DNA of 64,000 bases. Origin: Nitrospirota bacterium. Its GTDB lineage: Bacteria > Nitrospirota > UBA9217. The position numbers were made by a program, and so were the translations under genes. The notes beneath the pieces were generated by a model. The model had not been told where the DNA came from, searched no databases, and saw only the letters and a list, made by a program, of their open reading frames with translations. The first letter of the stretch is position 1. Each line of letters opens with the position of its first letter. Positions 1 through 64,000 of this stretch are shown here, in pieces. Location: assembly GCA_963741205.1 (NCBI GenBank), contig CAVUHW010000026.1, positions 317,395 to 381,394 on the forward strand, given 5' to 3'.

Positions 1-323
1 TCTTCTCCACTTCACGCTCCAGGTGACGAACCCTATCTATCGCGGCAGTCTCCAACAAGGACGCCCTCGGCAGACCGGATACGCTCATGATGGTGGTCAG
101 AAGTTTTCAGAATATCGGAATTTCAGGAATCTACCTGCTGTCTCTTGCCGCCCTTGGACTGCATCTGCTCCACGGCATCCAGAGTTCATTCCAGTCCTGG
201 GGACTCACAAACGACCAAACGCTGCCGGTCATTGAAGCATCGGGAACCGCGGCTTCTATCGCACTCTTTTTCTGGTATTGCGCGATCCCGGTTTCGATTG
301 TGTTGGGGATATTTAAGGGATGA
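1..323 (+). CDS. sdhC: succinate dehydrogenase/fumarate reductase cytochrome b subunit (3' part; starts before window)
   Basis: Hydrophobic ORF with LGLHLLHGIQSSFQSWG heme-ligand motif, directly upstream of sdhA. Confidence 0.85.
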
Positions 324-452
324 GATGATCCGATAGCAGCCATTCCCACACGGCAGGCATGGATTTTCTCTTTTTCACTTCCTGGCTTTGTGCGAGACAG
401 GTTTTATGCGACGTTGTCATATTCAGTTCTCGTTATCTGGAGCTTATCAAAG

Positions 453-2366
<1,914 letters not shown>

Positions 2367-2390
2367 ATTGCGGAATGCGCAATAAAGGTC

Positions 2391-2477
2391 GTCATTCCCG
2401 CCCCTGCTTTAAGCATGCTGGGGCAGGCTCAAGCGGGAATCCAGGGTCTCTGGAGTCCGGGTCAAGCCCGGAATGAC
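2391..2477. repeat. REP-like palindromic element (GTCATTCC...GGAATGAC) with nested CCTGC...GCAGG insert
   Basis: Terminal inverted repeat gtcattcc/ggaatgac; internal attcccgc...gcgggaat; ccgggtcaagcccgg hairpin. Confidence 0.7.
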
Positions 2478-2495
2478 AGTCGGGATGATTCTTTT

Positions 2496-3239
2496 ATGAA
2501 CTTAACCCTCTATGTTTGGCGTCAAAAAGGCCCCAAGGACAAAGGCAATCTCGTCCGGTACGAAGCAAAGGACATCAGCTCAGACATGTCCTTTCTTGAA
2601 ATGCTCGACACCGTGAACGAGGGCCTTATCAAACAAGGGGACGAGCCCATCGCGTTTGACAGCGATTGCCGCGAGGGCATCTGCGGCATGTGCGGCCAGG
2701 TCGTGAACGGCATCCCGCACGGGCCGCGGAAGAACACGACGGTCTGCCAGCTCCACATGCGCCGCTTCAAGGACGGCGACACGATCTACATCGAGCCGTT
2801 CCGCGCCAAGGCCTTCCCGGTAATAAAAGACCTCGTCGTGGACCGGAGCGCATTCGACAGAATCATCCAGGCCGGGGGCTACATCTCAGTCCACACGGGC
2901 GGCGTACCCGACGGCAACGCGGTCCTCATTCCGAAGCAGGACGCAGATACGGCCATGGACGCTGCCGAGTGCATCGGCTGCGGCGCCTGCGTCGCTGCCT
3001 GCCCGAACGGTTCGGCCATGCTCTTTACTTCCGCGAAGGTATCACACCTTGCTATGCTGCCCCAGGGAAAACCCGAAGCCGCCCGCAGGGTCTGCGTCAT
3101 GACCGAGGAAATGCTGAAGCAGGGTTTCGGCAATTGCAGCAATCACTACGAGTGCGAGGCCGTCTGTCCCAAGGGGATCAAGGTGAAGTTCATCGCAAAA
3201 CTCAACCGTGAATTTATCAAGGCGCAAATGCCGGGATAA
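2496..3239 (+). CDS. sdhB: succinate dehydrogenase/fumarate reductase iron-sulfur subunit
   Basis: [22 protein letters not shown] and [12 protein letters not shown] Fe-S motifs. Confidence 0.95.
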
Positions 3240-3360
3240 GACAGCGGCAAAAAGAAGGAAACAGTGTCCGACAAATGTTTTACCATCGGGGTTCCTATAG
3301 TGTACAATATACTGCGTAAGTAAGGCGACGTTAATTCCACGATACGAGGGAGGAGAGACA

Positions 3361-4623
3361 ATGAAAAGAGTACTGGCATTACTGCTCATGGCGATTTTCA
3401 TCGTACCAACCATCGCGACGGCTGCAACGGTGAAGTTGGGCTTCATCAATGCAATCACCGGTCCGGAAGCGCCCATCGGTGAGAACCTGTCGAACGGCGT
3501 GACCCTCGCCATTGAAGACCTGAAGAAAAAGGGCATCGATGTGGACCTGGTCAAGGAAGACGATACCGGCAAACCCGATAAATCGCTGGCCGCATTCGAG
3601 AAACTCGCCACTCGGGATAACGTCGCGGGCATCGTGGGCCCCTACACGTCGGCCACGGCCAACGCCGACGCCAAGATAGCCGAACGCTACAAAGTTCCGT
3701 TGATCGTTCCGGCAGCCTCTAAGGAGGAAATCACACGACAGGGCCTCAAGTGGACTTTCCGGGTTTCGGGCACGACCGGCGACTACGCGGGCGTGCTGCT
3801 CGACCTCGCCACGACCCTCGGCAAACCCAAGACGATCGCGATCCTGAACGAAAATACCGACTTCGGCGTTTCAGCGGCAAAGAGCGCCAAGACCATTGCA
3901 GAACAGAAGGGCATCAAGGTGGTCTTCGAGGAAGCCTACTCCAAAGGCTCTCCTGACTACCGCTCCACCCTTGCCAAAGTAAAGGCCACGAACCCCGACC
4001 TCGTGTTCATGGTTTCCTATGTGGCCGATGCCATCCTGCTCATGCGTCAATCGCGCGAGATCGGGCTTACACCCATGGCCTTCCTCGGCGCGGGCGCAGG
4101 GTTCTCGGTGGCCCAGTTCGCCAAAGAGCAAGACATCAGCAACGGCATCTTCTCCTCCACACAATGGACCGAAGACGCGCCGTGGGGCAACTCCAAGGCA
4201 TGGTTCAAACGCTATGAGAAACAGTTCGGAAAAGCTCCTACGTATCACGCAGCCTGCGCGTACGAGTCGATGATGATCATGGGCCAGGCCGCAGCTGCCG
4301 TGGGCGGGGACCGCGAGAAATTGCGCGAAGCGCTTCACACCGGCAAGTGGAACGGCATCCTCGGCGAGGTTTCCTTCCCGGACTTTGAGGGTTACCAGAA
4401 CCAGCGCAAAGCCTTGATGCTGGTCGAGCAGGTGCAGAACGGACAGCACGAGACCGTATGGCCGCTCAAGGAAGCCGCCAAGAAGCCTATTTGGCCGTTC
4501 CCGGGCTGGAAAAAGTACGGATGTTATGAAGGGTCAAGCAGCAAGGGTCATGGGTCACAGATCTTGTTGCCTTCCATGACTCCTTGCTACTTGACCCTTG
4601 ACCTCTATACAGGCAATCAATGA
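3361..4623 (+). CDS. livK: branched-chain amino acid-type ABC transporter substrate-binding protein
   Basis: Signal peptide, strong RBS (ggaggagag), Leu-binding protein signatures. True end is probably near 4515-4528; the ORF runs on through a hairpin. Confidence 0.85.
   Translation: MKRVLALLLMAIFIVPTIATAATVKLGFINAITGPEAPIGENLSNGVTLAIEDLKKKGIDVDLVKEDDTGKPDKSLAAFEKLATRDNVAGIVGPYTSATANADAKIAERYKVPLIVPAASKEEITRQGLKWTFRVSGTTGDYAGVLLDLATTLGKPKTIAILNENTDFGVSAAKSAKTIAEQKGIKVVFEEAYSKGSPDYRSTLAKVKATNPDLVFMVSYVADAILLMRQSREIGLTPMAFLGAGAGFSVAQFAKEQDISNGIFSSTQWTEDAPWGNSKAWFKRYEKQFGKAPTYHAACAYESMMIMGQAAAAVGGDREKLREALHTGKWNGILGEVSFPDFEGYQNQRKALMLVEQVQNGQHETVWPLKEAAKKPIWPFPGWKKYGCYEGSSSKGHGSQILLPSMTPCYLTLDLYTGNQ
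4531..4603. repeat. heptamer-periodic inverted-repeat hairpin (GGGTCAA/TTGACCC type)
   Basis: gggtcaagcagcaagggtcatgg ... ccatgactccttgctacttgacccttgacc. Confidence 0.7.
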
Positions 4624-5486
4624 GTGTATTCCTCCAGTCCCTGATAAGCGGCATTCTGATCGGCGGGGTTTACGCCCTGATCGGCATCGGCTTGACCATC
4701 ATCTTCGGGGTCATGCGGGTCATCAACTTCGCCCACGGCGATCTCCTGATGCTCGGCATGTATGCGACCTATTTTCTTTTCACCCTTGTCAATATTGACC
4801 CCTTTATGTCTATCGTCGTGACCATCCCGCTTATGTTCCTGTTCGGCGCATTCCTGCAAAAAGTATTCATTAACCGCATGCTCGGCGCCCTGCCCCAGAA
4901 CCAGATACTGCTCACCATCGGCATGGGCCTCGTCATGAGCAACTCGATCATGCTTGCCTTCACCTCGGATTACAAGATCCTGTCCACGACCTATTCTTCC
5001 AGCAGCTTTAATATACTGGGCATTTCGATCTCCAGCCCGCTGCTCATCTCGTTCGGCATCACCGTCGTCATCACCCTGGCCTTGTACTGGTTCCTGTATA
5101 GAACCGACACGGGCCAGGCGATCCGCGCAACGGCACAGGACCGCGACGCCGCCCAACTCATGGGGATCAACGTTAAGCGCATGTCGATCATCGCGTTCGG
5201 AATGGGGGCCGCCCTGGCAGGCACCGCGGGCGCGCTCATAGCGCCGACGTACTACATTTTCCCGCAGGTAGGCAGTGTATTCACCCTGAAGGCCTTTGTC
5301 ATCACCGTGCTCGGCGGCATGGGCAGCATCGTCGGCGCGACCCTGGGGGGCGTTCTCATCGGCATTGCAGAGTCCGTAGGCGGCGTCTATCTCGGCTCCG
5401 GGTGGAAGGACGTGATCGTGTTCATCCTGTTCCTGCTGGTGCTTCTCTTCAAGCCTTCGGGGCTTTTGGGCACGTCGAAGGATTGA
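4620..5486 (+). CDS. livH: branched-chain amino acid ABC transporter permease
   Basis: GLTIIFGVMRVINFAHGD; GQAIRATAQDRDAAQLMGIN. Confidence 0.92.
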   Translation: MSVFLQSLISGILIGGVYALIGIGLTIIFGVMRVINFAHGDLLMLGMYATYFLFTLVNIDPFMSIVVTIPLMFLFGAFLQKVFINRMLGALPQNQILLTIGMGLVMSNSIMLAFTSDYKILSTTYSSSSFNILGISISSPLLISFGITVVITLALYWFLYRTDTGQAIRATAQDRDAAQLMGINVKRMSIIAFGMGAALAGTAGALIAPTYYIFPQVGSVFTLKAFVITVLGGMGSIVGATLGGVLIGIAESVGGVYLGSGWKDVIVFILFLLVLLFKPSGLLGTSKD

Positions 5487-5727
5487 GTGGGTTTAAGAAA
5501 CCTTCTGCAAAACGCTTGAGATAGTATCGAACAAAAAAGTATTTTTTCTTTGACAAGAATGATGATCGAAAAGTACGCACGAATAAGAAGCGAGACGATG
5601 ACAACAAAAGAGGGTTTATCGATTTTCTTACGAGACCAAGAATTAATATTTCCTTCATTTGTCTTTGCGGAGACGCTTCGAGGTTTCGATTTCCGGTCCG
5701 GAAAAATATGAGCTTATCAAAAACAAC

Positions 5728-6780
5728 ATGCAGGGGATCGCCGCCATACCGGCCTTGCTGGGCGTGATTGCCGTCGCAGCGCTCTTTCTGCTTCCGAAAT
5801 TCGTCCAGAGCACCTATGCCCTCCACATGATGATCCTGATTTTCATCAGCATCATCATGGGAGCGGGCTGGAACCTCCTGGGCGGCTACACCGGCCAATA
5901 CTCGGTGGGCCATGCCGCCTACTTCGGCGCGGGCGCGTACACCACGATGGTCCTGCTGCAATACCGCCATATAGCGCCGTGGTACGGCGTCTGGGCCGGA
6001 ATCGCTATGTCCATGGTGGTCGGCCTGATTATCGGATCCATCTGCTTTCGTTTGCGCGGCCCCTATTTCGTTCTTGCGTCCATCGCCGTGGCGGAGATCT
6101 TCCGCGTCACGGCCCTGAACCTGAAAAATCTGACGAACGGCGCAGAAGGCATCCTGATAACCGACATTCCTCCGCTCAAGATCGGCGGCACCGTTATTAC
6201 CGACTTCATGTCCAAGGTTCCCTTTTACTACACTGGTCTCGTGATCGTACTCGTCGTCATCCTTGTGACCTGGCTGGTGCAAAACTCCAAACTCGGCTAC
6301 TATTTTCAAGCCATCAGGGAAGATCAGGACGCGGCGCACTCGCTCGGCATCAACCTCACCGTGTACAAGAACATTGCCCTCTCCCTCTCGGCCATATTCA
6401 CCTCCCTGGCCGGCAGCCTGTATGGACTCTATGTCGGGTTCATCGATCCCAGCACGGTCCTGGCGCTCGACCTGTCGGTCCAGATCGTCATGACCGCGAT
6501 CATCGGCGGCATCGGCACCATCTTCGGTCCGGTCATCGGCGCCCTCGTCCTGGTTCCGTTTTCCGAGGCTTTGCGCAGCAACATGATCGCCCAGGCGTTG
6601 ATCGACTCCGGCCTGGTCAAAGCAGAGTCGGGTTTCGGCATTTTCCTGAAGGAGCAGTTGTCTCACGCCCATGTCCTGATCTACGGCATTCTTCTGGTCG
6701 TCGTTATCATGTACATGCCTGACGGCGTGATGGGCTTTATGAAGAAACTCCTGGCGAAGAGACGAAAGGAGGCAGCCTGA
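5728..6780 (+). CDS. livM: branched-chain amino acid ABC transporter permease
   Basis: [20 protein letters not shown]; RLRGPYF; AIREDQDAA. Start uncertain (5708-5728). Confidence 0.9.
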
Positions 6781-7492
6781 TGGCAATTCTCGAGATCAAG
6801 CGCGTCAGCAAGTTTTTCGGCGGGCTGGCTGCCAATTCAGACGTCTCCTTCGAGATGAGCCAGGGAATGATCATGGGGCTTATCGGTCCGAACGGCGCGG
6901 GCAAAACCACGCTCTTCAACTGCATCACCGGCTTCTATCCGCCCTCCCGCGGAGAAATCTTCTTTGACGGCCGACCGCATGAACGGCCTGCATCCCGATG
7001 CAGTCTGCAAACTCGGCATGGCCCGAACCTGGCAGAAGGTGCGTCCCCTGGCGAAGATGACCGTCGTGGACAACGTCATGGTCGGCGCGCTCTGCCGCAC
7101 GAATTCGCTTAAAAAAGCGCGCGAGCTGGCAATGGAGCAGATCAAGGTCGTTCATCTCGAGGGCCGTATCGATTTCCGCGCAGGCAGCCTTCCCATCGGC
7201 GAACGCAAAAAACTGGAAGTGGCGCGCGTCCTGGCCACGAAGCCCAAACTACTTCTGCTCGACGAGGTCATGGGCGGGCTCAATCCGACCGAGAGCGAGG
7301 AGCTCATCCAGTTGATCCTGGATATAAAAAAACTCGGCGTTACACAGATGGTCATCGAACACGACATGAAGGCGATCATGCGCATTTCCGACAGGATCGT
7401 AGTCTTGAACTCGGGTGAGAAGCTCGCCGAGGGCAATCCCCAGGAGATCGTCTCCAACAAGGCCGTCGTCGATGCTTATCTCGGAGAGAGCA

Positions 7493-7500
<8 letters not shown>
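6780..7500 (+). CDS. livG: ABC transporter ATP-binding protein (frameshift near 6968, probably a sequencing indel)
   Basis: Walker [10 protein letters not shown] in ORF 6780; LLLLDE and IEHDM in ORF 6964..7500. Confidence 0.88.
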
Positions 7501-8197
<697 letters not shown>

Positions 8198-8211
8198 GAA
8201 GAGGCGCTATC

Positions 8212-8317
8212 AAAGCTCTCATATCGAAATCCTGATACATTTTTAAATCAAAATATTCAATACTTAATTTGGCGCTTTGACATTATTTGGTATTTAGAAA
8301 TTCGGGTTTAGAATTTT
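8212..8317. repeat. degenerate AT-rich short-period inverted-repeat element
   Basis: tatcgaaatcctgata ... tatttggtatttagaaattcgggtttagaattt; imperfect periodicity and self-complementarity. Confidence 0.45.
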
Positions 8318-8333
8318 CCATGGGAGGTGTGCC

Positions 8334-8978
8334 ATGTTCGTTTCCGATTGGATGACAAGAAAAGTCTTTACCGTCAGCATCGACGACTTTCTCTCCGATG
8401 CCGTCTCGATCATGAAGGAGCGGCGTATCAAACATCTGCCGGTCATGAAAAACGACGTACTGAAAGGCATCGTTTCCGACCGCGACATCAAGGAATACAG
8501 CCCATCCAAGGCGACCACCCTCGATGTCTACGAACTTCACTACCTGCTCGCGAACACGAAGCTCAAGGACATCGTAAAAACCAAAGTCTATTCCATCACC
8601 TCGGACACGCCCATCGAAGAAGCGGCCATGCTCATGCTCGACCAGAACATAGGGGCTCTTCCCGTGCTGGATGACGGAAAGCTCGTGGGCATCATCTCCG
8701 ACAAGGACATCTTCCACGCGCTCGTGGACATCACCGGCGTGCGCCACGGCGGCACCCGCATTTGCGTCACGATCGAGGACCGTGCCGGGTCCATCAAAGA
8801 AGTGGCCGACATCATCCGGAAGCACGGCTTCGGTCTTCGGGGGGTCTTCTCGACCTATGAGGGGGTGAAGGAAGGCTACCGCAAGGTGGTGATCAGGACT
8901 CACGGCAGGGGCAACTTCGGCGGCGTGAAGGACGAGATCGAGAGCGCTTACCGGACATGCCGGATCAAAAAAGGCTGA
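8334..8978 (+). CDS. CBS and ACT domain protein (AcuB-like)
   Basis: Tandem CBS motifs (HLPV..GIVSDRD; ALPV..GIISDKD) plus a C-terminal ACT-like region (IEDRAGSIKEVA). Confidence 0.85.
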   Translation: MFVSDWMTRKVFTVSIDDFLSDAVSIMKERRIKHLPVMKNDVLKGIVSDRDIKEYSPSKATTLDVYELHYLLANTKLKDIVKTKVYSITSDTPIEEAAMLMLDQNIGALPVLDDGKLVGIISDKDIFHALVDITGVRHGGTRICVTIEDRAGSIKEVADIIRKHGFGLRGVFSTYEGVKEGYRKVVIRTHGRGNFGGVKDEIESAYRTCRIKKG

Positions 8979-9017
8979 AGGCAATACATGCCGAATCTTT
9001 CCATCCCTGATATGCTG

Positions 9018-10781
9018 TCATCCTGTCGAATAGTTTTTTGACTTGTTCCTTCTTACTGCCTTCAGGCGTTCCAGCAGTTCCCGGTAAGGCAAGGTATTCA
9101 GTACGTCCTTTGTTTCCACCCATCCCCTTCTCGCAATGGCCACGCCGTAGGTCATATAATCGAACTGGGTCGTGACGTGCATGTCCGTGCAGATGACGAG
9201 CTGCGCGCCGTACTGCTTCGCCAGCTTGATATGCAGATCGTTCAGGTCGAGCCGCAGAGGCTGCGCGTTGATCTCCAGGGCGACGCCGTACTTTGCCGCC
9301 TCCCTGATCACCGTTTCCATGTCCACGGCATAGGCGTCCCGCTCGCCGATGAGCCTGCCCGAAGGATGGGCGATCACGGAGACGCAGGGGTTCCTGATAG
9401 CCGCGAGGATCCGTTTCGTGATCTGGTCCTGGGTCTGATTGAACCCCGAGTGGACCGATGCCACGACGATATCGAGCCCTGCCAGCGCTTCGTCGGCAAG
9501 ATCGAGCCTTCCGTCGGACCGGATATCGATCTCGGTCCCTTTCAGGATCTTGATGCCCGTATTTTTCCTGTTCGCCTCATCGATAAGCTTGATCTCGTCG
9601 GCAAGCCTCTTTTCGTCAAGGCCGTGGGCGACACCCAGACCTTTTGTGTGGTCCGTAATCGCGATATACTCGTATCCCTTCTTCACGGCCGCCTGTACGA
9701 CGGCGCCGAGGTCATGGCTTCCGTCCGACCATTTCGTATGGACGTGGAGGTCTCCCTTGATGTCGTCAACCGTGATGAGCCGCGGCAGCTTCCCCGCAAG
9801 GGCAGCATCGATTTCACCCTGGTCCTCGCGCAGTTCCGGCGGAATAAAGGGAAGTTTGAGCGCCCGGTAAACGTCCTCCTCCTGTTTCCCTCCGATCTTC
9901 TTTTCGCCGGGTTCCCTGAACACGCCGTATTCATTGATCTTGAGACCGGCCCGCACCGCTCTTTCACGGAGCTTGATATTGTGCTGCTTGCTGCCGGTGA
10001 AGTACTGGAGCGCCGCGCCGAAGGAGTCCTCCTCCACGACCCGGAGGTCCACCTGGATGCCGTCATCGGTGACGATCGACGACTTCGTCGGTCCCTGCAT
10101 CAGGACGCGGTCCGCGTGCGGCAGCTTCACGAAGGCGTCCATGACCTTTTCGGGATTCTTCGACGTGGTGAGGATGTCGATGTCCTTCACCGTCTCCTTC
10201 CACCGCCTGATGCTGCCGGCGACCTCGACCCTGTCCACGGGGGCTTCTGCTTTTATCCTCCGTACGATATCCTCGGCCAGCGGCAGGACCCTGCCCAGCG
10301 GCCGCCTCTCCGACCCTCTCTTGATGAGTTCAATCCCCTTTAGAATGTTCTCTTCGGTCTTCTTTTGGATTCCCGGCAAGCCGGAAAGCTTGCCGCTTTT
10401 GATCGCGGCTTCGAGCTCATCAACGCTCTTGATATTGAGCGCCTCATAAAACTGTTTTGCCTTTTTTGGCCCGAGGCCGGGCACGCGCAGAAGATCAAGG
10501 ACGCCCGCGGGTATTTCCTTCTTCAGTTCCTCGTGTTTGGCGATCGAGCCTTTTTCGAGATATTCATGGATCTTCCCGATGAGGTCCTTGCCGATGCCCG
10601 GGACAGCGGCCAGTTCCTCGTCCGTGAGCGAAGCTACGTCTCTTGACAGGCCGTCAATGTTCTGGGCCGCGCGCCGGTATGCCCTGACACGGAACACGTT
10701 CTCGCCCTTGAGATCGAGAAGTTCCGCGATCTCGTTAAAGATATTCGCGATCTGCTGGTTTTTCACGATGCTCTCCTCCAC
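9018..10781 (-). CDS. polX: DNA polymerase X family / PHP domain 3'-5' exonuclease
   Basis: AGSIRRWKETVKDIDIL; YFTGSKQHN; PHP motifs DLHVHT, ITDH, IAHP, TDMH. Confidence 0.95.
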   Translation of the reverse strand: MEESIVKNQQIANIFNEIAELLDLKGENVFRVRAYRRAAQNIDGLSRDVASLTDEELAAVPGIGKDLIGKIHEYLEKGSIAKHEELKKEIPAGVLDLLRVPGLGPKKAKQFYEALNIKSVDELEAAIKSGKLSGLPGIQKKTEENILKGIELIKRGSERRPLGRVLPLAEDIVRRIKAEAPVDRVEVAGSIRRWKETVKDIDILTTSKNPEKVMDAFVKLPHADRVLMQGPTKSSIVTDDGIQVDLRVVEEDSFGAALQYFTGSKQHNIKLRERAVRAGLKINEYGVFREPGEKKIGGKQEEDVYRALKLPFIPPELREDQGEIDAALAGKLPRLITVDDIKGDLHVHTKWSDGSHDLGAVVQAAVKKGYEYIAITDHTKGLGVAHGLDEKRLADEIKLIDEANRKNTGIKILKGTEIDIRSDGRLDLADEALAGLDIVVASVHSGFNQTQDQITKRILAAIRNPCVSVIAHPSGRLIGERDAYAVDMETVIREAAKYGVALEINAQPLRLDLNDLHIKLAKQYGAQLVICTDMHVTTQFDYMTYGVAIARRGWVETKDVLNTLPYRELLERLKAVRRNKSKNYSTG

Positions 10782-10952
10782 GACACAGATTCGATCACGA
10801 GTACTGAGTCTCTAATTTGATTTTATCAAGAAGAAAAATCGAACATCTTTAAGGGGGACCAGATGGGACCGAATCTTACGAACGAAGTTCCTGCTATAAT
10901 AAGATTCATATTATGATTTTCATAATTCCGTAGAAACCGGAGACCGACAGCC

Positions 10953-12257
10953 ATGATGACTCAATCATTACACCGCGATCTGCCGCTGATCCAGGACGCG
11001 GACCTGCAGGGCAAGGTGGTCCTCGTCCGCTTCGACCACAACGTCGTCAAGGGAGGGGCCATCAAGGACCCCTTCCGCATCGACCGCACCATCGGCACGC
11101 TCTTCCATATCGTGGAGCGGGGCGGCAGGCCCGTCATGATGACCCACGTGGGCAGGCCCAGGGACAAGAAGACCGGCGCCATCTCCTGCAGGCCCGAGGA
11201 GTCCGTCGAACCGATCGTGCGCTATCTGGAACAGAAGCTGCACACAAAATTTTACATCGCGGACTTTCCCCAAGACCCCGAACACGGCATCGTCGGCATC
11301 GACACTTCCATAAACCTTGCCATCCGTGAACTGCGGGAGCGGAAGATCGGAGGGATCTATCTGCCGAACTCGCGGTGGTTCCAGGGAGAGGAGTCCGGGG
11401 GAGGGCTGCGCGAGCGCTTTGCGCTCCAGCTTGCCGGCCTGGCGGATATCTACGTGAACGACGCCTTCGGCTCGTGGCAGCCCCATGCCTCCACGTACGA
11501 CATCACGAGGCACCTCCCCTCCTATGCGGGCTTCCTTTTCCAGCAGGAGATCGCGCACCTGGACGGCGTAATGAAGCCCGAACGGCCCTTCCTCGCCGTC
11601 GTGGCCGGTTCGAAGTACGACACCAAGATCAAGCCCCTTAACGCCATCTATGACAAGGTGGACCGCCTGGTGCTCGGCGGCGTCATTTACAATACCTACC
11701 TCTGCGCCAAGTACGGGGTCCGTATCAAGGGGGTGAGCGACGAGGACCGGGCCCTTGCGCGGGACCTGGTCGAAAAGGACCGGGAAGCGAACAAGATCGT
11801 CGAGCTGCCGCTCGTCGTGGAATCGGACGTCCTCGACGGAAAGATCGAGGGAAAGTACCGCACCATCTCCGTTAAGGACTTCAAGCCCGGCGGCTCCTTC
11901 GGATACGTCCTGGACATCGACCCCCGGTCTTTCGAGGCGACGGCCGTTGCCGAGGCCATCGGTACGGCAAAGACCATCTTCGTCAATGCCGTCATGGGGT
12001 TCACGCCTCACTTTGCCGCCGGTTCCCAGGCGCTCGACAACACCATAGACAAAAACCGCGATGCCATGAAGATGTACGGCGGCGGAGATACGCTTCAGGA
12101 GTTCAAGAACCTTTTGCCCGGCCTTTATCTCTCGGTCATGGATGACGCCAGCTATTACTTCTTCACCGGAGGCGGGACTGTGCTCACGGCGATCGAGCAT
12201 GGAAGCCCCTACAGCCTCGATCCGGTCAAGGCGCTGATGGACACGAAAAGGAAATGA
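10953..12257 (+). CDS. pgk: phosphoglycerate kinase (divergent type)
   Basis: VLVRFDHNV; THVGRP; YVNDAFG; GGGDT; FTGGG. Confidence 0.85.
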   Translation: MMTQSLHRDLPLIQDADLQGKVVLVRFDHNVVKGGAIKDPFRIDRTIGTLFHIVERGGRPVMMTHVGRPRDKKTGAISCRPEESVEPIVRYLEQKLHTKFYIADFPQDPEHGIVGIDTSINLAIRELRERKIGGIYLPNSRWFQGEESGGGLRERFALQLAGLADIYVNDAFGSWQPHASTYDITRHLPSYAGFLFQQEIAHLDGVMKPERPFLAVVAGSKYDTKIKPLNAIYDKVDRLVLGGVIYNTYLCAKYGVRIKGVSDEDRALARDLVEKDREANKIVELPLVVESDVLDGKIEGKYRTISVKDFKPGGSFGYVLDIDPRSFEATAVAEAIGTAKTIFVNAVMGFTPHFAAGSQALDNTIDKNRDAMKMYGGGDTLQEFKNLLPGLYLSVMDDASYYFFTGGGTVLTAIEHGSPYSLDPVKALMDTKRK

Positions 12258-12443
12258 CAGTGCTGATGATGGTGGGTAGAGGACGCACCAGCATTAAGCG
12301 AACCAGGACGAGGCATTAGCCGGGTTCGTTACAAGCGGGCTTCCTGCTACCTGACCCTGCTTACAACCACCAGAAAAATCCCCTACCTCAAAAAAAACAA
12401 CCGACACTTTCTGCTGCTTCGCTTCCATTAGTCTAGATATTTT

Positions 12444-12460
12444 TGTTACTATTTGTAACA
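12444..12460. promoter_or_regulatory. palindromic operator candidate TGTTA-N7-TAACA upstream of the MFS gene
   Basis: tgttactatttgtaaca in an AT-rich promoter region. Confidence 0.4.
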
Positions 12461-12581
12461 CAAAAAGGGTTTTTTATGTTATCATTTGGACATAAAAAAC
12501 CCGATCGATGGCTCGTCGATAATGCATTACCCTCAGACTGGCAAAACGGGTATCAGATTATCGAAGCAGAGAGGAGTGGAA

Positions 12582-13889
12582 ATGGGAAAGAAAGGCTGGC
12601 TCGTAACAGTTGCGGGAATTGGGCTGAACCTGGCCCTCGGTATTCTCTATGCGTGGAGTATGTTCAGTAAGCAGCTCACAGAAGCCGTGGAGAAAGGAGG
12701 CTTTGGGTGGTCCAAGACCCAGGCCACGCTCCCTTATACCGTTGCGATTGCCTGCTTCGCGGTTATGATGGTACCCGCAGGCCGCTTGCAGGACCGCTTC
12801 GGCCCCCGAATAGTCGCCACGATCGGCGCGTTGCTCTGCGGCATCGGCCTTGTGATAGCGAGCTTTGGCGGCCCGGCGTCCGTCCTCCCCGCGATTCTGG
12901 GCTTTGGGGTCCTGAGCGGAGCGGGCATCGGCCTGGGATATGCATCGGCCACCCCCGCGGCAGTCAAGTGGTTCCCGCCGGCAAAGAAGGGACTCATTAC
13001 CGGACTGGTCGTCGCAGGCTTCGGTCTGGCGCCCGTGTATATCGCGCCGCTTTCGAAATACCTTCTTGGAACGTATGGGATCAACTCTTCATTCAGAATA
13101 CTGGGCATTGCCTTCATCATTGTTGCGGGAATTGCCGCGCAATTCATCTCGAATCCGGCCGCTCCGGCGACAGTCAAAACGGCAAACTCGAAAAGCGTCT
13201 CATCGAACGACTTTACCTGGCGCGAGATGCTGAGGACCCCGGCCTTTTATTCTCTCTATATCCAATATGCCTGCGCCGCGACAGCCGGTCTCATGATCAT
13301 CGGCCACCTGGCGAAGATCATCGCCGTGCAATCCGGCAATACGATCAAGATCGGCTTTCTCTTCGTCGCCCTCCTCGCGATCTTCAACGCGAGCGGTCGC
13401 GTGGTGGCGGGAATTGTTTCGGACTACATCGGCAGGCTCATAACCCTCGTCTTCGTTTTTATCATGCAGGCCACCATTATGGCTTTTTTCCCGCAGTTCT
13501 CCACCATCTCGGGCTTTATAATCGGTTCCGCAATGGTGGGTTTCAATTACGGCGCGTGCCTTTCCCTCTTCCCGTCTACAACGGCGGATTATTGGGGGAC
13601 GAAGAACCTCGGGATGAACTACGGCATCCTCTTTACCGCGTGGGGCGTCGGCGGCATCTTCGGCCCCATGCTGGCGGGGTTCATTTCTGATGCCACCGGC
13701 TCCTATGCCATGGCATACTATATAGCCTGCGGCCTTTTGGCATTCGCGGCGTTCGTGGGCATGACCAGCTATATCAGCGTCTCGATAAGTTTGCCGCAGA
13801 AGCAGATCGTCATCAGTTTCGCCGGGAAATCGGCGAAGACAAAAGAAACCAGCCCGGACCCTGCCCTTGAAACCGGGAAAACCATGTGA
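12582..13889 (+). CDS. OFA-family MFS transporter (oxalate/formate antiporter or lactate transporter-like)
   Basis: About 12 TM segments; LGILYAWS; GRLQDRFGPR; KWFPPAKKGL; GTKNLGMNYG. Confidence 0.88.
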   Translation: MGKKGWLVTVAGIGLNLALGILYAWSMFSKQLTEAVEKGGFGWSKTQATLPYTVAIACFAVMMVPAGRLQDRFGPRIVATIGALLCGIGLVIASFGGPASVLPAILGFGVLSGAGIGLGYASATPAAVKWFPPAKKGLITGLVVAGFGLAPVYIAPLSKYLLGTYGINSSFRILGIAFIIVAGIAAQFISNPAAPATVKTANSKSVSSNDFTWREMLRTPAFYSLYIQYACAATAGLMIIGHLAKIIAVQSGNTIKIGFLFVALLAIFNASGRVVAGIVSDYIGRLITLVFVFIMQATIMAFFPQFSTISGFIIGSAMVGFNYGACLSLFPSTTADYWGTKNLGMNYGILFTAWGVGGIFGPMLAGFISDATGSYAMAYYIACGLLAFAAFVGMTSYISVSISLPQKQIVISFAGKSAKTKETSPDPALETGKTM

Positions 13890-13923
13890 CAGCGGGCATG
13901 ACGAGGGGAACTCTGTAAAAAAA

Positions 13924-13952
13924 TGGCCCCGGAGCCGTCATGCCCGGGGCCA
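13924..13952. terminator. hairpin between convergent genes (possible bidirectional terminator)
   Basis: tggccccgg...ccggggcca preceded by an A-run. Confidence 0.55.
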
Positions 13953-13988
13953 TACTATGACTAAAGCGAATCTCTATGACTCACCACA

Positions 13989-15110
13989 CTAGAGTGTTCG
14001 AAGAACGTGCTCCCTGATATACCCGATTACCCTGTCTACTTCTTTCCTCATCGCCTCTTTCCTTCTTCCGTCCACGACAAATTGTTCGTCCCGCAGTCTC
14101 CTGCCCGTAAAACCGGCGATCTGATACTGACGAAGAAAGGCTTCGGGTATCTCATCGGGAGCATCAATGCCGTTCATAATAGCCCAGGCGAGGGTCCATG
14201 CCCTGGCCACATTTGCGATATCATACCCGCCGCCTCCAAGCGCCACCCACTTCGGGGACAGGACTTGGATCATCTTGACGACGCGGCAAAACCCGTTCGT
14301 CGTCAGATTCAAGTGGGCCAGCGGATCACTCCAGAATGTATCGACCCCCAGCTGGCTCACGACAATATCGGGCCTATAGGCGTCCACGAGAGGCGGAACG
14401 AGCTCCGTAAAGGCATGGATGAATAGGTCGTCATCCGCCTCCGGAGGCAGCGGGACATTCACGCAGTACCCGTTTCCCGCACCCGTGCCGGTCTCATGCT
14501 CGGTGCCGGTGCCCGGGAAGAGGGCTTCTCCTGTTTCATGCAGGGAAATCGTAAGGACCTTGTCCGTATTGTAGAAGGCCTCCTGGACGCCGTCTCCGTG
14601 ATGGGCGTCAATGTCGATATAAGCGACCCTTCTTCCCCGGCCGACCAGTGACTTGATTGCGAGAACAGGATCATTGATATAACAGAACCCAGAGGCATGA
14701 CCGGCCATTGCATGATGGAGCCCGCCCGCGATATTGAACGCAACTTCCGCCTCTCCGCTGTCAACGAGGTCCGCGGCCTTGAGTGAAGCGCCGGCAATGA
14801 GCCTCGACCAGTCGAGCATGCCGGCGAATACGGGATTGTCCCCGGGGCCGAGCCCGTACGCTTCGGCGCCGGAGACGTACTCACCGCTGTTTGTTGTCTT
14901 GAGGATATTGATATATTCCGAGGTATGCCAGGAGAGCAGGTCCTCAACGCTCGCTATATGCGGCTCGACCAGCCGCGGGTCAGGTACGGTGAGCAGGCCG
15001 CATGCCTTGATCAGCTCATAGGTTAGCTTCAACCGGAATGGCTTCAACGGGTGGCCGGACCCGTAATCGAACCCGGCGAAGTCGTCGGAGTAGATGAAGG
15101 CAGTTTTCAT
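13989..15110 (-). CDS. acuC: acetoin utilization protein AcuC / histone deacetylase family
   Basis: HPLKPFRL; GGLHHA; SGFCYIND; DIDAHHGDG; LGGGGY. Confidence 0.92.
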   Translation of the reverse strand: MKTAFIYSDDFAGFDYGSGHPLKPFRLKLTYELIKACGLLTVPDPRLVEPHIASVEDLLSWHTSEYINILKTTNSGEYVSGAEAYGLGPGDNPVFAGMLDWSRLIAGASLKAADLVDSGEAEVAFNIAGGLHHAMAGHASGFCYINDPVLAIKSLVGRGRRVAYIDIDAHHGDGVQEAFYNTDKVLTISLHETGEALFPGTGTEHETGTGAGNGYCVNVPLPPEADDDLFIHAFTELVPPLVDAYRPDIVVSQLGVDTFWSDPLAHLNLTTNGFCRVVKMIQVLSPKWVALGGGGYDIANVARAWTLAWAIMNGIDAPDEIPEAFLRQYQIAGFTGRRLRDEQFVVDGRRKEAMRKEVDRVIGYIREHVLRTL

Positions 15111-15270
15111 GGATTTACTCTGTCTCTATTTTACCTCAATCTCTGTGAACCATAGCTCGGTTAAAGGGTCATCCTTTCGTCTATCGGGAGGAGCGCATAA
15201 ATCATAGATCTCGAGGGGAGTTTTGAATTGGGACATACGACATGGTACCGGGTTTCTACGCGGAAGGTAA

Positions 15271-15344
15271 TGGTGATAAGGCAATCGGCCCGGACGTGGA
15301 GGGCTGAATAATACTGCTCCGCGCCTTCGAAGTCCTTGAAGGAC
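15271..15344 (-). pseudogene. fragment of a PIN-domain toxin gene (paralogous to 16990..17412)
   Basis: Translates SFKDFEGAEQYYSALHVRADCLIT versus AFKDFEDAVQYYSAIHVRADCLIT in the intact toxin (20/24 identical). Confidence 0.85.
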
Positions 15345-15367
15345 GCAACGGATGCAATAACGTCACT
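15345..15367 (+). repeat. direct repeat R1 (GCAACGGRTGCAAYAACGTCACT)
   Basis: gcaacggatgcaataacgtcact; other copies at 16193 and 16914. Confidence 0.85.
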
Positions 15368-15531
15368 CTCTATCTTACAGGAAACTGGATGGCCACCGCA
15401 TTATCAGGAGATGTAAAATTAGAAATACAGCTTAGAATCATTCTTTTTTACTTGCGCCCGGCATCTGCTTCGGTTATACTTATTTTAAATAGGATAAAAT
15501 TTGTACTAATTAAGTTTCTTTAAGGAGGAAG

Positions 15532-16071
15532 TTGATCATGCATACGACAGCCAGCGGTTCATTGGAGTACAAGAACGATTTTTTCACTCTCGTCATTCGT
15601 GAGTCCGAGCACCGCCCCGGGAGTTACATTTTCTCCAGCGGGATCAGCCTCCCCAAGTTCAACCCCATCATCTGGGGAAGGACAGGAATCTGCTCCAATG
15701 CGGCATTTAAGGCCCTGCAGCAGCTTCAGGCCGATATGTCTTACTTTGCCCTGCAGCGGGGCATTGCGACGAAGAGCGCCGATATCCCCTCCGGCTCGAC
15801 AGGCGGACACGGGCACGGCTGGTATGAGGAAAATGCCCTCTTGATCGAGGACGCGTCTCCCGAGGCTATTCAGGATATCCTCGCGTTCAGCGCACGGGAC
15901 CTCGTTCAGACGATCCTGAATGCCTGCCAATCGGATGTCAGTGTGCCGGCCGGATTGGATTCCGCGGCAATGCAGCGTTTCCTCGAATCGGTGGGCATCT
16001 CGAATTACCGGGAAGCGGCCCCATCGCCGATCTCGAAACCGACCGGAGAGACAGTAGACGGGAGATGGTAG
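15532..16071 (+). CDS. hypothetical protein
   Basis: 179-aa ORF with strong RBS (aaggagg) and downstream terminator; no family recognised. Confidence 0.7.
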   Translation: MIMHTTASGSLEYKNDFFTLVIRESEHRPGSYIFSSGISLPKFNPIIWGRTGICSNAAFKALQQLQADMSYFALQRGIATKSADIPSGSTGGHGHGWYEENALLIEDASPEAIQDILAFSARDLVQTILNACQSDVSVPAGLDSAAMQRFLESVGISNYREAAPSPISKPTGETVDGRW

Positions 16072-16097
16072 ACTGAGGTAGTATATAACAAAAAAGG

Positions 16098-16127
16098 CAG
16101 AGACGACTAAAACACAAGGGCCCGGGA
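16098..16127 (+). terminator. Rho-independent terminator
   Basis: ggcccgggaa/ttcccgggcc stem followed by a T-tract. Confidence 0.8.
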
Positions 16128-16192
16128 ATTTCCCGGGCCTTTTATTTGAAGGGAGTGCTGCCGTCAGAGAGTACAGCTCACCAGCCTGCTGC

Positions 16193-16215
16193 GCAACGGG
16201 TGCAACAACGTCACT
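16193..16215 (+). repeat. direct repeat R2
   Basis: gcaacgggtgcaacaacgtcact. Confidence 0.85.
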
Positions 16216-16300
16216 TTGTATTCTACGCGATAAACGCGGATGCCTCGCTCGAAGAAAAGATCTGAGATGCGATGAACAAGGCTTTTAGCGAAAGGAAAGA

Positions 16301-16888
16301 TTATGCTTGGCGCGGGGAGGCAGTACGCTTCTGCCTCGTGGGGCGATTGGTAACTGCCTTGCTCTTGTCGTCAAAAAAGCGGAAAAGCTTGTCCTTCCAT
16401 GCTCCGGCATACTCCACGCCGACCCGCTTCGTCCTCCTGATCAGCGGCCGGTACGCAGTGTCCTGCAGGAGAAACAGCGTATCGCCGGTGAGGTCGAGGC
16501 CGTTCATGGTACGAGTGATCCCAAGCGCGCGCGTAAGCTTGCCCGGGCCCGAAAGGTCGGCATTCCAGTCGCCCAGGGGCTCGGCTGCCCGGATGAGCAC
16601 AGCCTGACCGCTTCCTGCTTTACCTGCGACGATATTGAACATCTCGTACATCCCGTAGATCAAGTAGACGTAAGCATGGCCTGCCGGACCGAACATGGTT
16701 TCCGTGCGTTTCGTGCGGCCTTTGGAAGAGTGGGAGGCGAGGTCCTGGGGGCCGGTGTAGGCCTCGGCCTCAACGATGCGGGCCCGGTGTTCCCTGCCGC
16801 GCATGCGGCGGACAATGATCGCCCCGATCAGGCCGGGGGCAAGCTTTTTCGCATCGCGCTGGTAGAATGAATGGTCGATTTTTTTCAA
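16301..16888 (-). CDS. mpg: DNA-3-methyladenine glycosylase (AAG/MPG family)
   Basis: RIVEAEAY; ASHS; MFGPAGHAYVYLIYGMY; VLIRA; GPGKL. Confidence 0.92.
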   Translation of the reverse strand: MKKIDHSFYQRDAKKLAPGLIGAIIVRRMRGREHRARIVEAEAYTGPQDLASHSSKGRTKRTETMFGPAGHAYVYLIYGMYEMFNIVAGKAGSGQAVLIRAAEPLGDWNADLSGPGKLTRALGITRTMNGLDLTGDTLFLLQDTAYRPLIRRTKRVGVEYAGAWKDKLFRFFDDKSKAVTNRPTRQKRTASPRQA

Positions 16889-16913
16889 AATGGCGGTACT
16901 CTCTTAACGCCGT

Positions 16914-16936
16914 GCAACGGGTGCAACAACGTCACT
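16914..16936 (+). repeat. direct repeat R3
   Basis: gcaacgggtgcaacaacgtcact, identical to R2. Confidence 0.85.
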
Positions 16937-16989
16937 CTATAACATTGTGTGTTAGACTTGTCTGTAAACTTGCATGATTCCCTCAAGGC

Positions 16990-17412
16990 CTACCGTTCAT
17001 CGCCAATAAGCGCCAGGAACTCTTCGGGAGTCATAACCGGAAGCCGGTCCACACGGTAATCCACCTTGTTTCTGGTGATTAGGCAGTCAGCCCGGACATG
17101 GATAGCTGAATAATACTGTACTGCGTCTTCAAAGTCCTTGAAAGCTGAGGTGAGCGAAAGATCGATCACTTTTTCATCGACTGCTGCGACACGAAAGACG
17201 ATCCTGAGCTTTTCCAAGACCCGCATCGCTTTGTCTCGTTTCAGTTCCCTGGACAAAAGATAGAACATCGTCGGAAAGCTCTGCGCCGAGAGATAACCCT
17301 GGAGCTTCTTTTCTTCGATCAGGGAAAACAGCTTCGCGGCAGGACCATAATGCGGATCCCGCTTTAGAAAGATGTCGAGGATGACATTGATATCGCAGAG
17401 AAGGCTCTTCAC
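16990..17412 (-). CDS. PIN domain protein (VapC-like toxin)
   Basis: LCDINVILD ... DFEDAVQY ... LITRN. Confidence 0.88.
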   Translation of the reverse strand: MKSLLCDINVILDIFLKRDPHYGPAAKLFSLIEEKKLQGYLSAQSFPTMFYLLSRELKRDKAMRVLEKLRIVFRVAAVDEKVIDLSLTSAFKDFEDAVQYYSAIHVRADCLITRNKVDYRVDRLPVMTPEEFLALIGDER

Positions 17413-17657
17413 CGGTACTTCTCCGCAAGATGCTTCCGGTACCCCGCTCGCAGTTGCGCGGCATCCTGCTTGCCCGAAAGTACGCCCGCTACCTCGTACA
17501 GGACCGGCGATTCCCGCACCTCCTGCACTCCCTGTTCAGCAACAGCCTTAAAATAGTCCTCCACCATGCGCGACAGGCTGACACCCTTCCTGCTCGCGGT
17601 CTTTTTTGCCTTATTGATTACGGTCTCATCCAGTCGTAGGGTCAGTTTCGTGGTCAT
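17409..17657 (-). CDS. RHH-type antitoxin (DUF6364-like)
   Basis: MTTKLTLRLDETVINKAK...SLSRMVE; stop overlaps the PIN start. Confidence 0.8.
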   Translation of the reverse strand: MTTKLTLRLDETVINKAKKTASRKGVSLSRMVEDYFKAVAEQGVQEVRESPVLYEVAGVLSGKQDAAQLRAGYRKHLAEKYR

Positions 17658-17787
17658 GAGCGCATCCTCCTTGATGACGTACATATATTATAATATTGTA
17701 CGTCATCTGTCAAGCCCCTCCGCTGACATAAATAGACGAGTCCGGGATAATTTCTCTCCGGCCTTTCAGGTCGATCGCAAGTCCAAT

Positions 17788-17825
17788 AAAAAAGCCGGCA
17801 GAGATATTCTCCCTGCCGGCCTTTG
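17788..17825 (-). terminator. groEL terminator
   Basis: gccggcag/ctgccggc stem with a T-tract on the minus strand. Confidence 0.7.
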
Positions 17826-17908
17826 TGTTTCATTTCCTCGCCTGCACCGCAGCCGGTCATAGACGAAGTGCTCGCCGCGAGTGCAGGGTGTGAAAGGAAA
17901 TTCTATTC

Positions 17909-19903
<1,995 letters not shown>

Positions 19904-19951
19904 ACAATTAACTCCTTTCTGTGTTGTAATGGTTTATAGAATATCAGAACG

Positions 19952-19978
19952 TTAGCACTCGTTCAAGGCGAGTGCTAA
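19952..19978. promoter_or_regulatory. CIRCE element (HrcA operator)
   Basis: Perfect TTAGCACTC-N9-GAGTGCTAA upstream of groES. Confidence 0.95.
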
Positions 19979-20185
19979 TATATTGCCCGGCCGCAAAAAA
20001 AGCAAACCCTATTTTAGGTTATTTACGGCTGATTTTAGCTAGTTACAGGCTTAATTTACTGAAAATCTCAACTTCTCTGACTTCTCATTCATAAAAAAAA
20101 TAAAAGCAGGATAGGTATATCCTGCTTTTATCAATTCCTGCATTTTTTTCGTTTTTGAAGCCAGTCGATTACTATCGAGCCGGTT

Positions 20186-21586
20186 TTATTTCTCTTTTCC
20201 CTTTTCCGGTTCCGCATCCTTCTTCACCGGCGCGGGGACGTTCTTGAAAACATCCGCCGCGATGATGGACGGCTTCAGGATCTCGATCGCCTTCTGGATC
20301 TGGATGTCGTCTTTGTCTTCCTTCGGCATCACTTCCATGGTGAATTCTTCCTCGCCGGCCGGCTGCTCTTTCTTCTTCTTTTCCTCTTTCACCGTCTCGT
20401 TCTTCAAATGGCGGTCAAGGTCCTTCTCGCGGACGACCATGTGCACGGGCTCTCCCTCTTTCGGCTCTTTTACCGTCGGCAGCTTCACCTCGATGTCAGG
20501 TGTGATGCCTACGTTCTGGATCGAACGGCCGCTCGGCGTATAATACTTGGCCGTCGTAAGCCTGATGCCGCCGTCTTCGAGCGGGAACACGGTCTGCACC
20601 GACCCCTTGCCGAAGGTCTGCGTTCCGACGATCAGCGCCCGCTTTGAATCCTGGAGCGCTCCCGCGACGATCTCCGACGCTGAGGCGCTGCCCGTATTCA
20701 CCATGACGACCATGGGGTAGCCCCGTGGCGTTTCCGCGCTCGTGGTCATGAAGTCCTTCCGGTCCGTCTTCTGCCTGCCCTGCAAATAAACTACGAGACT
20801 GTCTTTGGGCAGGAACTTGCCGCTCACGTCCACCGATGCATCCAGGAGACCGCCCGGATCGTTTCGAAGATCGAGGACCAGTTTTTTCATTCCCTTTGCT
20901 TCGAGGCCTTTCAGCGCCTTTTCCAATTCATCCGCTGTCTGTCCCTGGAACTGGATGATCTTCACATAGCCGATCGACTCGTCGAGCATCTTTGACTTGA
21001 CGCTGACGACCTTGATGACATCGCGGACGATCTTGAAATCGCGGGGCTTGTCCCAGCCTTCCCGGAAGATGAGGAGATTCACCGGCGTGCCCCTGGGCCC
21101 TCTCATTTTGTCAACCGCCTGTTCAATCGACATATCCTTGGTCCACTCGTCGTTGATTTTCATGATCTTATCGCCGGCGGCGAGACCGGCCCGGAAACCG
21201 GGCGTGTCCTCGATCGGCGCGATGATCGTGAGCTGCTGGTTCTTGACGCCGATCTGAATGCCGACGCCCGTGAACTCGCCCTTGATGTCCATGTTCATTT
21301 CCTTGAACTGCCGCTCGGTCATATACGACGAATGCGGGTCAAGGCTCGAAATCATCCCCCGGAGCGCGCCCTCGATAAGCTCCTTGGAGTCCGGGTTTTC
21401 CACGTAGTTGCGCTTCACGATCTCCAGCGCCTGCGTGAAGCTCTTCAGGTCTTCATAGGTATCGGACTTGGCTTGCACCATCTGCTGACCGATCAAAATA
21501 CCGGTCAGCAATATCACCACCGCTGCAATTAAAAATTTTCTCTTGTTGATCCGAATCATTTCGTCATCCTCCACTTCATTCTGCAT
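20186..21586 (-). CDS. ctpA: S41 family carboxyl-terminal processing protease
   Basis: LDPHSSY; PDZ (GVGIQI); DLRNDPGG; SASASEIVAGALQD; TFGKGSVQ. Confidence 0.93.
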   Translation of the reverse strand: MQNEVEDDEMIRINKRKFLIAAVVILLTGILIGQQMVQAKSDTYEDLKSFTQALEIVKRNYVENPDSKELIEGALRGMISSLDPHSSYMTERQFKEMNMDIKGEFTGVGIQIGVKNQQLTIIAPIEDTPGFRAGLAAGDKIMKINDEWTKDMSIEQAVDKMRGPRGTPVNLLIFREGWDKPRDFKIVRDVIKVVSVKSKMLDESIGYVKIIQFQGQTADELEKALKGLEAKGMKKLVLDLRNDPGGLLDASVDVSGKFLPKDSLVVYLQGRQKTDRKDFMTTSAETPRGYPMVVMVNTGSASASEIVAGALQDSKRALIVGTQTFGKGSVQTVFPLEDGGIRLTTAKYYTPSGRSIQNVGITPDIEVKLPTVKEPKEGEPVHMVVREKDLDRHLKNETVKEEKKKKEQPAGEEEFTMEVMPKEDKDDIQIQKAIEILKPSIIAADVFKNVPAPVKKDAEPEKGKEK

Positions 21587-21695
21587 ACTTGTTCTCCCGA
21601 ATAAGCATACGCTCTCTGAAAAATATCATGACCACGCGCAAAATGCAAAAAAATAATTTTCTGTATGTTCCGGTGACCACGCCCACAACGGCAAT

Positions 21696-22929
21696 TTATC
21701 TCCTGGCCAGCCACTGAAGGGGGTCTTCCGCCTCTCCCTTCCGTCTGATCTCAAAGTATAATTTCGAACCTTTCAGGCTTCCGGTCTCTCCGGCGAGGCC
21801 GATTGCCTGTCCCCGGGAAACCCGGTCCCCCTTCTTGAGGTCCAGCCGCGAAAGGTTCCCATAGAGCGTGTAAAAACCGCTCCCATGGTCAAGGATTACG
21901 AGTTTCCCGAACCCCTTGTACCAATCGGCGTATGCCACTTGTCCGCTTTCGACGGCGCGGACCGTCTGACCCTCGTGCGCCTCGATCTCGATGCCTCTGC
22001 GGAAAACCATGGTCCCGAATTGGGGATGGCGCTGCATGCCGAAACGCGTCAGCAGTGGTCCATCGATGGGCCAGGGCAAACCCCTTTTACCGCCTGCTGA
22101 TCCTTCCTCAGGATGTCCGCCGGAAGGCTTTTGCGCCGAGGCGGACCGCCGCTCACGCTCATCCGACCGGATCATTGCCCAAAGGCCGGCCGACTGCTCC
22201 TCCAACTCGTGTAGTGTCTGCTCGTACAAGCCCTTTTGCTGCCGCACACCCGCCAGCATCGAGGACTTCTGCCGCCTCTTTGCCTCAAGTTCCGCTTTCT
22301 TTGCTTCGAACGCCCGTCTGCGCTGGAGGATCTCCTCTTTTTTCTGCGAAAGACCGGTTTGCTGCGCCTGTAAACGGGTGAGCGCGCTGCCGTACTCTTC
22401 GATGATCGACCGGTCCCGTTCCGCGATAAGACGCATATACTTGACCTGCTTGACCACGCTGCCCAGGCCGTCCGACGGGTCGAGCATTGCGCCGCCGCTG
22501 CGGCTCATCTTGTACAGCGCCCGGAGCCTCCTGGCGTAGAGGCCCTTCAGCCCCGTAAGCTCGCGACCGAGCCCGGTCGCTGCTTGTCTCAAGCTCCCGC
22601 CGCGCGGACTCGGCTTCCCTGAGTTTTTTCTGCTGGTCTGCGAGCTCGGCGCTCCCCGCCTGGATCTCATGATCGATCCTGTCGAGGTCCGCAAGGACCG
22701 AATGCTCCTTGCGCTTGGCCTTCTTGATCTCCTTTTTTTTCTCCTGCATCTCGCGCTTGACGCGCTCGAATTCCTTCTTCGTGTCCGAAGTCCCGCCCTC
22801 GCCGAACCCCGGAGAGGCTGCGAGGCCCGCTGCAAGGATCAGCAGCACGGCGGCAAGGAATATGCGGGGGCCTCTAATTGTCCTTCCACCTGTCTTTAAA
22901 GACTTTTGATGGGGCCTTTCTGGATGCAC
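21696..22929 (-). CDS. envC: murein hydrolase activator EnvC / M23 family (frameshift near 22580)
   Basis: Signal peptide and coiled coil, then degenerate M23 domain (LPWPIDG..GIEI..LYFEIR); start uncertain. Confidence 0.85.
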
Positions 22930-22981
22930 CGGCTGTTATCCCTTCGGCGGTGCCCGGCACCGGCCGCTGTGAAATACGGAA

Positions 22982-23870
22982 CTACTCCAGGAACCTGCTC
23001 ACCGAGACCAGACCTCCCGCCAGACCCAGCAGGCCGCCCCCTGCAACGATATATGCTACCACCGAAGGAGGCAAAAAGTCCAGGCCGTTCGCCTGGGACA
23101 GGAAGAGCACGACATCGTGCGGCAGCAGCGAATACAGCACCGCGAGGATGCCGACCGCAAGGGCCGAGCCGAGCACGGCGAGGAGCATGCCCTCGATCAG
23201 GAAGGGGACCTGGATGAACGCGCGCGTCGCCCCGATCCATTGCATCAGTTCTATCTCCTGTCCCCGCGAGTACAGCGCCAGCCTGACCGAGTTGGAGATA
23301 ATAAACACGACGGAAACGCCGAGCAGGAACGCCAGGGCCGTGCCGCCGTAGGCAAGGAGCTTGTAGAGGCGGATATCACCGCCGCCCCCTGCTTTCCGTA
23401 GGTCACGTCCTCCACGCCGGCGATAGGCTGAAAATTTCTTCGCCATGGCCTCAAGCCGGTCCGCCTCGGCAAAACGGCGGTCGATTTTCAGCTCGAAGGA
23501 ATCGGGGAGCGGGTTTTCACCCAGGCCGTCGACGAGCGCCTCCCGGCCCTTCAGCCCTTTCTTGAACAGGGCGAGCGCCTCGGCCTTGGAAAGCAGAACG
23601 GCCTGTCTTACGGCCGGTTCCGCCTTGAGCCTGCGGAGGAGAAATTCCTTCTCGTGCTCCGTCAAGCCGTCCTTCAGGTACACCGACATCTCGAGCCGGT
23701 CTTCCAGGCTGTTTACCGCCGAGCCGGACATTGAAAAAAACGATCAGGAAAAATCCGACGATGAGCATGGCCATGCTGATGGTGCCGACGGCAAGAAGGT
23801 TCACCATGCTGTTGGCGCGGAGTCCGCGGAAGGCCTCCGCTATGAAAAAGAACGGGCCATACCCTCTCAC
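22982..23870 (-). CDS. ftsX: cell division permease FtsX (frameshifted)
   Basis: GENPLPDSFE; ISNSVRLALYSRGQEIELMQWIGAT; PFLIEG; N-terminal TM in the overlapping ORF 23517..23870. Confidence 0.88.
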
Positions 23871-24611
23871 GATTCCCCCTCATGCGGCGAAGCGGCGCTT
23901 CCGCCCTCTCCCGGCTTCGCCGAAAGCCGCGGGGCGGGCTTCGCCGAAGCCTGCCGGCCGTCGTCGATCACCCTTCCCTTCTCCATGGTAATGATCCTTC
24001 GCTGCATCTTTCTCACCGTCTCCCAGTCATGGGTCGCCACGAGCACCGTCGTGCCTTTCAGGTTAATCTCCCGGAAGAGGCGGAACACCTCCTGGGCGCT
24101 CTGCTGGTCCAGATTGCCGGTGGGCTCGTCCGCAAGGAGCACCTGCGGTTCGTTCACGAGCGCGCGGGCCACGGCCACCTTCTGCTGCTCCCCGCCCGAG
24201 AGCTTGGGAGGCGTGAGGTGCGCTTTGTCCTGCATGCCTACCTTCTTGAGCACGGACAAGGCCCTCCGTTCGATCTCTCCGTAGGGCGTGCCGACGACAC
24301 TTGAGCGCCAGGGCGATATTTTCGAAGATGGTCTTGCGGGGGAGGAGTTTGTAATCCTGGAACACGAAGCCCATGTTTCTGCGAAGGTAAGGAATGCTCG
24401 AGGCTTTGAGACGAAAGGTGCTCAACCCCTGGATGATGATCTGCCCTTCATCGGCATGTTCCGCGCAGAAGATGATCTTGAGGAGGGTGGTCTTCCCCGC
24501 TCCGGAGAGGCCGGTGACAAACACAAACTCGCCCTTGTCCACGCTGAAGCTCACGTCGGAGAGGGCGGGAACGCCCTCATAGTATTTGGTCACCCGGTAG
24601 AGTTGAATCAT
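23867..24611 (-). CDS. ftsE: cell division ATP-binding protein FtsE (frameshifted near 24265-24295)
   Basis: GLSGAGKTT; IPYLRRNMGFVFQDYKLL; LSGGEQQ; ADEPTGNLD. Confidence 0.9.
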
Positions 24612-24621
24612 TCTTCAAAAG

Positions 24622-24723
24622 AGTAGCAAGTAGCGAAGTAGCATGGAACAAGGGGTAGTCAAGGTTTCCTTGCCCCTTGCTACTTGCTCCTTGCTACTTG
24701 CTACTTGCTCCTCGACCCTTGCT
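24622..24723. repeat. heptamer-periodic inverted-repeat hairpin (AGTAGCA/TGCTACT type)
   Basis: agtagcaagtagcgaagtagca ... tgctacttgctccttgctacttgctacttgct. Confidence 0.8.
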
Positions 24724-24737
24724 TCTTCTTAATCACT

Positions 24738-25658
24738 TCACTTCACCGCCGCCGCGATATGCTCCGCCGAGATGCCGTAGTGCCTGAGAAGGCCTTCGTG
24801 GTCGCCGGAGGTCCCGAAGGAGTCCTTGATCCCGACGCGCACCATTGGAGCCGGCGCCGATTCGGCAAGCACCTCGGCAACGGCGCCGCCCAGGCCGCCG
24901 ATGATCGAATGCTCTTCCGCCGTTACGATGGCGCCCGACTGCCTCGCCGCCTTGATCACGGCCTCGGCGTCGATGGGCTTGATCGTGGACATGTTGATCA
25001 CGCCGGCCTCGATCCCCTCCGCCTTGAGCAGGTCCCGGGCCTTGATCGCCTCGGCGACCATAAGGCCCGTGGCAATGATTGCCGCGTCCTTGCCTTCGTT
25101 GAACACGTGGGCCTTGCCGATCTTGAACCGGTAGTCGGCGCCGAAGAGCGTGGGCACCTTGTTGCGACCCACGCGCACGTAGCAGGGGCCCTTGTGCTCG
25201 GCCACCGCCTCGATGGCCTGCAGGGTCTCGGGGCCGTCCGCCGGAACGATCACCGTCATGTGCGGGATCACCCGCATCACGGCGATGTCCTCGACCGACT
25301 GGTGCGAGCCGCCGTCCTCGCCTACGGTGATGCCGGCGTGGCTCGCCACGATTTTGACGCTCAGGTTCGGATAGCAGATCGACTGCCGCACCTGCTCCCA
25401 GGCCCTGCCCGTTGCAAAGACCGCAAAGGTGCTTACGAAAGGCAGTTTGCCCGCGATCGCGAGCCCGGCCGCGGTGCCCATCATGTCCTGTTCAGCGATA
25501 CCGATATTGAAAAACCTGTCCGGGAACGCCTTGGCGAATTTAGAGGTCTTCGTCGAACCCGAAAGGTCCGCGTCCAGCACCACCACGTCTTCTCTTTTTT
25601 TACCGAGGCTGACCAGCGCATCCCCGTATGCATCCCGTGTCGCGATCTTTGTCACCAT
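24738..25658 (-). CDS. transketolase, C-terminal (pyrimidine-binding) subunit
   Basis: LDADLSGSTKT; GIAEQ; GEDGGSHQ; EEHSIIGGLG. Confidence 0.93.
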   Translation of the reverse strand: MVTKIATRDAYGDALVSLGKKREDVVVLDADLSGSTKTSKFAKAFPDRFFNIGIAEQDMMGTAAGLAIAGKLPFVSTFAVFATGRAWEQVRQSICYPNLSVKIVASHAGITVGEDGGSHQSVEDIAVMRVIPHMTVIVPADGPETLQAIEAVAEHKGPCYVRVGRNKVPTLFGADYRFKIGKAHVFNEGKDAAIIATGLMVAEAIKARDLLKAEGIEAGVINMSTIKPIDAEAVIKAARQSGAIVTAEEHSIIGGLGGAVAEVLAESAPAPMVRVGIKDSFGTSGDHEGLLRHYGISAEHIAAAVK

Positions 25659-25675
25659 TACCCCCATATAGACTG

Positions 25676-25763
25676 ACGCGGTGATTCGGCGACGGGGAGA
25701 CGTCGAGAAAAAGACCGAAACAACCCGGCTCTCCGCGTCCATCTGCTCCCCCTTCTCCGCGTC
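25676..25763. repeat. ~8-mer periodic inverted-repeat element (GACGCGG/CCGCGTC type)
   Basis: gacgcggtgattcggcgacggggagacg ... ctccgcgtccatctgctccccttctccgcgtc. Confidence 0.6.
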
Positions 25764-25765
25764 CG

Positions 25766-26605
25766 TTATTTACACACTGCCTCTTCCAGTTCCTTCACCG
25801 CAATCGCGAGTTCTTCCTTCGACGGCGTCGTGCCGTGGAACTCCACTTTGCCTTCGAATACCTTGGAGCCTTTGCCCTTGACGGTGCGGCAGACGATCAT
25901 GACGGGCTTCCCTTTTACCGTCTCGGCCTTGTCGAGTGCGGCGACGAGCTGCTCCATGTCGTGGCCGTCGACATCGAAGACCTCCCAACCGAACGCGCGC
26001 CACTTGTCAACGATCGGCTCCACGCCCATCACCTTCGCCACGGGCCCGTCGATCTGAAGCCCGTTGTTGTCCACGAGCGCACAGAGGTTGTCGAGCTTGT
26101 AATGGGCCGCCGTCATGGCCGCTTCCCATACCTGCCCTTCCTGGAGTTCTCCGTCTCCCAGGAGCGCGTATACGCGGTTCGGCGTCTTGTCGAGCTTGTG
26201 CGCGAGCGCGATCCCGTTCGCAACGGACAGGCCCTGGCCGAGGGACCCCGTGGAGATCTCGACTCCCGGCACGTACTTGCTGTCCGGGTGCCCCTGGAGG
26301 CGGGAGCCGAGCTTTCTGAGCGTGCAGAGCTCCGCGTGCTCGATAAACCCGGCGTGGGCCAGCACGGTATACAAGAGCGGCGCGGCATGTCCCTTCGAGA
26401 GGATGAAATGGTCCCGGCCCTTCCAGTCGGGCTTCTTCGGATCGTACTTCATCTTATAGAAGTACAGGGCCGTCGCGATATCGGCGGCCGAGAGACTGCC
26501 GCCCGTGTGGCCGGAGCCGCAGTCGGTCAGCATCTTCAGGATGTCGATCCGGACCCTCTTTGCCTTGTCCTTCAGGGTCTTCAATTGCTCTTCACTAACT
26601 GGCAT
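25766..26605 (-). CDS. transketolase, N-terminal (TPP-binding) subunit
   Basis: SGHTGGSLS; LSKGHAA; LQGHP; TGSLGQG; GDGELQEG..WEA. Confidence 0.93.
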   Translation of the reverse strand: MPVSEEQLKTLKDKAKRVRIDILKMLTDCGSGHTGGSLSAADIATALYFYKMKYDPKKPDWKGRDHFILSKGHAAPLLYTVLAHAGFIEHAELCTLRKLGSRLQGHPDSKYVPGVEISTGSLGQGLSVANGIALAHKLDKTPNRVYALLGDGELQEGQVWEAAMTAAHYKLDNLCALVDNNGLQIDGPVAKVMGVEPIVDKWRAFGWEVFDVDGHDMEQLVAALDKAETVKGKPVMIVCRTVKGKGSKVFEGKVEFHGTTPSKEELAIAVKELEEAVCK

Positions 26606-26671
26606 GCACCAAACCTCCTGATTGAATAACCGTAGAGTGGGGTCTTGCTGCGTCACATCGAGAACAGAAAA

Positions 26672-27148
26672 CTATTTATTGCTGCGCTCTTTCTGTTCCT
26701 GGGCGAGGAAATCAAGGATGATGGCGTCGAGGCTCTGTTCTTTTTCCTCTTGCTTCGGGGCGGAAGGCGCAGCCGGGGGCGCTGGTTTCTGGGGCGCCTT
26801 CTCCCCGGCCGAAGCAGCCTTCGGCTCAAGTTCGGGTATTCGGGTGGGGGCCGGCTGAGGAGCAGGCGGCTGATACGCCGCCTCATGCGGAGCGTTGTGT
26901 GCCTCGAGTTTCCCCTTCATCAGATCGCGGATCATCTGCTTGTGCTGCTCCATCATGAGCTCGCGTACGACTTCACCCAGGCAATCGGCCTTCAGGATGT
27001 CGGCGTAGCTTGTCTTGCGCGACGCGAGGATCGCCCCCTGATGATAAAGCAAAGACGTTATCGCGGGACTGCCCAGGCCGCCGTCTTCGGTTTGTACGTG
27101 GTAGATCTTCCCCCGGAACTTGAAGTCGGTATTGTAACCGGTGAGCAT
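26672..27148 (-). CDS. hypothetical protein
   Basis: Globular N-terminus (GYNTDFKFRGKIYHVQTED), Pro/Ala linker, C-terminal SLDAIILDFL helix. Confidence 0.75.
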   Translation of the reverse strand: MLTGYNTDFKFRGKIYHVQTEDGGLGSPAITSLLYHQGAILASRKTSYADILKADCLGEVVRELMMEQHKQMIRDLMKGKLEAHNAPHEAAYQPPAPQPAPTRIPELEPKAASAGEKAPQKPAPPAAPSAPKQEEKEQSLDAIILDFLAQEQKERSNK

Positions 27149-27306
27149 AGATGTGCATTATACAAACGAGAGCGGGAAGATGCAAGCATTTTTACCCCGT
27201 TAGAGATCGATTGTCGCGGGGATTGCCAAACATGATTTTTTGCCCGGTGACGCCCTCGAAATCACGCCCGGATAAATCTAACGAGGTGAACTTGAAAGCT
27301 TTTCGC

Positions 27307-27336
27307 TTGACACTCGCTAGGTGGTTAGTGTAATTT
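27307..27336 (+). promoter_or_regulatory. sigma70-type promoter of tRNA-Leu
   Basis: TTGACA-N18-TAATTT about 10 bp upstream of the tRNA. Confidence 0.6.
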
Positions 27337-27345
27337 TGACTCCGT

Positions 27346-27432
27346 GCCGGTGTGGTGAAATTGGTAGACGCAGAGGACTCAAAATCCTCCGGGGGCAACT
27401 CCATGTCGGTTCGATTCCGACCACCGGCACCA
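27346..27432 (+). tRNA. tRNA-Leu (anticodon CAA)
   Basis: GCCGGTG/CACCGGC acceptor stem; anticodon arm gagga-ctCAAaa-tcctc; long variable arm; GGTTCGATTCC; encoded CCA. Confidence 0.95.
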
Positions 27433-27434
27433 AT

Positions 27435-27466
27435 AAAAAAGATCGGGTTTCTGCCGATCTTTTTTG
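27435..27466 (+). terminator. Rho-independent terminator after the tRNA
   Basis: aaaaaagatcgg...ccgatctttttt. Confidence 0.8.
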
Positions 27467-27626
27467 CTTTTCAGTGGTCGGACTTGAACCAAGGGGGCAT
27501 GGGAGAAAGGTTCACCCATGCTGAGTGCACGAGGGGGCCAGCCCCTTCATGAAGCGGAGCGAGTGAGATTCTGACACCTATAGTCAAGGGAATCATTGAT
27601 TTTTTTAATTTTTAAGATGCTCTCAA

Positions 27627-28476
27627 CTACATCATCGCCGCAACTGCCGCCTTCAGTGATGTCGTCGGCCTGTTGATGAGCTTGCTCAGTTGATGGCTGT
27701 CGTCAAACAGCGCGCCTTTGGAAATGCCCGTGTCGGAATCGGCGATCAATGAGGCGACCGCTTCGGGCAATCCCGCTTTAATAAGAACATTTCTGTATTC
27801 GGCTTCAGGCAGATCCACATAGCCGATGTTCCTGCCCGATTGGCGCGAAATCTCGGCCGCCAGCTCCGCCAGCGTGAAGGCAGTATCTCCTGCCAGTTCA
27901 TAGATCCGCCCCGCCTGGTTTTCCGCGGTCATCACGGCAGCCGCTGCTTCCGCGTAGTCGGCGCGTGCGGCCGAGGCAACGCGCCCCTGGCCTGCGCAGC
28001 CATACACTGCTCCATGAGCCAGTGCGCCGGGTATGCCGGCCGTATAGTTCTCGGTGTACCAGCCATTCCGCAGCAGGGTAAAAGGAATGCCGGATGCATG
28101 GATCAATGCCTCGGTCTCTTTATGTTCCGCGGCAAGACCCAGCGGCGATGTGTCGGCACGGAGGACACTGGTATATGCCAATAGTTTTACGCCTGTTCGC
28201 CTGGCTGCGTCGATGACGGAACGATGTTGTTTCGCGCGCTGCCCTACCTCGCTGGAAGAGATCAGCAATACTTTGTCCACGTTTTTCAGAGCAGTGTCCC
28301 ACGTCGAAGGCTGGTTGTAGTCGGCGTAGCGCACTTGCACGCCCAATGCCGCAATGTCCCTGGCCTTTTCTGACATTTCGCACGGCCGCGACGATGTTAG
28401 ATGCAGGTACTTTTTTAAGCAGTGCCGCGATGACCAGACGTCCCAATTGCCCGGTGGCTCCCGTAACAGCGATCAT
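27627..28476 (-). CDS. NmrA/QorB-like NAD(P)H:quinone oxidoreductase (frameshift near 28375)
   Basis: MIAVTGATGQLG; LLISSSEVGQR; LRNGWYTEN; YELAGD. Confidence 0.88.
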
Positions 28477-28685
28477 AAGAACTCCTTTCGATAGAGATGA
28501 TAGTGGATGTCCTTCAGACAGCAGCGTGACAGGACCAATTATACCATTATGATAGGCATGCCGGAGCGTGTTCAGGTAAATGATTCGGTCCCGGTGGTCT
28601 TTGAGAAAGCGGCCGCCTTTTCATTGCTGCGGGAAGCGATGTGTTAGACAACATCGGCATAATGAACTACCCGCCACTGAACCAA

Positions 28686-30128
28686 TTACATGGTTGCAGT
28701 AGGGGTTTCACGGATCATAGAAGCATGCAGTCCCTGGGTAGTTCCCAAGGCGTGTCTTATCTGCTTCTCCCCGTGCGTAACTTCGGCCGGTTCCCGGCCT
28801 AGTGTTTCCTTCTTCCTTAACCGCATGGCGCGTTTGTGATGCTTTACGGCAATTTCGCCGGACACAAGCATTTCTATGCCGCGCTTCTTGATAACGAGAG
28901 ACGCATTGGTATCGGCGTTTTCCGTAAAGCCACAGCTCTGGCAATCGAACACCGCCTGTGACTGGCGGTTGTCCGGGTGAGTGTGCGAACACTTCGAACT
29001 CTCCTGTGAGGTGCCGTGCGGCGGTATGGCGATAACGAGCTTGTTGCGTCGTGAGGCTTTATACATGGTAAAGAGTTTTACCTTGCCCCACGCTGATTCG
29101 AGTATGGACTTGTTGAGACCGGCCTTGGCCTTTGCCCCGTTCGCAATATACGTCCCGCCGGCTGACTTCTTCGGCTTTGGCGCTCTGGTCATGTTCTTGA
29201 CCTTGAGGTCCTCGAAGACGAACACCTCCGCGGGTGAATCCACGAGCTTGCGGCTGGCCTTATGCGCGAAATCATGCCTCACATTGGCAGCATACACCTG
29301 GCAACGGGCTGATTTCGCAGCTAATTGCTTAAAGCGGCCGGATCCTTTGATCCGCCTCGCCAATTGCCTCTGATATCTCTTCTTCCGGGCATCCTTTTTT
29401 ACCAGTCGCTCTTTTTGGATGCCGGAGAAGTCATGCACCGAGCCGTCGCTCGTTGCCAGCGGGATTACAACCCCTCGGTCCATTCCCAGGGTAACGGTAT
29501 TGAGACTCTCTGATGACATGCCGCCGTAAAGCTCGAGAAGTTCCTGCTCGCTCAAAACTGTGCCTTGCTTCTCATAGGAGAACGAGACATACCATTTCCC
29601 GGACTCCCGGGAAATGGTGATAGCCGCCGGAATTTCGTACTCATCATGAGCCTTGAACTTAAGTTCGCCCAGATCGACCGACTTTGTGCCAAGCATCAGC
29701 CGGTGCTCATATATTGTTTTGTCCTGCCGCTGTTTTGAGCCTCCAGTAGGAACGAACCTGAATAGCTCGCTGGTAATCCAGACGGACTGCCGTCCAGCCT
29801 TCTTTTTATAAGCAGGGCGACCAGCCAGTCCTGTCAGGTACCTCTTGTAGGAGCCCATGAACCTGGTTGCGCCGTTCCTTAGGATCTGAGACGGCACATC
29901 GTATAAAAACGGAGTGAGTTCCTTGTCCTTGAACTGGGAGTACTGCTGATCAATCGGCGGCTGTAGTCCGGTTAGCGACAGTGAGTGATTCCGGAATGTT
30001 CGGAAATAACGCTCCTCGGCAACCTTGGCGTTGTAGATAAACCGCTGGCAGCCCATCCACTGCGCGAGAATATCGGACTGCTCCGTTGTCGGGTAGCAAC
30101 GGAATTTTATGCCGCTTGAAATCGCCAT
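28686..30128 (-). CDS. tnpB: RNA-guided endonuclease TnpB
   Basis: KFRCYPT HTH; RuvC motifs GMDRG, FEDL, NADTNA; zinc finger ESSKC..CQSC. Confidence 0.93.
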   Translation of the reverse strand: MAISSGIKFRCYPTTEQSDILAQWMGCQRFIYNAKVAEERYFRTFRNHSLSLTGLQPPIDQQYSQFKDKELTPFLYDVPSQILRNGATRFMGSYKRYLTGLAGRPAYKKKAGRQSVWITSELFRFVPTGGSKQRQDKTIYEHRLMLGTKSVDLGELKFKAHDEYEIPAAITISRESGKWYVSFSYEKQGTVLSEQELLELYGGMSSESLNTVTLGMDRGVVIPLATSDGSVHDFSGIQKERLVKKDARKKRYQRQLARRIKGSGRFKQLAAKSARCQVYAANVRHDFAHKASRKLVDSPAEVFVFEDLKVKNMTRAPKPKKSAGGTYIANGAKAKAGLNKSILESAWGKVKLFTMYKASRRNKLVIAIPPHGTSQESSKCSHTHPDNRQSQAVFDCQSCGFTENADTNASLVIKKRGIEMLVSGEIAVKHHKRAMRLRKKETLGREPAEVTHGEKQIRHALGTTQGLHASMIRETPTATM

Positions 30129-30129
30129 A

Positions 30130-30266
30130 TTTCTAATATAGGTGATGAATCCTGATAGTGCAACTAAATAAAACGCTGCAGCCATCAGCCTATATTATAA
30201 GATTGCAGTATCGTTTTTAGTAGCACAAACAATGGCACGAATCCACGCCCAAAACAGTCCGCTTGA
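30130..30266 (+). pseudogene. internally deleted tnpA remnant
   Basis: Resembles the 5' part (tatattataagattgca vs tatataatcaggctaca) and 3' end (ccgcttga) of tnpA at 56311..56754. Confidence 0.6.
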
Positions 30267-30320
30267 CCCCCTCCTGGCGCTTCGCCCCTAGCAGGGGGAA
30301 TGCGCGGACTTTAGTTCATT

Positions 30321-31400
30321 TCAAACTGCGCTGTCGGTTCCTTCTTTTTGCGTTGATGAAAATTGTACGGGGGACATCTCGGGGCCGAGCAATACTGCGA
30401 CCCAGCGTGCGCTTTTACTGTTTTCACAGGCAAACTTCAGGGTCATGGTCAACGGTACGCAAAGAACCACGCCGATAAAACCAAGCAGGCCCCCCCAAAA
30501 TATAAGTGAGAGAAGGACTACCAGCGTGGACAGGCCGAGCCTACGACCCATGAGCACTGGCTCAGCAATGTTGCCGAGCAGGAAGTTAACGGCCAGATAT
30601 CCGGAAGCCGCGAGCGCAGCGCGGCCTAGCCCGAGCTGGAGGAGGGCGAGAAGGACCGCGGGAATGGAGGCGATAAGGGCGCCGACATTAGGCACGTAGT
30701 GAAGCAGGAATGCCAGGAAACCCCAGAGAATCGGAAAATCCACACCGAGAATCGTCAGCCAGAGTCCGATTAAAAACCCCACGGTCAGGCTCATCGCCGT
30801 TTTGATGACCATATAGCGGTTGATGTCGTAGACGAACCCCATAAACGGGTGAAAGTCCTTCACCGGATCGCCGAGGACTGCGTGGAGTTTGCCGGGAAAG
30901 CTTGAGGCCTCAAGGAGTATGAAGGTTACCAGGAACAGAATCACGACGATTTCGAACATCACTGAGCCCAGCGTCGTGAGCACACGGGCGGTCTGTGCTT
31001 TTACTGCTTCCGGTATGATCTGCTCCAGGAGAAAGGCCTCCGTGAACGGGATACCCTTGGATGCCAAATACGTCTGGAGTGAGGAGACGTCCTTTTGGAA
31101 TCGCGACTGATAGTAGGGAAGGTCCATGTAAAAGCTGTCGAGCGATGTGCCGACGAGAACTCCGATAATGACCAGAATAGCTGCCATGCCGGTCACTACG
31201 AGCACTACCGCGGCTGCATAGGGGATGCGTTTTTGCTCGAGCCAGAGGACTGACGGCGTGCCGATGGCTGCCAGGAATACAGCGACAAGGATTGAGGACA
31301 AGACCGATTGTGCCTGGTGAATAACTACGATGATGATCATGAGCGCCGCTACAATGACAAGGATGCGTGCGCCGCGATGTGAATCGTTTTGTTCTGTCAT
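30321..31400 (-). CDS. AI-2E family transporter
   Basis: Multi-TM; RYMVIKTAMSL; LHYVPNVG; GNIAEPVLMGRRLGLS; LCVPLT. Confidence 0.9.
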   Translation of the reverse strand: MTEQNDSHRGARILVIVAALMIIIVVIHQAQSVLSSILVAVFLAAIGTPSVLWLEQKRIPYAAAVVLVVTGMAAILVIIGVLVGTSLDSFYMDLPYYQSRFQKDVSSLQTYLASKGIPFTEAFLLEQIIPEAVKAQTARVLTTLGSVMFEIVVILFLVTFILLEASSFPGKLHAVLGDPVKDFHPFMGFVYDINRYMVIKTAMSLTVGFLIGLWLTILGVDFPILWGFLAFLLHYVPNVGALIASIPAVLLALLQLGLGRAALAASGYLAVNFLLGNIAEPVLMGRRLGLSTLVVLLSLIFWGGLLGFIGVVLCVPLTMTLKFACENSKSARWVAVLLGPEMSPVQFSSTQKEGTDSAV

Positions 31401-31759
31401 GGCCGGGGACCTCGAATCGACGCCGAGTAAATGCCTCTTGCGATTATCATATCAAATTATGGAATTCTTTGAGGGAATTCGTAGGGAGGGTCAGGGCCAG
31501 GGTTTCAGGGTCAGCTCTTGCGGTGTGACAATCACCTTTCACGATCAAACCAGCTTCAGGCCGGAATGTTTTGCAATTGCCTTGAATGTCTGTCGCGGGT
31601 ATAAAGTGGAACGCCTCTTTGTCAGCGGTAAAATCCTGAGGCTAAGATGTTCCGATGCTTCCGCCAAAAGGTATGGTATAATGCTGCCCGATGATGGCCT
31701 CGGCTCGATGAAAAAAAATAACTCCGGTCACTGCCTCTTTGACCTATCGGGTTGCCTGC

Positions 31760-32515
31760 ATGGTCTTTTATCTGAAATTTCCCCTCCTTTTCACAGCCGG
31801 CCTTGCCGCGGGGCTCATTGACTCCATGGCCGGAGGCGGCGGGCTCATAACCATCCCCGTGCTCCTCGGCATGGGCATGCCGCCCCAGACAGCGCTCGGC
31901 ACCAACAAGCTCCAAGGCACGTTCGGCTCGGGAAGCGCCATGCTTCACTTTGCCCGGGCCGGCACCGTGAACCTCAGGGACTGCGCCGCAGGGGTCGCCT
32001 GGACCGCTATCGGCGCCGCCCTCGGCTCGATGGCCGTGCAGACCCTCGACCCGGCCTTGCTCCGCAGCGCCATTCCCCTCTTGCTCATCGCCATCGCCCT
32101 CACCATGCTTTTCTCGCCAAGGCTCGGCATGGCGGACGTCCGTGAACGGATGGGGAAAAATCCGTTCTATCTTCTCTTCGGCCTGGCGATCGGGTTCTAT
32201 GACGGCTTTTTCGGGCCCGCGACGGGCACCTTCTGGGCCATGGCATTCGTCCTCTGCCTCGGGTTCAACCTGACCCGCGCCACTGCCTACACCAAGGTGA
32301 TGAACTTTACAAGCAACCTTGTCTCCCTCGTCTTTTTCCTGGCTGCTGGATTCGTCTCTCTTCCCGAGGGGATCGTTATGGGGCTGGGTCAGTTCGCGGG
32401 CGCCCGCATCGGCTCCCGCCTGGTCATTACCCGGGGAAGCCGCTTCATCCGGCCGGTGTTCATCGCCGTGGTCGTCGCCGTCAGCGCAAAGCTCCTCTGG
32501 CAGAATTTCAAATGA
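31760..32515 (+). CDS. sulfite exporter TauE/SafE (TSUP) family protein
   Basis: AGLIDSMAGGGGLITIP; ALGTNKLQ; GFYDGFFGP. Confidence 0.9.
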   Translation: MVFYLKFPLLFTAGLAAGLIDSMAGGGGLITIPVLLGMGMPPQTALGTNKLQGTFGSGSAMLHFARAGTVNLRDCAAGVAWTAIGAALGSMAVQTLDPALLRSAIPLLLIAIALTMLFSPRLGMADVRERMGKNPFYLLFGLAIGFYDGFFGPATGTFWAMAFVLCLGFNLTRATAYTKVMNFTSNLVSLVFFLAAGFVSLPEGIVMGLGQFAGARIGSRLVITRGSRFIRPVFIAVVVAVSAKLLWQNFK

Positions 32516-32561
32516 GTTATGCAGTCATCATCTCGACAATAAACCTGAAAACGGCAGTTGT

Positions 32562-32790
32562 TCTCGCAAAGCCGCAAAGCACGCAAAGAAAACCGAAGAC
32601 GGAGAAATGAACCTCCCGCAGCAAGCTGCGGTGTATCTGATCTTAATTTTCGCCCCTCCCTTGATGGGAGGGGAACAAGGGGAGGGTGAAGTATCCGCCG
32701 TGCATCACCGTCACCCCCACCTAACCTCCCCCATCAAGGGGGAGGGATCTAAGAGGTGACCCCGTAGCAAGCTACGGGGAATTGCAAGTT
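32562..32790. repeat. nested repeat cluster: 9-mer CGCAAAG element, CCGYAGCAAGCTRCGG hairpin pair, and CCCTCCC..GGGAGGG palindrome
   Basis: cgcaaagccgcaaagcacgcaaag; cccgcagcaagctgcgg (~32615) and ccccgtagcaagctacgggg (~32760) bracket ccctcccttgatgggagggg...cctcccccatcaagggggaggg. Confidence 0.75.
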
Positions 32791-32949
32791 AAAATGTATG
32801 TACCTGCCTGGCGATTCTGTAAGAATACGACATTTCTGCTTGGGGTTGACATGCTCCGTCACCCCCTTGCAATTCCGACAGGGTTATAGTACGCTTTTCA
32901 AGAGAGCTGCTGGTTACGATGATGATCTGATCACGAGCAGGAGGATGCC

Positions 32950-34128
32950 ATGAAAACAAAGAATGGACCGAGCGGTCTTAACCGGAGAGAGTTCCTGAAG
33001 GCCAGCGTAGCAGGCACCACCGCTGCAATGATGGGCGGCAGTTCCCTTGCCGGGGCAGCGCAGCAGCTTGCCTCGCCTGACCCCTTTGCCTTCCCTTCCC
33101 CGGTCTACCGCACCCTGGGCAGGACCGGGCTCAAGGTCTCGATCGTGAGCTTCGGCGCCATGCTCACACCCGAACCCGAGGTCCTGAAGATCGCCTTTGA
33201 CCACGGTGTGAACTACGTTGACACGGCACGGAAGTACATGGACGGCAGGAACGAGGAGATCGTGGCCAGGGCGCTCAAAGGCAGGCGCGACAAGGTGTTC
33301 GTCGCCACCAAGACCCTCCCGTCCTCGAGGACAAAGGAAGACATCATCCGCGATGTGGAAACGAGCCTCAAGACGCTCGAGACCGATCATATCGACGTGA
33401 TACAACTCCACAACCTCACGGACAAGGACCGCATCTTCATTCCCGAGACACGCGAGGGGCTCCTGGCCTTAAAACAGCAGGGCAAGGTCCGCTTCTGCGG
33501 AGTGACCACGCACAAGAACCAGCCCGAAGTGCTGAACGCGCTCGTGGACGACAAGGACCGGTTCTTCGATACCTGTCTTGTTGCCTATAACTTCGAAAGC
33601 AGCGCGGACGTTGCAGCGGCCATCGAGCGGGCGGCAAAGGCGGGCATCGGCATCATCGCCATGAAGACCCAGGCAGGCGGATACAAGACCGAGGCCCTCG
33701 GTGCGATCAGCCCCCACCAGGCTGCGCTTAAGTTCGCGCTCCAGAACCCCTCGATAACCACGGCCATCCCCGGAATGAAGGACCTGTCGCAATTCAGGGA
33801 GAATGTGGCTGTCATGGGCATGACCTTCAAGGCGGCCGATGCCCGGATCCTGCAACGCTACCATGCCGCAGTGGCCGGGTTCTACTGCGATCTTTGCGGC
33901 ACCTGCGAAGGAACCTGTTCCCGGGGCGTGGACATCTCCACGGTCAACCGCTCGCTCATGTATGCCGAAGGCTACCAGGACCGCGAGCTCGGCCGCAAGA
34001 CGTACCAGGAGCTCCCCCGCTCCCTCTCCGCTGACGCCTGCCTTGACTGCCCTGTCTGCACGGCCCGATGCGTCAAGGGCCTGAACATCGCGGCCAAGAT
34101 GGAGCAGGCGCGGACCCTGCTGGCATAG
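32950..34128 (+). CDS. aldo/keto reductase with Tat-like leader and C-terminal Fe-S domain
   Basis: NRREFLK; YRTLGRTGLKVS; VDTARKY; IQLH; CDLCGTCEGTC and CLDCPVCTARC. Confidence 0.9.
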   Translation: MKTKNGPSGLNRREFLKASVAGTTAAMMGGSSLAGAAQQLASPDPFAFPSPVYRTLGRTGLKVSIVSFGAMLTPEPEVLKIAFDHGVNYVDTARKYMDGRNEEIVARALKGRRDKVFVATKTLPSSRTKEDIIRDVETSLKTLETDHIDVIQLHNLTDKDRIFIPETREGLLALKQQGKVRFCGVTTHKNQPEVLNALVDDKDRFFDTCLVAYNFESSADVAAAIERAAKAGIGIIAMKTQAGGYKTEALGAISPHQAALKFALQNPSITTAIPGMKDLSQFRENVAVMGMTFKAADARILQRYHAAVAGFYCDLCGTCEGTCSRGVDISTVNRSLMYAEGYQDRELGRKTYQELPRSLSADACLDCPVCTARCVKGLNIAAKMEQARTLLA

Positions 34129-34136
34129 GAGGCCGG

Positions 34137-35063
34137 ATGAAGAAAACCAAGCCGATCACGGGGCTCGTTTCTTTTCTCATCGTCATTGTCCTGCTTGCCG
34201 CCCGAACGGCGCCGGCAGCGGATCAGGATCTGATCAAACGCATGCCTTCGCCCGCCTGTGCCGAAGGCTGGGTCATGGACGGGAACGTGACCCTCTATGA
34301 CAAGGACTCGCTCTTTGACCGGATCAACGGCGAGTCGGAGCTCTTCTTCCCTTACGGGTTCGAGGTGCTGGCCTACGCACGGTACGAGAGCAGACAGAAC
34401 CCGAAGATCGCCATTGATATGGATGTGTACAAGGTTGGCTCTCTTCTGGACGCCTTCGGCCTGTTCTCGATGTTCCGAAGAAAGGACGCTGTTGAGGCGG
34501 CCATCGGCGCGGGCGGGACGCTGTCGCCGTCACAGCTCTTCTTCTATCAGGACAGGTACTTCGTGCGGCTTCAGGTGACGGGCGCAACAAGCGTGGACCA
34601 GGAGGCGCTTCGCTCCTGCGCCCGGTCCCTCTCGCGCAATCTGCCCGAAGCCGCTGCCCGTCCCCGGGAGCTGGATGCCCTCGCGGTCCCGGCCGTGGTG
34701 ACCGAAGCGTTCGCTATATGGCCCAGAGCCTGCTGGGGTACGAGTTCTTCACGAAAGGCCTGGTCGCCGATGCCCTCGTGAAGGGAGAGACAGTCCAGGT
34801 ATTCATGGTGACCGAAGGAACAACAGAGGCCGCCCGCCGCACCATGGCAGCCTATGGCGCCTATCTGAAGTCATCGGGAACAGAGCCGCGCATCACTGAA
34901 GATAAAGGACGATCCTTCGCTGGAAGGCGTGGACCCGCTGTACGGCACAGTCGTGGCCGAACGTTTAGGACCATCGATCGTCGGAGCAGTCCGCGTCAAG
35001 GATACGTTGGCCGCGAAACAGCTGATCGGGCAGATACTGGAGCGGACAAACCGGGGAAAGTAG
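34137..35063 (+). CDS. exported protein, DUF6599-like (frameshifts near 34710 and 34915)
   Basis: Signal peptide; LFDRINGESELF; DAFGLFS; homology continues in other frames to TAG at 35061. Confidence 0.7.
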
Positions 35064-35169
35064 CCCGTGCATCCCGCAGGGAACGTGCAGGTACGACCGG
35101 CACATCTGAAAATAAGAAGGGGCACGGCTATTTTCAAGCCGCAAGACCAGACCCTCAAAGTTCCTTCGG

Positions 35170-35940
35170 TCAGTCCTTCAGGCCCGCACTGCCCTTCCCC
35201 ATGTTGGTGATCATCATCTTTCTGCCGGCCAATCTCGTGCCCAGGAATGTCAAGAGGCGATACTTGGGTCCGCTGATCACCGATGGCTCCTTCCGCTCCT
35301 TGAGTGCGGCGAGCGCATCTTTCACCACGATCTCGGGCGGATAGCCCGGTCCGCTCGACTTTTCCCTGACCCTGCCGCCCATGGCCACGGCATGGAAGTT
35401 CGTCTCGGTCACGCCCGGGAGCAAGGCCATGACATACACGCCCCGGTCCTTGTTCTCGTACCACAGGGACTCGGTGAAGTTCTCCACGAAACCCTTGGTC
35501 CCGCTGTAGATGGCCCCGCCGGGATAGGGAAACCGGGAAAGGACGGACGAGACATTGATGAGCGCATCTCCTGCCCGGGCTTTTTTCAGGAAAGCATGGG
35601 AAAGGCGTACGAGGGCGTTCATGTTCACGAACATCATATTTTCCTGCTGATCAACCGGCAGTTCGTGGAATCTGCCGTAGATGCCGTAACCCGCATTGTT
35701 CACGAGAAGCGAGTATCCCGTGCCCTCCAGATCATCGACTACACGCCGAAGCTGGCTGCCGTCGCTCAGGTCGGCGACCAGTGCGCGATGCCCTTCTCCC
35801 AACTCCTGTACCAGGTCATGGAGCTTGCCCTGGGAGCGGGCGACGCAGGTGACGCTATACCCCTCTCGGGCCAGTTCCCGGGCGAAAACCGCTCCGATGC
35901 CGCTACTTGCTCCCGTAACCAGTGCAGTTTTCTTTGTCAT
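35170..35940 (-). CDS. short-chain dehydrogenase/reductase
   Basis: TGASSGIG; NNAG; YSGTK. Confidence 0.92.
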   Translation of the reverse strand: MTKKTALVTGASSGIGAVFARELAREGYSVTCVARSQGKLHDLVQELGEGHRALVADLSDGSQLRRVVDDLEGTGYSLLVNNAGYGIYGRFHELPVDQQENMMFVNMNALVRLSHAFLKKARAGDALINVSSVLSRFPYPGGAIYSGTKGFVENFTESLWYENKDRGVYVMALLPGVTETNFHAVAMGGRVREKSSGPGYPPEIVVKDALAALKERKEPSVISGPKYRLLTFLGTRLAGRKMMITNMGKGSAGLKD

Positions 35941-36023
35941 ACCTTGATCCTCCCGGCGATATTTGGGGCCGTTTGCCCCTCATAAACCTTCATGTCAAGC
36001 CGCAAGACCTACCCTATTGCCTT

Positions 36024-36440
36024 CTACGGCAAGCCCCTTTTAGCTTTGCCTTCTCTTGCAATATAACCACCCGCCATGCCCACCGGGACCATCGCAGCAA
36101 AACTGACGATTTCATACCAGAGAGGCAGGCCGGTTTCCCGAAAAAAAAGACTCAGAATCAAACCTATCCCTGCAACGATCGCTCCATGCAGGATCTCAGA
36201 CTGCCCGGCTGTACGTCCGGCGACATAACCGCCGACGAGCGTAAAGCCCAGACCAAAAATCAGCATCAGTATAATTCCGCTGATGCCGTGCATGCGAGCG
36301 GTAATTTCGTCCCCCGGAAGCCCCGATGCCGCCATCGCAAAAACTAATATGGTTGCAATGGCCAGCGTGCCGATCGTATCGGCAAAAACTCCCCAAAAAA
36401 TGGCCTTGAGTTTTAATCCTCGTATTTTTTCCAGCATCAT
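36024..36440 (-). CDS. four-TM membrane protein
   Basis: Hydrophobic ORF with GGYVAGRTA..HGAIVA. Confidence 0.7.
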   Translation of the reverse strand: MMLEKIRGLKLKAIFWGVFADTIGTLAIATILVFAMAASGLPGDEITARMHGISGIILMLIFGLGFTLVGGYVAGRTAGQSEILHGAIVAGIGLILSLFFRETGLPLWYEIVSFAAMVPVGMAGGYIAREGKAKRGLP

Positions 36441-36459
36441 AACCTTTTCAGCGGATTGA

Positions 36460-36693
36460 GGGTCAGGCCTTTACGGTTAGCATCAGCAGCGTTTGTTGAT
36501 GATCCTGCTTGCACTCGTGTAGTGCAGTCCAAGATGGTCGGCAATTTCACGCTGACTTGAACACGGCCTTCTTTTCATTGCCACAGGACGTGATGTGGTA
36601 GACTGCACCGGGATATTCGATGCGGAGTGGGTGGGACATAGTGACCAGACATTACAAAGAAAAGAAGTGAATGTCAACAGTAAAGACCTGACC
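36460..36693 (-). mobile_element. internally deleted RAYT-like (Y1 HUH) transposase relic with inverted terminal motifs
   Basis: MSHPLRIEYPGAVYHITSCGNEKKAVF (from 36639) fused out of frame to SQREIADHLGLHYTSASRII; flanks gggtcaggcctttacggttagca and tgtcaacagtaaagacctgacc. Confidence 0.85.
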
Positions 36694-36786
36694 TAAGATG
36701 CTCCTGATCTTCCTTGTCGCATAAAAAACCCTCACGATACGATCATGAGGGTTTTGCACGGCTATAATGGCTTCTTCCTTATGTTA

Positions 36787-37110
36787 TTACTTTGTGTGAC
36801 ACTTTGCGCAATTTGCAGCGTCCTTCGCACTGAAGGACTTGGTTCCGTTGTGACAGGAGCCGCAGAACTTCCCGTCGTTGATGTCCTTCATGGTGATGAC
36901 GTCAGCTCCCTTCTTCATCTTGAAGAGGCCGGACTGATGGCAATCCGCGCACTTGAAGCCCTTGTCGGCATGTACCTTTCCGTCAAACACGACCTTGCCC
37001 GCGCCCTTGCCGTCGAATTCAACGGTCTTACCCGCCGGGACCGCGAAAGCGGAAACCGCCATCGAGAATGTCACGGCCACTATGAGGGCTGATATGAGAA
37101 ATTTTTTCAT
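36787..37110 (-). CDS. c7-type triheme cytochrome c
   Basis: Signal peptide; CADCH, CGSCH, CAKCH; RBS aaaggaggtg. Confidence 0.9.
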   Translation of the reverse strand: MKKFLISALIVAVTFSMAVSAFAVPAGKTVEFDGKGAGKVVFDGKVHADKGFKCADCHQSGLFKMKKGADVITMKDINDGKFCGSCHNGTKSFSAKDAANCAKCHTK

Positions 37111-37188
37111 GGTATACTCACCTCCTTTCATGGTCAGATTAATTGCAACGAACATCTTTGTGAACGTTATTAATGCGAACGAAATAAG

Positions 37189-37293
37189 TAATGTTACATC
37201 CCGGCAAGTCCCCCCTCACCCAACCCTCTCCCCTCTGGGGAGAGGACAAAGGAGAGGGCAAAGCAGGAACGAATCTGAATGCGTTTGTATTAG
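37189..37293. repeat. CCCCCTCACCCAACCCTCTCCC palindromic repeat (other copies ~41450-41533 and 57661-57720)
   Basis: About 60 bp nearly identical to the 57661 copy; right part (gacaaaggagagggcaaa...aatgcgtttgt.ttag) shared with the 41450 copy. Confidence 0.8.
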
Positions 37294-37406
37294 CTGCCTT
37301 GCGTCACTCAGGTACTTTGACATTTTCAATCTGGATATCAGCAGTATCTTTGTTTATTTTGACACTACAATGTGGAAAAGGTTAAAATGGAACGCAAAAT
37401 TATTCT

Positions 37407-37886
37407 ATGATGCCCTGCCTCGAAATCAAACACACGCTCTTCGGCGATGCGAAAACCTATTCGTGCGAGTTGCTGCAGTACGAGCCGGGCTTCGGCATGC
37501 TGCGGTACATCGTCGACCGCGAGTACGACATCAGCGGGCACAGACTCCTGCCGGGTGACGTCACCCATGCCCTGTACTGGGAAGACCGGCCGTACACGCT
37601 GTACGTCTGGGACCCGCGCAGCGGGGGCGGCAGGCTCTGCTACTTCAATATCGCCGACTCGGTATCGCTCCGGCCAGAGGAATTCGTCTGGCGAGATCTG
37701 GCAATCGATGTCCTGATCGACGCGGCAGGCCGCATCGATATCCTGGATGAACACGAACTCCCGCCGGATCTGCCGCAGGAACTACGGGTATATATAGGAG
37801 CAGCCGTGGACCTTGTCGTTGATCAGCATCAGAAGATCATCAGCGAGGCGAATGAGCAGATCAGGCGGGTCAGTCGCGGCGCGTGA
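37407..37886 (+). CDS. DUF402 domain protein
   Basis: YFNIAD; WRDLAIDVLI; ILDEHEL. Confidence 0.8.
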   Translation: MMPCLEIKHTLFGDAKTYSCELLQYEPGFGMLRYIVDREYDISGHRLLPGDVTHALYWEDRPYTLYVWDPRSGGGRLCYFNIADSVSLRPEEFVWRDLAIDVLIDAAGRIDILDEHELPPDLPQELRVYIGAAVDLVVDQHQKIISEANEQIRRVSRGA

Positions 37887-37914
37887 CGCACCGAACGAAT
37901 GCCGGAGGACAAGT

Positions 37915-38016
37915 TCGCAAAGAAGGATACGGCTTACTTCTGATTTTAAAATCCAAGAATTGAATCTTTTGATTTAAGTCAGGTTTTCCTTTGCGACCTC
38001 TGCGTCTTTGCGAGAA
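37915..38016. repeat. 9-mer periodic inverted-repeat element (CGCAAAG/CTTTGCG)
   Basis: tcgcaaag ... ctttgcgacctctgcgtctttgcgaga. Confidence 0.65.
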
Positions 38017-38071
38017 AATTTCTTGCCATTTGAGTAGAATTTCATTCTTAGTTACTAAAGATTTCCCTGCG

Positions 38072-39440
38072 TCACACCGCCTGGTCGTGCTCCGCCGCTT
38101 CCTCGATGCGAGACGCAAGCCGCGCTATGGATGCCCAGTCATGAACCGCGATGTCCTGGGAGTGGGCGAGATTGTTGCGGAGCGATTCGAGCTCTTTAAC
38201 GACCCCTCTGGCGATGTTCTTCGACGGAAAACCGAACGCCCGCAGCATCTCGGGCCGCTCGATGAGGATCTGCGCCTTGTCCGACAGCTGCAGGCATTTG
38301 AGCAGGCCGCTGTGCTGCCCTCTTCGCTCCCGCTCCCGCTGCAGCGCCTGCGCCTTCTGCAGCCTGCCCTCCGACATCAGCTTCTGCCATGCTCCGCCCG
38401 GGAAGTACTGTTCGATCAGGCGAGTCACGAGCATCTCGGCCATCGTGACGATCCCGAAGAGCCACATGCGGGCAACGGGCGAATTGAGGCTGACCCGGCC
38501 TGCGGCGCCTGCCACCTCTCCGAGCACCGTTACGAAGACATGCTCGTTCACGGTCAGCGATCTGACGAGCATTGTGAGCGAGCCGTCGCCGGGAACGACC
38601 TGGCCGGGACGGATACCGGCGAAGATGCTCGCCGCAGCTCCCTGCGCCGAGGTCGCCCCGCCGCACATAGCCGGCGATTGCACCCTGGTCCCGCAGGACG
38701 GCCACATCAAGGGACCGTTCGTCCAGTATGCGGCGGACCGCGGCAGAGGGTTCGTCGAGGCCGAAGGACAGGACCGGCTGGGACACGTCAAGGACCGTGA
38801 AGGCCTCCCGCAAAAGCCGGATCAGATGCGGCGGTATCGCTTCATCCTTCCAGACGGCAATGGCCGACGGGTCGTGACCCGGTTGCTGCAGGGCCTCCGG
38901 ATCGAGGCGACCGGAACACTCCGCATGGGCTGCCACGGCCTTTTCATAAAGCCGGGCGTCCCCTTCCTGCAGCACATCGAGCAGGTCCCTCATCTCCGCC
39001 AGATAGACCCGTGCGAACTTCTGGTCGTTGCGGCATATGTCCTGACAGTTGTCAATCAGGTCCGCGAGCTTAACCGTCTTGGCGGCCGGAGCCGCCGAGG
39101 CGAGATGCTGCAGGTCCTTGCCCTTACGGGCGGCCCGGTTGCCGTCTGCCGGCCTGCTCACGTCCGTCAGCGATTCCACGAGCTCCGCCACGGGGCGTCC
39201 GAACTCGCGCTCCACATCCTCGAGCGTGCAGGGGGTGTCCTCAACAACATCGTGAAGCCAGGCAGCGGCCAGCGTCGCGGGATCATCGGTCACCGTTGCC
39301 ACGAGCTCCGCCACGTTCTCGAGATGCACTGCGTAGGGCAGGCTGGTGTATTTCCTCCGGTGCATGATGCGAGAGTGCTCATGTACCGCAAAATCCCTTG
39401 CCCGCTGTACCAGTTCGTCCATATTCGTCCGCTCCATCAA
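38072..39440 (-). CDS. HD (Mesh1/SpoT-like) + CBS-like + HEPN-like fusion protein (frameshift near 38616)
   Basis: RKYTSLPYAVH; WLHDVVEDT; VKLADLIDN; central CBS-like region; C-terminal LESLRNNLAHSQD (RxxxxH). Confidence 0.8.
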
Positions 39441-39551
39441 ACAATCGCCCCCTATTGCTGCCAGCCCTGAAGCATCAGAGCAGGGTCAAGCGGGCAACAG
39501 TATAGACCTGATCCTAAGAATTCAAAGCTTTCCTAAGATTTCCCTATGCGT

Positions 39552-40463
39552 TCAGATACTCCAGATTATTCCCCGCTCTTCAAGAAACCTCTGTACTTCC
39601 GCCGGCCGCGGGATTCCCGCCCGTCCGCCCACCTTCATGCACTTCATTGCGGCGACGGCCGATGCAAACCGGACAGTGGCTTCGAGGCTCCATTTGAGGA
39701 GCAGCCCGTAGATGTACCCGCCGTGGAATACATCGCCGGCGCCCGTCGTATCTCTTGTCTCGACGGGAAAAGCGGGAATGACGATGACATTGCCGTCGGC
39801 ATAGGTCACGCTTCCCCGCGCTCCCAGCGTGATCGTCGTGGTGCCGAAGCCGTGATTTTTGATTTTCGGTTTGAATTGAGCAGCGTCGCCGCTCCAGCCC
39901 AGTTCGCGGGCGAATTCCTCCGACCCGACCACATAATCGCATAAGCGGGCGAGCTCCAGCATCCCGTCCCGCACGCGTCCCGCGTCAAGCATGACGGGAA
40001 TTCCGGCCTCTTTGGCCTTCTGTGCGGCAAAGAGCGATACGTCCTTCATCAGGCCGTCGAGGAGCAGAAAATCCGCGCCTTCCAAAAAATCCTGCGAAAG
40101 CTCTTCCGGACTGAGCGGCTCGCCTGAAGGCCGTTTCCAGAAAATCGTTCGTGTCGCGGCGGACTTTTCAATCGCGATAAATGCCGTCTGGGACGAGGCA
40201 TGAGCCCTCGTGACCAGCCCGGAGACATAGACCCCTTCCTCGCGCAGGGACTGCCGGATGGCCGCGCCTTCCCGGTCGTCTCCTATGACACCGTGAAACC
40301 GGCAGGCCACACCGAAACGCGACAGGGTCGCCAGGGCCGTTGCCACCGGCCCCCCTCCCTGCTCTTCCCAAAGCAGGACCTCTTTTTTCGTATCCGGCTG
40401 TGGAAACGAATCGATCACTGCTAACAGGTCCCACGCGCATTGTCCGATGCCCACAACAGCCAT
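39552..40463 (-). CDS. PfkB family carbohydrate kinase
   Basis: GGGPVATA; ITLGARGS; DTTGAGDVFHGG. Confidence 0.93.
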   Translation of the reverse strand: MAVVGIGQCAWDLLAVIDSFPQPDTKKEVLLWEEQGGGPVATALATLSRFGVACRFHGVIGDDREGAAIRQSLREEGVYVSGLVTRAHASSQTAFIAIEKSAATRTIFWKRPSGEPLSPEELSQDFLEGADFLLLDGLMKDVSLFAAQKAKEAGIPVMLDAGRVRDGMLELARLCDYVVGSEEFARELGWSGDAAQFKPKIKNHGFGTTTITLGARGSVTYADGNVIVIPAFPVETRDTTGAGDVFHGGYIYGLLLKWSLEATVRFASAVAAMKCMKVGGRAGIPRPAEVQRFLEERGIIWSI

Positions 40464-40569
40464 GTGAAATCCCCTTGATAAGTTTGTTACTACCGGGCAT
40501 GATCCTTGGAACGGACCAACATTAGCAGAAGGAGCGGGTTAAGTCAATTGCAAGACCCGTTATTGCTCA

Positions 40570-40604
40570 TCACCTTTCTTGCGTGCCCGAGAAAGGTGAC
40601 CCAC
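40570..40604 (-). repeat. truncated copy of the ~200-bp structured element (terminal hairpin only)
   Basis: tcacctttcttgcgtgcccgagaaaggtgaccca. Confidence 0.7.
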
Positions 40605-40968
40605 GTAAAAAAAAGGAGCCACTGACATCAAGAAAGTGATAGTGCCGGCAAGCCCGGAGGTCAAGGAGATAGAAAAGCAGGCTACGGCGGTCAAGGAGGT
40701 AATTAGAAAATCTGGAAGAGACCAAGAAAGAGGCATAGAAAGCAATTGAAAAGAAAATTCCTTTGGAGAAAAAGCTCCTGATGAAAATCATGGCGTAGGC
40801 TCTGACCAGCAAGGCTTGGAATCCTAGGTAGCTCCAATAGTCAAATCGCAAGACCTGCCCACGAAGATTTCCGGCACCTTTTGAAAAGGAGACAAAAAAC
40901 CGGCCCCCCCATTTCCGGGGAACCGGTCGGCATTTCATCACTGCGGCAAACCGGCTGGAAGACGCAGG

Positions 40969-41379
40969 CTATTTCCGGCCTGCCTTATCACGCTGGGTGA
41001 CAGCCTGCTTCTGCACGATGCTCTGAAGCGGCTCCGCCGGACTTTTCAGCATGGCAAGCAGATTGATGGAGAGAACGAATTTCCCTGCCTCTTCCCGCCG
41101 CACCTGCTGGTAGAAATCGCACATCTCGCAGTTATGGTACTTCTGGGCGAAGGACCCCTGTTCCTTTCCCCCGCACAATGTGCCCCCGACGACCCAACAC
41201 GCCCTTCCCGCATTCTTCCCCCCGTGAATCCCCTCCAGCCTCATCTCAATGGCGGTCGGACAGACGCCGAATTCCTCGATCTTCTTCCCACCCGGCTCTC
41301 TCCCGCATTGCTTGGCTTCCCAGCAGTTTAATTTCTTCACTGAACGCCCCTCCCCGGAAATGAGATAAACGTAATCCAT
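40969..41379 (-). CDS. Cys-rich two-CW-type domain protein
   Basis: KLNCWEAKQCGRE..CP..GRACWVVGGTLC..CEMCDFY; start may be the GTG near 41342. Confidence 0.75.
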   Translation of the reverse strand: MDYVYLISGEGRSVKKLNCWEAKQCGREPGGKKIEEFGVCPTAIEMRLEGIHGGKNAGRACWVVGGTLCGGKEQGSFAQKYHNCEMCDFYQQVRREEAGKFVLSINLLAMLKSPAEPLQSIVQKQAVTQRDKAGRK

Positions 41380-41879
41380 CTTTACTCAAGTATGAAACTT
41401 ATTTGGATAACAAACAGTCATAAGTTCGTAAATAGTCGAACTAAATTCATGGAAGTCTCCCCTTATCCAATCTCTCTTCTCTGGGAAGGACAAAGGAGAG
41501 GGCAAACAGAACAATCTAATGCGTTTGTGTTAGTGCAAAGTTCTGGGGACGCTGTTTTTTATGCACGACAAGAAAACAACTGCTGGGAGGTTTCTTCGGC
41601 GAGATGGGAAAACTTCTCAATGGTGTTCTCCCAATAAAGCAACGATACATCTTTTCGGCGCAGGGGGCAAGAGAAATTGTGGGGTAGACCGGACACAGCT
41701 TACAGGACTAAGCTAATTTACTGAATATTAATTTCTCGCTTCGCCCACTCGTGGAGCTTGATATTTCGATGAGGAAAATGCATAACCGTATTTTCAAAAG
41801 ACGAATGCTAACAGTAAAGACCTGACCCTGATATGCTATTCAATTTCTTAATTCTTACTTTTTACTTCATACTTTAACT

Positions 41880-42380
41880 TCACCCCTCTTCCCGCTTCTT
41901 TTCAGCAAGCCGCGTCTCCCGGCGCCTCGCTGCCTCCTGGCTCCTGCGCTTCTCCTCCTCTGTTTCGAGGATGAGCGGCAAGACCGTGCGGGGCCTGCCC
42001 TGCGTATCGAGCGCCACGTAGGTGAGATAGGCTGTGGCCGCATGCCGTACTTCGCCGGTGATGAGGTTCTCCGCTTCAACCCGCACGCCGATCTCCATGG
42101 ACGTTCTGCCCACGAGGTTCAGGCCCGCGGTGACGGTCAACAGGTCTCCCACAAACACGGGGGTATGGAAATCCATCCGGTCGATGGAGGCGGTGACCAC
42201 ATTGGACCGGGCATGGCGCGACGCAACCACGCCCGCCGCTTCGTCGATGAGTTTGACGACCACGCCGCCGTGCACGTTCCCGGCGGGGTTGGCGTCCTGG
42301 GGAATCATCATCTGCGCCATCACGACGCTGCTGTCCCGAACCCGCTTGCCTTCCATCGGCGCACCTCCCGTCTGTGACAT
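41880..42380 (-). CDS. acyl-CoA thioesterase (hotdog fold)
   Basis: PQDANPAGNVHGG; VVTASID; GRTSMEIGV. Confidence 0.92.
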   Translation of the reverse strand: MSQTGGAPMEGKRVRDSSVVMAQMMIPQDANPAGNVHGGVVVKLIDEAAGVVASRHARSNVVTASIDRMDFHTPVFVGDLLTVTAGLNLVGRTSMEIGVRVEAENLITGEVRHAATAYLTYVALDTQGRPRTVLPLILETEEEKRRSQEAARRRETRLAEKKREEG

Positions 42381-42393
42381 GTATGTAATACCA

Positions 42394-43023
42394 TCATTTC
42401 CTGCAAATACCTTCGATCAGCAAATAGGTGTCATGTTTTATATAGCGCGTATCAGTCACCTCTATGTGCGGATTGTTCCCGACATGTACCAGGGTGCGCC
42501 GGTCGAACCGTGCGCCGTACACTTTTTCAACAAAGGGCGTAAACAGCTCCTGCCGCCTTCTCAGCCTGGGGTTGTCCGAATACCTCATCTCCAGGAGACG
42601 GAATCTTCCACCGGGCTTCAGGACACGGGTGAATTCCGAGATCGCCTGGTCCTGCAGTTCCTCGGGCAGCACACAGCAAAGAAAGAAGGCCACTACCCAG
42701 TCATACCGGTCCGAGGGAATCAAAAGCATCCGGGCTGCGTCTTCACGGACGAACTGGACCTTGCACTTCGCTTCATCGCACCGCTTGGAAGCCTTCCGGA
42801 GCATCGCGGCGCTAAAGTCCAATGCCGTCAGATTTACTCCCGCGGGGTAATGTTTAAGGTTTCTGCCGGTCCCCACCCCCGCTTCCAGCACTTCCCCGGT
42901 CAGGTCGGCCAGCAGGCCGGGCCTCCATTTCCGGTATTGGAATTCCCAGGGGAAGTCCAGGATATCGTAGAACCATGCGGTAATCGCATAGCGCTTCTGG
43001 TTCAGGAGATTCAGCTCATTCAT
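42394..43023 (-). CDS. class I SAM-dependent methyltransferase
   Basis: VLEAGVGTGRNL; RVLKPGG. Confidence 0.88.
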   Translation of the reverse strand: MNELNLLNQKRYAITAWFYDILDFPWEFQYRKWRPGLLADLTGEVLEAGVGTGRNLKHYPAGVNLTALDFSAAMLRKASKRCDEAKCKVQFVREDAARMLLIPSDRYDWVVAFFLCCVLPEELQDQAISEFTRVLKPGGRFRLLEMRYSDNPRLRRRQELFTPFVEKVYGARFDRRTLVHVGNNPHIEVTDTRYIKHDTYLLIEGICRK

Positions 43024-43100
43024 GTCATTCTGTTTGAATAAATGGATCTTCCGGGTTTGATGTGGGCGATTTTGTCCCCGTTTTATTGAGTCGATCAAGT

Positions 43101-43281
43101 CCCATTCGAAAATTTAGCCAGGCGACCGAGTCCGAGGGTTAAGCATTTCGGATGTCCGAAGCCCGCAGGGCAAGTTTCCGAAATGTACCGAGGACGACCG
43201 AGCCTGGCGTAAAGAATTTTCGCCGGGTGCCCTTCTTTGGGTCACCTTTCTTGGGCACGCAAGAAAGGTGACGGAGAAAAA
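43101..43281 (+). repeat. ~200-bp structured repeat element, copy A (lacks the 40-bp insert)
   Basis: Homologous to 45956..46171 and to 52938..53163 (minus strand). Confidence 0.85.
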
Positions 43282-43317
43282 ACTTCTTAAATAACATAAC
43301 ACCACGCTTTCAGTCTT

Positions 43318-44172
43318 TTATCCCGGTCTGTCGGAATTTTTTTTCGCCGGATCCCGGAGCATGGCGTTGATATCGATCTGTTCGTATCTCTCCCTTCTCC
43401 AACGGTACGGCAGATCGAGGATCGTGGCCGGCTCTTGTATCGTGTACAGCGCCCGCAACGCCTCCGCCAGCACGACGCGCTGCTGCGCAGTATGAAACGG
43501 CTCGCCGAACGGATGGCCGAACGGCCATCGCAGAAAGACGGTCCGGGGAGGTTTGACCTTCTCCGAATACGCCCGCACGATCGACACGCCGATCGTGGGG
43601 ATTCCCGCTTTCTCTATTTCCCGCTGTATCAATCCCACGGATTGATTGCAAATGCCTCATCCGGGCGTCAGGAGCACGAAGTCTACCTTGTCGTTTTTCA
43701 GGGCTTGTGCGATCTCCGGCGCGATCTTGCTGATGAGCGTATCCATGTGCCTGCCGACAATATGCCCCATGAACCCGTAATGCACGTCAGCGAGGCGCCC
43801 GATGAGCCCTTCCCGTTCGAACTCCTTCAGTCTTTCCACCGGGAAAACAACGTTAATGTCCTTGTCTGCATCGGAATGATCGTAGTAATCGTGGGTGATC
43901 ATGAGGCTCGACGGGTTTTTTTTAAGATCGATGATCCTGTACGAAGGATCGCCGTCGCGGTCTTTCATGTCGAAGGGCTCCTGGTCCCTGTGATGCACAC
44001 CCGCCGTCGTCACGAGCGCTATCGTCGCCTTATGCAGGGGTTTCGTTACCGGGGTCCAGGGAACGTCGACTGCTTTCCACGGCTCGTACGAGGCAATAAA
44101 CCTTTTAGCGAGCGAGGGAAACCGCGTAATAATCCTTGCGATCAGCCGGTTTTTTAATCTGTCGATGCCCAC
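43318..44172 (-). CDS. glycine/betaine/sarcosine/D-proline reductase selenoprotein B-like protein (Sec at UGA 43657-43659)
   Basis: IALVTTAGVH; HDYYDH..DINVVFP; HYGFMG; LLTPG-U-GIC-NQSVGLIQREIEKAGIPT; the two ORFs are in frame across one TGA. Confidence 0.88.
43628..43646 (-). promoter_or_regulatory. bacterial SECIS-like hairpin
   Basis: mRNA AUCAAUCC-GUG-GGAUUGAU; stem begins 10 nt after the UGA; G first in the apical loop. Confidence 0.75.
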
Positions 44173-44259
44173 GTGTCCTCACGTCCTGGAACCTCTCGGG
44201 GTCGGGACCCCCGAGGGTCAGGTCTATAATGTTTACACCCGTCTTACCCTAAGATGTTC

Positions 44260-44664
44260 TTAGACAGTACAACACTCAACGATGATCTGAGGCACATTCC
44301 GGAAGTGGCTATCCGTGGTAATCAGTTTGAGGCCGTACTGCATGGCCGTTGCCGCGATCCAGAGGTCGCTTGTCGGCAGGGGCGTCCCCTTCGACCAGAG
44401 ATAGGTGATGATCGCCGTGTACCGTTCCGCCGTTTCTTCATCGATAACGGCGACCTGCACGCGCGGCGATGTTAGAAATTCCCTGACGATATCCCTGTTC
44501 CTTTTTTCCCTGCCGCCGCGGGCGAAACCGGCATAGAGTTCGCCAAGCACGACCGGGTTCAGGTAAATTTCATCAGCTTCCCGCAGCGCCTGCGTTACCT
44601 CCGCGTTTCCCCTGAGGAATGCGGAGTAAGCAGAGGTGTCGAGCATTACTTTGATTTTTTCCAT
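44260..44664 (-). CDS. vapC: VapC family PIN toxin
   Basis: LDTSAYS; VVLGELYAG; SDLWIAATA; TTDSHF. Confidence 0.92.
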   Translation of the reverse strand: MEKIKVMLDTSAYSAFLRGNAEVTQALREADEIYLNPVVLGELYAGFARGGREKRNRDIVREFLTSPRVQVAVIDEETAERYTAIITYLWSKGTPLPTSDLWIAATAMQYGLKLITTDSHFRNVPQIIVECCTV

Positions 44665-44918
44665 AGCTCCGCGTCCACTTTCCGTTGGGCCTTCAGGTTC
44701 TTGTCGAACTCTGCCGCTTCCTCCCGCGACCACAGGCCGGCCAGGTGGTCCAGATCGGTGTAAAGAACCCGCTTCTTCGCTTCCGGGGCATTCGCCCCCA
44801 CAGCCCGTTCGAGGAGCGAAATTATCGCTTTGTTCAAGCTCACGCCCTTCTGAGCGGCCTCTTTCTGCACCGTCTTTTTGACCTTGTCGGGAATGCTGCG
44901 AATGGTAATCTGCTTCAT
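44646..44918 (-). CDS. antitoxin (FitA/RHH-like)
   Basis: MKQITIRSIPD..AAQKGVSLN; overlaps the toxin start. Confidence 0.82.
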   Translation of the reverse strand: MKQITIRSIPDKVKKTVQKEAAQKGVSLNKAIISLLERAVGANAPEAKKRVLYTDLDHLAGLWSREEAAEFDKNLKAQRKVDAELWKKSK

Positions 44919-45117
44919 GATTCCGCCTCCCCGTGACTCACTCGTGCTTCACCATGACTCTATTATTGCAGCATAGTTTACGAAAGTCAATGAAGAAGGC
45001 GGTGTCCGGCCGGAAGTGTGCCCCTCCTTTGCAAATACACGAAAAGCAAAAGAGCGGAATCAAACATGATAGACCTGCCCCTGAGATGTGCCTGGAAAAT
45101 AACATCTTGTTATATTG

Positions 45118-45141
45118 TTGCACATATTGTAATATATGCAA
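45118..45141. promoter_or_regulatory. 11-2-11 inverted repeat operator candidate upstream of the DsrE-like gene
   Basis: ttgcacatatt-gt-aatatatgcaa (one mismatch). Confidence 0.5.
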
Positions 45142-45183
45142 ACGCATATACCGGCCCGACGGGCCAAACTAAGGAGGGTTACA

Positions 45184-45570
45184 ATGAATTCAAAGAAGTT
45201 TCTATTCGTGCTGTCCCATGCAACGACAAATCCCATGGAAGTGATCGTCATGCTGAAAATCATATCCAATATGAAGGCATTCGACGACGAGGCAGAGATA
45301 GCGGTTTTCCTGGTCGGTGAAGGCGTCCAACTCGCGAAAAAAGGAATGGGGAAAACCATAACAATGGAACTGGAAGGCAATATGGTCAATGTCGGCGAAC
45401 TGCTGGACATGATGCCCGAGTTCAATGTGAAGTTTTACGTCTGCCACGCCTTCATGCCGCTCTTTAGCGTTGCCAAGGAAGAGCTTATCGAAGGCGCGGA
45501 GATGAAAGGAAGTTCCTACCTCGGCGAGCTGCTCCTGGCCGGCTACACTCCTTTTCCGATGGCAATGTAG
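45184..45570 (+). CDS. DsrE/DsrF-like family protein
   Basis: IAVFLVGEGVQLA; FYVC; LIEGAE; RBS aaggagg. Confidence 0.8.
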   Translation: MNSKKFLFVLSHATTNPMEVIVMLKIISNMKAFDDEAEIAVFLVGEGVQLAKKGMGKTITMELEGNMVNVGELLDMMPEFNVKFYVCHAFMPLFSVAKEELIEGAEMKGSSYLGELLLAGYTPFPMAM

Positions 45571-45705
45571 AGGAATGCAAGTAAGAATTAAGAAGGTAGA
45601 AGTAAGAAAGTGGTAAGGCCGGAGAAACATTCCGGCCTTTTTCCTTTTTGTCGATCTTCTGTTTCGCTTTCGTGTGGGTGATTTCTACCCGCTATCGTTT
45701 TTCTT

Positions 45706-45922
45706 GCATATCCCCTTCGCGGCCTTAATGAAATTTTTGACCCGTCTAAGGCCACGTCAGCTCGATCGCGCAAACTCGGCCTTCGGCCTCAGACACCCTG
45801 CACTCGCGCCTTGCACTCGTGAACGCTGGGTGCAGGCAGTGCGACGCGCTCGCCCTTGCGGGACGCTTCCTTAGGCCAAGACGTGTGCCCAAAAATTTCA
45901 TAGGTCCGCTCCGGGGATATGC
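45706..45922. repeat. 217-bp long-hairpin element with nested 40-bp insert
   Basis: Nested pairs gcatatcccc/ggggatatgc, atgaaatttttg/caaaaatttcat, cgtctaaggcc/ggccaagacg. Confidence 0.75.
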
Positions 45923-45955
45923 GGGGTTGGTTTAAAGACGTTTCACCAAAGTTTT

Positions 45956-46171
45956 CCCATGCGAAAATCTAGGCATGCGACCGAGTCCGTAGGGTTAAAC
46001 ATTTCAGACTGTCTGAGCCCAAAGGGCGAGCCTGCGGCCAGCGTTTATGAGTGCATAGCGCGAATGCAGGCGTTTCTGAAATGTACCGAAGGACGACCGA
46101 GCATGCCGTTAAGGATTTTCGCCGGGTGCCCTTCTTTCGGTTACCTTTCTTCGGGCAAGCAAGAAAGGTAA
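45956..46171 (+). repeat. ~200-bp structured repeat element, copy B (40-bp insert at 46031-46070)
   Basis: Homologous to copies A and C. Confidence 0.85.
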
Positions 46172-46175
46172 TAAT

Positions 46176-46619
46176 CTAATTTTCCTCCGGATACTGCGCG
46201 AGTTCCATAAGGATTCCATCGGGGCCATGGAAATACACGAGGCGCTTTCCCGTTTTTTCCCAGGTCCGAATCGGGCTTAAGAACTCAACGCCGAACTCCT
46301 TGAGCCGTGCAACCGTATGTTCAATATCTTTAACGGAAAAAGCCAGGTGACGGAAACCGATACGACCCGGATAACCGCAATCCGGATCGGACAGGGGTTT
46401 CGGATTGCTGAAGTTCAGGAGCTCTATGACGAGTTGACTCGACTGATGCTTCATCCCCACAAACGAACCGGCTGCCTCCTTGATACCGGTGACGGACTCG
46501 AGGAATGCAGCGTCAAGTGTCGATCGGATCGCCTCCTCGAATCCGAGGATCTCAAAAAACTTCCTGCTTCTTTCAAGATCAGTAACGACGATCGCAAGGT
46601 GATCGATTTGCTTTATCAT
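46176..46619 (-). CDS. VOC/glyoxalase family protein
   Basis: IDHLAIVVTDLERS; GFRHLAF; YFHGPDGILMEL. Confidence 0.9.
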   Translation of the reverse strand: MIKQIDHLAIVVTDLERSRKFFEILGFEEAIRSTLDAAFLESVTGIKEAAGSFVGMKHQSSQLVIELLNFSNPKPLSDPDCGYPGRIGFRHLAFSVKDIEHTVARLKEFGVEFLSPIRTWEKTGKRLVYFHGPDGILMELAQYPEEN

Positions 46620-46627
46620 GGCTGACC

Positions 46628-47191
46628 TCATCGGATTTCCGGGCGAACCTGTTTCCCCTGAAGAACCCGGAAAAAGCGGACGATCAGGGGGACGATGATC
46701 ATCGCGCCAAGAACTATCCACATCGTTGTGTCGGGATCGCGAAAATACGTGTTCAGGCGCAGGGTCGTGACTGCAATGACGGCGTAATACAGCATGTCGC
46801 CCGCGATCGCGATAGCCCAGCCCATCAGGAATCCATGGCCGGCAGCCAGCGCCGAGGCCCGCCCGGTCATCGGGTCCGCGCCAAAGGAGATCATAACGAG
46901 CGCAATGGGGCCTGCACCAATGCCGCTGAAATGGGCCGCGCTGCGGGCCATTGCAGCCTTCATCCTTGCGCTGAAACGGGCGAGAAACGGGACTCTTCCC
47001 CCCAACCATGCGAGAAGTTGAAGGACCGGCTCGAATGCGAGGGCCAGCATCACATCTGAAACCAGGTAGAGCCCGGCGGTCACGGGCCAGGCCAGACCCT
47101 TGGTCTGGGCGAGCAATACGCCTGCCGGGATTCCGCCCCCGACAGGGATAAGGAAGAGCATCAACACGGAAAGCATGATGGATACTAACAA
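46628..47191 (-). CDS. membrane protein (possibly small-multidrug-export-like)
   Basis: Hydrophobic ORF; LIPVGGGIPAGVLLA; DPMTGR. Confidence 0.65.
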   Translation of the reverse strand: MLVSIMLSVLMLFLIPVGGGIPAGVLLAQTKGLAWPVTAGLYLVSDVMLALAFEPVLQLLAWLGGRVPFLARFSARMKAAMARSAAHFSGIGAGPIALVMISFGADPMTGRASALAAGHGFLMGWAIAIAGDMLYYAVIAVTTLRLNTYFRDPDTTMWIVLGAMIIVPLIVRFFRVLQGKQVRPEIR

Positions 47192-47442
47192 AAGTGCCGG
47201 CTAAAGGCAAGCGGCGGGGTGGCTTTCGTATTGTGTATTTGGCTAAGGTATCTGGATAATATGAGAGAAAAATGTCAATTGCAAAGTCTGCCCCCAAGTA
47301 TTCCTATCAATCATCAAAAAGTATTACCAAGTATAGTAAAGACTGCGTACCTGAACCGGATTTATAATTAAATCAGACACACTTTGTTAAAAAGATTTTC
47401 ATGAGAGGCGCAGCATCAGATGCTTCGCCTGGAGAACAGCAT

Positions 47443-48483
47443 ATGAAAACATATAGTATTGCCAATGAAGATACCGGGACATTGACATTCGGGGACAAAC
47501 TGCACGACCTCCTGAACAGCCAGATAATTTCACGGCTCATTTATGTCGTCGCAAAGCTTGGCGTCCCTGACGTGATGACGGAAGGTGTGATGACTTCAGA
47601 TCAGATCGCCGGTGCCGTAAACGCCGACCCCGGAGCGCTCTACCGCGTCATGCGTACGCTCGCGGCGTATGGACTGTTTGCCGAAAAACCGAAAGGCTAT
47701 TTCGAGCTGACGGAACTCGGGAGTCTGCTTCGGTCCGACCATCCCGATTCGCAGAGGGCATTCGCGATCCTGGCATGGGAACCCTGGATGCGCGCAGGGT
47801 GGGACGGGATCCTTTCAACGGTCTCAACCGGAACAACCGCCTTCAACCAGGTACACGGCATGGGGTTCTTCGAATATCTGAATAAGCACCCCGACGCGGC
47901 CGACCTGTTCAACCGCGCGATGACGAGCCTCACCCGGAAGGAGATCGACTCCATCCTGTCGGCGTACGACTTTTCCCGCTTTGCCAAAGTTGCCGACGTG
48001 GGAGGAGGCTACGGCGGGCTCCTGGCCGCAATCCTCAAAAAACATCGAAGCGTGGCCGGTATTCTGTTCGATCTCCCTCACGTCGTGGAAGGGGCAAGGA
48101 ACCTGCTGGAAAAGGAAGCAGTGCTCGATCGCTGCACGCTGGCTGCGGGCGACTTTTTTTCCTCCATTACGCCGGGAGCGGACGCGTATATCCTGAAGAG
48201 CGTCATTCATGACTGGAATGACGAGGAAGCAGTGCGCATTCTCAGGAACTGCCGGGCAGCCGTCCCGGACACAGGGCGGATTCTTGTGATCGAGCGCCTG
48301 ATCGAAGAGGAAGCCGCGCCATCTCCCGCCAGGATCCTGGACATCGTCATGCTCGTCAATGTGAGCGGCAAAGAACGAACCGAGGAGGAGTACGGGAGCC
48401 TGTTTGCAGATTCGGGTTTCCGCCTGCAGAGGACGATCCCCACGTCGTCAGAGATGAATATCATCGAGGCGGTGCCGGTGTGA
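47443..48483 (+). CDS. SAM-dependent O-methyltransferase with dimerisation domain
   Basis: ALYRVMRTL; FNRAM; VADVGGGYG; LFDLP; GDFF; LKSVIHDW. Confidence 0.92.
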   Translation: MKTYSIANEDTGTLTFGDKLHDLLNSQIISRLIYVVAKLGVPDVMTEGVMTSDQIAGAVNADPGALYRVMRTLAAYGLFAEKPKGYFELTELGSLLRSDHPDSQRAFAILAWEPWMRAGWDGILSTVSTGTTAFNQVHGMGFFEYLNKHPDAADLFNRAMTSLTRKEIDSILSAYDFSRFAKVADVGGGYGGLLAAILKKHRSVAGILFDLPHVVEGARNLLEKEAVLDRCTLAAGDFFSSITPGADAYILKSVIHDWNDEEAVRILRNCRAAVPDTGRILVIERLIEEEAAPSPARILDIVMLVNVSGKERTEEEYGSLFADSGFRLQRTIPTSSEMNIIEAVPV

Positions 48484-48607
48484 TTCGATAGTGAAAAAGA
48501 TCCCGGGGACGCAGTGATCGAAATGGACTTTTCCCCCAATCTCTTGCGTCCCCTTTCACTATTTAATGGCCCGGAAGTCAAGGGGGGTATTTTAAAATTG
48601 GTGCCAG

Positions 48608-48779
48608 GGGCCAGGACAGGCCCTTGGTCCGGGCGAGCAATACGCCTGCCGGGATTCCGCCCCCGACAGGGATAAGGAAGAGCATCAACACGGAAAACAT
48701 GATGGATATTAGCAAAAGTGCCGGCCAAAGGCAAGCGGCGGGGCGGGTTTCGTATTGTGGTATTTGGCTAAGGCATCTG
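48608..48779 (-). pseudogene. duplicated 5' end and upstream region of the 46628..47191 gene
   Basis: About 170-bp near-identical direct repeat of 47084..47254. Confidence 0.85.
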
Positions 48780-48899
48780 AATTGGGGTCTTAATTCTGAT
48801 TTGTCAACAAATGAGATTTGACTCCAATTCGCTCCGATGTTTAGCAGTAATCAGAGAAAAGTCCAACAGTATGGACCTGACCCTAAGAAGTTTGGTGCC

Positions 48900-49988
48900 C
48901 TATACATTAAACCTGAAATTGATGATATCTCCGTCCTTTACTTCATAGGTCTTTCCCTCGAGTTTGAAATGCCCTTTTTCCCGTGCTGCATGCGTACTGC
49001 CGGTGGCAATAAAATCATCATAGGAAACGACCTCTGCCCGTATAAAACCTCTCTCGATATCCGAATGTATCCTGCCTGCCGCCTGCTGCGCATTCATGCC
49101 CTTTTCTATGGTCCAGGCCCTGACCTCGTCTTCACCGGAGGTCAAAAAAGATATCAGCCCGAGCAGGTCATACGAAACACGGATAAGCTTATTAAGCGCA
49201 GGTTCATTAATGCCGAGGTCGTCAAGAAAAACCTTCGCCTCCGTCGGGAGAAAGCTGGGCTATTTCCATCTCGATCTTTCCGCACATGCTCAACACCTTC
49301 ACCTGCCGCCCTTTGAAAATATGCCTGAAGATCAGCGACCGTCTTCCCTGTTGCTTCCGAATTCACTTCCTGTTCAGCAACGTTCAGCACAATGACCTCG
49401 GGCCTGATGGACATGAACTGCAGATGGCGCATGGCCTTCCGGTCATCCTCGGAAAAATCCGCGTCCCTCAGCGGCTTCTCGGATTCCAATACCTCCTTGC
49501 ATTTCAGCAAAAGCTTTTTCTCGCTCTCATCAGGCTTCTTTCCCCGCTTCATGCCCAGCTCCATCCGCTCAAGTCTTTTTTCAACAAGTTCCAGATCGCT
49601 GAAGACCATCTCCAGTTCGATCGTCTCGGCATCCCGCTGCGGGTCAACGTTGCCCATGCGGATGGGGCACTGCTTCGTTCTCAAAACCCCGCACAACATG
49701 GACAATGGCGTCTACGTCCTTGACCAGGTCAAACACCTTCCTGTTCTGCTCCATGTCGCCCTTTGTCAGTCCGATATAATCAACATACTCAACCGTTGCA
49801 TAGGTGGTCTTCTTCGGCTTGTATATCTCCGAAAGCCTGTCGACCCTGATGTCCGGCACCTTCACGACGCCATGATGAGGTTCTGCTGTCACGGTCGCAT
49901 AGACCGTCGTCTCCAGATTCAGACCCGTCAGGGCATTAAATATCGTTGTCTTTCCTGAATTCGCAAGGCCGGTAATGGCTATCTTCAT
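48900..49988 (-). CDS. ychF: redox-regulated ATPase YchF (several frameshifts)
   Basis: GLANSGKTTIFNALT; VKVPDIRV; EVRAWTI; AGRIHSDIERGFIRAEV; DGDIINFRFNV. Confidence 0.92.
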
Positions 49989-50048
49989 TTTTTTCTCCTT
50001 TAGAACCGCTTAAGGGTCAGGTCTTTACGGGCTGTTGCTCAGAGGTGC

Positions 50049-50624
50049 CTACAAGTCCGGTCCCAGGATATAGCGCAGAACAGCCTTCAGGTCCGGAAAC
50101 AGCCCAAACCCATTGCCCGCATACGCCCTGTTCCACGGAAACAGCAGTCCGGCCCCCTTCGCGCCGCGCGCCACCGCCCGCTCGAGCGTTGCCGGCGCAT
50201 CATCGACGACGACTGCGGCATGGCTAAAGAGCACGGTCTTGTCGAAGGAGAGATGGAGTTCATCATAGGTAAGCGCATGCCGCGCAAGCCATCGTTCCGT
50301 GGGTTGCCTCGTTTCAGCCTTCCGATGACTTGCGATGATGATATGGAACCCCCGCTCCCTGAGCGACAGGAGGAAGTCGCGCGCCTCGGGGTATGGCCGG
50401 AAGCGGTCGTTGTCCTGTTCTAAATGGATCGAATTGATCGCTGCCATGAACTCTTCTTTCGAACAGTATGGTTCCCAGAAGTCGAAGGTCGACCACTGAT
50501 CGATCGGAGGGAATTGCGGGTTCAGTTTCTGGAGCTCCAAGTAAAAGGCGTCGCAAAACTGCCACAGCGTGTTGTCGATATCAATAACCGCTGTCTTCTT
50601 CATAACCGGCGTTTTTCCCATCAC
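50049..50624 (-). CDS. HAD-superfamily 5'-nucleotidase-like protein
   Basis: DIDNTL; IASHR; VVDDAP; FPWN. Confidence 0.8.
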   Translation of the reverse strand: MMGKTPVMKKTAVIDIDNTLWQFCDAFYLELQKLNPQFPPIDQWSTFDFWEPYCSKEEFMAAINSIHLEQDNDRFRPYPEARDFLLSLRERGFHIIIASHRKAETRQPTERWLARHALTYDELHLSFDKTVLFSHAAVVVDDAPATLERAVARGAKGAGLLFPWNRAYAGNGFGLFPDLKAVLRYILGPDL

Positions 50625-51196
50625 GCATTGTAACTTCTTTATCGCTGGAATTCAACCCTGTCCTTATGGAGGTGTCGTTCGCTATCAAAAGGAAGAATTG
50701 TCGAGCCGCAAGAACTGCGCCTCAGATGTGTTTGAGAACGTGGGAAGCCTGACATTTTAGACCAGAACCCATGCTGCTCTCTGTTTCGGGAAACAAGGAT
50801 ACCTTGAAATGGTGTTGGCGAAACAATGGGCAGAGTGTAAACCAAACACCTTTACAATACTTCTCCGATGAGAAAAGCGTGTGGGCCAAGAGATTGCTTG
50901 TAGATTTGCAGGGTTTCAAACGGTTATGTACGAGTAGTGGGCAATCCATTAGTTTCTCCCCCGGCTAACGTGCAACAGCTTGGATGAAAGCCGTTAGTTT
51001 CGCACATCGTAAATTTAAAAATCAATCGTCAATATAACTGCAATTCGCGCGCCGTTTTCTTGTCGTTTTAATTCGCTGGGAAATTAAGTAGTTTCCGGAA
51101 AGAAAGCTGACAAAAATGACAATTTTCGGTTAGCGGCTGACATGATCCGGCACCCGTAAAGAAGGAGGAGGCTGTTGACGGAACATTAGGGGTGAA

Positions 51197-51333
51197 CTAG
51201 TGGTTGTCCATTAGGCAATGCGCACGGCAGATCCAGTTATAGAGTTAAGTCACATGCTGGCGGTGTTCAGAAAATTGATCCGGTCCTGATTGCACTTGAA
51301 AACGGCTTTCTTTTCATTGCCGCGGGAAGTGAT
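51197..51333 (-). pseudogene. RAYT-like transposase N-terminal relic
   Basis: ITSRGNEKKAVFKCNQDRINFLNT, frameshift, then YNWICRAHCLMDNH*; stops at the HUH motif; closely matches the 36639 relic. Confidence 0.8.
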
Positions 51334-51632
51334 GAGCGCCAGCGTCCTTCGGGGGGCCACCCCGCAGGTTATGATAGCGCTGCGAGCGGCTCAATGCTGC
51401 GACTGCGTTGTTCTACTTGATGTGCAATTCGCTTTATGAGTTGTTCACTCAAGGCGACATTACCTACATTTAGAAGTATTTCAGGCTTACTCCCATTAAA
51501 CAAACGGAGAGAATCAGGAGATTCTTTAATCAAATGCCAAACGGAACTAGCGAGCACGGGACGTACGTCGACGCGCTCGCCGACTGCAGAGCTGAGCCAT
51601 TGCGTGAGCCATGTAAAGGAAACGTCTCGTCA

Positions 51633-51935
51633 TTATCGTTTTTTCTTAGCTGTCTTCTTGTCCCCTGCCTTTTTCTTGGCCTTCTTCGCTGTCACCTTTT
51701 TTGCCACTTTCTTTTGTTCGGCCTTTTTCCCCGTCTTTTTCTTGGCCCTCTTCTTCGCTGCCACCTTTTTCCGGGACGTTGCCGCCAGCGGGGAGGGAAC
51801 TTCCGGAACATTCACTTCAGTCGTTTTTAGACTGCAGCAGTATATCGGTTCCTCGTATACGTCTCCTGTCGTCGTCACATCGATTTTTTTGCCGCATACC
51901 TTGCATTCGTACTGCATGATCTTCTTAATAGCCAT
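51633..51935 (-). CDS. desulforedoxin-like CxxC...CC domain fused to a Lys/Ala-rich histone H1-like tail
   Basis: YECKVCG...IYCC followed by KKVAAKKRAKKK...; RBS aaggaggt. Confidence 0.75.
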   Translation of the reverse strand: MAIKKIMQYECKVCGKKIDVTTTGDVYEEPIYCCSLKTTEVNVPEVPSPLAATSRKKVAAKKRAKKKTGKKAEQKKVAKKVTAKKAKKKAGDKKTAKKKR

Positions 51936-52123
51936 GTGTCTTACCTCCTTAGATAAGATCCTAAAATACTCATCGCGATAGCTCCTGTCCTTGCCGTCTG
52001 CCATTAGATCAGGCTTGGATACCGAAGTGGCTTCTTTTAGTCGTTGACTTTTTCTTATCATTCATTTTGACAACCTTGCACCAAAATAAGCGTAGAGATC
52101 ATACTCACAACCTTACTACTGCA

Positions 52124-52685
52124 TTACTGCCCCTGTCTCGATGCACCTTCCAGGTCTTTATTGCCGTCGATGAACTTTAGATTGAACTTGAACCGGTCGA
52201 TTTTCCAGCCGCCGTCCCCTTTGACGAGATGGTAATCATAACTTCCCACAAAGACCCCGGGTGTTCTGGTTCGTGGGGTTCGGGAGGTAGTGATAGGCGA
52301 TACCGTAGCAGAACAGGTCCGCTTCGTTTCCTTTGATTGTCGCCTGGTAATTACCCGCCTGCTGATGGATTGCCCTGATAGCCTTTAACCCCTGTTCCCA
52401 CATGTCCGCGATCTGCTGGGGCGTCTTCTTCTCGGGCTGGCCGCCGGAAAGGGAGGTCATGTCAAAGAGCACTTCGGGAGCGAACACATCTTTGACGCAG
52501 GCCCAGTCACGATTGTCGGTGCAGATGAAGAGCTTGTTGGCAACGTCTATGACGTCGTTCCGGTCCTTGAGATCGGATAATTCATGGTGAAACTTTTCAT
52601 GATGGTGAGATGCGCAGCCTGCAATGATCAGGAGCACTAATGTGCAGTTCAGGACGGCGGGCCGATATTTCTCTGTGATGGGCAT
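52124..52685 (-). CDS. NTF2/SnoaL-like protein (frameshift near 52258)
   Basis: LFICTDNRDW..VFA; continues in another frame VGSYDYHLVKGDGGWKID to TAA at 52124. Confidence 0.8.
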
Positions 52686-52937
52686 GTAAGTTCCTCTCAA
52701 GCGGAGCAAGTAGGAAGCGGACCCGACACGGTCAGATCTTTTCTTTTGGCATCGGCTGCTTCTCAATCTCACGGCCTTCTCCGCCCCCATTTCCCCGCAG
52801 AATACAAGTAAGAAGTATGAATTAGGAAGTAAGAGTTCTTCTTAGATCGCCATTCAGCAACAACTTTGTGGTGACTCAAAGGAAGACCACAAGGGATGGG
52901 GCCTGAAACATCGGTTCATGCCGAAAGCGACAATCTT

Positions 52938-53163
52938 CTTTTCCGTCACCTTTCTTGCGTGCCCAAGAAAGGTGACCCAAAGAAGGGCACCCAGCGGAAA
53001 TTTTTCCCGGCAGGCTCGGTCGTCCTCGGTACATTTCGGAAACAGCCTGCATTCGCGCTATGCACTCATGAACGCTGGCTGCAGGCTCGCCAACCTTTGG
53101 GCTCGGACATCCGAAATGCTTCACCCTCGGACTCGGTCGCCTGCCTGAAATTTTCGCATGGGG
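52938..53163 (-). repeat. ~200-bp structured repeat element, copy C (40-bp insert at 53046-53085)
   Basis: Reverse-complement homologue of copies A and B. Confidence 0.85.
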
Positions 53164-53324
53164 CCGATACAAAGGATACAGCTTTCTTTATCAGTTTCTT
53201 CATCCACACCGCCATGTCCCGCGCAATCTTCAATTCCCGCGCGTCATCCTGCGCAATGGGCTCGCCGAGCGGAGGAGCCCTGCGTCGGACGGCGAAACCG
53301 ACCTTAATAATGCGCCGGTAAAAT

Positions 53325-53519
53325 TTATTTTTCTTTGGCAACTTTTTTAGCGCCCCGGCACCTAGGACAAACGCTTTTCCCCGTACCGTGACAATCCGGA
53401 CAAGGACGTTGAGCGGCATTCGAACTGGACTGTCTTCCTTGTCCACGGCAGACAGGACACGTTATGGAACCTTTACCGCCGCATTCCGGACAGGGAATCG
53501 TTGACGTTTTATCCGCCAT
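53325..53519 (-). CDS. stand-alone DnaJ-type zinc-finger microprotein
   Basis: CPECGGKG, CPVCRGQG, CPDCHGTG, CPRCRGA; RBS ggagg. Confidence 0.8.
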   Translation of the reverse strand: MADKTSTIPCPECGGKGSITCPVCRGQGRQSSSNAAQRPCPDCHGTGKSVCPRCRGAKKVAKEK

Positions 53520-53709
53520 TTGGTACCTCCATTGATTTATAACGACTATGCAGGAACCCCGCCAGGGTCAGGTTTTGACCCTTACAGTGTCAGGTCTTTT
53601 ATTTTGGTCTTCCGTATTCCTTCTCAGCAAATTGACGATGGTTCAGTAACGAATTAAACCATGAGAACCATACAGAACGCCCCCAACCGGTGTTGTCCGC
53701 AGTGGTGCA

Positions 53710-54051
53710 CTATCGACCGAACAATACAATAACCGAAACGCCCAGTGCGATACATGACACAATGATCGCTCCAATACAAAGTGCGGCTGTCCGTCTGAAC
53801 CTCGATTCAGCGAGTGACGCTCCTTGCTCGAGGGCAGTTATGGTCTTTTGCAACTGCTCGGCCAGTTCTTTAATGTGCACCGCATTTTTCGAGGCGGCAG
53901 ATTGCAGTTCGGCAATCTGCTGTTGCAGGAGTTGTGCTTGCGCTGCAGCGGCCTCATCGCTTTTTCGCGTGGTAAAAACCGGAATCGCCGCTGTTACGAT
54001 CGAACTTACGTAAGGCAAGATCGCTTTTACTGCGGGAACGAGCCACGCCAT
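53710..54051 (-). CDS. hypothetical coiled-coil protein with C-terminal TM
   Basis: RBS ggagg; QQQIAELQSAA coiled coil; hydrophobic tail. Confidence 0.7.
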   Translation of the reverse strand: MAWLVPAVKAILPYVSSIVTAAIPVFTTRKSDEAAAAQAQLLQQQIAELQSAASKNAVHIKELAEQLQKTITALEQGASLAESRFRRTAALCIGAIIVSCIALGVSVIVLFGR

Positions 54052-54170
54052 AGATCCTCCCAGTCAACGAGTTAAGCGAACGGACCCATACGGTGTCACG
54101 GTCCAGCGCCCTTCTTTCATCCGGCCAGCAAAGCCCCGTGAGTGTCCGGCCGACCGGCTCGGCGCCTCCC

Positions 54171-54740
54171 CTACTTCATCCCTTCCTTAAACTTCACCCC
54201 GTCCTTCCACGCGTTCCCCACCTGTTCGCCGACGGCCCAGAACCGGTTGTCCGGCATGGTCAGGAGGAAGGGCCGGATCTTCTTCACGTCCGGCTTGTCG
54301 TTCTCCAGGTACTTCTCCTCGGAGTAGATGTTCACGATCTCAGCGATGAAGAACGTGTTCGTGGGAAGCTCGATGGTCTGCACAAGCCGGCACTCCAGGG
54401 CGAGCGGGCACTCGGTGATGAGCGGCGCCTGCTTCAGCTCGCCGTAAAAAACCTCAAAAAGCTTCGACTTGTCCGCCTTGCTTCCCGATACGATGCCGCA
54501 GTAGTCCGTCTTGGCCACCATGTCCACGGTCGGGATATTGACGCTGAACTCGCCGGTCTTCCGGATCGCCGCGTTCGAGGCGTGGCCCTTGTTCACGCAG
54601 ATGCCGAGCATGGCGGGTTGGAAGTTCACGCGCGTGAGCCAGTCCAGGGCCATGAAGTTCACCCTGTTGTCCACGTGTGTGCCCAGGAGCGTCTGGGTCC
54701 AGGGCAGGCAGAAAAGATTCTTGTCCACGGTCCGTTTCAT
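54171..54740 (-). CDS. flavin reductase / flavoredoxin family protein
   Basis: TGEFSVNIP; CGIVSG; APLITECPLALEC. Confidence 0.9.
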   Translation of the reverse strand: MKRTVDKNLFCLPWTQTLLGTHVDNRVNFMALDWLTRVNFQPAMLGICVNKGHASNAAIRKTGEFSVNIPTVDMVAKTDYCGIVSGSKADKSKLFEVFYGELKQAPLITECPLALECRLVQTIELPTNTFFIAEIVNIYSEEKYLENDKPDVKKIRPFLLTMPDNRFWAVGEQVGNAWKDGVKFKEGMK

Positions 54741-54759
54741 TATTCCTCCAGAATACTAC

Positions 54760-54817
54760 AAGTAAGAAGTAGGAAGTATGAAATAATTTCTTCCTTCTTA
54801 ATTCTCACTTCTTACTT
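54760..54817. repeat. heptamer inverted-repeat hairpin (AAGTAAG/CTTACTT); related copies at 41845, 45579, 52806, 55056 and 63639
   Basis: aagtaagaagtaggaagtatgaa ... ttcttaattctcacttcttactt. Confidence 0.8.
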
Positions 54818-54862
54818 ATAAGTACTAAATGATCTATAATAATTCTAGGGGTCCGAATTCTT

Positions 54863-55048
54863 ATGAAAGCCCGCTACATCCGGATCGCGATCATCGTTAT
54901 TGGCCTGCCGCTGGCTTATTGGATCTACCCATTCAGATTGCTGAATACGCCGTCAGGTCCCTGGAACCTGGAGCAGATCTACCGGGGGGCCGCAGCTTTT
55001 GTTATTTGCTTCTGGATCGTTATCTTCGTGGTAAATGTGCGGGACTAA
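54863..55048 (+). CDS. small two-TM membrane protein
   Basis: 61-aa ORF with two hydrophobic segments, between two heptamer hairpins. Confidence 0.55.
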   Translation: MKARYIRIAIIVIGLPLAYWIYPFRLLNTPSGPWNLEQIYRGAAAFVICFWIVIFVVNVRD

Positions 55049-55103
55049 GTACTTCAAGTAAGAAGGATGAATTAATTTTTTACTTCTTACTTTCCTTTCA
55101 ACT

Positions 55104-55502
55104 TCAGATCGATAAATCCGGCTTCTGCCCCTTCTCCTCTTTCTTGAATATCATAATAAGCGTGTCCGTCATCGTCGCGCCGGTCTTTGCATCCTGCCAA
55201 GGGCTCTGGACAACCACGTCTACGTCGGTATCGACTTTCTTGAAACGCGCAGTTTCTTTTGATGTGCTTCCGATCTTCAGGAACAGGAGCCCCTGTTTCT
55301 TGTAAAATTCGACGACTTCCGCGATATTGGCGCTGGTCCGGTATGCCGCTCCCCGGACAGACATGGACTCCCTGAGCTGCTTCGTCCTGGCTTGATCGTA
55401 TTTCGCTCCGGGGTACACTGTGACGCCCATCCGTTCTTCGGCAGCAGCGGACGAAATGCACAACATCAAAACGAACGCGGAAAAAATGGTTCTTGTCAGC
55501 AT
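55104..55502 (-). CDS. exported hypothetical protein
   Basis: Signal peptide ending SAAAAE; VTVYPGAK; VVEFYKK. Confidence 0.7.
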   Translation of the reverse strand: MLTRTIFSAFVLMLCISSAAAEERMGVTVYPGAKYDQARTKQLRESMSVRGAAYRTSANIAEVVEFYKKQGLLFLKIGSTSKETARFKKVDTDVDVVVQSPWQDAKTGATMTDTLIMIFKKEEKGQKPDLSI

Positions 55503-55588
55503 CTTCAGCACCCCATACCTTTTCTTACCAACGGTTTCCTTGCTTCCCCGCCGTATTGCTTCATCATTGTCCGATGAACTACCCGCCA

Positions 55589-56287
55589 CTAAATTGTATG
55601 AACAATTGTAGCGGGGGTTTCACGGTTCACAGAAGATTGCGGGACAAGAGCTATGCTCTTATCCCGTCTTACATGCTTCTCCCCGCGCATAACATCGGGC
55701 AGTTCCTGCCCTAGTGATGACTTTTTCTTTAACCGCATGGCCCGCTTTTTTTCTTTTACGGTGATTTCGCCGTCGATAAGCTTTTGTATCCCGCGCGTTT
55801 TAACCACGCGGGCAGCGTTTACGTCGGCGTTCTCCGTAAATCCGCAGTCTAAACATTCGAACATCGCCTGCGACAGGCGGTTGTCCGGGTGAGTGTGCCC
55901 GCATCGGGAACACTCCTGCGATGTGCCATGGGGATTTATTGCCAACACAAGCTTATTGAGTCTTTGAGCTTTATACGTGGTAAATAGCTTGACCTTGCCC
56001 CACGCCGAATCAAGGATGGCCTTATTGAGCCCCGCCTTTGCCCTGGCGCCATTCGGTTCATAAAGGAACGGGGTCAGGTCCCTGTCTTTGAATTGGGCAT
56101 ACTGCTGGTCGACAGGCACGTCGATGCCGGTACAAGACAGTGTCTTGTCCCGGAATTTACTGAAATACCGGTATTCTCCCACCTTGGCGTTGTAAATGAA
56201 CCTCTGGCAGCCCATCCATGCCGACAGCGCATTCGCCTGCGCAGCCGTAGGATAGCACCTGAATTTTACGCCGCTTGACAGTGCCAT
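55589..56287 (-). pseudogene. tnpB: TnpB with in-frame internal deletion of about 250 aa
   Basis: LTPFLY joined almost directly to NGARAKAGLNK; RuvC-I and RuvC-II motifs missing. Confidence 0.88.
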
Positions 56288-56310
56288 AAGACTATTGTAT
56301 ATTAGGTTGC

Positions 56311-56754
56311 ATGGAAAATCAACCAAATATATCATTGTCTCATGCTGTATATATAATCAGGCTACACATAGTATTCGTGACAAAATACCGGAGAAAGGTG
56401 CTTACCGGAGACATGCTCGAATACTTACGATCTGCCTTTACGGAGATCCTTTCCGGTTGGCGGTGCAGTCTTATAGAGTTTGGCGGCGAAGAGGATCATG
56501 TGCATCTTCTTGTCGACATACATCCTGCCCTTGATATTTCGTATTTGATAAACAATCTTAAATCGGCCAGCTCGAAGCGTCTTCGCCGTGTATATTCCGA
56601 CCACATAAATAAATTCTACTGGAAGCCTGTCCTGTGGCACAGAGCATATTACGTCGGCAGTGTTGGTAATGTCACCCTGGACGTCATTCGCAATTATATT
56701 GATCATCAGGGCACTTCGGAAAAAAACCCAACGCACCCGAAACCATCCGCTTGA
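56311..56754 (+). CDS. tnpA: IS200/IS605 family Y1 transposase
   Basis: HIVFVTKYRRKV; DHVHLL (HUH); LKSASS; YIDHQ. Confidence 0.95.
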   Translation: MENQPNISLSHAVYIIRLHIVFVTKYRRKVLTGDMLEYLRSAFTEILSGWRCSLIEFGGEEDHVHLLVDIHPALDISYLINNLKSASSKRLRRVYSDHINKFYWKPVLWHRAYYVGSVGNVTLDVIRNYIDHQGTSEKNPTHPKPSA

Positions 56755-56802
56755 CCCCCTCCTGGCCCACGCGCCTAGCAGGGGGAATGCGCGGATGTCA
56801 GT

Positions 56803-57102
56803 TCAACGATCAACCTCATCAACCCTCAACAACCGGTGTCCTTCGAAGACGGTCAATATTTCCACATTGTTCTTGTTTATTCTGTAGGCAATTCGATATT
56901 TATTGAAAATCAATTCCCTTATGCCGGGATTGGAAATTTCCGGCACCGTTCTTCCGATGCGAAGTTCGCCCGGCAGTACAGCCTCTGCATGCGCTACGAG
57001 CTCATCGACAAATTTTGCAGCCCGCTCCGCGGAGTCTTTTGCTATGAAATCCTCGTTTTCCGTCAATTGCCGGAGGGCTTCACGGGTCCAGAGTATCTTC
57101 AT
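56803..57102 (-). CDS. RelE/ParE family toxin
   Basis: MKILWTREA; IGRTVPE; IRELI..YRIAY. Confidence 0.9.
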   Translation of the reverse strand: MKILWTREALRQLTENEDFIAKDSAERAAKFVDELVAHAEAVLPGELRIGRTVPEISNPGIRELIFNKYRIAYRINKNNVEILTVFEGHRLLRVDEVDR

Positions 57103-57108
57103 GAGGGC

Positions 57109-57393
57109 TTATTCCCTGGCTCTTCCGGAAGATAAGGTGGCCCTGAGCTCTTTCGCAGAGTAGGTTCTCCCGCTATCGGCATCCGCAATACCCCTACCGA
57201 CAGAATCAAGAAATGCCTTTCTGTATACCAATTCGTCATAGTCTTCCGGCGACAGGAGCACCCCGGCAGGCTTGCCGTTCTGGGTAATGATCACGGGATG
57301 CCCTGTACTCTGGAGGCTTTTGAACCACTTGGAGATGCTTGTCTTGAATTCGGCAATGGGGACGATATCGTTTTTGATGGAGATCGTTTTCAC
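57109..57393 (-). CDS. Phd/YefM family antitoxin
   Basis: PIAEFK; PVIITQNGKPAGVLLS. Confidence 0.9.
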   Translation of the reverse strand: MKTISIKNDIVPIAEFKTSISKWFKSLQSTGHPVIITQNGKPAGVLLSPEDYDELVYRKAFLDSVGRGIADADSGRTYSAKELRATLSSGRARE

Positions 57394-57505
57394 GGAGCAG
57401 CTCCTAATTAAGACATATTTACTGATCTAAATATAGGTCAATTCGATAGGTAAAGCAAGCTGTTAAAATGATGCCCCAAGATGTAAATAACCCTAAAGAC
57501 GAAAG

Positions 57506-57641
57506 TTGGGCGCAGATGAACGCAGATTTTCGCCGATAAACCAAAAAGATAATTGCAATTTGGTATTCGCCGAAAAGGCGACTTGACATAGTGATTCAAG
57601 CTCTTGAATATCTACGTGCATAAGCGTAAATCCGCGTCCAA
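57506..57641. repeat. 9/10-mer inverted-repeat element (CGCAGAT type)
   Basis: ttgggcgcagatgaacgcagattttcgccgat ... atctacgtgcataagcgtaaatccgcgtccaa. Confidence 0.65.
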
Positions 57642-57743
57642 CTACTCTTTCCAGGATAATTAATATTGCATCCCGGAAAGTCCCCCCCTCACCCAACCCT
57701 CTCCCCTCCGGGGAGAGGATAAAGAAGCGGGGCAAGGCAGCAA

Positions 57744-58481
57744 TCATTCAATTGATTTGTGAAGCTTCACAGGGCGGGCTTTCCTCCGGACCTTCATATT
57801 CAGCAGTTCTACAGCGACGGAGAAGGCCATGGCAAAGTAGATGTAACCCTTCGGCACATGAAAACCAAAGCCGTCAGCGATCAGGGTCACGCCGATGAGG
57901 ACGAGAAAGCTGAGGGCGAGCATCTTGATGGTGGGATGTTTGTCCACGAAGGCGCCGATGGACCGGGCTGAGAACATCATCACGATGACGGCGAGGACGA
58001 TAGCGATGATCATCACGGCCACCTCGTTCGCCAGTCCGACCGCGGTGATCACCGAATCGAGCGAAAAAATGATGTCGAGGATCGCGATTTGCACCAAGAC
58101 GGAGACGAACCCCGCAACGGCCTTCCTGCCCCCTTCTTCTTCGGACGCCCCCTCGAGACTGTCATGGATCTCGATCGTGCTTTTCCAGATCAGGAACAGG
58201 CCCCCGATGATGAGGATGAGGTCCCGGCCGGAGACCGCCCGTGAAGAAACGGCGAAGAGCGGGGCCGTCAGCCTCATGACCCACACGATGGACAGCAGGA
58301 GGGCGATGCGGGTGAACATGGCGAGTCCAAGCCCCAGGACCCGGGCCTTGTCCCTTTGCCGGTCCGGGAGCCTGCCCACGAGGACCGTGATGAAGATGAT
58401 ATTATCGACGCCGAGTATAATCTCGAGCGCCGTCAGTGTCAGGAGCGCTATCCACGCCTGGGGGTCAGTCAGCCATTCCAT
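57744..58481 (-). CDS. TerC family membrane protein
   Basis: LEIILGVDNIIFI; LDIIFSLDSVITAVG; HPTIKMLAL; PKGYIY. Confidence 0.93.
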   Translation of the reverse strand: MEWLTDPQAWIALLTLTALEIILGVDNIIFITVLVGRLPDRQRDKARVLGLGLAMFTRIALLLSIVWVMRLTAPLFAVSSRAVSGRDLILIIGGLFLIWKSTIEIHDSLEGASEEEGGRKAVAGFVSVLVQIAILDIIFSLDSVITAVGLANEVAVMIIAIVLAVIVMMFSARSIGAFVDKHPTIKMLALSFLVLIGVTLIADGFGFHVPKGYIYFAMAFSVAVELLNMKVRRKARPVKLHKSIE

Positions 58482-58597
58482 TGTAAATCCTCGCTTAATT
58501 CTTCATGAAGCAGGGCAGCAAGCCGGCTGCCGGCGGGTTGGGCGTGAATGCCCTGTCGTCGAGGGTTCGAAGTCATGCGCGCAATGCGCAAACCAGA

Positions 58598-59134
58598 TCA
58601 CATCTTCTCGATCTCTTCCTTAAAATACACGTACACGTCCTGATCGAAGATGCAGAACTCGACGAGTTCGAGCGAGGAAGCAGCGTTGTCTTTCAGGAAT
58701 GCCGCCGTCTCGCCTACCAGGATCTTCGCGCACCGTTCCTTGGGGAAGCCGAAAATCCCCGCGCTGATGGCCGGGACCGAAATGCTTTTCAGCTTTTCCC
58801 CGGCTGCAAGCGTGAGAACGCAGTTAATCGCGCTCTTCAGTTTACTGTCCTCATCTCCCTCCCCCATCCGGGGGCCCACGGCGTGAATGATATAGCGGGC
58901 TTTTAGTTTCCCGGCCGTCGTGATCACAGCGCTGCCCACGGGCACAAACCCGATCTTGTCGCTCTCGTCCTGGATCACCCGGCCGCCTTTTCTGACGATC
59001 GCGCCTGCGACTCCCCCGCCGTGCTGAAGCCGGCTGTTCGCAGCGTTCACGATGGCATCGACGTCCCGTTCCGTGAGGTCGGCCGATACAAGCCGGAGGG
59101 TTTTATTGCCGATCTTCTTTTCGAGAGCATCCAT
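58598..59134 (-). CDS. macro domain protein (ADP-ribose hydrolase, YmdB-like)
   Basis: DAIVNAAN; HGGGVAGAI; IIHAVGP; AISAGIFGFP. Confidence 0.93.
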   Translation of the reverse strand: MDALEKKIGNKTLRLVSADLTERDVDAIVNAANSRLQHGGGVAGAIVRKGGRVIQDESDKIGFVPVGSAVITTAGKLKARYIIHAVGPRMGEGDEDSKLKSAINCVLTLAAGEKLKSISVPAISAGIFGFPKERCAKILVGETAAFLKDNAASSLELVEFCIFDQDVYVYFKEEIEKM

Positions 59135-59180
59135 AAGGCACCTCCCATGTATGATGATGGGGCAACTACTCAGGCCTGTC

Positions 59181-59323
59181 TCGCGCAAAGCCGCCAAGTG
59201 CGCAAAGAAAACCTGGGAATTGAATTGCCGAAATCTTGCAACCGGCAATTTATTTTCTCAACTGCTGGTTCAACAATTACCGAATGGCTCATCCTTTCTT
59301 TGCGTCTTTGCGTCTCTGCGCGA
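59181..59323. repeat. 9-mer periodic inverted-repeat element (CGCAAAG/CTTTGCG)
   Basis: tcgcgcaaagccgccaagtgcgcaaag ... ctttgcgtctttgcgtctctgcgcga. Confidence 0.75.
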
Positions 59324-59470
59324 AACCTGAATTTTATTTTTTATGGACTCTTCTTATAACCCAGTTTAACTATGTTGATACCAAGAATATCTCAACTCCC
59401 GTCAGAAAACAAGCGGCGCGCCTCTTGTTGCATTGTACTGATACCATACCTATGCTATAATAGCGCCACT

Positions 59471-60217
59471 ATGAACAACCTCGACTTCACCGGACTCAAT
59501 CCGGCCGTTTCGGAAAAGCTTTCACCCATGGTCGAGGACCTCCTCGGCGGGCACGCCTCGAACATCCACTCCTTCCACGTCGTGGGCAGCGCCGTGCTCC
59601 CGGATTATAGCGAAAATCTGTCGGACATCAATTCCGTTGTCGTCCTTCATTCCATGGATTTACGGTTCCTCTCCTTCCTGGCGCCGCTCGGAAAGAAGTA
59701 CGGAAAGAAACGGATCGCCGCGCCTCTCGTCATGACGCCCGAGTACATCACGAGCTCTCTCGATGCCTTTCCGATCGAATTCCTCGACTTCAAGCTCATC
59801 CATAAAACCGTGTTCGGCGAAGACATCCTGCGGGGCCTTGAGATCGACGGAAAGAACCTCAGGCTGCAGTGCGAGCGCGAGGTCAAGATCAAACTGATCA
59901 ATGTGAGGCAGGGATATATATCTTCCCTCGGGAAGAAGACGCCTCTCGAAGAGGCCCTCGTCAGGTCCATAACCGGTTCCATGGCCCTCTTCCGGGCGAT
60001 CATTGTTCTTCTGGGCAAGCAGCCGCCTGTTCCCAGGACTGAAGTTATAACAAGGCTCGGTTCGGCAACAGGCCTTGACACCGACATATTCCAAAAGCTC
60101 CTCATGCTCAAGACCGGCCTGATCAAGCCGAAAGAGCATGAACTGCACACGCTCTTCGAACGCTACTACCTTGCGCTTGAGTCCACGGGAAAGACCATCG
60201 ATGCACTCCATAATTAA
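59471..60217 (+). CDS. nucleotidyltransferase-fold hypothetical protein
   Basis: VGSA......SDIN; DAFPIEF; LRLQCERE. Confidence 0.7.
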   Translation: MNNLDFTGLNPAVSEKLSPMVEDLLGGHASNIHSFHVVGSAVLPDYSENLSDINSVVVLHSMDLRFLSFLAPLGKKYGKKRIAAPLVMTPEYITSSLDAFPIEFLDFKLIHKTVFGEDILRGLEIDGKNLRLQCEREVKIKLINVRQGYISSLGKKTPLEEALVRSITGSMALFRAIIVLLGKQPPVPRTEVITRLGSATGLDTDIFQKLLMLKTGLIKPKEHELHTLFERYYLALESTGKTIDALHN

Positions 60218-60989
60218 ACGGGCCTTCATTGCGGCGCTCCTTCTCGTGGCCGTCTGCGCCTCCCTTGCCGCGGCCTCGACGCCGCAGCCGCCGGAAATGC
60301 CGCGCGACTACGTGGTCGATCTTGCTGGCGTGGTCCCGGATGAGGTGCAGGCCCGGCTGAATGCGTACCTCAGGGAGCTTGAGCAGAAGACCACGGCCCA
60401 GGTGCTCGTCCTTACGGTCCAGAGCCTCGACGGACAGGCAATCGAGGAATTCACGTTCAATACCAAGGAAAAATGGAAGCTCGGCCAAAAGGGCAAAGAC
60501 AACGGAGTACTCATCGTCGTCGCCGTGCAAGACCGGAAGTACCGTCTTGAGATCGGCTATGGGCTCGAAGGCATACTGCCCGACAGCCTCGTCGGCACGA
60601 TCGGGCGGGAATATCTGGTCCCCTATTTCAGAAAAGGCGACTACGGCGCCGGGATCTACGCCGCCACGCTCGCCGTGGCTAATACGATTGCTTCGCAGGA
60701 AGGCGTAAGCATCACCGGGATGCCCACGATGCAGCAGCCCCGGGGCGCGCAAACCCGAAAACCAATCGGGATGTTTCAGGCTGTTGTGTTCGGCATTCTC
60801 ATTCTTGTGGCCCTCGTTCTGTTCATTACGCACCCCCAGCAGTGCCTTTTGCTTCTTTTGGCTTCCCAAATGGGAGGGGGGCGGGGCGGCTGGTCCGGCG
60901 GGGGCGGAGGAGGCTTCGGTGGAGGAGGCGGCTTCGGCGGAGGGGGAGGCGGAAGCGGCGGAGGCGGCGGAGCGTCGGGTGGGTGGTAG
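60201..60989 (+). CDS. TPM domain protein (YgcG-like)
   Basis: YVVDLAGV; WKLGQKGKDNGVL; EIGYGLEG; Gly-rich tail ending GGW. Confidence 0.92.
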   Translation: MHSIIKRAFIAALLLVAVCASLAAASTPQPPEMPRDYVVDLAGVVPDEVQARLNAYLRELEQKTTAQVLVLTVQSLDGQAIEEFTFNTKEKWKLGQKGKDNGVLIVVAVQDRKYRLEIGYGLEGILPDSLVGTIGREYLVPYFRKGDYGAGIYAATLAVANTIASQEGVSITGMPTMQQPRGAQTRKPIGMFQAVVFGILILVALVLFITHPQQCLLLLLASQMGGGRGGWSGGGGGGFGGGGGFGGGGGGSGGGGGASGGW

Positions 60990-61001
60990 AGGGAGAACAC
61001 C

Positions 61002-61090
61002 GTTGCGGGTTGCGGGGTGCGGGTTGCAGTATGGGAGCGGGTTGCGGGTTTACAGGTTTAACTCGCAACCGGCAACTCGCAACTCGTAAC
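61002..61090. repeat. heptamer inverted-repeat hairpin (GTTGCGG/CGCAAC type)
   Basis: gttgcgggttgcggggtgcgggttgc ... aactcgcaaccggcaactcgcaactcgtaac. Confidence 0.85.
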
Positions 61091-61178
61091 AAACCCGAAC
61101 AGTCGCGCAAATGTGCTAAGTTTTGCGAAAAAATATCATTAGCTTAAAACCAAAGATAGGGTAAATCAGGAGGTCATC

Positions 61179-61754
61179 ATGAACAACGGAGCAAAGACAG
61201 GGTTGATCACTCTCGCGGTTATCGCGTTGATCGCGATCATGGCCGTTATGTACGGCATGGGCCAGTACAACCAGGTAGTGGCCATGGACGAGCAGGTGAA
61301 ATCGCAGTGGGCCCAGGTTGAAAACCAGTTGAAGCGGCGGTACGACCTGATCCCGAACCTCGTGGAGACGGTCAAGGGATACACAAAACATGAGCAGGAG
61401 ATTTTCGAACACTTGGCCGATGCCAGGACGAAATATTTCGCGGCGAACACGGTGAAGGAGAAGATCCAGGCGTCCCAGCAGCTCGAGGGATTTCTCTCCC
61501 GGCTTCTGGTGCTCCAGGAGACCTATCCGCAACTCAAGGCAAACGAGAACTTTCTGAAGCTGCAAGACACGCTCGAAGGCACTGAAAACAGGATCGCCGT
61601 CGAACGCAAACGATATAACGACGATGTGAAAGCGCTCAACACCTACCGGAGAACGGTGTTCGGAAAGTTCTTTGCTTCCCTGGCAGGCGTGAATGAAGCG
61701 CAGTATTACGAGATTCCTCAGGCGGAAAAAGAGGCCCCTAAAGTGAAGTTCTGA
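61179..61754 (+). CDS. lemA: LemA family protein
   Basis: WAQVENQLKRRYDLIPNLVETVKGY; YPQLKAN; LEGTENRIAVER. Confidence 0.95.
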   Translation: MNNGAKTGLITLAVIALIAIMAVMYGMGQYNQVVAMDEQVKSQWAQVENQLKRRYDLIPNLVETVKGYTKHEQEIFEHLADARTKYFAANTVKEKIQASQQLEGFLSRLLVLQETYPQLKANENFLKLQDTLEGTENRIAVERKRYNDDVKALNTYRRTVFGKFFASLAGVNEAQYYEIPQAEKEAPKVKF

Positions 61755-61763
61755 TGAAAATTT

Positions 61764-61857
61764 ACCGCGAAGGCGCGAAGGACGCAAAAAAAGAACTCCC
61801 GGTCTTTAAACCCGTCAGAATCTTTAGCTCTCCTCGCGTCCTTGGCGCCTTCGCGGT
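61764..61857. repeat. 9-mer periodic inverted-repeat element (CGCGAAGG type)
   Basis: accgcgaaggcgcgaaggacgc ... gcgtccttggcgccttcgcggt. Confidence 0.75.
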
Positions 61858-61986
61858 TTCAAGATTTTGGTTCCAGCTTGTCCGGGTTAGATGAGAAGTT
61901 TTGAATCAGGTTTCTTCCGTCTCGCTCAGATTTTCATCCGATTTTTCCGCGTCCGAACTGCAATTTAGAGGATCATGACCGCAGTT

Positions 61987-63628
61987 TCACGAACTCTTCA
62001 GCACGGCTTCCGTCTTCACTCCTTCGGGGGCCGCAAGGTCCTCGAAGGCCGTCATCGCGGCGATGGAGCCGTGCGACACAGCGACGGCGATCTGCTTCGG
62101 CGCGCCGGTAATATCGCCCGCGGCATAGACGCCGGGCATGGATGTCCGCATGGTCATCAGGTCCGTCTTGATGTATCCCTGATCGTCGAGTTCGAGTCCG
62201 AGCTGTTTTGCGAGGTCATTGTTCGGGACATACCCAATGGCGACGAATACGCCGTCCAGTCGGCAGTTCCTGAATTTGCCGGATTTCTTGTCCTCGATCT
62301 TCACGGCCTTCACGATTTTGTCGCCGGTGATCTCGCGCACCTCGCTGTCCCACAGCGCGGAGATACCCGACTGCTTTAAACTCTCCTGGAGCCGCCGCTC
62401 GGCGCGGAGCGCATCCCGCCAGTGTACCAGGGTTACCTTCGCGCCGATATTATGGAGATAGAGCGCGTCCGTGACCGCTGTATTGCCGCCGCCCACCACG
62501 ATCACCGGTTTCCCGTCCTTGAAGTAGTAACCGTCGCAGGTCGCGCAGTAGCTTACGCCCCTCCCGTAGAACCTCTGGGCGCCCTTTGCTTCCAGCGCGC
62601 GGTTGGCGACTCCCGTTGCGATGATCAGACCTTTCGTGTTGTAGATGGCGTGGTTCGTCTTGAGCGATAGCCTTCCGTTCTCGCGGTCCTTCGCCACTTC
62701 CGTCACATATTCTCCGATATGGACCTCGCAGTACTGCGCGGCCTGCTGTGCGATCAAGTCCACGAGACTTTTCCCGCCGATACGCATGAAACCCGGATAG
62801 TTCTCCACGACCGGCGTGATGGCAACCTGGCCGCCCAGGTTGCTTTTCTCGATCACGATGCTGTTGAGTCCCGCGCGCACGGCATAGATCGCCGCGGTGA
62901 GCCCGGCGGGGCCGCCTCCGATGATGACGAGGTCTTTTTCCACCGGCTCGCCCGAAATCTGTGTTGACGCGACCTGCGGTTCCTTGAGCGAGAGCAGGGA
63001 CTCCACGAACCAGGGCTCCGGCTGGAGGCCGGCGCCGGTGAACGTGTTGTTGATGAACGTCTGCGGCACGGCGAGCGAGCCGAGGCTCTCCGCAAGGTCC
63101 TGGTTCTCGTAAATCTCGACGATCTCGGCCGAGATCAAGTCGGGCTTCACGATTGCGGCGGAGAACGCGGACATGACCTGCTGCGGGCAATAAGGGCACG
63201 TGGGGCTCACGAAGACCTGGATGTCCCGTTTCTCCCGGAGCTGGTCGTTGATCTTTGCCAGCGCTTCTTCGGTCAGAACGGTCTTCCCGGTGGACGCCAT
63301 CAGGATGGCCACCAGGAAGGAGCGGCCCTCTTCGCCGACCGGAGCGCCGGTGTAACGGATGCGATACTTGTCGGGGGCGATCAGGACCGTAGGCGACCGG
63401 GTGACGTTCCGTTTGCGGACTGTTCGTCACCGATGGTATGGAACGACGCCTTCAGCTTGTCGGATAGTCCCGCAATCGCCTTGACCAGGGCAACGGCCGC
63501 ATCGTTAAACTGGTCGTTCTGCCCTGTTTGGTATAGACCTCAAGGCGTACGTCTTCCTTGAGCCCGTCCAGAAGAGTTTCCTTGATGGCCTGCTTTACGT
63601 CGTCGGGAATGATTTCTTGTTGTGCCAT
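61987..63628 (-). CDS. trxB: thioredoxin-disulfide reductase with N-terminal thioredoxin/AhpF-like domain (frameshifts in 5' part)
   Basis: CPYCP; GGGPAG; GVSYCATCDG; GGGNTA; YAAGD; start MAQQEIIP at 63628. Confidence 0.88.
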
Positions 63629-63638
63629 TGTTTACCTC

Positions 63639-63706
63639 AATTAAGAAGGAGAAGTAAGAAGAGGAAGAAGTAAAATTTCTGAATTCTTAATTCATCCTTC
63701 TTACTT
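63639..63706. repeat. heptamer inverted-repeat hairpin (AAGTAAG type)
   Basis: aattaagaaggagaagtaagaa ... ttcttaattcatccttcttactt. Confidence 0.75.
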
Positions 63707-63708
63707 AT

Positions 63709-64000
63709 TTATTTTATCCTCTGCGATATCTTCTTGAACTCCTCCGTGCCCGCAACCTTGAGGAGTTGGAACAACACCGTCTCGGTGCAGGTAACGACCG
63801 CCCCCGCGCTCCGCATGAGCTCGATGCCCGTTCTCCAGTTTTCCTCGGTGCGGGAACACACGGCGTCCTCCACCACATGAACGTTCACACCCGCGTTGAG
63901 CAGCCCCACGCGGTCTGGAGCACGCAGATATGGGTCTCCATTCCGGTTACGATGACGGTTTTTTTGTTGTGCTTCTTCAGCTCCTGCAGGAAGACCGGTT
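63709..64000 (-). CDS. isochorismatase family hydrolase (3' part; frameshift near 63910)
   Basis: VTGMETHICVLQT; VHVVEDAVCSR; TETVLFQLL..AGT. Confidence 0.85.
   Translation of the reverse strand, partial: TGLPAGAEEAQQKNRHRNRNGDPYLRAPDRVGLLNAGVNVHVVEDAVCSRTEENWRTGIELMRSAGAVVTCTETVLFQLLKVAGTEEFKKISQRIK

Follow-up and report, generated by a model that had tools for sequence, protein, structure and literature searches.

The gene at positions 38072 to 39440 of the window (the 64,000-nucleotide stretch of Nitrospirota contig CAVUHW010000026.1 analyzed here) is a chromosomal, stand-alone member of a widespread three-domain family of about 445 to 475 aa, in which an HD domain of the RSH type is followed by a CBS pair and a C-terminal HEPN-like domain. 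Chance was ruled out as the origin of the gene, its best homologues being found at an E value of 1e-87. Our best explanation of the whole combines this HD-CBS-HEPN identity with an assembly error as the cause of the break in the reading frame and with a function as a nucleotide-gated RNase joined to a hydrolase of the signal. Taken together, we hold this account tentatively, at a little under an even chance.

The fusion of a sensor with an RNase that the earlier note described is not new. In a purely computational study, Anantharaman, Makarova, Burroughs, Koonin and Aravind (2013, Biol Direct 8:15; PMC3710099) listed HD-CBS-HEPN fusions, with alr3009 and a Pelobacter propionicus protein (gi 118580987) as examples of "CBS and HD" fused to a Swt1-like HEPN, and already proposed that nucleotides sensed by CBS domains control RNA stability or degradation. 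Both examples have the same three-domain architecture as the window protein, a likeness drawn from their description and not from an alignment, and the window gene is an ordinary member of the family described in 2013. The passages of that paper on these fusions term the HD an "HD phosphohydrolase" and do not connect it to alarmones. Atkinson et al. (2011) class the P. propionicus fusion in their Table S as a PaSpo small alarmone hydrolase (SAH). The 2013 paper was the only one found on the combination of HEPN, CBS and HD domains, and the literature on HEPN-alarmone hydrolase or HEPN-CBS combinations yielded no activity, ligand or RNA target for any member.

On the minus strand, the gene is spread over two overlapping ORFs (38196-39440, 414 aa; 38072-38791, 239 aa), and it had been proposed that removal of one base near 38616 would fuse them into a protein of about 455 aa. 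Alignment with 33 intact homologues confirmed that the two window pieces tile one protein, the true frame consisting of the first ~275 residues of the 414-aa ORF and then the last 179 of the 239-aa ORF. Exactly one conserved F/Y column is absent at the join, where the homologues read HLRR[F/Y]RPGQ. The proposed site was right to within 1 to 4 bases, and the joined protein measures 274 + 1 + 179 = 454 aa. All of the motifs named in the earlier note (RRKYTSLPYAVH, LHDVVEDT, KLADLIDN and LRNNLAH) were found, and they are nearly invariant across the family. The features are collected in Table 1.

Table 1. Features of the HD-CBS-HEPN gene in the window
Feature	Position	Strand	Remarks
Whole HD-CBS-HEPN gene	38072..39440	-	~454 aa; two frames, one extra base
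Start candidates and stop	TTG 39440, ATG 39437; stop 38072-38074	-	
N-terminal piece, first frame, 274 aa	38616..39437	-	HD, helical linker, first CBS motif; 76% identity to P0003
C-terminal piece, second frame, 179 aa + stop	38072..38611	-	Second CBS motif, HEPN; 79% identity to P0003
Break	38612..38615		Plus-strand GATA / minus-strand TATC in place of one F/Y codon, i.e. one extra base
RSH-type HD core	39027..39401	-	Pfam HD_4 on residues 14-138 of the 414-aa ORF
HDxxED catalytic motif	39237..39254	-	H63 D64 ... E67 D68 of the ORF; aligned to HD..ED of Mesh1; nearly invariant
CBS pair (Bateman module)	38483..38831	-	Spans the break; Foldseek of homologue model
HEPN-like all-helical domain, 137 aa	38075..38485	-	Weak HEPN_Swt1, AF2, VIA-align
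Rx4H motif RNNLAH	38162..38179	-	R codon 38177-38179, H codon 38162-38164

The extra base is probably an indel error of the assembly, in which case the protein is likely to be whole in the organism itself. Three more frameshifts lie in two nearby housekeeping genes and are hard to explain save by assembly error: ftsE is frameshifted at about 24297, where same-genus genomes have an intact frame of 248 to 252 aa, and a ychF-like gene is split twice (48903-49982), the frame in same-genus genomes being intact at 381 to 387 aa. Furthermore, a 311-nt contig of sequencing run X2 (38549-38860, with 11 other letters differing), which stems from a relative, omits one letter at 38614. The sequencing runs were available as contigs, not raw reads, and the share of sampled words found in any one run was at most 0.29. 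In 3 of the 4 compared no contig bridges the break, and the artefact reading draws on the contig of this one relative. If the extra base were real, the gene would be a true pseudogene, a horizontally acquired copy that was recently inactivated. This is unlikely, though not negligible. The base lies outside any homopolymer, none of the 14 same-genus genomes searched has the gene, and of 24 family genomes just 1 does. The gene also has a higher G+C content (64.4%) than the window (55.7%), in which TnpB is represented by one gene and one TnpB-like fragment. However, the copy shows no second defect, 135 of 138 near-invariant positions being unchanged, and both the frameshifts in the two housekeeping genes and the sole bridging contig, which lacks the base, argue against inactivation. 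Neither frame is closed at the site, which could also bring to mind a programmed +1 frameshift or transcriptional slippage, but this is effectively refuted: the site has neither a slippery run nor an in-frame stop, the contig of the close relative lacks the extra base, and the homologues are read in one frame. Indeed, a single ORF with both motifs was found in 79 of the 80 genome loci kept, and 60 of 80 metagenome loci are fused; homologues are thus not consistently two genes. Like at least three others nearby, the frameshift in this gene is most sensibly handled as an error of the assembly.

The N-terminal domain is, as judged from its sequence, an RSH-superfamily hydrolase of the SAH kind, with Mesh1 and the stand-alone SAHs of phages as its nearest relatives. 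Pfam HD_4 (PF13328) matched the window ORF with an E value of 6.6e-15 and 55.6 bits against a cut-off of 27.2, and homologue P0003 scored 61.4 bits. Sequence matches in the PDB were Mesh1 (3nqw, E 6e-18), Rel/SpoT and SAHs. The RK, H, HD, ED, D and N residues align with the catalytic positions of Mesh1, are nearly invariant in 33 homologues and are all kept in the window; from the Mesh1 literature, we take their roles to be catalytic and metal binding. Structure comparisons of the HD and CBS regions were made with an AF2 model of P0003 (pLDDT 94, pTM 0.90). In Foldseek, the HD fold of this model matched Mesh1 (3nqw, 3nr1, 5vxa and 9chy) with TMt of 0.81 to 0.84 and rmsd of 2.3 to 2.6 A and, similarly, the bacterial SAHs 7qoc, 6yvc and 7qoe with TMt of 0.75 to 0.79. 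The HD_4 score above cut-off, the PDB sequence matches and the fold are in good agreement with the Mesh1/SpoT-like nature proposed in the earlier note. Stand-alone phage SAHs (158 to 232 aa) share 49 to 60% identity with the HD part, and what is new here is that the domain sits nearest to these proteins, at 52 to 60% identity. A synthetase domain is absent from the HD-CBS-HEPN protein. Members are nevertheless misnamed "bifunctional (p)ppGpp synthetase/hydrolase" in public records because NCBIfam has no family model for the fusion and offers only partial spoT_relA matches (74.6 bits against a cut-off of 499).

The central region, previously described as CBS-like, is a CBS pair according to its fold. 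The secondary structure of the P0003 model consists of two tandem beta-alpha-beta-beta-alpha units with the CBS-pair fold, and Foldseek matched this region with a probability of 1.0 to 2ef7 (TMt 0.66), 1y5h (0.70), 5ks7 (0.68) and 3fv6 (0.64), OpuCA-CBS with bound c-di-AMP being among the fold matches. Pfam CBS (PF00571) gave nothing at E <= 0.1 on the window pieces and 20.4 bits on relative P0170, under the cut-off of 24 bits; a precomputed match exists for P0110 only. A profile built from members without the HD matched PDB CBS proteins at E values of 2e-4 to 0.03. Three PDB entries named "CBS domain-containing protein" (9zni_6, 9zni_7 and 9zng_7, 274 to 281 aa) were considered as family members and rejected, since they match the first CBS motif only. 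A homodimer prediction for CBS-HEPN (two copies of residues 197-447 of P0003) gave 0.01 against a mark of 0.42, which speaks neither for nor against a dimer.

The C terminus is HEPN-like, probably of the Swt1/Abi2 group, and its Rx4H motif is conserved throughout the alignments. Both R and H of RNNLAH occur in 68 of 68 aligned sequences, 19 of them without the HD, and further alignments gave the same result for 69 of 69 sequences and for 39 of 39 HD-less ones. Beyond these alignments there is one exception, P0196, which reads RNNLPY. Pfam HEPN_Swt1 (PF18731) scored 21.4 bits (E 3.3e-4) on the window C-terminal piece, under its cut-off of 27.5; in relatives, P0133 (18.2 bits) and P0170 (23.5 bits) were also under the cut-off and the HD-less P0161 (29.5 bits) was over it, and matches are precomputed on P0084 and P0117. 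The AF2 model of the domain reached a pLDDT of 87.6. Its best VIA-align match was AbiF (8vz6_B), with a Z score of 8.1 over 132 of 137 residues, a value that helical bundles reach readily. Other matches included HEPN toxins, Csm6, Cas13bt3, the sacsin HEPN and the C-terminal domain of yeast Swt1 (Z 5.1); many HEPN proteins lie at Z 4.9 to 7.0, a range attainable by a common helical-bundle arrangement. A Foldseek search of the PDB with the isolated domain returned nothing at E <= 1e-3 and HEPN toxins only at E ~4. The HEPN-like C terminus with RNNLAH that had been read from the sequence thus stands on the conserved Rx4H and on a best structural match that is a HEPN protein, although the Z score is within the range of helical bundles.

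An Rx4H that is invariant with and without the HD is the pattern of active HEPN RNases. Furthermore, HD-less members retain the motif, and it is therefore not maintained to serve the HD. Both points count against the idea that the hydrolase is the output of the protein, the HEPN domain binding RNA or a nucleotide without cutting and acting with the CBS pair only as a sensor that switches the HD on or off. We consider such an arrangement improbable. It would fit the fusion of relative P0145 to PAS and a histidine-kinase ATPase, which suggests signalling, and also the gene content of the genome, in which one long Rel holds the only other alarmone hydrolase. In addition, some HEPN domains are noncatalytic sensors, as was inferred for eukaryotic Swt1 (PMC3710099).

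The family is large. We found 551 homologues at E <= 1e-3 among longer proteins, and all of the 120 listed have 397 to 484 aa and carry PF13328. A search of representative proteins gave 485 at E <= 1e-30, and in species genomes 564 of 600 candidate stretches were confirmed, making at least 564. Taxa with the fusion include sulfur-oxidising Gammaproteobacteria, Accumulibacter, Nitrospirae and Desulfobacterota, and among cultured carriers are Shewanella canadensis HAW-EB2, Thiohalocapsa marina DSM 19078 and Geomonas limicola Red745. CBS-HEPN proteins lacking the HD are common, and the RNase module therefore needs no hydrolase in cis. In a quick tree of CBS-HEPN, the HD fusion falls on one well-supported branch. 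No separate HD_4 gene lies beside HD-less CBS-HEPN at 14 metagenome loci with flanks; six more loci that looked HD-less were set aside as cut by contig ends.

The mechanism that we favor is a CBS-gated HEPN RNase whose HD ends an alarmone signal, and we regard it as possible rather than probable. The CBS pair would bind a purine nucleotide and thereby gate the HEPN endoribonuclease, and the HD would strip the ribose-3' pyrophosphate from alarmones of the (p)ppGpp or (p)ppApp type and so end the signal. RNA turnover would thereby be tied to the stringent or starvation state, in a setting of housekeeping stress physiology and not of phage defense. A source for such a signal is present, as the genome encodes one long Rel (synthetase plus HD), though no small synthetase. 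That the protein limits itself, its HD degrading the very signal that its CBS pair senses, is putative, a plausible inference. Against it stands that the ligand of the CBS pair need not be the molecule on which the HD acts, and that HD-less CBS-HEPN proteins abound.

The partners of the CBS-HEPN core bear on what the hydrolase may act on. We found, as a new observation, that the core also pairs with a second, unrelated type of HD. This domain is encoded by the downstream gene of HD-less CBS-HEPN at loci L092 and L093, which share an upstream PGI, and it is fused to the C terminus of CBS-HEPN in P0196 (49% identity, E 1e-60). Its PDB relatives are the HD domains of CCA-adding and poly(A) polymerase enzymes (3wfo, E 3e-6). 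The HD domains of CCA enzymes have 2',3'-cyclic phosphodiesterase and phosphatase activities. At locus L096, an N-terminal GNAT takes the place of the HD. The pairing with a second HD, like the single branch of the HD fusion in the quick tree, also speaks for a coupling of CBS-HEPN to a phosphohydrolase, as in the favored mechanism.

These partners raise an alternative in which the HD acts on RNA 3' ends and not on a free signal, the protein being a CBS-regulated enzyme that cuts RNA and processes or repairs its ends. The substrates would be the ends produced by HEPN cleavage, either 2',3'-cyclic or 3'-phosphate, or tRNA CCA ends that carry a pyrophosphate. Besides the second HD and the GNAT, the closeness of the HD to phage stand-alone SAHs is in agreement with this idea. 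A phage PaSpo SAH neutralises every toxSAS tested (PMC7229694), and the SAHs MESH1 and ATfaRel strip 3' pyrophosphate from tRNA (10.1101/2021.04.30.441581), the authors of the latter work having proposed RSH hydrolases as RNA 3'-phosphatases. However, this subfamily is not known to act on RNA ends, the pairing with the second HD comes from one lineage only (L092 and L093) plus one fusion protein, and that protein, P0196, may have a dead RNase given its RNNLPY motif. We view action on RNA ends as unlikely. More unlikely still is its extension to the family as a whole, in which CBS-HEPN may be a module directed at RNA 3' ends, possibly those of tRNA, with swappable partners that all act on ribose-3' ends: an N-terminal phage-like PaSpo SAH, a CCA-type HD (downstream or C-terminal) and, in one locus, a GNAT. 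Such a protein may cut RNA and then strip the 2',3'-cyclic phosphate or 3'-(pyro)phosphate under nucleotide control; alternatively, it may sense and reverse tRNA pyrophosphorylation. If true, this would make it a single-chain RNA damage-and-repair switch linked to the stringent response.

Genomic context bears on the housekeeping setting of the favored mechanism. The earlier note had drawn attention to the neighboring PfkB and DUF402 genes and had suggested a possible role in defense. Both neighbors are present as described (PfkB at 39552-40463, minus strand; DUF402 at 37407-37886, plus strand), but they are not conserved, as neither recurs among the 144 immediate neighbors of 79 loci. The neighbors of homologous loci are housekeeping genes that vary by lineage, and no defense gene, MNT antitoxin, alarmone synthetase or cas gene was recognised among the 144. 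The largest non-overlapping cluster covers 8 of 80 loci, with an upstream Kef-type Na_H_Exchanger+TrkA_N gene, and reflects lineage-level synteny only. No MNT nucleotidyltransferase lies beside the window gene.

A defense or toxin module, that is, an Abi- or toxin-like HEPN RNase that responds to a nucleotide, for instance (p)ppApp, induced by a phage or made by a toxin, is accordingly very unlikely. Many HEPN families are defense toxins (PMC3710099), AbiF is the best structural match of the C-terminal domain, and the HD is similar to the phage SAHs that act against toxSAS. PADLOC-DB 2.0 gave PDC-M34B as its best match, at E values of only 5e-5 (P0161), 5e-4 (window C-terminal piece) and 0.0055 (P0003), and Csx1/Csm6 at 0.0095 over the HEPN part only. 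Mobile elements offered little in its favor: in a collection of 72,556 plasmid records, none of the 269 matching ones covers at least 80% of the protein, and CBS-HEPN occurs in none of the 80 best viral loci. The suggestion of a defense role is thus unsupported, because the full fusion lacks conserved neighbors and was found neither in defense islands nor on plasmids or phages.

The family joins in one protein alarmone (ppGpp/ppApp) hydrolysis and HEPN ribonucleases, two well-studied fields that experiments are not known to have linked. Should the CBS pair sense the same nucleotide as the HD degrades, the stringent response would have a new path to RNA decay, and the existence of cultured carriers of the fusion makes the question directly testable.

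Among known systems, the HD shares HD_4, the catalytic residues and the fold with the SAHs Mesh1 (3nqw, 3nr1, 5vxa), P. aeruginosa 6yvc and C. glutamicum RelH (7qoc) and with the phage PaSpo and PbcSpo SAHs. SAHs are, however, single-domain proteins by definition (Atkinson 2011), whereas in the window protein the CBS and HEPN regions add ~270 residues after the HD. On the HEPN side, Abi2, AbiF and AbiD are grouped with Swt1-like HEPN in PMC3710099, and AbiF (the PbAbiF dimer with its ncRNA, 8vz6) superposes on the window HEPN with an rmsd of 3.5 A and 12% identity. Unlike the window protein, AbiF is an abortive-infection protein in complex with a non-coding RNA and has neither CBS nor HD; no such RNA or defense context was seen for the window gene. 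Rx4H and a probable HEPN fold are also shared with HEPN-MNT (HepT-MntA; VIA-align 7ae2 Z 7.0, 5yep Z 5.5, 8xdj Z 5.3), but with no MNT among the 144 neighbors, control would come from domains in cis and not from an antitoxin.

A precedent for a CBS-pair protein acting with an RSH enzyme is B. subtilis DarB-Rel (8acu), which is also among the PDB matches of the HD. The action of DarB depends on c-di-AMP. DarB is, however, a separate protein without HEPN that acts on the long Rel. Finally, CARF-HEPN effectors (Csm6/Csx1) with their ring nucleases would share the logic of a ligand sensor gating a HEPN RNase and a hydrolase ending the signal, and Csm6 HEPN domains are among the VIA-align matches (8jbc and 4rgp, both Z 5.8), a homology at the superfamily level only. 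In the window protein, the sensor is a CBS pair with no CRISPR context, and a linear nucleotide pyrophosphorylated at its 3' position would serve as the signal instead of a cyclic oligoadenylate. If its CBS pair senses what its HD destroys, the family would represent a one-protein analogue of the CARF-HEPN/ring-nuclease circuit in ordinary stress physiology.

The gene at 38072..39440 on the minus strand is a real feature, and the earlier note had described its anatomy correctly, including its coordinates, its length of ~455 aa (the joined length being 274 + 1 + 179 = 454) and all quoted motifs. In a three-frame translation, the sensible first frame ended at "...GEHLRRY" and the sensible second frame ran from "RPGQVVPGDGSL..." to the stop codon; the junction reads HLRR[F/Y]RPGQ in intact homologues. 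When aligned with 33 intact homologues, the pieces 38616-39437 and 38072-38611 tiled one protein with exactly one residue missing, its codon being replaced by minus-strand TATC (plus-strand GATA, 38612-38615). The break consists of one extra base and lies outside any homopolymer run.

This break is probably an assembly artefact rather than a biological one. By running Pfam on every stop-to-stop frame of at least 100 aa in 20000-56500 (n = 144 frames), we found that two other housekeeping genes are broken up: in an ftsE-type ABC ATPase, profile positions 1-80 lie in another frame than 79-136, and in a ychF-type GTPase, the N- and C-terminal domains are on separate frames. Intact same-genus frames measure 248-252 aa for ftsE and 381-387 aa for the ychF type. 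Altogether, three genes carry four frame breaks over 36 kb, two of them in near-universal genes, a pattern typical of an assembly prone to indels. Additionally, a 311-nt contig assembled from a public sequencing run (X2) spans 38549-38860 with 11 substitutions and omits one letter at 38614; once these changes are taken into account, its frame is intact, with an F codon at the break. This contig comes from a relative and not from the source sample, and no contig crossed the break in the three other runs compared. The gene is missing from 14/14 same-genus genomes and was found in 1 of 24 family genomes, there as a fragment at a contig end. Because of the absence from the genus and the contrast in G+C (64.4% versus 55.7% for the window), it could also be an acquired copy that has freshly begun to decay. 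However, such a true pseudogene is rather improbable, as no further decay was seen: 135 of the 138 positions that are at least 90% conserved in 33 homologues are kept, the exceptions being the break residue, an F-to-L change and a D-to-G change common to the closest relatives. Programmed frameshifting at the break is effectively excluded, since a single frame encodes the protein at 79 of 80 loci from genomes and at 60 of 80 from metagenomes.

The family combines an HD domain, a CBS pair and a HEPN domain in one chain. As the earlier note had proposed, the HD domain is of the Mesh1/SpoT type (Pfam HD_4, 55.6 bits against a cut-off of 27.2). Its sequence matches in the PDB were fly Mesh1 (E 6e-18), human MESH1, the hydrolase domains of Rel/SpoT and bacterial small alarmone hydrolases (SAHs; E 1e-6 to 1e-9), and its R-K, H, HD, ED, D and N positions align with those of Mesh1 and are nearly invariant in the family. 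The AF2 model of P0003, an intact one-frame homologue of 447 aa (pLDDT 94, pTM 0.90, 68-row alignment), matched Mesh1 in Foldseek with a TMt of 0.81-0.84 (rmsd 2.3-2.6 A) and RelH, PaSAH and a Leptospira SAH with a TMt of 0.75-0.79. The best 80 of 432 relatives in IMG/VR were all SAH ORFs standing alone (158-232 aa) and shared 49-60% identity with the HD part, so that the family's HD is closest by sequence to phage-type SAHs, an observation that is new here. Pfam CBS was undetected on the window copy and stayed below threshold on relatives. The central CBS-like region is nevertheless borne out by the P0003 model, which is predicted to contain two beta-alpha-beta-beta-alpha units and matched CBS-pair proteins, among them OpuCA-CBS with c-di-AMP, at a Foldseek probability of 1.0 (TMt 0.64-0.70).

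The proposed C-terminal HEPN-like domain was likewise upheld by motif and profile matches. The R and H of RNNLAH never vary across three alignments (68/68, 69/69 and 39/39 sequences), and in the first of these, F, G, E, R, C and D positions at other sites of the domain are invariant too. Pfam HEPN_Swt1 was sub-threshold on the window piece (21.4 bits against 27.5) and above threshold on P0161, an HD-less relative (29.5 bits). When modelled alone (38075-38485, pLDDT 87.6), the domain gave no significant match in Foldseek. VIA-align, which is independent of Foldseek, placed PbAbiF first (8vz6_B, Z 8.1, 132/137 residues), a Z that unrelated helical bundles can reach. Rows further down included the HEPN toxin 7ae2 (7.0), AbiA (6.4), Cas13bt3 (6.1), two Csm6 chains (5.8), SO_3166 (5.5), the HEPN protein 2hsb (5.3), the yeast Swt1 C-terminal domain (5.1) and sacsin HEPN (4.9). 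The assignment as a predicted HEPN domain is thus carried by the motif and the Pfam matches, and the fold is supportive without being proof.

We tentatively propose that the CBS pair would bind a purine nucleotide and thereby gate the HEPN RNase, and that the HD domain would hydrolyse a 3'-pyrophosphorylated nucleotide and so limit the response. The only synthetase found in the own genome (84.5% complete) was a long Rel, a 717-aa frame with both synthetase and HD; there was no small one, and (p)ppGpp would therefore be the likeliest substrate. We consider this mechanism less likely than not, and the overall explanation, of which it is one part, only somewhat short of even.

The CBS-HEPN core also occurs without HD, in many representatives of 250-275 aa and in Atlas clusters of up to 3,625 members. 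The Rx4H motif is invariant in the HD-less members aligned (39/39), which weakens an otherwise conceivable reading of the fusion as a regulated hydrolase with a non-cutting HEPN; we consider this reading unlikely. In a quick tree of the CBS-HEPN part, one branch (SH-aLRT 99) separated 17 HD-less proteins from 49 fused and 2 HD-less ones, which fits one fusion event with HD. No HD_4 gene lay beside HD-less CBS-HEPN in 14 metagenome loci with flanks. In two of these loci, from one lineage (L092 and L093), a 190-aa PF01966 HD gene lies directly downstream. It shares 49% identity (E 1e-60) with the C-terminal portion of P0196, a 466-aa protein of CBS-HEPN followed by a CCA-enzyme-type HD, with RNNLPY in place of RNNLAH. 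In the PDB, this second HD finds its relatives in the HD domains of CCA-adding/poly(A) polymerase enzymes, a class with cyclic-phosphodiesterase and phosphatase activities. CBS-HEPN has thus been coupled recurrently to phosphohydrolases, and the second HD, found as both a fusion and a gene pair, is a putative "Rosetta stone" new to this work. Its CCA-enzyme class would also suit our main alternative, in which the HD acts on RNA 3' ends. The tRNA 3' pyrophosphate is removable by SAHs (preprint 10.1101/2021.04.30.441581), and every toxSAS tested was neutralised by a phage PaSpo SAH (PMC7229694). We give this alternative a low probability. Further partners were PAS and a histidine-kinase ATPase after HD-CBS-HEPN (P0145, 860 aa) and an N-terminal GNAT, with no HD, before CBS-HEPN (metagenome locus L096:2828-4288, plus strand; 487-aa frame, putative start), the latter gene lying between pta and ackA.

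The fused gene is solitary in housekeeping surroundings. All-against-all ORF clustering at 80 genome loci revealed no conserved neighbour (largest cluster, 8/80), and Pfam analysis of 144 immediate neighbours (two sets of 72) gave a mix varying by lineage: Kef-type antiporter, phosphatidylserine decarboxylase, argininosuccinate synthase, DsrC/patatin, GlmU-like, hybrid kinases, TIM and ValRS. None of the 144 was a RelA_SpoT synthetase, MNT, cas or recognisable defence gene, and neither PfkB nor DUF402, which the earlier note had pointed out as neighbours with nucleotide- or phosphate-handling folds, was among them. PADLOC gave weak matches only, none of 269 matching plasmid records covered at least 80% of the protein (the matches being to the HD part), and CBS-HEPN was absent from the best 80 of 432 IMG/VR relatives. 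The suggested role as a defence module lacks any contextual support and is very unlikely; this lack of defence or mobile context is a further new observation.

The C-terminal 189 aa gave 551 matches at E<=1e-3 among longer proteins, and the 120 of these listed were all 397-484 aa long and all carried PF13328. An exhaustive search with P0003 yielded 485 representatives at E<=1e-30, and at least 564 of 600 candidate stretches were confirmed in one-genome-per-species contigs. Among the matches listed, Nitrospirae MAGs were closest (57-66% identity to P0003); other carriers included many sulfur-oxidising Gammaproteobacteria, Accumulibacter, Propionivibrio, Desulfobulbus, Desulfomicrobium, Geomonas limicola and Shewanella canadensis. 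Alone among the 80 genome loci, the match on a Nitrospiraceae MAG chromosome (L077, CP070788.1) ends at residue 325/447, perhaps because of a truncation or frameshift in this copy. The fusion lacks a model of its own in NCBIfam, which gives only a fragmentary spoT_relA match, and for this reason some public records are named "bifunctional (p)ppGpp synthetase/hydrolase"; we rejected this name, as these proteins have no synthetase domain.

Other features of the window are listed in the table. Just downstream of the gene lies an intergenic dispersed repeat that resembles a REP or MITE element. Of its 25 matches in the organism's own genome, 5 are near full length with 89-100% identity, and many metagenome contigs align to it only and then diverge.

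Features of the window and their coordinates
Feature	Coordinates	Strand	Remarks
ORF 1	38196-39440	-	414 aa, overlaps ORF 2
ORF 2	38072-38791	-	239 aa
Stop codon of the fusion gene	38072-38074	-	
Dispersed repeat	37965-38035		
ftsX	22985-23743		adjoins ftsE-type gene
ftsE-type ABC ATPase	23873-24611	-	frames -3/-1, switch ~24297 (local tblastn of orthologues); likely assembly indel
Transketolase, two adjacent genes	24741-26671	-	N-terminal TPP-binding part; pyrimidine-binding and C-terminal part; abut at 25769; looks like a natural split form, not a frameshift
TnpB/IS605 OrfB-type gene, full length	28689-30194	-	HTH, OrfB_IS605 and Cas12f1-like TNB domains
Cysteine-rich 136-aa ORF	40969-41379	-	CWEAKQCGRE and several more Cys; without Pfam match at E<=1e-4; past PfkB, two genes upstream of the fusion gene
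GRDB-profile frame (glycine/sarcosine/betaine reductase selenoprotein B)	43660-44178	-	matches positions 201-345 of 347 only; candidate selenoprotein with in-frame TGA, or else a further broken gene
PIN-domain toxin frame and overlapping FitA-like ribbon-helix-helix antitoxin frame	44263-44948	-	looks like a VapBC/FitAB-type toxin-antitoxin pair
ychF-type GTPase	48903-49982	-	frames -3/-1/-3, two frameshifts (local tblastn); may be a paralogue (same-genus relatives only 35-55% identical)
Shorter TnpB-like frame	55592-56356	-	without the middle domain

Our full-text search, which left most subscription journals outside and may have missed an experimental study, found the HD-CBS-HEPN fusion in a 2013 survey only. 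The accessible parts of Atkinson et al. 2011 and Jimmy et al. 2020 mention neither CBS nor HEPN. The survey (Anantharaman et al. 2013, PMC3710099) includes "CBS and HD (alr3009), active" under its Swt1-like HEPN fusions and proposes that nucleotides sensed by CBS control the stability of RNA. Its Pelobacter propionicus fusion, gi 118580987, appears as a PaSpo SAH in a supplementary table by Atkinson et al. 2011. The HD-CBS-HEPN kind is thus already known as a prediction, its family is uncharacterised, and the gene described here is an ordinary member of it.
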